NCBI RefSeq assembly: GCF_036971445.1
Contig: NW_027211918.1
Location: 1-64,000 of the forward strand
DNA: 64,000 bases
Direction: 5' to 3'
Origin: Narcine bancroftii
Taxonomy: Eukaryota
Shown: positions 1 through 64,000 of the stretch, piece by piece
Layout: the number at the start of each line of letters is the position of its first letter
How positions within the stretch are numbered: the stretch's first letter is position 1
Notes under the pieces: model-generated
What the model was told of the DNA's origin: nothing
Databases searched by the model: none
The model's input: the letters and a program-made list of their open reading frames with translations, nothing else
Made by a program: the position numbers and the translations under genes

Positions 1-614
1 GAGCATCAGCCATGGATTCCTCAAACAATGAGGACCCCTGTTGGACACAGTTGTCACGTGTGGCTCAGTGGTTAGCAATGGCACCTCTTGGACTGAAGGT
101 GATGGATTCTAACCTCTATCTAGAATTAGGCTTTGAACAGAGGGGCTTTTTCAGATAAATCTCAATAATCTCATGACGAGCCCAAAAGAAGAAAATAAGA
201 GCGTTCCCCAGGACCCTGAGCCAATATTTATCACTAAACTAACAATTAAATACAGAAGATCCAACCGTATTCGATTGGTTATGTGAAGTCTTGCTTCAAG
301 AACATTGTGACAATTGGACTGGGAAAGTCGATGATCTGTCAGCTCACATTCTGTCACCCTGACAGTCACATGACACAATGATAATGGAGTTATCGACTCA
401 TAATCACAATCCATCCCTGTCCATTAGTCTCCGACGGGTCCAGGTATGGTGCAAGGCTACCCAATGATGGAAGGTTTTGCACATCATCGATCCAAAGACA
501 CCAATTTCTCCCAAAATGTGCATTTTCCACACAGCACATCCCACATCATTCATTTCCTGCCTCTCAAAGCCCATCAGCAAAGCACACGCAGAATCATGAC
601 ATTTTCAAGTTACA

Positions 615-620
615 TTTATT
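615..620 (-). terminator. Polyadenylation signal of long secreted form
   Basis: AATAAA on the minus strand ~250 nt after the CH6-tail stop. Confidence 0.7.
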
Positions 621-870
621 GAACTTCCAAATGATACATGAACACATCCATTGATTTGACACATCTTGAGATCCCAGATCATGTTTCAATCTGATCAATG
701 TCTGTAAAGCCATACAGATGCTGAGAAATTTGTGGCTAATGTAATCCTCGAGTCTCATTTTGTTCTCAATGGTTCAGAAATGTCCAGATCTTAATCATGA
801 TAGAAAGTAAAATGATCTTCTTGGACAGTTAATTTTCATCAAACTAACAAAACCATTGAATCGTGAGGTA

Positions 871-1256
871 TTATGCACAAGAGGTAAAACTATCAGTGAG
901 AACAAGTGAGACATTGACCGAGGTGGGTTTGCTGTGAGATTTATTGATGCTTCTGAACAGATTAGTTGTGAGCGACTCATGTCCCACCACGCAGGAGAAA
1001 GTGGTGCCATGATCCCACTCCTCTGGAGAAACCTTCAACTGACTGGTCATCATGTTCCAGCCACTTCTGGGGTCCTCGGTCACTGGCTGGTTCACGTAGC
1101 CAGTCTTCAGAAGGATGTCATTGGCCATCCAGGCCACGTAGATGTCTGCAGGAGAGAACTTCTTGACTAGGCACATCAGGGTCGCAGACTGATCGCCCTC
1201 TAACTCTTCTGATGAAGGGGGGAGGAGGAAGATGTGAGGAGAAGTCACAACTCCAC
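871..1256 (-). CDS. IgW: CH6 constant exon plus long-form secretory tailpiece
   Basis: Acceptor TTCTGTTCCCAG; ...FLLPPSSEEL...ATLMCLVKKFSP...W...FSCVVGHE... then KPTSVNVSLVLTDSFTSCA* (NVS sequon, penultimate Cys as in mu/IgW/IgNAR tails). Confidence 0.95.
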
Positions 1257-2350
1257 CTGGGAACAGAACGAACCTCAGTTAGGTTGCATCTTTCAATAAT
1301 TCTGTGCTGAACCCACACATTGTGCTTTCAAACCAACATGGGCAACTTCTACATCTTGAGGGATTTCACTTTACCTGACACTGGAGCCTTTTCCCTTTCT
1401 ACTCATTGTTGGGATGTGCAGGGTGGAAGCCTTGACTCGGACACATTTTAAAGCTTCCAGAGAGGTTTGTCTGTTCCGTTTAATCAGTGGAAGCCACTGA
1501 TCACAGAGACTCCACAGAAAGTGGGTCAGACCATGGACTTGACTCATCCTGTGCTGTTTGGTCCATCTCCCCCTCTGCTTCAATGATCTGCTGAACTTCA
1601 GTCTGTGCCTCAGCCTCCCTGCCCTTCCACCCACTGCCTTGACTCAGTCTCTCCCTCAGGGTTTGAAAGCTGCAGATCCTTCTCCCTCGACATCATCACA
1701 GGAACTCACCCCGCAGCTGAGTTTGGTTTTGGATGAGGCTGCTGTGGTGATTTGGGGTCTTACTGGTTTTCTCTGGAGGCTTCAGTCTTCCTTTGCTCCT
1801 TAATATTCTCTGACCAACATGAGAAGACCTTCTCCAAGGCAAAGAAGAATGTGGGGAGTCTCATGGAAACTATAACATTCTGAACTGATTGGACAGAATC
1901 GATACTGGAAGAATGTTCCTGATGGCGGCAGAATCCAGGAACAAGGGTGACAAGCTGAAGATGGTGTGAGAGGAGGAATGATAGAAAGGAGAATGGTGAA
2001 CCTAGGGAATTCTCTGCCACAAAGAGCAGTTGAAGCCCAGTGAGTAAATATATCCAAAGATGAGCTGGATATTGTTCCAAGGGTAAAAGTTCAAGGGGCA
2101 TGGAGAGAAGTCAGGAATAGGGGGCGCAATTTGAATAATCTGCTTTGATCATATTGAATGGCTAAGCAGCAATGAAGGATTGAATGGCCTACTTCTACTC
2201 TCTAATTTTCCCTGAGACAACCACACTGCTGAATGGTGACATATGCTTTGCTTCTGTACATTACACAATGTAAATGACAAAACCTCAGTATTTATTATCA
2301 TTCCTCTACTTGCTTAGATCAGAATCACACCAAGCTCTCTCTTCACGTAC

Positions 2351-2671
2351 CTGTGGCCTTCTTAATGGACCTCTTCTCCGGTGTTGGCAAACTCTTGTCC
2401 TCCACCACGCACGAGTACTCAGTTCCTATCTCCCACTCCGCAGCGGGCACCGTCAGTCTGCTGATAATTATGTCTTCACCTCCGTTCCTATTTGGACCCT
2501 GAGTTCTCACCCCATCTTTTCTCTCACTTCCATCCACTTGCCAGGTTACCCTGAATCCCTCTAAATCACCATGGACCACCTCACATAGAATGGTCGCCGT
2601 CCTGTTCATCCAGATCTCTTCGAAGGAAGGTTTTCTTAAAGTGACTGAGGGGCTGGTATCTGAACAGTCAG
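2351..2671 (-). CDS. IgW: CH5 constant exon
   Basis: Acceptor TTTCTCCCAG; ADCSDTSPSVTLRKPSFEEIW...LC...W...SRLTV...W...YSC; donor G|GTACGT; 321 nt. Confidence 0.93.
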
Positions 2672-3706
2672 CTGGGAGAAATGTCATAATTATTATTTTG
2701 TAGAGGCTCACTGGAGGCTTAATCGAACCAGCTCAAGAGGTTCCGAGTGATGTCATGATATTATTTGGAACGTACGGTGTTTTCAAAATCTGCGCGTGAC
2801 TGTTTGAGTAAAAGACTTTTACTGAACTTCAACTGGACTATGTCTGATCATTTTCTCATTCTTCAATACACGCTGTAAACCAGTTGCTACAATTTCACCA
2901 TTCCCCAAAGGATAGGGCATCACTGGTGAGACCAACATTTCATATTCATCTCCAGCAAATCATTCGTTGGTCGCATCAGATCAGTCGAGACTTATCTACA
3001 TTGATGGAGGAATGAGATTTCCCCAATTGAGCAGACAGGGTAAACCCTTGTCAGGAATATCAATGAACAAATTTGTCTCTGATGTAAGTTGGACAGTTTC
3101 AAGGACACTTAAGCTGTTCCCAGCCACTTATTAAAACAAAAACAGAAAATTCCAAACAATTCAGGCTGCACCTGTGCAGAGGGAAGCAGAGCTAATATTT
3201 TAATTCAGAAATATTCCAGCAATTTTCCTTGACATTTTTAAAATTCAAGCAGCATCAGAAATAGTTGATCTTTATTACAACTGTTAAAATGCATTTGGCC
3301 TCCATGAAGTGTAACTGAAATCTCTTGCTGCTTTCTCAGAACGTTTTGTGTTCAAGCCGTCCTGCAGAGGCTTCCACATTGCCCAGGCTAACTCTTCCCA
3401 TGCTGGAGCAGAGTGCTGTCCTGATGCAGATTCAGTCACGGCTGAGGCCATGACCAGAGGCCCAGATTACATTCAAAGACAGAAGGAGAGACCATTTGGA
3501 AGAGGGATATCCGGGATCTCCAGGGCACCTGGCCAGTGAAATAGTTTGTATTGTGCTCAAGTTATGAAAGCAATTATTTCTCTGGCCAAGATTCTGGAGG
3601 ATCCGTTCAGTCATCAAACCATAACAGGTCTGCACCATGTTTCTGTCTGGCACAGTTTATAGCAAAAAGCAAACAATGTCAACAATGGAGTGGGTCGGGA
3701 CCTTAC

Positions 3707-4024
3707 CTTGGAGGTTCCTCGCTTCCTTTGTGATGCTGGTGTTAGAGGAGGGATGAGACACCGTGCAGCTGAAGATTGAGCCTGTCTTCCACTCCTGTGA
3801 ACTCACCGTCAGGAAGTGGCTGGCACTGAAAGTCCCATCCTGCTCCAGAGCAGTCTGTGTCCTGCTGGTGTTGGAGGAGATCAGGGAGTGACCTTTCTTC
3901 CAGGTGACATCAATGTGGTCTGGGTAGAATCCCGAGACCACACACTCGAGGGTAGCCACATTCCTATGCTTAGCCTCTTCGTATGGTGGAGGCAGCAGTC
4001 TGGCCACAGGAGGTTTTGTCTCAA
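3707..4024 (-). CDS. IgW: CH4 constant exon
   Basis: Acceptor TTCTTCTGTTCCAG after an 85-nt intron; VETKPPVARLLPPP...LECVVSGFYPDHIDVTW...FSCTVSH; donor G|GTAAGG; 318 nt. Confidence 0.94.
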
Positions 4025-4109
4025 CTGGAACAGAAGAACAAAGAAAACATTGGACTCTTTCTCACATCATCACTGATGTTTGTTATTTAATCAGTGATTT
4101 CTTACCCAC

Positions 4110-4409
4110 CTTTGGTGCTTTTTGTCCATGCTGAGACTGGTGAGGATAAATGATCTTGGGCAGAACACATGTACTCCATCCCGCTGGACCACTCCTCCAC
4201 GCTGGTCTGGAGTCGGCTGATTATTGTGTTTTGGAACCCTTTCCTTCTGGGCTGTTGGGTCACAGCTGCATCACTTTTATCCTCTCCGTTCACCTCCCAG
4301 GAGATGTGGACTTTCTTCGGATCAGCAGAGATGACTGTGCACACCAGAGTAGCTGTTTTGTTGATCCATATCTCTTGAATGGAGGGATTTTGAATTGAGA
4401 CAAACAATT
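4110..4409 (-). CDS. IgW: CH3 constant exon
   Basis: Acceptor CCACAG; ELFVSIQNPSIQEIWINKTATLVC...W...SRLQTSVEEW...YMC; phase-1 donor GTGGGT; 300 nt. Confidence 0.92.
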
Positions 4410-5989
4410 CTGTGGATCAGAAAGAGGAGATGTCAGAATTGTAGTGGAAACTTTTCTCTTTGTGATGGAAAGTCAAAGCAGATCCAAGTGCATTGTGGCA
4501 GTGAACTGGAAACAAGGTAACAGAAACTCGCAAGGGTGGAAAGGTGTGCTGCAAATGTTGGCTGGGAAAATAAACTCAGTATAAAGGACCTGCCAAATGG
4601 GTTTAATCGCCTTCCCCACAACTGTGACCACAAGGTTCAGAGCAGGGACTCGATGGGAGGTGAGAGGCTGAACAACATTTTGATGCTGCAAAGCCAGTCA
4701 CAGGTTTGTGGGAAGCCAGAAGAGAGGGAAGTGGGCATATTTCTCATCAGAGACAATTCAATATCTTCTTCACATGGAGCCCCTGTGGAATGAGTTACCT
4801 CCACTGAGCATTGTGAATCAATGAGAATCCTTTTCTCTGGACTGAGGCTGGGATTCCCTCAGTTTGTATTCAGTTAATAAATGCATCCTGGAATAAAACA
4901 CTCTCTTTGGTGGTGGGGATTATAAAGTATTTGTGCTGTTATAAAACCCATCTGGTCCACTGTTGTTCATCACCAGAAGAAATCTGTCATCTATACCTGG
5001 TCTGGTCGCATGTGACTCCAGACCTGCAGTTACATGGCCAAGCCCTGGTCCAGCAAAGCCCTCAGTTAAAGAGCGATCAATGAGGGACATGAAATTGTGA
5101 ATGAATATGATTCCTCTGTGACGGAGCTTTGGGGGCACCTGACATCTGGGTTTGAATCAGTTTTCTGTGACTGTGCTCCAGTGAAGTGGTGCGGTGTTTT
5201 AACATTTGAAAATATCTATTTGAAAGAAAGATGTGGACAACTTACTCTCCAGCAACAACAGAGCAAACCATAAATCTGGAGAATAACAGAAATCTCCCTC
5301 ATGCTGCACTTTGGGAAATTTTTGGAACAGATGTAGTTTCCCCGTTTCATTTTAGAATCGTTTGTTTCCTGTTTTCTGCAAAGCCACTGGTCTCCTCAAG
5401 CACCATCGTCACATCAGTTAAACTGCAGTTCACCATTTACACAATCAGTCACTTTGGTCCACGAGGGCTGTGTTTGCTCTCAAACACTTTTCAAGGAGGG
5501 TGATTATGTTTGTGTCAGGGTTGAAACCTTCACGACATTCAGCGTAAATTCCTCTATGGTATTTAGAGCAGATATAATGAACTCTGTGCCTGTCTGGCAG
5601 GACACATTTCATTTGATGACATATGATGTTATCTCTTGCTCAACCCATCTTTCTTTTAACAAGTGTTGAGCAATTTAAAAACATATGACAGGTACCTGGT
5701 GTTAGTCCAGATAAGATTTCTCGCAGTGTGTGGTCTGAAGTTTGTAAAGTGAGGTGTGTGGTGTCAGGGTTATTTCTTTCAGAATATTGGTTTAATCAGT
5801 ACAGTGATGTTGTTGAACGTTTGTTTGTTGTTCAGTGCCATCCCATATCAATGACAAAATCCAATGCTCAGCCATCTCTGGTGAGAGGCAGTTCCCCCTC
5901 ATAAGTCCTCACAGTGTCAAGATAGCTTTCCTTTTTGCAAAGTGCTGATATTATTCTATTAACCTTTGGGTGATTACACCCACACACAC

Positions 5990-6287
5990 CCTTCAGTGGC
6001 ATTCCTTGTGATCACTGAGTTTCTCTCTTGGACTGAGTTCAGTGTCCAGGAAGTGAGTGAACAAAATGCTTCCAATGTTTGCTGTCCATCCCTTTCACAC
6101 CAAGCGCGTGAGTTTGGTCAGGTCACTGGTGGGGTCCTGTGGTTTGTCTCACTGATTTGTCACAGGCCCCTTTTCTTACAGGTTGTCACATTCTGTAACT
6201 GAGCCAAGGTGACATTTCACCCCTGTGTATCTTCAGCACCTCCTCCCCAAGCCACTGGCTGAGATGTAGTTTCTGGTTCTTGCTGAC
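5990..6287 (-). pseudogene. Possible decayed extra CH exon
   Basis: Strong acceptor CACCTTCTTTCCAG and ~300-nt length. Fragments across frames with stops: QQEPE, EEVLK, NVTLA, NVTTCKK, RLV*KGW..IGSIL. Confidence 0.33.
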
Positions 6288-6515
6288 CTGGAAAGAAGGT
6301 GGTGAAGGGAAGTGGGGCTGGGATCTGAATCACACTGAACCAGCAATGTCCACAAATGAATGAGTGTACATGTGAGGTGTGGAGTGGGGATGGGGCAGCT
6401 TGAATTGATGCCTTGTTCTCTGCTGCACTTTGATCTCAGTGGATATGGTGGGATAGATTTGAATCCAGAAAATGGATTGTAATAAAATTCACTGACAAAT
6501 TCCACATGCAGCCAA

Positions 6516-6643
6516 TCACTTTATTTGACACTTTCCTTGTGAACAATGATACGGTCGGGTGGTACCATCAGAGAATGTCACATTGACATTAGTCTGCTGG
6601 AAGAATATCGGCACACACGTCGAACAGCTGGGACAGTTTTTAT
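6516..6643 (-). CDS. IgW: Short-form (2-CH) secretory tail exon, Cys-rich
   Basis: Acceptor CTTCCATTTTCAG in phase 1 gives DKNCPSCSTCVPIFFQQTNVNVTFSDGTTRPYHCSQGKCQIK* (5 Cys, NVT sequon). AATAAA overlaps the last codons (6525-6520). Position and character match the known IgW/IgX short tail. Confidence 0.88.
6520..6525 (-). terminator. Candidate polyadenylation signal of short secreted form
   Basis: AATAAA inside CAA ATA AAG TGA at the end of the short-tail exon. Confidence 0.55.
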
Positions 6644-7277
6644 CTGAAAATGGAAGATGCATAGATTTAACCATTAGATATTCTCTCCTCTACTGGCTGC
6701 ACTGAGAAAGGAAGTAGCTCCACACAGTCCCGACCTCTATTCTCTGCATTCACCATCTTTTAGGGATGAGATAATGAAAACCAATGATGACCTGTTGTCC
6801 CAAGTTCTAATCCCAGTGTTTCTGAGGGGTTGGCCAACAGAATAATAATCCATCTTTGTGAGTGGATGACGTGCCAGGGAGATTCCTGGGATACTGTGGA
6901 GATAGACTGTGGAGATTCATTCACTCGGCTGGAGCTATTTTTCCAGAAACTGAGACTGCAAAGTGAAAAGTGAAGGTGGAGATCTTCTCCACATGGTCTA
7001 TCGGTTGGGACACATCTTGCTTGATGTCCCATTTCCCTTTCACTCCACACAGTAACCACAAGAATTATGTGGGAGTAAGTGCACAGGAGACTTAAACTTT
7101 CACTTTTGCTGTACAACAGATTGGGTTAAAATTAGTGACTGAAAGGGTTGGATTGAAATGTAGAGGGAATAAATATCACACCTCACTCAACAGGACTCCC
7201 ATCGGGGACATGAATTGAGTGGAGGTCAGCTAGTTGAATACTGTAAGTAAATTAATTCTCCTTCAGACACCACTCAC

Positions 7278-7580
7278 CCCCCTGATATCTCATGACGATC
7301 TTCTCACTGAAGCTGGAAGGTTTATGGGTCACTTCACAAGAATATTCTTGTTCGCTGGTCCATTCATCCACAGACAAGGTCAGGTAGGCAACAGTTTCAA
7401 ATCCACCATCAGTTTTCATGGAAGGGAGAAGAGTGCCCACTTGCTCTGATTTGCCTTTTTTCCAGGTCACCTGAATCTTGTCAGGTGAGAATCCAGATAT
7501 CACACAGCCTAGGATAGCAGTTGTTTGATTGCTGAGAACCTCCGGGGATGGAACAAGAGGCATGAGCTTTGGAGATTGAG
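7278..7580 (-). CDS. IgW: CH2 constant exon
   Basis: Acceptor TTTTACAG; ...LGCVISGFSPDKIQVTW...YLTLSVDEW...YSCEVTH...; donor G|GTGAGT; 303 nt. Confidence 0.93.
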
Positions 7581-8492
7581 CTGTAAAACAATGCAATGTT
7601 AATGCAATATTACTGATGGCATAACTGGCCACAGTGTAGGTGGACTCCATTCCCCAACTCCATTTGCAAATGCCCCAACAGCAGCCCACTCTACAAATCT
7701 GATCATTACAGATGACCTGTCGTAGGATGGATCCTATCGTGAGATGTTGGGTAGAGCTGTGATTGGGAGATCAAGGTGTACAACACAGGCCTCCCCAGCA
7801 TTATGTCCCACACTGCAGTGTTGAGGGGGTTGAACGAGGAAGTGGCCTGTGTGGGCAGACTATTGGTGATCTGATTGTTTGGTGGAATGGCTGACTCCAG
7901 ATCCTGTGGATATGAGCAGATGGGGTAGAACAGGACATTAGGGAAGCACAATATTGAGGACAATCAAAAAGAAGAACAGATGGACAAGAGGAAATTATTT
8001 GGTTTTAATGGCAATGATTTGCTCACATCTTAGAGGTGATGGATAAAGGTGAGTGGGGGATGTTGATTCTTCAGTTCCCTTCACAAGGAGTGTGAGTTTT
8101 GCAGGAACAGTGACTAATGTCTGTCTGGTTCCGTGTGGAGGAGCTAATCTGGGGGGTGATGCTTGGGCCAGGTGGTGGGGATGGTGCAGAGTCTTCTGAA
8201 ATTAGATAAATGAGTGGATACAATGGAGGCTGTTCAGCACAGATTATTTCCTGTACATTCCACCAAAATTCAGTTTCATTGACTGGAGGAAACTGCCTCA
8301 TTCTCCGTCTATTTCCACCTAATTTCTCTCTGCCTTTTTTGTGCGCTACAGCAGCACTGGCTTGTAGGAATGGAAGAAATGAGTAAAGGAATGAATGGAC
8401 ATCCTTGAACATTTTTTGACAAAGGTTCCTGCTCTAGTTTTATCCCTCGACAGTAATGTAGTTTCAAATAGCAAATCAAATCTCATACTAAC

Positions 8493-8807
8493 TTTCAGCG
8501 AATATTGGTTTTGTGCTTGCTGTCACGAACTCGGTTGACTTGTACCCTGCCTTGCAGTAGTAGATATTGTTGCTTTTCCAATCCGCCGCAGGGACTCGGA
8601 GCAAGCTGCTCATTGTGTACTTTGCATTCTGCCCCAACACTGCTGGATATTTCTTGATTCCGTTGGTGATGTCCCCACTGGCAGTGGACCATTTCTGGAT
8701 GATGCTCTCAGGCTGATAATCCTTGACCAGACACAGGAGGCTGATCACTTGGTCAGATTCTCTGTGGCAGGGAGGGGCGATGAAGACTGACGGTAATGAC
8801 TCAACCT
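8493..8807 (-). CDS. IgW: CH1 constant exon
   Basis: Acceptor TACTTTTCAG. Sequence EVESLPSVFIAPPC...LLCLVKDYQP...W...YTMSSLLRV...W...YYC is a C1-set domain with an extra N-terminal Cys (likely light-chain link). Phase-1 donor GTTAGT; 315 nt. Confidence 0.92.
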
Positions 8808-8992
8808 CTGAAAAGTAAATAAATTCACAGACAGTCCTGTCAATAAATGCATGACCAACAGATGAAGCAAACATCCAATGTCATTTCCAAATTCATTTAC
8901 CGTGTTACAGAAATTGCTTCCCGACTTATGTCTCAACAGAGAGTATATGTCTCTGAGGGAGAAAGGCATGGAATAATCCAAGGAACAGCAAA

Positions 8993-9215
8993 AGGCAGCT
9001 CGGTTAGTGTAGTGGTAGCACAACGCTGTTACACCACCACCAACTGGGGTTCAAATCTGGCGCTGTCTATAAGGAGTTTGTACGTTTTCCCTGTGTGTGT
9101 GTGGGTTTCCTCCAACCATTCAAATTGTACCAGGGTGTGTAGTTCAATTGGGTGTATTTGGGTGGGACAGGCTCGTGGGGTGAAAACACTTGTTACCGTG
9201 CTATATGTCTAAATT
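8993..9215 (+). mobile_element. tRNA-derived SINE (V-SINE/HE1-like)
   Basis: A/B-box-like head (GTTAGTGTAGTGG...GGTTCAAATC) and core GGAGTTTGTACGTT...GTGGGTTTCCTCC; related copies elsewhere in the window. Confidence 0.75.
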
Positions 9216-12200
9216 TAATATTCAAAAATCCCACAGAGGAGATTTAAGCATGGCATATAAGGTGACTCTCTCCTGCAGTACTGAGGCAGTGACCCAATGT
9301 CTGACGTGTGGGATTTTGATCAAAGTTGCACCAAATCTCTCCCTCAAATGCAACGAATGATCCTCAGTGAATGTTTTGCACCAGAATATTGTTCACAGAA
9401 AAAAGGAAGAATTTGGCAGGAAGGTTATTGTATAAATCAGAACATTTCACCGGTAATGTTTTTGCATGGAATGAAGTTACACCGGCCTGAATACCTGAAC
9501 CTCGTCAATATGAAATGTGTGATATGGTGGCACCTGGGGACTCTTCTTCTGAAATTCAATTGAACTGACCCCACAGTGAATTTGTTCCTGCTTTACAGGT
9601 TTTCCAAATGTAGTGGCAGAGGAGCTTGATGAAGCAGGAGGGAATGTTAACATGGATAAGAAAGGAATTTGGAAATCCATTAGCCCAGTCCTGAGTAAAT
9701 GCAGGAATCTTGGAAGGTTGAAAGGTTCACGGAATACACAGCTCCCAGTGTCCAGAGAGGAAATGCACAAGTTAAGAGGCAGAATCTACTTGAAAGATCT
9801 GGTTCTCATTTGACTGGAAAAGTGCAACCAATGATCATGTGGTTACTTCAGCTAATTCCTGGGCATTAATGGGTGCTTAGGTTTTCATTACTTTAATCTT
9901 CTCAATGGCTTGAAAAGTTGTGAATCATTTCTTAATGTTCAGTGTGTGACAAACGACATCTCCTCTATTTCCTCCACATCTGCTCCAACTCCCCCTCTCC
10001 TCTTCTCCACATTTTCCACTTCTCCAGCCTCTCCATTCAACAGATCAACCTTGGTGATTTCTGCCACCTTCAATGAGCTTCCACCACCAGGTGCATCTTC
10101 CCCTTCCCTTCCATTTCAGTGCTCTGAAGGGACTGTTTTCCTTGCACCTCCCTTGGCCACTTTTCATCTCCACATTTCACTCCCCTTACAGCACTCTCCC
10201 TGCAACCACAACACTTGCTTTTTCCCCTCTTTCCTCACTCTCCATGGATTGTTTACAAATAAAGGGATATCCAGCAAGTGGGATTCCAAATGTGAGATAG
10301 GTGGACTTCAGGACCAACATGATCCTGTTAAAACGCAGGATAAAACTGGTAGGAGGAGGGAACCTTGGACAATGAGGGATTTCAAGGATCTGGTCATGGA
10401 AAGACAAGGAGGCACATGGACAAGTTGGGTTGAAGGGTTGGTTTCTGAGCTATGACTCCATGACAGATTTGATAGCAGGAGATTTTGTTTTGGCCCATTG
10501 TCAGAATTATCTGGAGCAGAGTTGTGGGCAAGACTAGTCTTGGCCACCAAAATAGAGTCACAGAGTCAGAGAGGGTTGAAACAGTCCCTTTGGCCCTACT
10601 TGCATGCACTGACCAGAATGTCTGACCCACACTCATCCCACCTGCCTGCTTTTCATGTCTTTCCCTCCAAATTTATCCATGTATCAATCCACATTTTTCT
10701 TAAAACATGCCTCAACTTCCTCTTCTGCCAGCCCATTCCATACAGCCACAACCCTCTGTTTAAAAAAGTTATGCCTCATGTTCTATTGGATATATTCTGC
10801 GAATGAAAGGATAGTGAGCAAACTTTGGCCAAGATTTCAATTAGGTGGAAAATAAAATTACAAAATATTTACTTCACAATAGTTTCCTCCAGTAGATGGA
10901 GGTGAAATGTTGAACTGCAGTGCACAATGGTGCAGGAGAAACTCAGCAGGTCACTCAGCACTGATGGGAAGTAAAGGGTAACCAGCATTTCAGCCCTGAA
11001 CCCTTTGTCAAGGTAATGAACAAAAAGCAGTGTTGATATCTTGCTTCAAAGACATTATTCAACCAGATAGCAATGGCCATGATTCCCAGGTGTCAGCTTC
11101 TCTGAGGATCTGTCCTGGAGCCTCCATTTTGATGCAACCACAAAGAAGGTTCCCCAGTACCTATACAACCCAGACCTGTGTTGTGGTGAAGTGTCACAGG
11201 ACAGGAGGTAGCTGGACCATAACTACACTCAATGGGCTGAATGGCGCTGGTCTGGCCTGCTATTGGGACTCTCCCCACCCTGCCACACAGGAAAAGGTGG
11301 GACCTGGCTGGGCCTCAGGATGTTGGAGACCTGCAGTGAGGAGCACCAAGACCTCAACACCCTATGGTTTCATTTCTGGGTCTCTGGGCCAAGAACACCC
11401 TGACACAAAGCAAACCTGGGTTAGCAAAGCTGTCATGTAACATAACAAATTTAAATGTCTGAAACATAAAAACTGACGTAAATTCTGCCACAAAAGGTAC
11501 TTTGTTTAAAATAAGCGATCTACAGTTCACTGAAACCACAAAATGTACCCCGAAGTCCTTCATCACAAATGATCTTCCCAGATCTGCCGACCGAGAGTTC
11601 CCAGATGAATGGGGACTGTGAGCCTTTACCAGGCCCAACTTGGTAGGGAATCATAGTGTTGGAATCCCTCTTGTAATCCTGGGAAGCCCAGCTCCATGTG
11701 GAGAAGTGTGGTGAATGGCCCACTACATCTCAGTAAACTCTGTACAGTGGGTCTGTGCATGTCCAGGACTAACTGTAGTGCACGTGGCTGCACACTGTTG
11801 GTTCCCTTTGGAACTGCCACTCACTGCCAGCACTGTCTGATCCTGGTGAGCCTCAGCTTCATAAGGAGTCAGTAATTCAAGTAAAGGATGATCTGAGGAA
11901 CCTCACTGCTCTTCATTGATGTCAGCCTTTAGTAATACAGGGATTCCTGGAGCAAAGAACTGGGATCATCTGGATGCCCTCCAGCCAATCAATGTCTGTC
12001 CATTCATCCACAGCAGAGTCATTCTTCAGCAGAGGAGTCCCCAGTGGAGGAGAACTTTGGGAACTCGGGTCCCTCCCGACATCACTAAAGCAGACCGTCT
12101 GGACTTTTTCCTGGTTCCGTTTGTGGGACCAAGCTGCAGACAAGTTGGGTACAATGTGTCTGCACCTCAAGGGCTAGGGAAGAGTTTGGGATGTTTTGGG

Positions 12201-12519
12201 GATATGAAAATCAATGAAAAACACAAATGAACTTTCACCAAATAAAAGGGTCAAAATAAAAATGAAAGAGGCTGGGTGTCAAAAATCTGACTGAAGGACT
12301 TTAATGAAAGGCCATTGATGTAAAATATAATCTCTGTGTCCCTTCCCACAGAGGATCGGAGAGCTGCCAAGTGTCTCTGGTGGAGAGGCACAATGTCAGT
12401 GAGTGGGATTTACATCCAAGGTTCTTCTACATCCCAAGATCTGCAGATTGTAAGTGCAATTTAATAGGGATCAGTGTTCTGAATGATGGTCAGGAGGTGA
12501 ACTTGGAAAACACATCAAA

Positions 12520-13375
12520 TCGTCAGCAGGGAGTCAAGTGTAGAGGGTTAGAAGCTGAGTGGGTCAGCAGGATGCTGGGATGGAGAGGGGAGAAGTGCTT
12601 GGTGGGACAGCAAGGTGCTGGGATGGAGGATGAGGAGCTGGGTGGGGCAGCGGGGTGCTGGGATGGAGAGGGAGGAGCTGGGTGGGACAGCAGGGTGCTG
12701 GGGTGGAGAGGCGAGAAGAGCTGGGTGGGTCAGCAAGATACTGGGGTGGAGAGGCGAGAAGTGCTTGGTGGGACAGCATAGTGCTAGGATAGAGGGGGAG
12801 GAGCTGGGTGGGACAGCAGGGTGTTGGAGTGGATGGGGGAGAGGAGCCCATTGGACAGCAGGATAATGGGGTGGAGGGGAGATTTTCTGGGTGGGACAGC
12901 AGGGTGCTGGTGTGGAGAGGGGAGAGGTGCTGGGATGGAGGGGAGGAGCTGGGTGGGACAGTGGGGTGCTGAGATGGAGGGGAGGAGCTGGGTTGGACAG
13001 CAGGGTGCTGGAGAGGAGAGGTGAGAGGTGCTGGGTGGGTTAGCAGGATGCTGAGATGGAGAGAGAAGTGCTTGGTGGGACACCAGTGTTCTGGGGTGGA
13101 GAGGGGACAGGAGGTGGGAAGTACAGCAGTGTGCTGGGGTGGAGATGGGAGAGGTGCTGGGTGGGTCAGCATAGAGTTAGGATAGAGGGGGGTGGAGCTG
13201 GGTGGGACAGCAGAGTGCTGGACTGAAATGGGTAGAGGAGCCCATTGGATAGCAGGGTGCTGGAGTGGAGGTGACAGGAGCTGGGTGGAACTGCAGGGTG
13301 CTGGGGTGGAGGTGACAGGAGCTGAATGGGACAACAGGGTGCTGGGGTGGAGGTGGGTTTGATAACACAGTGCTG
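12520..13375. repeat. G-rich ~41-bp degenerate tandem repeat in the J-CH1 intron
   Basis: About 20 units, consensus on + near GAGCTGGGTGGGACAGCAGGGTGCTGGGGTGGAGAGGGGAG. Confidence 0.93.
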
Positions 13376-13869
13376 GATTTTCCAAAAGAATAACCTGGGG
13401 ATGTGGTTTGCAGCTCGGTTTGGATTCGGCCTCATCTCAGGAAGTGGAAAGAACATCAGAAAAATTAGGCATTTTGACTCTAAACTCTGAGCCATGTTAA
13501 TACATAATGTGGACTGAAATGCTTAGAGTTCTCGAGCATCTCTAAATATTGCAATTCAAGAGAAAAGAGAAAGCAAATTTGTTCAGCTGAAAAATCACAT
13601 CTCAACCGGGTTCACTGGAACCCTGGGGTTATTCAGACTTTAACCGGATCACACATGTGCAGACCTTTTCCCCAGCCAGGTCTTATCTAACAGTTATAAC
13701 CACGAAAGCAGCCGACAGGAAACCCCGATTCCAGTAACTGGAGAAACCGCCCGTCTCGGGGAGATTCAAATAATTGCTTCAATATCTCACTGGCCTCAGT
13801 GAATCAGCTCAAAGGGCAAATTAATAAAATACAAATGGGAAAGGGTAGAATGGAGAAGTAGGGTCTTAC

Positions 13870-13914
13870 CTGAAGTCACTGTCAGCGAGGTTCCTTTCCC
13901 CCAGTAGTTGAGCG
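13870..13914 (-). CDS. IgW: JH gene segment
   Basis: LNYWGKGTSLTVTS (WGxG motif) followed by phase-1 donor G|GTAAGA. Confidence 0.95.
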
Positions 13915-13953
13915 CACACTGCTCCGTCTCCCGACTCACCCAATACAGTAACT
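13915..13953 (+). promoter_or_regulatory. J 5' recombination signal sequence (23-RSS)
   Basis: Heptamer CACACTG 13915-13921, 23-nt spacer, degenerate nonamer ACAGTAACT 13945-13953. Confidence 0.82.
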
Positions 13954-14320
13954 TCACTGAGCCGTCACCTCCAGTTATCTCAGCCAAGTGTCAGAATGAA
14001 CCCTGTCCGGACCAGGAGCAGCCGCTTCCCAAATCTCTGTCACCAACTCCGTCCTCGTCTCTTCCTGACGAGCGAATAAAAGCAGCATTTTGGGCAGTTT
14101 TCCTGTCTGCGGGCACCGGCTCCCCCGCCCCGCGAGAAACTCAGTCGCCGGCTTTGGGGTGTTTAATTGCCCGCAAATGGACATTTCCTCAAACAGCCGC
14201 AGTCAGGCTTCGGGGATGTGACCCTGGGAAGCAGCAATGCGGGATCCGTGGAGACAGACTGCGCTGCAGACGCTCATTTGTCGGGCGGGACCAGTTTCTG
14301 CTCAGCTCCCTACCACCGTG

Positions 14321-14336
14321 ACACTCCAGCTAGAGT
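14321..14336 (-). other. IgW: DH gene segment (ACTCTAGCTGGAGTGT) flanked by two 12-RSS
   Basis: V-side RSS on +: CACGGTG 14337-14343, 12 nt, TCAACAACC 14356-14364. J-side RSS on -: CACGGTG 14320-14314, 12 nt, GCAGAAACT 14301-14293. Frames read TLAGV, SSWS and one with a stop. Confidence 0.9.
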
Positions 14337-14675
14337 CACGGTGACACACCGCCGTTCAACAACCTCCGTCCCTCGCTCTGTCTCCGACCCCACTCTCCCC
14401 TCAGTTAAACCGTCCCGACACTGTCCCGGCTCACAGATCCCCTCCCATCCACACTGGCCAGGGGGCTGGGGCCGCCGCTTCGTGCTCCTGGTTCCGATAC
14501 TCCAGTCCCATCCGCGGCGCTTGGCTCCGACCTGTTCTGTGATCGATCCCCTCGTCCTTCAACCACTCGCCTCCTATTGCAGGGAGGGCCGACGGGGGCA
14601 CAGCAAGGCCGGGAATCCCTGTGGTGATCACTGCTGCCCTCTCACTCAGCGCCCTGAGGGCAGGCGCTCTCGCTG

Positions 14676-14714
14676 GGTTTTTGCAGCGGTCCAGCCCCGC
14701 TTCCTCTCGCCGTG
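14676..14714 (-). promoter_or_regulatory. V 3' recombination signal sequence (23-RSS)
   Basis: Heptamer CACGGCG (14714-14708), 23-nt spacer, nonamer GCAAAAACC (14684-14676), directly after CAR-GA. Confidence 0.93.
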
Positions 14715-15012
14715 TCTCTCGCACAGTAATAGGTGGCCGTGTCTTCCACTTTCAGCTTGTTCATTTGTAGGTAGAAGTTGTTACTTCGCTTGGAAGCGGT
14801 GAATCTGTCTTGGATTCCAGGCGCGTAATACTTGTAACTTTCGCTATAATACGCCACCAACCATTCCAGCCCTTTCCCGGAGACCTGTTTCACCCAGGAC
14901 ATGTAGTAGCTGCCGAGACTGAACCCTCTAGTTTCACAGGTCAGTCTGTAGGACTCCCCGGGCTTCTTCACCGCTGACGCGACCTGTGTCAGGACGACGT
15001 CGGACCGCACGC
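14715..15012 (-). CDS. IgW: Germline VH gene segment, open frame
   Basis: Acceptor TTTTACTGACAG, then (G)VRS-DVVLTQ...LTC...[12 protein letters not shown]...RFTASK...[10 protein letters not shown]. Canonical Cys/Trp/Cys with full FR2 and CDR2, so a conventional VH rather than VNAR. Confidence 0.96.
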
Positions 15013-15121
15013 CTGTCAGTAAAAGAGAAAAGAGTGGATTTTAATGATCGGTTCAACGGCGAGAGAGTCTCCGAGAAGCAGCCGGGCCCGGCCGGGCTGG
15101 GTGAAGACACGGGGCACCCAC

Positions 15122-15167
15122 CTGCCAGACAGGACAGAAAGAGAAAGAGATAAGGAGCGATCCCCAT
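15122..15167 (-). CDS. IgW: Ig heavy-chain leader exon (L)
   Basis: ATG at 15167 encodes hydrophobic MGIAPYLFLFLSCLA-G. Phase-1 donor GTGGGT at 15121, then a 109-nt intron to the V exon. Confidence 0.92.
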
Positions 15168-15255
15168 CGCCCCGCGCACTGAGCCAGACTTGGACACTCC
15201 ACAGATCGGCGGCTTCAGCTCAGACCGGCTTTGTCGGGAGCTGCAGTGAGCGCTG

Positions 15256-15403
15256 TTTAAATGGGGAAGGGGCCAGTGAGAGGGAGAGAGGGAACCGCGG
15301 CTTGAACAGGCTCCCACCCACTGAAACCAGAGGGGCAGCTTCCTGTCCCCTCCCCCAGCAGAGATTTCAGTTCCCCAAAAGATGTTTGTCTGTGCAACAG
15401 GTG
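15256..15403 (-). promoter_or_regulatory. Putative VH promoter elements
   Basis: TATA-like TTTAAA at 15256-15261 (~90 nt before ATG), Ets-like ACAGGAAG at 15346-15339, E-box CAGGTG at 15398-15403. No octamer seen nearby. Confidence 0.4.
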
Positions 15404-15459
15404 CAGGCCAGTGGTCATGATAAGATCCGGATTAAAGATCTATCATACTTTTCAATTCA

Positions 15460-15900
15460 CTCATATACCCCTGAGAGAGAGGGACTGGTCAGTGTTCAGA
15501 TATCCCCTCAACCCCCAACCCCCAGAGAGAAGGACAGAGAGACACAGGTCAGTGTTCTGATATCCCCTGAAGGAGAGGTACTGAGAGACACAGGTCAGTG
15601 TTCTGATATCCCCCTGAGAGAGATGAACTGAGAGACACTGGACAGTGTTCAGATATGCCCACCACCCCCACCCCCCAGAGAGAAGGACTGAGATACACCA
15701 GTCAGTGTCCGATATCCCCCCGAGAGAGAGGGACTGTGTACAGATCTTCCCGTGAGTGACAAAGAGAGACATCGGTCAGTGTACAGATATCTCCAAGAAA
15801 AAATAAATGAGAGATACCAGTGAGTATATGAATACCTCGCAATAGACAGGAATTGAGAGGCAATGTTCAGTGTACAAATATCCCCCTGAGAGAGGGGAAA
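15460..15900. repeat. ~45-bp degenerate minisatellite upstream of the VH promoter
   Basis: About 9 units of GAGAGACACAGGTCAGTGTTCAGATATCCCCTGAGAGAG-like sequence. Confidence 0.85.
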
Positions 15901-17395
15901 ATTTAGAAGAAACATCAGGGGCCTTTATTTTTACACACAGAGTGGTGTGTGTCTGGAATGGAGACTGGTACCATCAGAACATTTGAAAGACTTCAAAAGA
16001 AAGATTGTGGATTACAGATATGAGGTGGGAAAAGGCCCTGTACTGTGCTATATCGTTCTATGTTAAATCAGGGCTTGATCACAGACAGCAAAGTACTTTT
16101 TGAAGTGGAGTGACTGTTGTCTTGGAGGGACGCTGGGACCCAAATTGTACAAAGCAAGTTTCTGAACATCAAAGAAATAAAGAGAGCAGACAAGCTATTT
16201 CAGTGATGCTGGTTGAGGGATCGATGTTGGCAAGGATGATGGAAAATTTCCAAAACCTACATCCACTTCACATGACAGGCATGCTCTCAGTTCACTGCTT
16301 CTTCAGATGGGCAGACCACCTTCAGTCCTGTGCTGGGAGGGCCAGACTGCAGAAAGGGCTCCAGTCACTGGAGTGGGACCTCAACCCACTGCCATTGACA
16401 CAAGCTGGCTGTGACCTCACTGGTGAAGGTGAAATTGATACAGGCAGAATCCATACATGTTGTTGGAGGTCCCCAGGACAACTCTGTTACATCCTCAGCT
16501 CTCACCGTGGAACCAGTTGATCCAGGACAGTGGGAAATACAAAAACATGAGAGACAGAGAGAGGAGAAGCCCATCCAGCCCCACATACTCTCTCCATCAA
16601 TCAGTGAGATCATTGTTCACATTTGACCTCAGGGCCATTTCTAGGCATAAACTCACATCTGTTGAAACATTCATGTCTCAAAGTCCATTTATTGCAGCCT
16701 CAAATGGAGTCAGGGACTGACTCTGGATCCAGAATTTCAAGAATTTCACAGATTCACTCCACTCTGGGTGAAGACATTCTCATCTTCTCGGTGATAGAAC
16801 TATGTGACTATGAACCTTGGTTCTCGACACCCCACCAGCAGAAACATCACCTCAAAATTTATCCTGCCAAGTCTCTCACTAATATCAGATATTTTAATGA
16901 GGTCACACACCCTGTTCCAAACTCTGGAAAGCAGAGATGCAGCCTGCTTCATGCTTAACATACAACAAGCCCACATCCCAGAACTCAATCCCTGCACTCC
17001 CTCAATCACGTTGATCCTTCCTTCAGAGCTGTAATCCTTATTCCAAATATTGTGTCAGAAGGGCTCTCAAAAATTGGAGCAACTTTCCTCTGCTCCTCTA
17101 CTCAAATCTTCTTCCAATAATCACTGTCTCACCTGCATTTTAACTTCAGTGATTCTTGTGCAAGGGCACCCACATCCCTCTGACCTTTCGTTCTCTCACT
17201 TTGTAAACAATACTCTGAATTTGTATTTTTGTTTCCAAAGTGGACGAGCTCACATTTTCCACATTCAATTTTCCAGTGTCTGAGACGTGAATCCTTGCTG
17301 TACACTTGCTGATAGCCCACACTAAGTCCTGTTGTGTTATCAGTCGCTGTACCTCTCCTTCAGACTGAATGCCAGTTAATGAAGAGGACAAAGGC

Positions 17396-17583
17396 TGTGT
17401 AGTTCACCGGAAATCATGGCTTTTATTAGTAGAAACTAAGTAATACAATAAGGAATGATAATGGGTGCAAACACAGTTATAACCAAGGGGAGAGTCTTTA
17501 GTGGTAGAGATAATACACGTCTAATGTCAGTAAAGAAGACTAAGCACAGTGAAAGACTGACAGCATGACACAGATTCATCACA
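17396..17583 (-). mobile_element. Possible solo LTR
   Basis: TG...CA termini, minus-strand AATAAA, near-matching 5-bp flanks AAGGC/CAGGC. Confidence 0.35.
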
Positions 17584-18084
17584 CAGGCCCTGTTAGTTTC
17601 CCCTTAAATACATCTCCATCATTCTCTTCAGCCATCTCCTGTAGCAACAAGTTCCTCCATCTCAGGTGCTTGGGGACAAGCGTTCTTCAAATTCCCCATC
17701 ACATTTCTTGCTGGCTCTCTGACAATGTTGCCCAGGTTGGGAGAGTGAGCTGAACACTTTGCCCCTTGAGCTTACTCAGCCATCCATGGGATCACGACTG
17801 ATCTCACTCTAAGCTCAACTCCGCAATTCCACTATTCATCCCTTGCTTTTCAGGTACCCACCTCCCTCTGCCTTCACAAATATCCAAACACCGTGCTTCC
17901 ATTGTCCTGGAAGGATATCATTCCAAAGACCTGATCTCTGTTTTAATTTGGCAATCCTTTACTTTTAAGCACTGATCCCTAGTTCCAGAATCTCCCACAT
18001 CACCCTGCCATTATCCCTCAGGATTTTAGACATTTCAATCAATTCATCCCATTCTTCTAGATTCCAGCAAATGTAAGCCTAACA

Positions 18085-19035
18085 TGTATTTGGATACAAG
18101 GATTTAGATTGACAGGGACTGATGAGGGATTGTCCACATGGCTTTGTGCATGGAAGGTCGTGTTTAATCTCGAGTTTTTTGAGGAGGTTAACAGCAAAAT
18201 TGATGAAGGCCGTGGATGTTGTCTACATGGAATTTAGCAAGGCCTTTGACAAGGACCCACATGGGAGGATAGTGAGGAAGGTTTAATTGCTGGGTGTTCA
18301 TGGTGAGGTAGTAAATTGGGTTAGACATTGGCTTTATGGAAGAAGCCAGAGAATGGTAGTGAACAGCTGTCTCTCTGACTGGAGGCCTGTGCCTAGTGGT
18401 GTGCCTCAAGAATCGGTGCTGGATCCACTTTTCATTGTCATCTCTATCAATGATCTGGTCTTTGGAACGATAATGTGGTAAATTGGATGAGTAAACTTGC
18501 ACATGACACAAAGACTGGAGGTGGAGTGGATAGTGAGGAGAGCTTTCAAAGCTTGCAGAGGGAACTGAACCAGCTGGAAAAATAGGCTGCAAAATGGCAG
18601 ATGGAATGACATGCAGACCAATGTGAGGTGTTGCACTTTGGAAAGACAAACCAAGGCAGGACATGCACTGTAAATGGTAGGACACTGAGGAGTACAGAAG
18701 AACAGAAGGATCTGGGAATACAGCTAAATAATTCACTGAATGTGGCATCAGAGGTGGATAGGAATGTAAAGAGAGCTTTTGGCACATTGGCCTTCGTAAA
18801 TCAAAGCACTGAGTACAGTGGTTGAGAGGTTATGATGAAGTTTCATAAGATATTGATGATGCCAAATTTGGAGCATTCTGTGCAGTTTAATTTCTGAGAT
18901 TTAAGAAAAATTTAGATGGATCCAAGAACAGGAGGAGTAGGGAGGGATATGTTCTGGATGCAAGTCAGTTGGACCAGGCAGGAAATAGTTCGGCACAGAC
19001 TAGAAGGGCCAAAGGGCCTGTTTTGGTGCTTTATT
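18085..19035 (+). mobile_element. CR1 LINE, 3' RT fragment
   Basis: Broken frames with FSKAFDK, SGVPQESVLDP, KCEVLHFGK motifs and a TTCTATGG-type 3' tail. Confidence 0.85.
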
Positions 19036-19177
19036 GTTCTATGGTTCTATCGTTCTAAGAAAATTTGTCCAGTCCAGGTTGCTTTTGAGTAAACCTTCTC
19101 TGAACTGCTTCTCTGATTGAATAAGGAAAAAGTATTGTGCACAGTAATTTGCATGGATATTTACCAGTGTTCTATAC

Positions 19178-19426
19178 CAGCCATTCTTACAAGGGCCCAT
19201 ATAGACTCTTGGAAGTCACAGCACATTTAAGTATGGGGTGGGGTGGGTGGGGGGGGGGGGGGGGTGTCACGGTCTGAAATCATAAAATATGAGTTTTTTT
19301 TATGCAGTCAGTAGGAGAGATATATGAGGAAACCAACTAAACTTGACTGTTTCACAGGAAAGGGAGCCCATAGACTTCTGTCAGAGTCCTAAGGGGGCCA
19401 TAGTTTAAAAAGTTTGAGAATGGCTG
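19178..19426. mobile_element. hAT-type MITE
   Basis: Terminal inverted repeats CAGCCATTCT/AGAATGGCTG; imperfect 8-bp flanks TTCTATAC/CTCTCTAC. Confidence 0.6.
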
Positions 19427-19992
19427 CTCTCTACTACTGATTCATAGCTCTCCCACCTACGTCATCATTTCCTCGGTCTGCAAACAACAACAATCTGTGA
19501 GCTTTCATTATTGCTGTGGTTATATACCAGCCTTTTGTAATCTGTGCAAATGGTTACCCAGATCTCTCTTCACCTCTGACCCCTGCAATCTCTCACTCTT
19601 GGCATTTTCAGTTTCTGAAATGGACCATTGCAGATTTTCTAACATCCTTTGCCAGATTTTTACACCCTCACTTAACCCACCTCTATCCTTTTTGTCTTCA
19701 GCATCGACTTTCGATCCGATCATCAAGCAACTGTGCCTTCAGAACCTTTGCCCAAGCATTGATTATATTTATATTAGCAGGTTGAAGGCCCAGCACTCTT
19801 CTTGTGGCACCTCACTCAGTACATTTTTCCAATCAAAAAAGACCCAAGAATGTTGACACCCTGCTTCCCGTTACTACCCAGCCCTTCTCTCCATGTCAAG
19901 ATGTTACCTCCTGATCCCTGAGCTTTATTTTTCTGTAAAGGCCTTTGAGGGCTATTGCAGAAAAATGAAGCTCAGGGCTAAGGAGGTAACTG

Positions 19993-20232
19993 GGCAGCAC
20001 GGTTGGCGTAGCAGTTAGTGCAATGCCTTTACAGCGCCAACAATCAAGACCAGGGTTGTCATCCCGCGCTGTCGTTAAGGCGTTTGTACGTTCTCTCGGA
20101 GTCTGTGTGGATTTTTCCCAGGGTCTCCAGTTTCCTCCCACCATTAAAAACTTACCACTGGTGTCGGTTAATTGGGTGTAAATTGGACCCGTGGACTGAA
20201 ATAGCCTGTTCCTGTGCTGTATATTTAAATTT
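19993..20232 (+). mobile_element. tRNA-derived SINE
   Basis: Same family as 8993-9215. Confidence 0.75.
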
Positions 20233-20384
20233 AAATGATCCTTGTCTTCTGCAATCTGAGTAGAGTACATCCACCGGCTACCCATTCTCTGCAACTCATG
20301 TCACGTATTCAAAGAATTCCAAGCAGGGGTTGTGTGTTCTTTCTGTGATTATGTAGGTTTACTGCTGGATTCTCCAGTCTGCTC

Positions 20385-20870
20385 TCGCAGGGATGTAATG
20401 ATGTTGGAGAGAGTACGGAGAAGATTTACCAGGATGATTCCTGGAATGCAAGGGCTAACACATGAGGAGCGCTTAGCAGCTCTTGGACTGTATTCATTGG
20501 AGAATAGAAGAATAAGAAGGGATCTCGCAGAAACATTTTGAAAGCTGAAAGGATTGGACAGAGTAGAAGTGAATAAATATTTCCCTTGGAGGACAAGAGG
20601 ACACAGTCTTAGAATTAGAAGGAACCCATTTAAAACAGAGAGGAGGAGAAATTTCCTTAGCCAGGGGGTTGTGGATTTGTGGGATTCATTGCCACATAAA
20701 GTCGTGGAGGCCCGATCATTGGAGGAGTTAAAGGAAGTATCTAATTAGTCAGAGTATCAAGGTTAATGGGGAAAAGGCCGGAAATTGGAACTAGACGCGA
20801 GAAAGGTTTAGCTCGGTGTGGAGTTGCGGAACAGATGTGATGGGCTGAATGGCCTACTTCTGTTTCTTGT
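20385..20870 (+). mobile_element. CR1 LINE 3' end
   Basis: LERVRRRFTRMIPG...LGLYSLE...RTRGHSL motifs. Confidence 0.85.
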
Positions 20871-23334
20871 GAATATTTTACTGATGGCAGATGTTCAGCC
20901 AAGTGGCCTGTGATTGCAGACTTCCTGCTCTACCTTCCTGAATGTAGGAAATACATTTTCTGTATCTCATCGAAGGGAATTGCTCCAAACTTCATGAAAT
21001 TTGAAATATTAAAAGCAGTTACCAAACATCAGAATTCACAGCTATTTTTCCAAAAAACACTGATCCCTTTATTGTTCTGTTCTTAACATGCTCACCTAAT
21101 CATCCAATCTCAGAAAACACTGACCTGATGATTTAATATTTCTGCTGTCTCACTAACGTTACTTGGAGGTATTAACCCCCATCTCACTTGAACTAGATTA
21201 GCAGGACGATGGGAACCAGGATGCCAGATCAGATATGGGAGTGAAGGAGGAAAGAGATGGACTGAAGATTCAAGATTACAGGAAATGTCAGAGTTTTCAA
21301 GTGCATCTATTTCTATGCAGAAGTATTATTGGAAAGGCAGACGAGCTTAGAGCAAAGATTGGCATGTGGATTATGACATTGTGCCCATTTGTGAAATTTG
21401 ACTGCATAAGGGGCAGGACTGACAGCTCAATGTTCTGGGCTTCTATTGATAGAACAGGGGGATGAAAGGGGGAAGAGGAGCATTGCTCATCAAGGAAAAT
21501 AGCACAGATGTGCTCAGACAGGACAGAACAGAAGACTCCTCTCCTGAGGCTATATGGGTCAAGCTGAGGTCTGGGAAAGGTATGACCACCCTCATGGAGT
21601 TATATTATAGACTGCCCAATACTCAACGAGAATTGGAAGAGCAAATGTGTAGAGAGATAGCAGACAGCTGCAGGAAACATAAAGGTGTGATAGGAGGAGA
21701 TTTTAACTGTCCACATATTGACTGGGGCTCCCATTACTGTAAAAGAGCTGGATGGCTTGAAGATTGTCAAATGTGTTGAGGAAAGTTTTCTCAATTAATA
21801 TACAGAGGTATCAACTAGAGAGAATGCAATATTGAATCTCCTATTAGGGAACGAGACTAGACAGGTGACAGAAATATGTGCAGGGTAATATTTTGAGACC
21901 AATGATCATAATGTTATGCATCGCAAGTTAATTATGGAGAAGGATAGGTCTGGGCCTCGAGTTGAGATTGTAAATTGGAGCAAGACCAATTTTGAGGAAA
22001 TGAGAAAAGATCTAGAACATGTAGATTGGGATAAGTTGTTTTCTGGCAAAGATGTGCAAGGTAAGTATAAGACCTTTAAAAGTGAAACTTTGAAAGCACA
22101 TTGTTTGTATGTTCCTGTCAGGATTAAAAGCAAACTTAACAGGCATATGAAACCTTGGTTTATGAGGGATACTGGGGATCTGGTTTGGAGGAAGAGAGAG
22201 ATAAATAACAGGTATAGACAACACGGAGTAAATGAAGTTCTTGAGAAGTATGATAAATGCAAGAAAAAAGAAAGAAATCAGGAAGACTAAAAGAAGACAT
22301 GAGGTTGCTTTGGCAAACAATGAGATGGAAAATCCTTAAGGTTTCTACAGCTTTACTAAATGCAAAAGGAAAGTAGGGTCACAATTGGTCCCCTTGAAGA
22401 TCAGATTGATCAGCTATACATGCAGCCAGAAGAGATGGGGAGGTCTTAAATAGGCATTTTGTATCACTATTGAATCAGGAAACTGGCACAGAATCCAGGG
22501 AAATAGGCAAACAAGCAGAGTTAAGAGGAGGTGGTGCTTCCTGTTGTAAAGCAAATAAGGATGGATTGATCCCCATGGTTGACAAGATATTCCCTTGGGC
22601 CTTGAGGGAGGCTAGTGTAGAAATTGCAGGAGCTCTGGCAGAAATATTTAAAATGTCCTCAGCCACGTGTGTGGAGCCGGATCATTGGAGGGTAGCTCAT
22701 GTTGTTCCGTTGTTTAAAGGAAGTTCCAAAAGTGACCGTGAAAATCATCAGCTGGTGAGAGCCTGACATCAGTAGTAGGTAAATGACTGAAAGGTGTTCT
22801 AAGAGATCGGATATACAAGTATTTGGATAGTGAGGGACTGGTTAGGGATCGTCAACATGGCTTTGTTTGTGGAAGGTCACGTTTAACCAATGTTTCAGAG
22901 TTTTTTGAGCAGAAAAGTTGATGAAGGTAAGGCTGTGGATGTTATCTCCATGGAATTTAGTTAAGGCCTTTTACAAGGTCCCACATGGCAGGTTAGTCAG
23001 GAAGGTTCAGACACTTAATATTCATGGTGAGGGAGTAAACAGGATTCAAGATTGGCTATACAGGAGAAGGCAGAGAGTGGTAGTGGATGATTGATTGCTT
23101 CTTAGAATGGAGGCCTGTGACTAGTGATGTACCTCAGGGACTGGCTCTGTGACCATTATTGTTTGTTATCTATAGCAAAGGTAATGTGGTGAATTAGATC
23201 AGCAAACTTGGAGGTGTTGTGGACAACGAGGAAAGCTTTCAAATTTGCAGAGGGATCTGGACCAGCTGAAATGGGCTGAAAAATGGCAGATGGAGTTTAA
23301 TGCAGACAAGCGTGAGGTGTTGCATTTTAATTTA

Positions 23335-23617
23335 ATTTCGACATACAGCATGGTAACAGGCCCTTTTGGCCCATAAGCCCATGCTGCCCAATTACCCCCA
23401 ATTGACCTACAACTCATGGTAAGTTTTGAAAGTTGGGAGGAAAACGGGGACCCGGGAAAACTGACTCAGACATGGGGAGAACGTACATACTCCTTACACA
23501 CAACATAGAATTCAATCACTGGTCCAGATCCCTGGAGCTGTAACAGTGTTGATCTAATGGTGTTGTCCCCTAACTGTTACACTAAGGGCGACACCCCTAC
23601 ACTAACCATGCCACCCC
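23335..23617 (-). mobile_element. tRNA-derived SINE inserted in CR1
   Basis: Reverse complement of the 8993/19993 family, splitting the CR1 VLHF motif region. Confidence 0.7.
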
Positions 23618-24109
23618 GATGAATTTTCAAGGGACAACTGAGAAACGGCATACATGGTAAATAATAGGGCACTGAAGAATGTGATCGAACAGAGGGATCT
23701 GGGAATACAGATACATAATTTTCTGAAAGTGTGTCACACGTGGAAAAATGTTGCAAAGAGAGCTTTTGTCATATTGGCCTTTATAAATCTAAGTATTGAA
23801 TATAGGATTTGGGATGTCATTTTCGAGTTGTATTGAGATTGGTGAGGGCAAGTTTGAAGTACTGTGTGCAGTTTTGGTCACCGAACGACAGAAAGATATC
23901 AATACGATTGAAAATGTGCAGAGAAGATTTACTTGGATGTTAACATAAGCAGGAACTGAGTAACAGGGAAAGGTTAAAGAGGTTAGGAATTTATTCCCTG
24001 GAGCAGAGAAGAATGAGGGGAGATTTGATCGAGGTATTTAAAATTATGAGGCATATAGTTAATGTAAATAGGCTTTTTTGAACTGAAGGTGGGTTAGATA
24101 CAAACCAGA

Positions 24110-25441
24110 GAGAGCTTGCCGCGGACCTCCATCTCCTAAAATGATAAGATGATAAAAACTATTAGATTGAGTGTGTAAAAGTAGAAGACACATTTTTCTT
24201 GTTCATTTTCCTTTGTGTGAAGACATTGTTTTATGGAACACATGTCAAACTCTGGCCCGCGGGCCAAATTTGGACTGCGATATAATTATATTTGGCCCGC
24301 AAGATCATTTCAAAAATGTATTAGAGGTGGCCCGCTGGCCGCCGCGCCAGTATAGCGCATGCACAGCTAATACTATAAATCCCAGAATGCATTGGCGTCA
24401 GCCCGCTAATCGCCCTCACTTCCTCTGTTTACGTTGCAGGGTCTCACCGTGGACTCTGGTTTTGGGGCCTGGCCGATGTCAGGGGAAGCCAAGGCCGCTT
24501 CCCAGCGCCCGGAACCGGAGGCCTCGGGCCTGACCTCGCCAGGACCGTTGCCCACTCCCCCTCCCTGCCGCAGGACGACCCGCGACTCACGGTGACGGGG
24601 CTGCTGATCCGCCAAGATGCCGCCCTGCAGCGAGAGCCGATGCCCCCGCACTGTCGTTGTCCAACCTGATCGCCCGCAAACCCCGCCCTCCCGCACACAG
24701 GCCTGAGTAAGTATTATGAATTTTAATCTCAGGATAAAATGATCTTCCAATTGTTTCATGTCACAGTTATAAATATATTCCTGGTTAAAAATGGTCCTGC
24801 ACCTGGATACAAGCTCATTAGGCATAAAACTTGAAAAGTGTGTAAATCAAAGGATATCTGTACCAATGGAAAAAGGGCATGGCAAATAACCCTGCTAGAG
24901 TTCATGCCCACAATCAGTCACCCATTTGATTGTTTCAGGAATCATGTTATTCTCCCACATTCTCCATAGCCCTCAGATTTTACTATTCGACAGCCACTAG
25001 CAACATTTGACAAATCCGCTATAGAGAAATATTATTTATTGAATATTTTATTTCTCATTTGTTCATGCTTCTGGAAAGAGTTTATCCAAAACTATTATTA
25101 AACATTTATTTTAATAAGAAAAAGTTTAACATTACATATGTTGAAAGAAGAGAAAACCTGCAGATGTTGTTGAAAATTTTCAATAAATATTTAGTTCGGC
25201 CTTCGACTTAGTCCAAGTTTTTAATTTTGGCCCTCCGTGAATTTGAGTTTGACACCCCTGTTTTATGGTTTTATTGTGTCGTATATGTTGAATATTTATT
25301 GGTTTTGGAGGGGGGTGGAAGGGGGGAGGGAGGGAAAGGGGGAAAAAAGGGAGAAAATGCCACTGTGTATATTTAATGAGAAACGTTATTATGGTTGATA
25401 TGGTTCACAGTGTGAAAAATAAAAAAATAATTAAAATTAAG
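24110..25441 (+). mobile_element. Short L1-clade 3' end split by a hAT element
   Basis: GGACCTCCATCTCCTAAAATGATAAG...A-rich tail, matching the 3' ends at ~48530 and ~52675. Confidence 0.8.
24237..25260. mobile_element. Non-autonomous hAT element, copy 1
   Basis: Imperfect TIRs AACACATGTCAAACTC / GAGTTTGACACCCCTG; perfect 8-bp TSD TTTTATGG (24229-24236, 25261-25268). Confidence 0.9.
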
Positions 25442-25574
25442 AATTTGGACAGGTACTTTACATCTATATGAGTGTAATGGAGGGTTATAGTCTGGGTGGA
25501 GGTCAGTGGAACAAGGCAGAATAATAGTCAGGTACAGACGAGAAGGGCCTAACATCCTGTTTTTGAGCTGTACC

Positions 25575-27890
25575 AGAAATATAGAAACTAGGTGCAGGAG
25601 TCGGCCATTTGGCCCTTCAAGCCTACACCACCATTCATTTTGATCATGGCTGATTGTCTACTCAGTACCCAGTACCTACCTTCTCCCCATACCCCCTGAT
25701 CCCCTTAGCCACATTTGTCTTAGCTAATCTCTTTCTCTTTAAGTCCTAATAAAAGCTTTTACAGTCATTTTTTATGTTCCCTGACACCTTTCTCTCATAA
25801 TCCATTTGACCTTTCCTCATGAATCCCTTTGTCCTCCTCTGTTGAACTCTGAATTTCTCCCAGTCCTCAGGAATATTGTTTATCTTTTGGTTAATTTATA
25901 TGCTGCTTCTTTGGATTTGATTCCCTCTCTGATTTCCCTTAGCCATGGATGCAGCACCTTCCTTGACTTATTCTTTCCCAAACTGGGATGTATAATTGTT
26001 GTATTTCAGCCAAGCTATCTTTAAATGATCGCCATTGCATTTCCATCATTGATCCTTTAAGTACATTTGCCAATTTACGTCTCATACCATCAAAGTTGCC
26101 CTTCTTTAAGTTCAGAACCTTTGTATCTGAATTCACTCGGTCACTCTCCATCTTAATGAAGAATTCCACTATATTGTGCTCACTCTTGGCCAAGGGGCTT
26201 CTCACAACAAGATTGCTAATTAACATTACTCAATACCCAGTCTAGAATGGCCTGTCCTCTTGCTGGTTCCTCCACATCCTGGTTTAGACAACAATCGCGC
26301 ATACATTCTAAGAAATCCTCTTCCTCGTTACCCTGACCAATTTGGTTCACCCAATCTACATGTAGATTAAAGTCACCCATTATAAGTGTTGTACCTTTGT
26401 TGCACACACTACCAAATTCATGGTTAATGCCATCTCTCACCTCACTGTTACTGTTAGGTGGCCTGTACACAACTTCCACTAGCGAGTTCTGCCCCTTGGT
26501 ACTTCTCCGCTCGACGCATATCGATTCCACATCCTCGAAGCTAATGTCCTTCCTTTCTATTGCATTTACCTCCTCAAACCAACAATACTGCCCCATCTCC
26601 TTTTCCTTTCTGTCCAACCCTCCAGAATACTGAATATCCCTGAATGTTGAGTTCCCAGTCTCGATCCCCCTGAAGCCATGTCTCTGTGATCCCGACTAAA
26701 TCATAGTCATTAATAGCTATCTCCACATTCAATTCATCCACCTTATTGTGAATGTTCCTTGCATTGAGACACAAAGGCTTCAGGCTTGCTTCTGCCACAC
26801 TTTTATCCCTTTTCCCATTATGTTGAGAAGTGGCCGTTTTTGATTTTTGCCCAGGGTTTACCCAACTGCTACTTTTGATTTTCACCTTGCTATCTTTTGC
26901 TTCCACCCTCATATTACACCCTTCTGTCTCTCTGCGCTTGTTCCCATCCCCCTGCAACATAAGTTTAAACCTTCCCCAACAGTGGAAGCAAACCAACTCC
27001 CAAGAACATTGGTCCCGGCCTGCCCAGATGTAGACCGCCCAGTTTGTACCAGTCCCACCTGTCCCACAACCCATTCCAATGTCTTAGGAATCTGAAACCT
27101 TCTTTCCTACACCACTGTTCATGCCACATATTTGTTCAAACTATCCTGTTATTTCTACTCTTGCTAGCTCGTGGCACTGGTAACAATACAGAGATTATTA
27201 CCCCTGAGGTCCTACTCCTTAATTTATTTCCTAGCTCCCTAAATGTATCTTATGGGACCTCATCCCATTTTTTTTCCCTTAATTGATATTACCAATATGG
27301 ACCACAACAATTGACCCTTTCAGAATGTCCTGCAGCCGCTCCGAGACGTCCTTGACCCTTGCACCTGGAGGCAACAGACCGACCGGGAGTTCCGTTGCAG
27401 TCACAGAAACTTCAGTCTATTCCCCTTCCAATGGATCACTATTGCCCTTCCACTCTTTTTCGTGCTCTCTTGCACAGCAGAATGACTCACGGTACCATGA
27501 TCCTGGATACTGATGATCCTGGGGGTCATCTCCCCAAACAATATCAAAAATGGCATATCTCTTTTGGAGGATGATGACCACAGAAGACTCCTGTGCTCCT
27601 TCCTATTACTGTTGGTCACCCAGTCCCTATCTTTCTCTACCCTCTGAAACTGCAGTGTGACCAATTCACTAAGGTGCTATCCACCACCATCTCAGCATCC
27701 CAGATGCTCCAAAGTGAGTCCACGCGCAACCCCAGTGCCGTCATGTGGTCAAACAGAAGCTGCAGCTGGACACACTTCCTGCACACGTAGTCCCCAGGGA
27801 CACTTACAGTATCCCTGAGTTCCCACATAGAATAGGAGGAGCATGATACAGGTCTGAGCTCACCTGCCATGCCTGAAACAAACTCTTGTA
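25575..27890 (-). mobile_element. CR1 LINE with ORF1 and APE but RT deleted
   Basis: ORF1 zinc-finger-like start (MWE...YVCRKC.QLQLL), APE motifs (CLNARNI, GITETWL, YRPPN, GDFN, SEHN), joined directly to a CR1 3' tail. Confidence 0.8.
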
Positions 27891-27939
27891 CATAAATAAA
27901 ATGGAAGAACAAAGAAACCTGAGAACAGGGTTAATTGTT

Positions 27940-28650
27940 GGTTACTTAAGAGTGCAGATGAACAGAAGGAACGGATGCAAATGCATACATCCCACAAGCT
28001 CACCACAGACATTGATTGGATAGTTAAGAAAGTCTATGGGATGCTTGGATTCATTAATCGGGGAATTGAATTCAGGAATAGAGAAGTCATGTTGCAATTC
28101 TACAAATGTTTAGTAAGATCACACTTATTTGTTCTGGTCACCCTATTATAGGAAGGATGTGAAAGCTGTGGAGAGGGTGCAGACGAGATTTATTAGGCTG
28201 TTGTCTGGATTGGGAAACAAATCTTATGAGGCAAGTTTAGCAGAGCTGGGACAATTTTCTTTGGATGGTAGAAAGATGAGAGGAGATTTGATAGAGGTCT
28301 GCAAGATTGTGAGAGGCAATAGATAGCGTGGAAAGCCAGCACCTGTTTTCTTGGGCAGGATCAGCAAACACCAGAGGACATCTTTCTGTACAAATTTAAG
28401 GGAGGAAGTTCAGAGTAAGATTTTTTTTAAACACAGAGAGTTGTGGGTGCCAGAAATTCCTTGCCGGGGATGGTGGTGGAAGCTGAAACATTTGGGACGC
28501 TTAAGACATTCTTTGGCAGACACACGGATGAAAGAAAAATAGAGGGTTATAGGGTAAGAATGTTTTAGTACTTGTTATTAGGAAGGGATATATGGGTCGA
28601 CACAACATCGAGGATCGAAGGGCCTGTACTGTGCTGTATTGTTCTATGTT
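27940..28650 (+). mobile_element. CR1 LINE 3' end
   Basis: FWSPYYRKDVKAVERVQ.RF...MRGDLIEV motifs and tail. Confidence 0.85.
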
Positions 28651-29134
28651 AATCACTCTGTTGGAAATAGTCTATGTACCCCAAACTCTGGATAAACGTG
28701 TGAAATAGTCGAAAGCATGTAAAAGTCAACCCACCAGTTTTTAGCCCAAACATCCGAATTTTTGTATATTTTGTGTGTAAAATTCAAGCCCACCGTATTC
28801 CTGGCCCCGTCTGTCCACCCATCGGAGCTCTTGATGTCCCGACAATGGACTCTCGCCTAGACCCCGGCTACCAGCCTGCCCATCCCAGCTCCAGATGCTC
28901 AGACCACGGACTGTCACCTTGGTCCCAGCCGCCTGCCCATCTGAGCTGACAAAGCTGTCAATGTGGACTTACAACCCGATCCCAGCAACCCGCCTCCACA
29001 CCTGAGCTCCTGACGCCTCAAGCGACACAGTTACTTACTGCAGTTGAAAGTATTGTGTATGTAATAGTCAACCCCCTAAATGTTTGCCTTAAATTTGTTC
29101 CACAAATTTCAACTATTATATTCATATTTGTGTA

Positions 29135-31337
29135 GCCCTTAGGACATTGTGGAGCAGATAAGCTGGCAGATTGTGAAACAGTGCAGAAATAACTGGCTTG
29201 TCGCTATGGGAAACTTCAACGCCCCTCATATTGACTGCGGCTTCCTTACTGCAAAAGGAAGAGCTGGAGCAGAATTTGTCAAGGGTGTCCAAGAAGGATT
29301 CCTGACACAGTATGTGAACCAGCCGATTAGAGGAGAGGCCATTCTGGATCTAGTCCTGGGTGATAAGCCTGGTAAGGCGACAGAATTCATGATGGGGTAT
29401 ATTTCAATGACAGTGACTGTTCTCAGAGAAAAGCACAGAAGAAATGCGGAGGATGTTTAGGGTCCACGTGTGGGGTTCTGGATGCGTTTGTCCCATTGAG
29501 ACAGGGAAAAGATGAGAGGAAAAAGGAAGTGTGCTTGACTAAAGAGGTGAGACAATGAGTTTAGAGGAAGAAGGAGGCTTATATAAAGTTTAGCAAGCAA
29601 AAGACAGGAAGAGTTCATGAGAATTATGTGGTAGCCAGAAAGGAACTGAAGAAAGGACTCAGGATAGCTAGAAGTTAGGCAGGAGACTGTCTTGGCAAGA
29701 AGGATTAAGGAAAACCAAAAGGCTTTCTATGCTCATAAAAAAAAAACAGAAGGATGACTCCAGTGAAGGTAGGGCTGCTTCAGGATAAAGGAGGCAACGT
29801 GTGCCTGGAGGCAGAGAGGAGGTCCTAAATGAGTAGTTTGCTTCAGTGTTCAGCAGAGAGGGGGATCTTAAATAATGTGAGGTCTATATAAAACAAGTTT
29901 CTGTGCTGGTGCAAGGTGAGGGTAAGAAAGAGAACGTGCAGAATCTTTGTAAAAACACTAGGATTGATGTTCCCGTGACTAGGCGAGATATAGCCCAGAT
30001 TATGACAGGAAGTGAGGGATGAGATTGCTGGGTCATTGACAATAATCTTGACATCCTCTCTGACCAAAGAGAAGGTACAGTGGATTGGAGAATGGTAAAT
30101 GTAAACCCTTGTTTAAGGAAGGTTATAGGGAGAATCCAGTGAATCTGACATCAGTGGTGTGCAAAGTATTGGAGAGGATTCTTCTGAACAGCATTTCCAA
30201 GCCTTCAGGGAAGCCTAGTCTGCTCTGGAATAATCAGGAGAACTTTGTGAAGGGCAGGTCATGCATCACGAACCGAATTGACTTTTTTGAGGAAGGAACA
30301 ATAGAAATTGATGAAGGCAGGGCAATTCATGCGGAGTCTGTGGATTTTAGTAAGGCAATTGACAAGGTCACCCAAGGTAGACTCATTCAAAAAGTCAAGG
30401 GGCATGAGAGCCATGGAAACTTATCTTTGTGGATTCAGAATTTTGATTGGAGATCAGTGACCAGCGAAGTTCTCTGGAATCTCTGCTTTTTATGATTTTT
30501 ATAAACGACCTAGACAAAGAATTAGAAGGTTAGTTTAGAATGTTTGCAGATGACCCAATGGTTGGAGGTGTTGTGGATAATGTGGACGGTTACGATAAGT
30601 TACAAAAGGATATATACAGGATGCAGCGATGTACGGAGAAGTGGCAGTGGTGTGAAATGATGCAATTTGTAATGTTGGACTTGAAGGCGGAATGAATGGT
30701 TAATGGCAGGATTTTTAATAATGTGGAAGAACAGAGGGACCTCGTGGTTCATATCTGTAGATCTTCCAAGGTGCAGGTTGATAGGGAACATAAGAAGGGT
30801 TATGGTGTGCTGGCCTTTATTAGTAGGGGGATTGAATTCAAGAGTTGAGAGGTAATGTTGCATCACTATAAGACTCTGGTTTGACCACACTTGGGATATG
30901 GTGTTCAGTCCTTGTCGTCTCATTGTAGGAAGGATGTGGAAGCTTAAGAGAGGGTGGAGAGAGTATGGGATGTTGCCTGGATTGGAGAACAAGTTTTATG
31001 AGGCAAGGTTAACATATCTTGGGTTTTTCGCTTTGGAGCGATGAAGGATGAGAGGTGACTGAATAAAAGTTTTATAAGATTACGAGTGGCATCAATAGGA
31101 TGGAGAGCCAGCACCTTTTTCCCAGAACGACAGAAGCAAATACCAGAGGACATCGGTATAAAGGTGAGGGGAGGAAATTTTAAGGGTGACATCAGGGGTA
31201 GGTTTTGACACAAAGAGCAGTGGGTGCCTGGAATTCATTGCCAGGGTAGTGGGGGAGGTTGATAGAATAGGGGCATTTAAAAGACTCTTGGACACAAGCT
31301 AAATAGAGGGTGTGATGCAGGGAAGGTTTAGCTTGTT
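29135..31337 (+). mobile_element. CR1 LINE ORF2, degenerate; 3' UTR continues at 37346-37415
   Basis: GNFN, LDLVL, PVNLTSVVCKVLE, DFSKAIDKV motifs; interrupted by the L1 insertion. Confidence 0.85.
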
Positions 31338-34300
31338 TTTTTAAATTTTTTTATTTTTCACACTATAAACCATATTGACCAAGATACATACAGACCTTTT
31401 TTTTTCTTGAATATATACAGTGTCATTTTCTCCCCCCTTTTCCTCCCTCCCTTCCCTCCCTCCCTCACCCCCTTTCCCATTTATTTGAAGTTCAATCTAT
31501 AAGATACATTAAACCCGTCAAACAATGTTGTCACTTAATAAAATTAAACAAGAAATTTTACTGAGTCAGTTCTTTTCATTGTCTTCTCCTTCTGTCATTT
31601 TAGGTGGTGGAAGTCCATGGTAGGATTTCTCTATTGTATTTCATGTATGGCTCCCATATTTGTTCAAATATTGTGATGTTATTTCTTAAATTATAGGTTA
31701 TTTTTTCTAATAGAATACATTTATTCATTTCTATATATCATTGTTGCATTCTCAATTTGTCTTCTCATTTCCAGGCTGACATAATACACTTTTTTGCTAC
31801 AGCTAGGGCTATCATAACAAATCTTTTTTGTGCTCCATGCACATCGAGTCCAAATTCTTTATTTCTTATATTACTTAGGAGGAAGATCTCTGGGTTTTTT
31901 GGTACATTGCTTTTAGTGATTTTATTCAATATCTGGTTTAGATCTTCCCAAAATGTTTTCACTTTTTCACATGTCCAAATTGCAAGAATTGTTGTTCCCG
32001 TTTCCTTTTTACAGCAAAAACATCTGTCTGATACTGTTGGGTCCATTTATTTAACTTTTGAGGTGTGATGTATAGCCTGTGTATCCAGTTATATTGTATC
32101 ATGCGTAACCTCGTGTTTATTGTATTTCTCATAGTTCCGGAGCGTAGCTTTTCCCATGTTTCATTCTTTATCTTTATGTTTAGATCTTGTTCCCATTTTT
32201 GTTTAGGTTTACCATTTGTTTTCTTGTTCTCCTTTTCTTGCAGTTTGATGTACATGTTTGTTACAAATTTTTTAATTATCATTGTGTCTGTAATCACATA
32301 TTCAAAATTGCTTCCTTCTGGTAACCTCAGACTGTTTCCCAATTTGTCCTTCAAGTAGGTTTTCAGTTGGTGGTATGCAAACATTGTATCGTGAGTTATA
32401 CTATATTTATCCTTCATTTGTTCAAAGGATAATAATTTATTTCTCGAAAAACAATTTTCTATTCTTTTGATCCCTTTTCTCTCCAATTCTCTAAAGGAAA
32501 GGTTATCTATTGTGAAAGGGATTAGTTGATTTTCCACCAATATTAGTTTTGGTAGTTGGTAATTTGTTTTATTCCTTTCTACATGAATCTTCTTCCAAAT
32601 GTTGAGCAGATGATTCAATACCGGTGAATTCCTACATTGCACCAATTTTTCATCCCATTTCTCGGATCCGGAAAAGGCACGAAAATTTGCAGAACAATTA
32701 CAAAACAGACAGAGAGATGAAGAGATGTAACAAGAACAAAAATGACAACAAACTATATATGTATATATAAAAAAATATAGAGTATAAGTAAGAACTAAGA
32801 AGGGAAAGAAAGGGAAGAAATGAAGTAAGGAGGGAATTAAGAGAGTGACCTTTGTTATATATGAAGATTAAAATCTTTTCTGGGGGGGCTGGGTGGGGAA
32901 AAATAACAGTCACTGCGAAATCAGTTGACACTTGCGAGCGGATTCGCAAATCCAAATGGAGAGGGGAGATGTGGTTGCCTGACAAGGGACAAAGGGCAAC
33001 TCAGAAAGGGGACAGACTATTGGGGTTAAAGGAATTTTAGATCTGAGAATAGTGGAAATATTTTGTTTTAGAAATGTTGTCTTATAATGTGTTCAAAAAA
33101 AAAGCAGAAATGGATAAGAAGGGAAGGTGGTGATGAGGAAACGGAAAGGAAAGATAAACAAAGTATGAAATTACTATGTTGAACTATATGACTTTAAATA
33201 TTAATGGAATACATAACCAAATCAAAAGGAAGAAACTGTTAAATTTACTGAAAAAAGAAAAAATTGATATAGCATTCGTACAAGAAACACATCTAACTGA
33301 AGTGGAACACAATAAATTAAAGAGAGATTGGATTGGACATGTAACAGCAGCATCATACAATTCAAAAGCCAGAGGAGTAGCTATATTAATCAATAAAAAT
33401 GTACCAATCAAAATAGAAGAGGAAATAATAGATCCAGCAGGGAGATATGTAATGATAAAATGTCAGATTTATTCAGAATTTTGGAATTTACTCAATGTAT
33501 ACTCACCTAATGAAGAAGATCAAAAATTTATGCAAGATATCTTTTAGAAGATAGCAGATACGCAAGGGAACATACTAATAGGAGGAGATTTTAACCTTAA
33601 TTTGGACTCAAACATGGATAAAACTGGAAAAAAAACTAACAGAAAGAACAAAGTAACCAAATTTATAATTAAATCGATGCAAGAAATGCAACTTTTGGAT
33701 CTATGGAGGAAACAACACCCAAAGGAAAAGGAATATTCATATTATTCGGGTAGACACAAAACATACTCAAGGATAGACCTATTCCTGTTATCAGCCCACA
33801 TTCAAGGGAGAGTTAGGAAAACGGAATATAAAGCTAGACTATTATCGGACCACTCACCCCTGTTATTGGCAATAGGGCTAGAGGACATCCCACCAAGAAT
33901 GTATAGATGGAGATTAAACTCCATGCTACTTAAAAGACAGGATTTTAGAGAATTCATTGAACGACAAATTAAAATGTACTTTGAAATAAATACGGCATCA
34001 GTGAAAGATAAGTTTATACTATGGGACACAATGAAAGCGTTAATCAGAGGGCAAATAATAAGTTATATAACTAAGATGAAGAAGGACTACAATCGGGAAA
34101 CAGAACAGCTGGAAAGGGAAATAACAAATATAGAAAAAGAATTAGCAATAAAGGAAGATACAACTAAAAGAAGAGAATTGGCAGACAAAAAAAAATAAAA
34201 TATGAAACACTACAAACATATAAGGTGGAGAAGAACATAATGAAGACAAAACAGAAATATTATGAGCTAGGAAAAAATTGTACAAAATTCTAGCGTGGCA

Positions 34301-37300
34301 GCTTAAGACAGAACAAACTAAAAGAATGGTATTGGCATTAAGGAAAAAGGACAAACAAATTACATTTAATCCAATGGAGATCAATGAAAACTTCAGGGAA
34401 TTCTACTAGCAACTATATCAAACTGAAAACAAAGGGAAAGAAGACAAAATAGATGAATTTCTAACTAAAATTGAACTACCGAAATTACAAACAGAGGAGC
34501 AAAATAAATTAATAAAACCATTTGAAATAGAAGAATTACAGGAGATATTTAAAAAACTACCGAACAATAAAACACCAGGAGAGGATGGATTCCCAATAGA
34601 ATTCTATAAAATATTTAAAGACTTATTAATTCCTCCCCTCCTGGAAGTAATCAACCAGATTGATAAGACACAAAACATACCAGATTCATGCAAAACAGCA
34701 ATAATTACAGTAATACCAAAGACAGGGAAAGATCCACTAGCACCAGCGTCATATAGACCAATATCTCTACTTAACACAGATTATAAGATAATAGCTAAAC
34801 TATTAGCAAACAGATTGGCCGACTATGTACCAAAAATAGTAAATCTAGACCAAACTGGATTTATTAAAAAAAGACGAACAACGGACAATATCTGTAAATT
34901 TATTAACTTAATTCATGCAGTAGAAGGAAATAAAACTCCAACAGTAGCAGTTGCTTTCGACGCAGAGAAGGCCTTTGACAGAGTAGAATGGAATTATTTA
35001 TTCAAAGTACTACAAAAATTCAGCCTACCAGAGAAATATATTAATTAGATTAAAGCATTATATAAGGGGCCATTGGCGGAAGTGACAGTAAATGGATATA
35101 TATCAAAACAATTTAACTTAAGCAGATCAACAAGGCAGGGATGTCCACTATCTCCCTCACTGTTCGCATTAGCTATAGAACCACTAGCAGAACTGATAAG
35201 AACAGAAAATAAAATAAGAGGGATAAAAATAAAAGAGAAGAAAAAAATCAGTCTATTTGCAGATGACATTATAATATACTTAACAGAACCAGAAATATCA
35301 ATAAAAGAATTACATAGGAAATTGAAGGAATGTGGAGAAATATCGGGGTTCAGGATCAACCAAATAAAAGTGAAGCAATGCCAATGAATAATGCGGATTT
35401 CACAAAGTTCAAGAAAGAATCACCATTTAGATGGCAAACACAAGCAATGCGATACCAAGGTGTACAACTAAATAAAAATCTCGGCCATCTATATAAACTA
35501 AATTATCATCCATTAATCAAAAAATTACAAGACGACTTAGAGCATTGGAAAGACTTACCACTAATACTGATAGGAAGGATAAACTGTATTAAAATGAACA
35601 TTTTCCCAAGGATAAAATACCTATTTCAGTCATTACCAATTCACCTAACAGAGAAATTATTCAAGGAGTTAAAGAAAATAATAAGGAAATTCTTATGGAA
35701 AGGGGGGAAACTGAGGATAGCACTAGATAAATTAAAAGAATGGTACAAACAAGGAGGCTTACAACTACCAAACTTTAAGAATTATTATAGAGCCACACAA
35801 TTAAGATTCCGATCAGATTTTTATCAAACAAGGGAAAAACCAGATTTGACCAGATTAGAACTAGATAAAATAGGGGAGAAGATACCTGAACATATATTAT
35901 AGTTTGCCTTGCTGCCCCGGGATAAGTATTTTAAATACCGCTGGGTATTTTAACATAAATTTATAACCTTTATTCCATCGGATCATTTTTGCTGCATTAA
36001 ACTCCTTCCTCTTCTTCAGGAGTTCAAAACTTATATCTGGATAGAAAAAAAATTCTTGACCTTTGTATTCCAGTGGTTTTTTTGTCTTCTTTTATTTTTT
36101 TCATTGCCTTCTCCAATATATTTTCTCTTGTTGTATATCTTAGGAATTTTACTAGAATGGATCTTGGTTTTTGTTGTGGTTGTGGTTTAGGGGTTAATGT
36201 CCTGTGTGCCCTTTCTATTTCCATTTCTTCCTGTAATTCTGGTCTTCCTAGGACCCTGGGGATCCATTCTTTTATAAATTCTTTCATATTTTTGCCTTCT
36301 TCATCTTCCTTAAGGCCCACTATCTTTATATTGTTTCTTCTATTATAATTTTCCATTATGTCTATCTTCTGAGCTAACAGCTCCTGTGCTTCTTTAACAT
36401 TTTTGTCAGATTCTTCTAATTTCTTTTTTAAGTCATCTACTTCCATTTCTATGGCTGTTTCTCGTTCTTCCACCTTGTCTACTCGTTTTCCTATATCTGT
36501 CATGATCATCTCTAATCTATTCATTTTTTCTTCTGTACTTTTTATTCTTCTTTTTATTTCACAGAATTCTTGTGATTGCCATTCTTTTACCATTTCCATA
36601 TATTCTTTAAAAAAGATATATCCATGTACTTGCCCTTCCCTTCATCTTCCATTTCTCTGTGTTCTTCCTCTTCTTCTTCTGGGTCCACTCCAGGATCTGT
36701 GTCCTTTACCTCTGTCTCTTCTGGTTTTCTTGTTGGGTTGTTTATTTTATTTTGTTGGGTATTTTTGGTCTCCTTATTTTTATTAAAAGTGTCTTGGTGT
36801 TGGTCTTCTTTCTCTGGGTTGGTCATCTGTTGTTTCTTTGATTTCCTATTTTTATTCTCTTCCTTCTTGTTCTCGTTATTTTCTATGTTTTCCTGTTGAG
36901 AGTCTTGCTGTTGTGTTGTACTTGTCTGTTTCAACTGTGGAGATTTACTCCTCAGTTGGTCCCCCCTCCCGTCAGTGTTCTTTTTTGTCTTGCGCATCGC
37001 GCATTCTCACTTTTGTTTGGCTCCATGAGCCATTTTTGTAGTCCTGAGTTCGGGGTTTCCACTGACCTCAGGGAGCAGGCTTCTCTCTCCATGGCGGGCT
37101 TCCTCGACCGGTAAGGCCTTCACCTTCCTCTTCCGACGTCCTTCCTTCTTCTTTCCTTCCATTGTTTTTGGTTTTTCTTTCTTTGCTGCCATTTTCTCCA
37201 CACTTTCACTTTCAATTTGTTATGTTTTCTGTGTTAGTGCCTTAGTTTTTTCTCTACCTTTTTTTTAACTTTTCTGGAGAGGGCTGGAGTTCCCCTACCG

Positions 37301-37329
37301 TCCACTACTGAATCACGTGACTCCTCATC
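31338..37329 (-). mobile_element. Full-length ~6-kb L1-clade LINE with internal inversion
   Basis: 16-bp TSD GAAGGTTTAGCTTGTT (31322-31337, 37330-37345). ORF1 has coiled coil, RRNNIKIVGL and IERAHR. ORF2 has APE (QETHL, GDFN, SDH), RT (RQGCPLSP, FADD) and a C-terminal Cys motif. Several frameshifts; segment 32659-35900 lies on +. Confidence 0.95.
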
Positions 37330-51094: not shown

Positions 51095-52925
51095 TAGGGG
51101 AGATTTATAAGGTCAATGCAAATAAAAGCAAAGTGATGCCAATGAGTAACGTGGATTATACATAACCTTAAAAAGAATCTCCATTGAAATGGCAAACACA
51201 AGCAATCCGATACCTAGGTATCAGATTAGACAATAACTTAAACCACTTGTAAAAATGAAATTATTAGCCATTAATAAAGAAATTACAGGATGACTTAGAA
51301 CGTTGGAAAGAATTGCCACTAACGTTGATAGGGAGGGTGAACTGCATTAAAATCAATGTGTTCCCAAGGATACAATACTTATGTCAAACATTACCAATTC
51401 CCTGAACAGAGAAATTCTTTGTTGAACTAAGGAGAATAATAAGGAAATTCTTGTGCAAAGGGGGGAAACCGAGGGTAGCAGTAGATAAATTAACAGAGAG
51501 GTATAACCAAGTGGGTTTGCAGTCACCAAACTTCCAAAATTATTATAGAGCTGCACAATTAAGGTATTTATCAGATTTTTACCAAACAAGAGAAAAATCA
51601 GAATGGACTAAGATAGAATTAGAAAAAAAGAGGAGAGAAGGTACCGGAACATATACTTTATAAATGCGAGGAAATGATGGTGCAATATAACAGCTCACCA
51701 GTATTGCATCATGTGATTAATATATTTGATTAATATACACATAGAAAGGAAAAAAATAAAATACCAAATACCAAAAATGCAATTGATGCAAAATCCACTA
51801 ATCCCTTTTACAAGAGATAACATTTCCTTCAGAGAATGGGAGAGAAAAGGAATCAAGAGAATAGAAAATTGTTTTTTGGGAAATAATTTGTTAACCTTTG
51901 AACAGTTGAAGGACAAAAATGGAATAACTCATGGTACAGTGATTGCTAATTTATAGGATAAATTGGGAAACACATTGAGATTACCAGAAGGAAGTAGCTT
52001 TGAATATGTGATTACAGATACCATGATATTTAAAAGATTTATCACAAATATGTACATTTAGCTGCAAGGTAAGGAAAATGATGAAATAAGCTATAAACCC
52101 AAAAAGTGGGAAAAGGACAAATATAAAGATAAAAACATGGGAAATGTTTTGTCCTGGAACTATGAAGAATACAATAAACACACGGTTATGTATGATACAG
52201 CATAAATGGTTACACAGGTTATATATCACTCCCCAAAAATTGAAAGAATGGGATCCAACAATATCGGATAGGTGTTTTCGTTGTAAAAATGAAATGGGAA
52301 CAATACATGCAATTTGGACATTTACAAAAGTGAATACATTTTGGGAAGAACTAAATCAGATATTAAATAAAATCACAAAAAAACAACATACCAAAAAATC
52401 CAGAAATTTTTCTTTGAGAAACACAAGAAGTGAAGAACTAGGTCTCAAATTGGATAAAGCACAATAAAGATTCATTATGATAGCCTGAGCAGTAGCAAAA
52501 AAATGTATCATGTCAACTTGGAAAATGGAAGAGGGCCTGAGAGTACAGCAATGGTACATGGAAATGAATAAGTGTATCCCATTGGAAATAACATATAATT
52601 TAAAAAATAAAGTTACATTGTTTGAACAAATTGGGGAACCATACATGGAACATAACAGAAAGAGCTTGCCTTGGACCTCCATCTCCTAAAATGATAAGAT
52701 GATAAAAACGATTAGATTAGATTGTAAAAGTAGATGACACATTTTTCTTGTTTGTTTTTCTTTTGTGTGAAGATGTGGTTTTATTGTATTGTACATTTAT
52801 TGGTTTTGGAGGGGGATGGGAAAGGGGGAGAAAAGGGGGAAAATTTCACTGTATATTTAATGAGAAACATCTGTACATATTTTGGTTGATATGGTTCATT
52901 ATGTGATAAATAAAAAAAATTAACA
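51095..52925 (+). mobile_element. 5'-truncated L1, same family as 31338-37329
   Basis: Colinear similarity to the ORF2 3' half and 3' UTR with an A-rich tail. Confidence 0.9.
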
Positions 52926-52939
52926 AAGGAAGGACAAGG

Positions 52940-54295
52940 CTTAAAAGAAGTGACATTGCGGGCAGTCGAGGCATTCAGGTCAATGCCTCCCTGCATATGG
53001 TCAACGTCGCCATCTTCTGTTCAGACATGATCAATCTGCAGACTGATCAGCATCTCCGGCCAGTTTGAGTGGGACTGGGGCCAAAGTAAATTGGAGGAAG
53101 AGTGAGGCAATGCTTTGGTAACTAGTCAGACCAGATCACCATCCCCTTCACAGATCCGAGGACCTGAAAATGTTGAGGATTTGGTTTGGAGAGCCTCAAG
53201 CGTGGAATAAAATTTGGCGAGAGTGGATCACAGAGGACAACTAGAAAATGGGTCTCTGAGCAGGATGCACCCTCTCAATAACATGGAAGAATCTGGTCGT
53301 CGGATGCAAAGTGCTCTTGGTACTGCTAAATCTCCTCCATTATGTTCACCAGAGGAGTCTTCTGGTTTATATGGAGATCCAAAATGGAAAGGGTTCGATG
53401 GTCCTCATGTACAAGTTGCAGACAAAAGGGGCAGGTTTTTCCCAAAATCAGGCTGTGCATGGAACCAACATACAAGGGGACCATGTGCTGCTATGTGCTG
53501 AGGTTCTTCCTACCCCTGGTGTTGTGAAGGATGGGCGTGGCTCCATTGTCATGCAATGTCCTTGTCAGCTGGACTTTACCACACCACCTACCCTTTTCGC
53601 AAAAATCTTTTCCAAAAAACAAACATTTAACCATCAGGCAGTGGTCAGCACCGAATGCTCTGCAAACAAGTTCTCAAGGGATACTGGGGGATGGTTCCTT
53701 GTGCAGACTATTCAGGTCTGGAAGAATGCCTCATTGCCAGAGCTCCCTCATAAGCAACAGAACTTGACTGAGCTGATGATGACAAGAGCTATCTTGGTTA
53801 GAACCTTCCTGTATGATAAAATATCACCCACAATGTATGTTGTCCCAAGATGGCTGTGCAGTGTAGTAAAGACAGTCACCCACTTCTTTGCAGAATAGAT
53901 TTGCTCACAGTGTGTGGGGCAGGATGCAAGGGACCTTGTCATTATATAACAAATGACTATAACTTATGGGCTGATCCTGGGGAGGCACGCAGCTCAGATA
54001 TCCAGAGCTGCCTGAAGATCATCAATGGTGAAAGATGCCCTTTGGGCTACGCAAAACTTGTTGTTCTTTCAGCACATTGAGATGTCAGTGAAGCAATGCT
54101 GCTGATTGGCTGAGGGATGCACTGAGGCTTGGTGCAGCCAACACAATGGTTTTGTGCGAACCAAACGTCATCAGGCATTGAGGGGCTGAGACCAATGGGA
54201 AGTCCCTCAAACAACAGAGGGGAGAGTATCTTCAATATGCCACTGTCTTAAATAGAGAATGAATATAACAATGAACATTGATGGAAATGAATGGA
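52940..54295 (+). mobile_element. Tx1-like LINE 3' part, degenerate
   Basis: VWKNASLPELPHKQQ.L...RAILVR.F...PR..C...TVTHFFAE resembles the Tx1 ORF2 C-terminal zinc-binding region. Confidence 0.6.
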
Positions 54296-55559
54296 TATGA
54301 CTCTAAGGATTTGAAAGGACTTTGAAGAGTTTTCTTTTATAAATAATTTATTGTTTAACCTAACTTTGTCAACCTTGCTTCATGGCAACATCGTGATAAA
54401 TCTTCTCTGCAGCCTCTTGAAAGCATTTACTTCTTTCCTGTAATGAGGCAACCAGAACTGAATGCATTCTAACCAGAGGTTTAGAGTGCTGCAACAATAT
54501 CTCATGGCTCTTGAACTCAATCCCCTGACTAAAGAAGGCTAACCCACCACAAACATTCTTAACCACCCAATCAACTTACAAGCAGTGTGTAGATAAAATT
54601 CTTGCAGGCAGGTTCCATAAATCAGGATCTTCAGCTCAGCTGTCAGATGAGTCCTGTGACAGGACAAATTTCCCATTTACGAGGCAGGTTGTTGGATGAA
54701 GGGGGAGTACGAAGAAAAACTCTCCAGTGTGCAGAAAATTATGCACCAGATCACTACTATGGCAGCAGACCACAGAGTAATATTACGACTCCTCAGAGAG
54801 GTCTCAGAGAGTATGTGGTTCAGATCCAACCACAAGCAATGAAGTGGACTGATATTATTTACCATTATGACAATGTACAATGAACAAACCGTACAAATGG
54901 GCATTGTTTCACAATGGTCTGCACAAGTCAATGTCTGACTTGGTTTTGGTATATATGGATGAGAGTGTCTTTTTGTCAATTTTCCTGAATATCAAATATA
55001 CCTTCAAAACAAATGACAAAAAGCAGTCAGGAAACATCACATTTTGTTAACTAAGGTAATAAAAGTGGAGCAATGAACAAAAAAAAATCAATGGTGGGAA
55101 AGGAATAGGAGTTGGGGATTGACAGTAGATAACATCTCATGGAGACCCCTTTCACCCAAGACATTGACAAGGGTGGTCACAACAGTGGGAGGGGAATGAA
55201 TATGTACTGTGTGTTTTTAGGAGTAATGGGCTGGTTGAGAGATGCCTTGGCCATAGGTTCAGGATGCCAATTTACAGATAGCTGCAGTAACATTGCAGAA
55301 CATCACATGAATGCTACTCTGGCCAACAACCATGTAATCAGAGCCTGATCCATATTATTGCACCGGTTATAAAACTGGATTCTCTCCTGGCTGCACTCAG
55401 CAAGAGTTCCACCTAAACTCCCTGCATCAATAAAACAGTCTTTCTTTCAACATCCCCTCTATCCAGAATTCTCCAACTGCACTGATTCTGCAGTGTCCCG
55501 CCCTGACTTCACCCACCATCTAATCAGACTCATTCTTCTATGTTGCAGAGCAGCAATCT

Positions 55560-56185
55560 ATCAAGAAGGTCAATGGAATGATGGCCTTCATTGCTAGAGG
55601 GATTGAATTTATCAGCAGGGATGTTATGCTGTCAACGTACAAGGTTCTGGTGAGGCCACATCTGGAGTACTGTGTGCAATTCAGGTCTCTTTACTTGAGG
55701 AAGGATATCCTGGCTTTGGAAGTGATGCAGCGGAGCTTCACCAGGTTGATTCCAGACATGAGCGGGTTAACCTATGAAGAGAAACTGGGGCTGTACTCAC
55801 TTGACTTTAGAAAAATGAGAGATCTTATAGAAATATATAACATTATAAAAGGCATGGATAAAATAGAGGTAAGACGGTGTCCCCATTCTTGAGGGAGATT
55901 GGAACTGGGGACATATCCTGAACATTCAGGGTAGAAGAGTTAGGACAGAGGAGGAACTGCTTTTCCAAGAGGGCAGTGAATCCATTCAATGCCCATTGAA
56001 TCAGTGGTGGCAACCTCAGTGAATATATTTAAGACAGGTTGGATAGATTTTTACAGAGGAGTATTAAAGGATATGGGGAAAAGGCAGGGAGGTGGAGATG
56101 AGCCCATCATCAGGACAGCCATGATCTTATTGAATGGTGCAGGCTCAACCGGCTGAATGGCCCACTCTTGCTCCTATTTCTTAAG
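55560..56185 (+). mobile_element. CR1 LINE 3' end
   Basis: MAFIARGIEF...LVRPHLEYCVQF...FTRLIP. Confidence 0.88.
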
Positions 56186-56324
56186 CTCTTAATATCCAAA
56201 ATATCAACACTTGCATTTGTTTGATCAATCAAATCACGAGCCTGTCCACTTGACCACATGGAGTCCACAAAACAAAACCTACTCAGTCAACTAAATGTAT
56301 TCTCTGTTAGTTTTGAACAGTGAG

Positions 56325-57500
56325 GCAAAGATATCCACCTCAACGATCCTGCACTCACGGTCACTGCTGCAGAAGTCAAGTCAGCCTTCCGGAGAGTGAA
56401 CCTGTGGAAAGCAACTCACCCAGAGGGAGTCCCTGGACACATACTGAGAGCCACCCAGATCAACTGGTAGCTGAATTCCCAGGTATCTTTAATCTCTCTC
56501 GGCCGTGATCTGTAGTTGTCACCCATTTCAAGAAGGCCATCATTATACCAGCACAGAGAAAAATGCAATAATGGGCCTAAATGACCACTGAACTGTGGTT
56601 CTGATATCCACCCTAATGAAGGGCTTAGAAACGGTGGTCCTGGCTCACATCAACTTTCACCTTCCAGCCAGCCTTGACCCACTTCAATTTCCCCACCGTT
56701 CCTACAGATCCATGGAATATACCACGTTAATGGCCCTCCACCTGGCCCTGGAACACCTGGACACCAAGTAAACCCATGTCAGACAACTCTTCATCAGTCA
56801 CACCATCGACCCCATCAACATTATCTCAAAACTGAGATTTTAGCCTCAAAACATCCTTCCCACTGGATCCTCGACTTCCCAACAAACAGAATGCAATCAG
56901 TGAAGATGGGCAGCAACATCTCCTCCACAATCACAGCACATCACTCTGTAGTGATGTGTACTCAGCCCTAATGACACTCCCTCTGCACCCACATGCCAAA
57001 TCCACCTACAAATTAGTTGATGGCACAGACGTAGGCTGATCATAAATAGCTGTGAGATGGAACATAGAAAGCAGCTTGAGCGTCTCCCTTCAACATCAAG
57101 ACAAAGGAAGCTGATCATCGAACCCACACCACTGTCTGCATTAATAGTGCTCATTTGGAGACAGCAGATAGGCCCAAATTCCTGGGAGTGAACCTTTCCT
57201 GTGACCTCATTGGGACCAACCTCACTCACACAATGTTCCAGAAAGTACACCAATGACTCTACTTCCTTGGAAGACTGAAGAAGTTCTGCTGGTAACCCGA
57301 TACTCCACTACCATCAAGATCTTCCTTGCTGGCTACATCAAAGCCTGATATGGATAGCAACTCTGTCCAAGATCAAACAATGCTACAAACTGTGGTGAAT
57401 GCAGCTCAGATGACATCTCCCTCACCTCCACTGACTCCATCACATCTCGTGCCAAATCACACACCCACAGGCTTAAAGACTGCTCTCACCTTGTTGCTAA
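56325..57500 (+). mobile_element. Rex1/Babar-like LINE RT, degenerate
   Basis: FKKAIIIP, LDPLQF, ALEHLD, WILDF, KFLGV remnants. Confidence 0.65.
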
Positions 57501-58742
57501 TTGATCTTTGTCATTGTAACTTGACACATGGTAACTGTTCACCTCTCCTGCAACTTTGTTCATGTTAGAATTGACTTGCTGGATGGCTTGTGGAGGAACC
57601 ATTCTTATTGTCCTGGCTTCATGTGACACTTGAAGAGAGCCCAGCCCAGTCCCAGGGACACACACAGAATACAGAGCCCTGTCCAGTCTGGTGTCCATTC
57701 AATCATATTCCCACTCTCTAACCAACCTGCTGAAAGGACTTTATTCCATTCTGTTTTCTGGGCTTCAATGGATCTGCTGCAGTGTTATCTTCAGAGAAAG
57801 GCCGAATCCCTCGTTTCAACGGAGGGTAAGAAAATAAGAGCCAAAACCAGTGTCTCATGTTGGAACAAAAGGACGACAATGGAACAAGGGATGAATTGCC
57901 TCACATGGGCGGAGGGCACAACCGATGATGTGGATCAGCTGAGGAACAGAGGAAAATTTTCAAAGAGATTTTCCACCGTGTTCAGCAGACGTATATACCA
58001 GTTACCAAACAGGGACAGTTGGGGTGGGGAGAGCCCGCTGGGGGAAATTAAGGAGGTAATTAAGCAACTACCCCCTTCCCCTCCCTGCGGCTCGGCCCAT
58101 TGACAGCGCAGCGCTCGGCTGTCCTCCCGGCTGCGTCCCCCTCGTTGGGTTCCGAAGGAGCAATGAGGTGAGAAAGGACCCAGGCCGTTGGAGGGACAGG
58201 GGCGGTGCTGACACCATAGATGACATCAGTGGTGTGATACTTGCACAGCCCGGGTTGGTGATGCAGCAGGGTGGATGCTGACAGGACAGGCCGTCCACCT
58301 TGTGACCCTCGCAGCTTTTCCCATTGGTTTTGTGCCGATAATTGAGTCTTTCCCCCATGGCAGAGGATCTGGCTGGAAAGTTCAGGATCTGCAACACGAG
58401 ATCCCTCATGGACGTGTCCAACAGTGGGAGGCCTAGTGCTGCTTTAGCCAAGAAGGCGAAAGGTTGGATATTGACATTATCTCCCAGTGTGAGGGGTTCA
58501 GATGAAGGAACAGGGGATGGGTGCATTTTGGAAAGGTATTCTGGAAGAAGAACTGGTCTTTTTGGGGCCCCACCCACTTCCCACTCCCAGGACTACGTGA
58601 GAAATAGAATACATCTCATGAGTAATTATAATTATAAAAGGGAAAGTATTTAATAATAATCAGGGGACATAGTCCTTCAAGCATTTGGGTGGTCTTCATT
58701 CTATCTTGGACCACCTTGGTGTGGTTTGCTATGCGGGTGAAC

Positions 58743-58979
58743 TGATATGTTTTCCTCCACTGTATATAGTCCATACTGGCTACTGTACATCAGAGGCTGG
58801 CCCACCCACTAATGACTCATTCCCTATGTCTCTTCCCCTTTTGTCCTGGCCATAAAGGTCGAGCTACCCCCCCATTCCAGCATTCCTGTACCTGGATCCG
58901 GCCTAGCTTGAGGCCTCTGTGTATTAAAGCTAATCGTTCCCTCATTTCTCGACTCTATGGTTATTGATAGTGCCTATCA
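58743..58979 (+). mobile_element. Possible solo LTR
   Basis: TG...CA ends with internal CATAAA and ATTAAA; no clear TSD. Confidence 0.3.
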
Positions 58980-59199
58980 GCCAGTCTTTGCTCAGGACCC
59001 ATAGATCGTCAGGTTAGCGGTCGAGTTGGCAATGACTGCCCATCTTTGCTGCCCTCCTGGCTGTGTGTTTCATTTACTGTACTCCTTGGGTCCGCAACCA
59101 TCTCTGGCTCTCCCCTCACATGGCCTGAGGGGTGGGATGGTTGGGGCAGGCCACGGCAGGTCTGGTGCCACCTCCTCCTGTTCATGAGGCTGTTTGTGG

Positions 59200-60735
59200 A
59201 CCTTAGTGTCAGTCAATGCTTGTAATTGGTCAATGTGTCACTTCCAGAATCTGTCTCCATCTAGAAAAGAGAATGAACAGGGGCTCAATTTTTGTAAGAT
59301 TGCTCCTACCACCCATGGGTTTTATAATCTTGCACCAGAACTCTCTTGCCCACTTCCAATGTTGTAGGTGAAGTTTCTGGCGATGCTGTTATTTGCAATC
59401 AGAGACCCAGATCTGGGTGAACTGTGGACAGCCTGGTCGGCAGGTTGCTGTCAAACATTAGTTCTGCTGGGGTACGCTTTGTGAATGTGGCGTGTTTCTA
59501 TACCCCAATAGGAAATCTGTGATTTTTCTATGTCCAACTGACATTTAGAAGTTTCATGGCTTTCATTGTTTCTTTGAATGTTTGTACAAAATCTTCTGCT
59601 TCCCCATTAATACTTGGGTGATAGGTTGTAGACAAAATATATCTGATATTGTTGTCACACATAAATTTAAAAAAATGTTCTGATCTACACTGGAGCCCAG
59701 TGTCTGTAACTAATTCATGAGGCGATCCTTAAGTGGCAAAGATCGCTCGTAGACTGTCAATCGTGGGATCTGCTTTTGTGATTTTCAGCTGTGAAACTAC
59801 TAGCCATTTGACGTGTGTGTCCACAGCTATAAGCAAAGTCTCACCCATGAATGTTCCAGCAAGGTCTACATGAATCTGATGCCAGGGTTTGGTTGGCCAG
59901 TTCTGTGGTTTATGTCCTGCTTGTTGCATTTTTGGTTGCATTGTCTGACATACTTTGTATTCTCTTACTGTTGTTTCAATGTCTCTGTCTATGGAGGGTC
60001 ACCAGGCATGAATGCGGGCCACTACCTTCATTCGTACCATTCTCGGATGGTTGTGCTGCCATTCTGATAACATGGTCGTTTGCCATTTGGCTGGAATAAT
60101 TGGACTGGTACCCTTTGACTGATAGTTCATGGCTGCGTATGTGGTAAAGTTTTAGATTTTCTGAGATGACTTCAGATTCTGGCCATCCATTAAGGGGGAA
60201 GTATAGGATCTTGCTTAATGTTGCCACTTTTTGGGTTTCCTTTCAGATCATCTGGGCTATAATGGGCAGTTGTTGAAGTTCTTGCTTGATGGCTGCTGCC
60301 CCTGGTGTCCATTTAATAATTTCATCTCTGTTCTGTCTTGGGTAGCAGCATGCATGATGAGGCATCGATCTGTCTGGCCGTTGATTGTTCCTGGTTTATG
60401 TTTTAATTTGTCCATTGTTGCTTAAAAAAAATATCATCCCAGATGGGTTTTGATTGTCATATATTCCCTTGATTTCTTTTTTTGTCTAATTTTATCTGTT
60501 GATATGCTTGTGACAAATCTAGTCTTGTCCTCCGTTTAGTGCCTGGAACAATTCTACTGCCTTGGGCATGGGGTGTTCAGTTATTTTGAGTGATGGATTG
60601 ATGGTGACTTTGTAATCACCGCACATGTGAATCTTTTTGTACGGACGCAATGGGGCTGCCCAATTGCTGTAATGTATTGGTTCTAAGATGCCTTCACATT
60701 TTAGTCTGTTTAATTCAGCCTCAATTTTCCCTGTA
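59200..60735 (-). mobile_element. Gypsy/Ty3 pol remnant (RT N-terminus, integrase)
   Basis: S.WAAP...CGDYKVTINP (RT) and PW..IHVD.AG.FMG..LI.VD...KW (integrase). Confidence 0.8.
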
Positions 60736-63700
60736 GGTTTCAAACATCTGTTGATTTTAAAACTTTCTAACATTTCAAGACTCTCAATCCAATTCATCCA
60801 ATCTTGTGCGATGGAATCTGATGTAGTTTCACCCCATACAAATTTTCTTCTGCACAATTTTTGCAGAATTTTCTTGGCTATTAATACTACTGGTGCCAAA
60901 ATTATGAACGAAGGAATACCTCTTGTCAAAGGTCGTACTTTCAAAGCAAGTTTAAATTTGAAAACCATCAGATTGAACACACCATTGCATTCCTAGAATT
61001 CTTTCGACAGGTACAACGGCACAATCCAAATCCTTTTCTCTTTCTGCGTTGTGAACAGCAGCCAGCACATCTCGACTGTTGCTCATCCATTTCATAAGGA
61101 AGAAACCGCCTTTATTACAGATCTCCTTTAACTCATGAGAAAGATCTATTCTTTCCTTTTCTGAAACACTGAAGTGAGACGATCATCAACATAGCAATTG
61201 TTTCTGATGCTGGTTATAACTGGAGAATGAAATTCCTCTTCATCATCTTCAGCACATTTCCTGGGAGCAAAATTTGCACAACTCGGTGATGAAGTCACTC
61301 CAAATAGATGAACTGTCATTCTGGATTCAATTATATCTTTACTGTAATCGCCATTAGGCCACCATTACAATGGTAGAAAATCATGATCTTCTGATGGTAC
61401 TTTCACTTGATGAAACATCGTGTCAATATCTGCAACAATTATAATAGGTTCCTTACAAATCAAAACACCTATTAAAGTACTGGTGAAGTACAAGAAAGTT
61501 GAGAATTCAATAAAACTCCTTGAAATGATGTTCCACAATCAAATACTACTTGTAATTTCTCTTTTTGTGAATGTATAACTCCATGATGAGGTAAATACCA
61601 TTTTCTTCCATCTTTACATTTCAAGATACCTTCTGATATCTTTTCTACATAACCTTCTTTTATCATATCTGACTTGACATTGGTATATCCAAATGAAAGG
61701 AAGAATGTCTCTTGAATTTTCTCTTCAAATTCAGCATACGCTGTTCTGCAATTATTTTATTATCTGGTGCACAAATTTCTCTTTTCTTCAAGGGTAATGC
61801 TATACGCTAATTAATGACCATCAACATGTTTAACAGAATTTGAAACTGAATTCAGAAACTGCTTATTTTCCTTTCAAGGTTTGTGAATATCTTTAAGACA
61901 TTCAGAGAAATCAATTTTAAACTGTTGTTCCCAAATATCATAAAGTTTGACAAATGAAATTCTGTTGACATTTACTTTCAACAACTCCTGATCATTATTC
62001 ATTTTTCCTCTTAATGGTCTGTTAATTGTCCATCCAAGCAATGCTCTTATGGCATAAGGTCTGTCACTTTGCTCCCTATAACCTCTAGAGCACACATGTC
62101 AAACTCTGGCTGCGGGCGCGATATAATTATATTTGGCCCGCAAGATCATTTCAAAAATGTATTAGAGGTGGCCTGCCCTGCAGCGAGAGCCGATGCTGTT
62201 TTTTGGTAATGTCACCCCCACCATCCTCCCCCTTCATTGCACATCCTTCCCCACCCCCTAACTATCCCCTCCCCCCTAAAACCACCCCCCTTAAAAGATG
62301 GCCAGAATATTCTCAAAAAGGAATCCAGAATGGTAAAGTTCCACAAACCTTCTGCTGGGAATCCTAACAACACCCGGGCATCAGATCCACGGGACGCGGA
62401 GGGAGCAAGAGTGTTGCAGGTTGACCGTGCAAACTTTGAGAACGGGGAAAACAAAATTGTAACACGAGAAGTCTGTCGATGTCATCAGCCGGCAAGCCAG
62501 TTGGAAGGCTCCCTGCACAACCAGTCACTTCTCCCACCTGTCGAGCGGTGCGGTGGATTGGCGAGCGCCTGTGATTTCCTGTCGGCGCGACGGACATGGC
62601 AGGCTGCGCACGGCCCCCGCTGTTCTGCAAAGGCCGATCGCCAGCGCGCTGGGCCTGAGTGGGTGGGTAAGCAGGGGTGGGCAGAGGGTGTAGGTGAGGA
62701 GTAATGGGCAGGGGAAGTTATGGTGGTGCGAGGGGCAGTTAGAGGGAGGGATGAATAGAAGGAGGGGTGGATAGGGAAGAGGTTAAAGGGGAGGGGCAGG
62801 GTGAGTAGGGGAGGGGTGATTAGAGGGTGAGAGATGGGTAGAGGGAGGAACAGGTTGAGGGGAGAGGCAGTAGAGGGGCGTGTATAGGATGGTGTGGGTA
62901 GAGGCAGAGCGAGTGGAGTGAGGGGTGAGTAGAGGTTGGGTAAAGGACTGGTCAGGTAGAAGGATGGTGGGTCGAGGGTGAATAGAGGCCTAGAGCCTGA
63001 GGAGTGAGCAGGAAATGCTGAGTCCTGATGCAGGCCAAAATGGACATAGCCTGTGAATGCTGACTACATCTCCACAGGGACCAAATAGGTTTCCCTCAGG
63101 TCAAGCAAAGGTGAACTTGAGCTGCCTACTCCTGACCTGTAACATTATCCTCCTAAAGTTATATCCTAAAGTTTAACATGACATATGTTGAAAGAAGAGA
63201 AAACATGCAGATGTTGTTGAAAATTTCCAATAAATATTTAGTTCGGCCCTCGACTTAGTCCAAGTTTTTAATTTTGGCCCTCCGTGAATTTGAGTTTGAC
63301 ACCCCTGCTCTAGAGGTTTGAGAGTTTTTGGTATAGCTAATCTGATTTGCATCTTGATTTTTGGCATCCACCTTGGAGAAGCTAACTTCTTTTAGATGAT
63401 CCCACTGTTTGATATCATCCTGTTTGGGAATATTCTCCTCATTCACAGGCATTATCTTCTGAGTATGGACACACAGATCACAAAATTCATTGCTATTCAA
63501 TCCAACAATCTGTAAACCTGAAACTATATTAGTATCAATGTTCCTTTCATCATTCATTGTCTTGAACAAGATTTATGATCTTTTACCATGAAGATTAAGT
63601 TTATTCATTAATTCAACAGTACAAAGTGATAAAGTACTTCCTGGATCAAGAAATGCATTGATCTTCAGTAAGAAGATTCCGTTTTTAGCTTTACCCTGCA

Positions 63701-64000
63701 CAGGAACTATTGAGAGAACTTTGCCACCGGCTCCAGTTAGCCTGTTTGTCTGGACCAAAGCGGAGGCGTTCTCTTTTACTGTGTCTTTAGTCTTGGATTC
63801 AGATTGTTTGACTTCCTTCTCAACTTTATTTTGTTAAGGATGCAGTAACTTGGGATGCTGTAAACTGCATATATCACAACTGAGGCACTTATTACAAGTT
63901 TTGCTGATGTGTACTTTAAACAAGCAACCGAAACGTCTTCCATTCTTCTTTAAAAAGTTTAATTTCTCATCATACAACTTTTTCTCCAATTGTGAACATT
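60736..64000 (-). mobile_element. BEL/Pao LTR retrotransposon gag-pol remnant
   Basis: Cys/His knuckle near 63840-63935, protease-like FLDPGST, PYAIR.LLGW, WYLPHHGV...VVFDC, AK.ILQ.LC...W. Confidence 0.82.
62091..63307. mobile_element. Non-autonomous hAT element, copy 2, inserted in BEL
   Basis: Same ends as 24237-25260; perfect 8-bp TSD CTCTAGAG (62083-62090, 63308-63315), a Buster/Charlie-type target. Confidence 0.92.

Follow-up and report, generated by a model that had tools for sequence, protein, structure and literature searches.

The 64,000-nucleotide stretch of DNA analysed here (the window) carries on its minus strand an IgW heavy-chain gene of the electric ray Narcine bancroftii, with leader, V, D and J with RSS, six constant domains and a secretory tail (Table 1). 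The IgW assignment made in the initial annotation was borne out by this constant region, the last domain of which is 74–75% identical to named shark IgW, 55% identical to IgNAR and 100% identical to a protein labelled Narcine bancroftii. The J-C intron contains a G-rich tandem array of about 0.8 kb, with approximately 20 units of 39–43 bp. The array begins about 510 nt 3′ of the J donor (13870/13869) and lies 3.7 kb 5′ of CH1.

Splicing and V-D-J joints were read from runs that we guessed to be RNA (X5–X8), the contigs of which hide strand, start sites and levels. In X5 and X6 the window-type cluster shows V-J joints that carry added letters, and its J is joined to CH1. As to an I promoter and a germline transcript through the repeat, no joint from the intron to CH1 was present among the 15 joints listed of 65, in contigs that give neither strand nor starts. 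Judged from coordinates, the array lies 1.1–1.9 kb from the 5′ end of the V-D-J-joined transcript contigs in six clusters. Guessed-RNA contigs are far deeper over the unrearranged D-J interval (13924–14715) than over the J-C intron, which suggests germline transcripts spliced from J, contig depth being a poor measure. Upstream of the V leader, a 45–61-bp repeat in 2–3 copies (15524–15660) is present in all cluster types.

Table 1. Positions of the IgW gene segments, its J-C intron and the intronic repeats in the window
Feature	Position	Strand	Remarks
Minisatellite (array)	12523..13357	+	about 20 units of 39–43 bp; from TRF, hand split and composition
Left border unit of array	12523..12563	+	homologous across all four cluster types
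Right border part-unit of array	13331..13357	+	homologous across all four cluster types
J-CH1 intron, 5062 nt	8808..13869	-	J-CH1 splice seen in the loose ends at 13870
JH segment, WGKG motif	13870..13914	-	RSS heptamer 13915-13921; V-J joints end 13903-13915
D segment, 12-spacer RSS on both sides	14321..14336	-	D letters recur inside V-J joints
VH exon, 23-spacer RSS	14714..15011	-	
Leader exon	15121..15167	-	leader-V splice joint 15011/15121
IgW CH1 exon	8500..8807	-	
IgW CH2-CH6 exons and secretory tail	874..7590	-	approximate CH2-CH6 exon spans 7270-7590, 4110-4400, 3690-4010, 2350-2660, 874-1251
Dispersed repeat in J-C intron, unrelated to array	8991..9230	.	22 matches in 600 kb background

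Structure and composition of the array

TRF placed the array at 12541–13353 with periods of 41, 43, 83 and 126. Splitting by hand gave the left border unit, 18 inner units and a closing part-unit ending at about 13357; the inner units measure 39–43 bp, except for one of 62 bp. Each unit is made of two related halves of about 21 bp, and the mean pairwise identity of the units is 75%. Head-to-tail units of 10–100 bp with interspersed variants are those of a minisatellite. These results agree with the initial annotation, which had described about 20 units of about 41 bp starting some 500 nt past the JH donor, strongly strand-skewed and with G-runs: the GC skew of the plus strand is +0.6 to +0.7 across the array, and the plus strand of 12520–13375 is 51% G with eight canonical G4 patterns. 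The same interval holds 10 AGCT (11.7/kb), the number first estimated by eye, 47 WGCW (55/kb) and eight copies of the sequence singled out as recurring, GAGCTGGG. WRCY-type sites number 33 and 35 on the two strands. The claim that most units contain a CAGCA...TGCTG pair was overstated; AGCA (15 times) and TGCT (21 times) each recur, but the exact pair occurs in only 7 of about 20 units. The G-rich strand is, as had been pointed out, the template strand of the Ig gene. Because the IgW gene runs on the minus strand, its sense strand across the array contains 51% C and 10% G, with only two GGG and five GG. Protein coding was considered and rejected, a 290-codon stop-free frame on the minus strand being a by-product of the C-rich repeat. 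A bacterial promoter scan and a PDB search gave nothing informative.

Distribution among IgW clusters

Searches with V, CH1 and CH6 defined ten IgW clusters with a J-C intron. BLAST with the array returned 16 rows, 11 of which are IgW J-C introns, the other five being unrelated purine-rich repeats with other units. All matches to two tight unit patterns (8 of 8 and 14 of 14) fell in IgW J-C introns, reversed controls gave 0, and the unit had no match in 600 kb of background; match counts are lower bounds, since words that are very common are passed over in DNA and pattern searches. A common dispersed minisatellite, which had been named at the outset as part of what would refute the proto-switch inference, was rejected together with a transposon origin, as matches to the unit were confined to IgW J-C introns.

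Six of the clusters are 98–100% identical over the array and its flanks; two of these are on small contigs and are maybe unplaced duplicates. Of the remaining four, one more is on contig C11 and three are on C1, namely two with identities of 63–64% in V and 85% in CH and a broken one. A further, eleventh IgW copy is truncated, with V, J and CH1 absent from the 49.5 kb examined. Between the same two borders we counted about 20 units in six clusters (0.83 kb), 35 in one (1.44 kb), 3–4 in two (0.13–0.2 kb) and 1.5 in one (<0.1 kb). The flanks are homologous (73–99%) and their tree separates the C11 from the C1 clusters as two clades with 100/100 support; presence in all paralogues therefore reflects descent, not repeated recruitment. 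The paralogue comparison proposed initially thus had a divided outcome: the array is found in paralogous introns, by descent with its flanks, but 3 of the 10 lack the long array, two intact rearranging clusters among them. The C1-type arrays are built from their own 44-bp unit variant, which is 98% alike between copies, lacks AGCT and matches the C1-type left border at its end. The distance from J to the array differs between clusters (0.5, 1.8, 1.9 and 7.4 kb) because of insertions. Run X9 (organism B) matches the array flank almost letter for letter at depth 3–7 and is too close to inform conservation.

The C1-type clusters with 3–4 units have intact V, J and CH1, and V-D-J joints with added letters as well as leader splicing were seen for them in all three guessed-RNA runs concerned (X5, X7 and X8), although their V-J joints are sparse in X8, with only one or two joint contigs listed. 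A long array is therefore unnecessary for rearrangement and splicing. At the C1-type J, the consensuses of the loose ends combine the two CH1 types; because both J types map there, these consensuses are uninformative on chimeric J-CH1 transcripts.

The six close clusters (G000:C11:207.66-208.23 Mb, C11:215.6 Mb, C138, C529) are spaced about 142–180 kb apart and differ mainly in V CDRs. Such near identity would fit clusters that were duplicated or homogenised very recently. At 141,820 bp, C138 corresponds in length to roughly one repeat unit and could be an unplaced copy. Further IgW clusters that are broken, together with a lone broken fragment of CH1, were found at L035 and L044 (G000:C1:240.66-240.68 Mb), L037-L039 (C11:207.53 Mb) and L046 (C22:45.59 Mb).

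Motif density, genomic background and constraint

The WGCW density of the array, described as high in the initial annotation, is unusual and lies above every shuffle and background window. Dinucleotide shuffles of the array contain 24.9 ± 3.4 WGCW (0 of 500 reach 47). The background was made up of 60 10-kb stretches, taken from set positions on 10 large contigs (eight near IgW regions); its mean is 18/kb, and none of its 11,040 overlapping 850-bp windows reaches 47 (maximum 40). An IgM intron could not serve for comparison because no IgM cluster was found, and IgL J-C introns were used instead; the peak per 400 bp is 57.5/kb in the array vs 20–32.5/kb in 10 IgL J-C introns. Array-level shuffles count one repeated unit many times, but a tandem repeat is one event. 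At the level of the unit, at least three WGCW occur in 4.1% of 14,580 genomic 41-mers, and unit shuffles give three in 8.6% (dinucleotide) or 0.14% (mononucleotide) of cases; among G- or C-rich genomic 41-mers, 6.9% carry at least two. Enrichment of AGCT is marginal, with 10 vs 5.9 ± 2.0 in dinucleotide shuffles (23 of 500 reach 10), and 5 of the 60 background stretches have at least 10 AGCT per 850 bp. Skew of at least 0.5 occurs in 17 of the 60. The 600 kb of background contain 13 tandem arrays of at least 250 bp, one of them similar to the IgW array: this look-alike (L118:4455-4967, G000:C11:213.0 Mb) has an unrelated 22-bp unit, a length of 513 bp, 46.8 WGCW/kb and a skew of −0.53. An S-like array is thus roughly a one-in-a-hundred coincidence per 5-kb intron, and this one was picked post hoc from many scanned windows. 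An unrelated AT-rich array of 55 26-bp units, not enriched in WGCW, is located in a light-chain J-C intron (L024:6029-7423, G000:C9:204.61 Mb).

No constraint is visible on the array in the tests applied, which are weak. We aligned 44 distinct units of the 50 of normal length in the window array and the 35-unit array, omitting exact duplicates, the border units and four units of excess length. Identity was 0.87 in WGCW columns vs 0.84 in the others (p=0.17; low power, with units that are not independent), and AGCT is absent from 29 of the 44 units. A conserved hairpin was also considered. The fold z-score of −7.65 against 20 shuffles arises because one 5-bp stem recurs, but covariation is absent and the candidate was rejected: 220 cells contain 0 compensatory changes, 16 G-T pairs, 23 broken pairs and 1 gap, and 17 of 44 units keep a perfect stem. 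Among the six close copies, the most diverged has 6 differences in 856 positions of the array vs 13/1490 and 21/1338 in the flanks; the other four copies have one shared difference.

Likeness to switch regions and alternative explanations

Like mammalian S-gamma (S-gamma3/S-gamma1, PMC2442634), the ray array is an intronic tandem repeat 5′ of C exons, with units of similar size (41–43 bp vs 49 bp in mouse), about half G on one strand, GAGCT, GGGGT and TGGGG words, and about two WGCW per unit. In the 49-bp mouse S-gamma3 consensus there are two AGCT, and G makes up about 55% by an eye count of the printed sequence (PMC2442634); the composition of the array is therefore like that of S-gamma read backwards. 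Unlike S-gamma, the ray array is G-rich on the template instead of the non-template strand, measures 0.8–1.4 kb vs up to 10 kb, has about 0.5 AGCT per unit vs 2, and was found with neither a partner region nor a downstream isotype; paired donor and acceptor regions before different C genes were not seen in this assembly, which may be incomplete. Inverted mouse S-gamma supported 8–13% switching vs 30–47% for the upright region and 0% for its deletion (PMC2442634), and mutation of S cores was independent of orientation (PMC5485518). An inverted array can therefore be an AID target and a poor switch substrate.

The array shares with amphibian S-mu (Xenopus and axolotl; PMC2442634, PMC5485518, PMC9911811) its place in the J-C intron and a local WGCW peak without a G-rich sense strand. 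Amphibian S-mu, however, is AGCT-dense and many kb long (about 12 kb for the axolotl S-mu interval), axolotl S regions having been mapped as AGCT or WGCW peaks of 12–15 kb (PMC9911811), and Xenopus S-mu is AT-rich, unlike the ray array. A further system for comparison is the switching between shark clusters (Zhu 2012 and Zhang 2013, via reviews; PMC5192425), where cluster-type IgH loci also lie more than 100 kb apart and AID-linked V-D-J exchange has been reported for IgW (PMC4279169, PMC4588147, PMC8201067, PMC5192425). According to three of these reviews, S regions take no part in this switching (PMC4279169, PMC4588147, PMC8201067). No description of the ray IgW array was found in the literature searched, which covered few subscription papers.

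A switch partner was sought in several ways. The 142-kb contig contains no second array. Exchange among the six 98–100% identical clusters would leave the C region unchanged, and different C regions (85% identity) occur only in clusters with 3–4 units. Queries with IgW V, CH1 and CH6 found no IgM or IgNAR locus in the assembly, nor did a Pfam C1-set profile search (150 of 170 candidates scored); 32 stretches around unexplained C1-set matches presumably encode light-chain-, MHC-, tapasin- or UrIg-like domains. The query P0140, which we take to be a chimaera heavy chain of IgM type (94 of 168 candidates scored), and P0141, taken to be an IgNAR-like domain, both matched IgW CH6 best, at 43–48% and 58–60%, respectively. 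IgW is thus the only heavy chain seen in assembly G000. The absence of IgM and IgNAR from this assembly may reflect a gap in it or a loss in the electric ray like that of coelacanth. Coelacanth is named as the only species without IgM in a review (PMC5192425), and no report of IgM loss in a ray was found in the literature searched (mostly without subscription papers). If borne out by reads, this absence would matter more than the array. Two further groups of Ig-like exons were noted: three C1-type exons near MHC-like genes with an intronic array of 42 33-bp units (L040-L042, G000:C5:184.84-184.86 Mb), which we assume to be possibly an MHC-linked UrIg, and at least 11 divergent C1-set-like exons of no recognised Ig, TCR or MHC type (L049-L054, G000:C1:268.49-268.65 Mb).

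The array is probably a minisatellite that was born at this locus and carried along, unselected, by cluster duplication. GC-rich minisatellites of the VNTR type have a strand-skewed unit of about 40 bp, interspersed variants, higher-order periods and fixed borders. The array is specific to its locus, with shared borders and flanks, interspersed variants and lineage-specific units, and, as in such minisatellites, its copy number is spread between paralogues (1.5, 3–4, about 20 and 35). Unlike them, it has an identical unit number in six 98–100% identical copies and is therefore not hypervariable now, and it ranks within the top few percent for WGCW content. It would have arisen in situ by slippage or unequal exchange; whole-cluster duplication would then have spread it without selection, and the WGCW density would stem from a single chance feature of the founding unit, scaled up by the copy number. 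The tree, which has no outgroup, would accommodate either growth in the C11-type lineage or shrinkage in the C1-type lineage. Since the array is inverted and sister genes that rearrange have only 3–4 units, it is most likely an ordinary local repeat, not an early switch region. Several observations count against neutrality. Only 0.34% of genomic 41-mers combine at least two WGCW with at least 45% G or C, the array is the WGCW peak of its own 142-kb contig, where the next-highest 850-bp window has 32, and the same seed unit was amplified in both the C11 and the C1 lineages. The array is also old, its units being 75% alike, yet it is present in 7 of 7 C11-type clusters, and the shortest version belongs to a pseudogene cluster.

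These last two facts, together with position and locus specificity, speak for a selected proto-switch region, which would be an independently evolved S-gamma-like array kept because it promotes AID breaks and moves V-D-J between IgW clusters, by way of antisense transcription or of targeting independent of R-loops. In birds the sense strand of S-mu arrays is rich in C, which would weaken the argument from orientation; no supporting paper was found in the literature searched. With 2.3 WGCW per unit and 51% G the array is also near the mouse S-gamma3 consensus (PMC2442634). Its sense strand, however, has 10% G and two GGG, and cutting the G content of the sense strand from 46% to 29% diminished both switching and R-loops (PMC4245955). 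The low AGCT density, with none in most units, the short length, the 3–4 units of the only clusters with a different C region, the lack of a second array or of an IgM or IgNAR partner, and the shark clusters reviewed as switching without S regions also speak against selection for switching. We give this reading a slim chance, which it keeps because inverted mouse S-gamma retains about a quarter of its activity. Thus, of the proto-switch inference drawn initially, position, strand, motif density and Ig specificity stood, and signs of constraint, sense-strand G, multi-kb length and a partner region did not appear.

AID may nevertheless strike the array as a bystander, without the array directing switching, because in six clusters it lies so near the 5′ end of the rearranged transcript. 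In mammals hypermutation extends into the J-C intron, and it is from mammals that its reach is taken here. A repeat of neutral origin could then collect AID lesions in B cells and bias exchanges or deletions between clusters, as a weak, inverted and unselected S region. Lesions would gather because the array would sit in the tail of the hypermutated zone, with overlapping hot spots on the two strands and template-strand G4 motifs that would slow the polymerase. The counts of WGCW, two-strand WRCY-type sites and G4 patterns fit this scenario, as do a host gene that is rearranged and spliced and the report that S cores mutate equally well whether inverted or upright (PMC5485518). It is weakened by the other four clusters, in which the array is 1.3–7 kb further away, and by the unchanged C region after any exchange among the six close copies. 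On balance we regard it as unlikely, though less so than selection for switching.

As an intronic regulatory repeat, the array would be a multimerised enhancer or pause element of CACCC/GT boxes that tunes expression of C11-type clusters. GT boxes are read as KLF/Sp sites, and of the 27 GGGTG cores in the array 17 are part of GGGTGGG or GGGGTGG. The J-C intron houses the mammalian intronic enhancer (PMC2435157), but the array contains only one E-box, and clusters with 3–4 units are rearranged and spliced, in contigs that cannot rank expression. Regulation is as improbable here as a selected switch function.

The origin of switch regions is open, and sharks are reported to switch between clusters without S regions. 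The boldest interpretation, that a ray with maybe only IgW independently grew an inverted S-gamma-like AID target in the J-C intron of its main IgW family, at which V-D-J exchanges between clusters break in B cells, is in our judgement very doubtful; if true, it would be a living example of a switch region born from an ordinary minisatellite. The locally born minisatellite favoured above is more likely a switch-region look-alike. Even so, an expressed chondrichthyan IgH intron has S-like motif density, and the versions with 3, 20 and 35 units in one animal are a natural dose series for the attraction of AID outside tetrapods.
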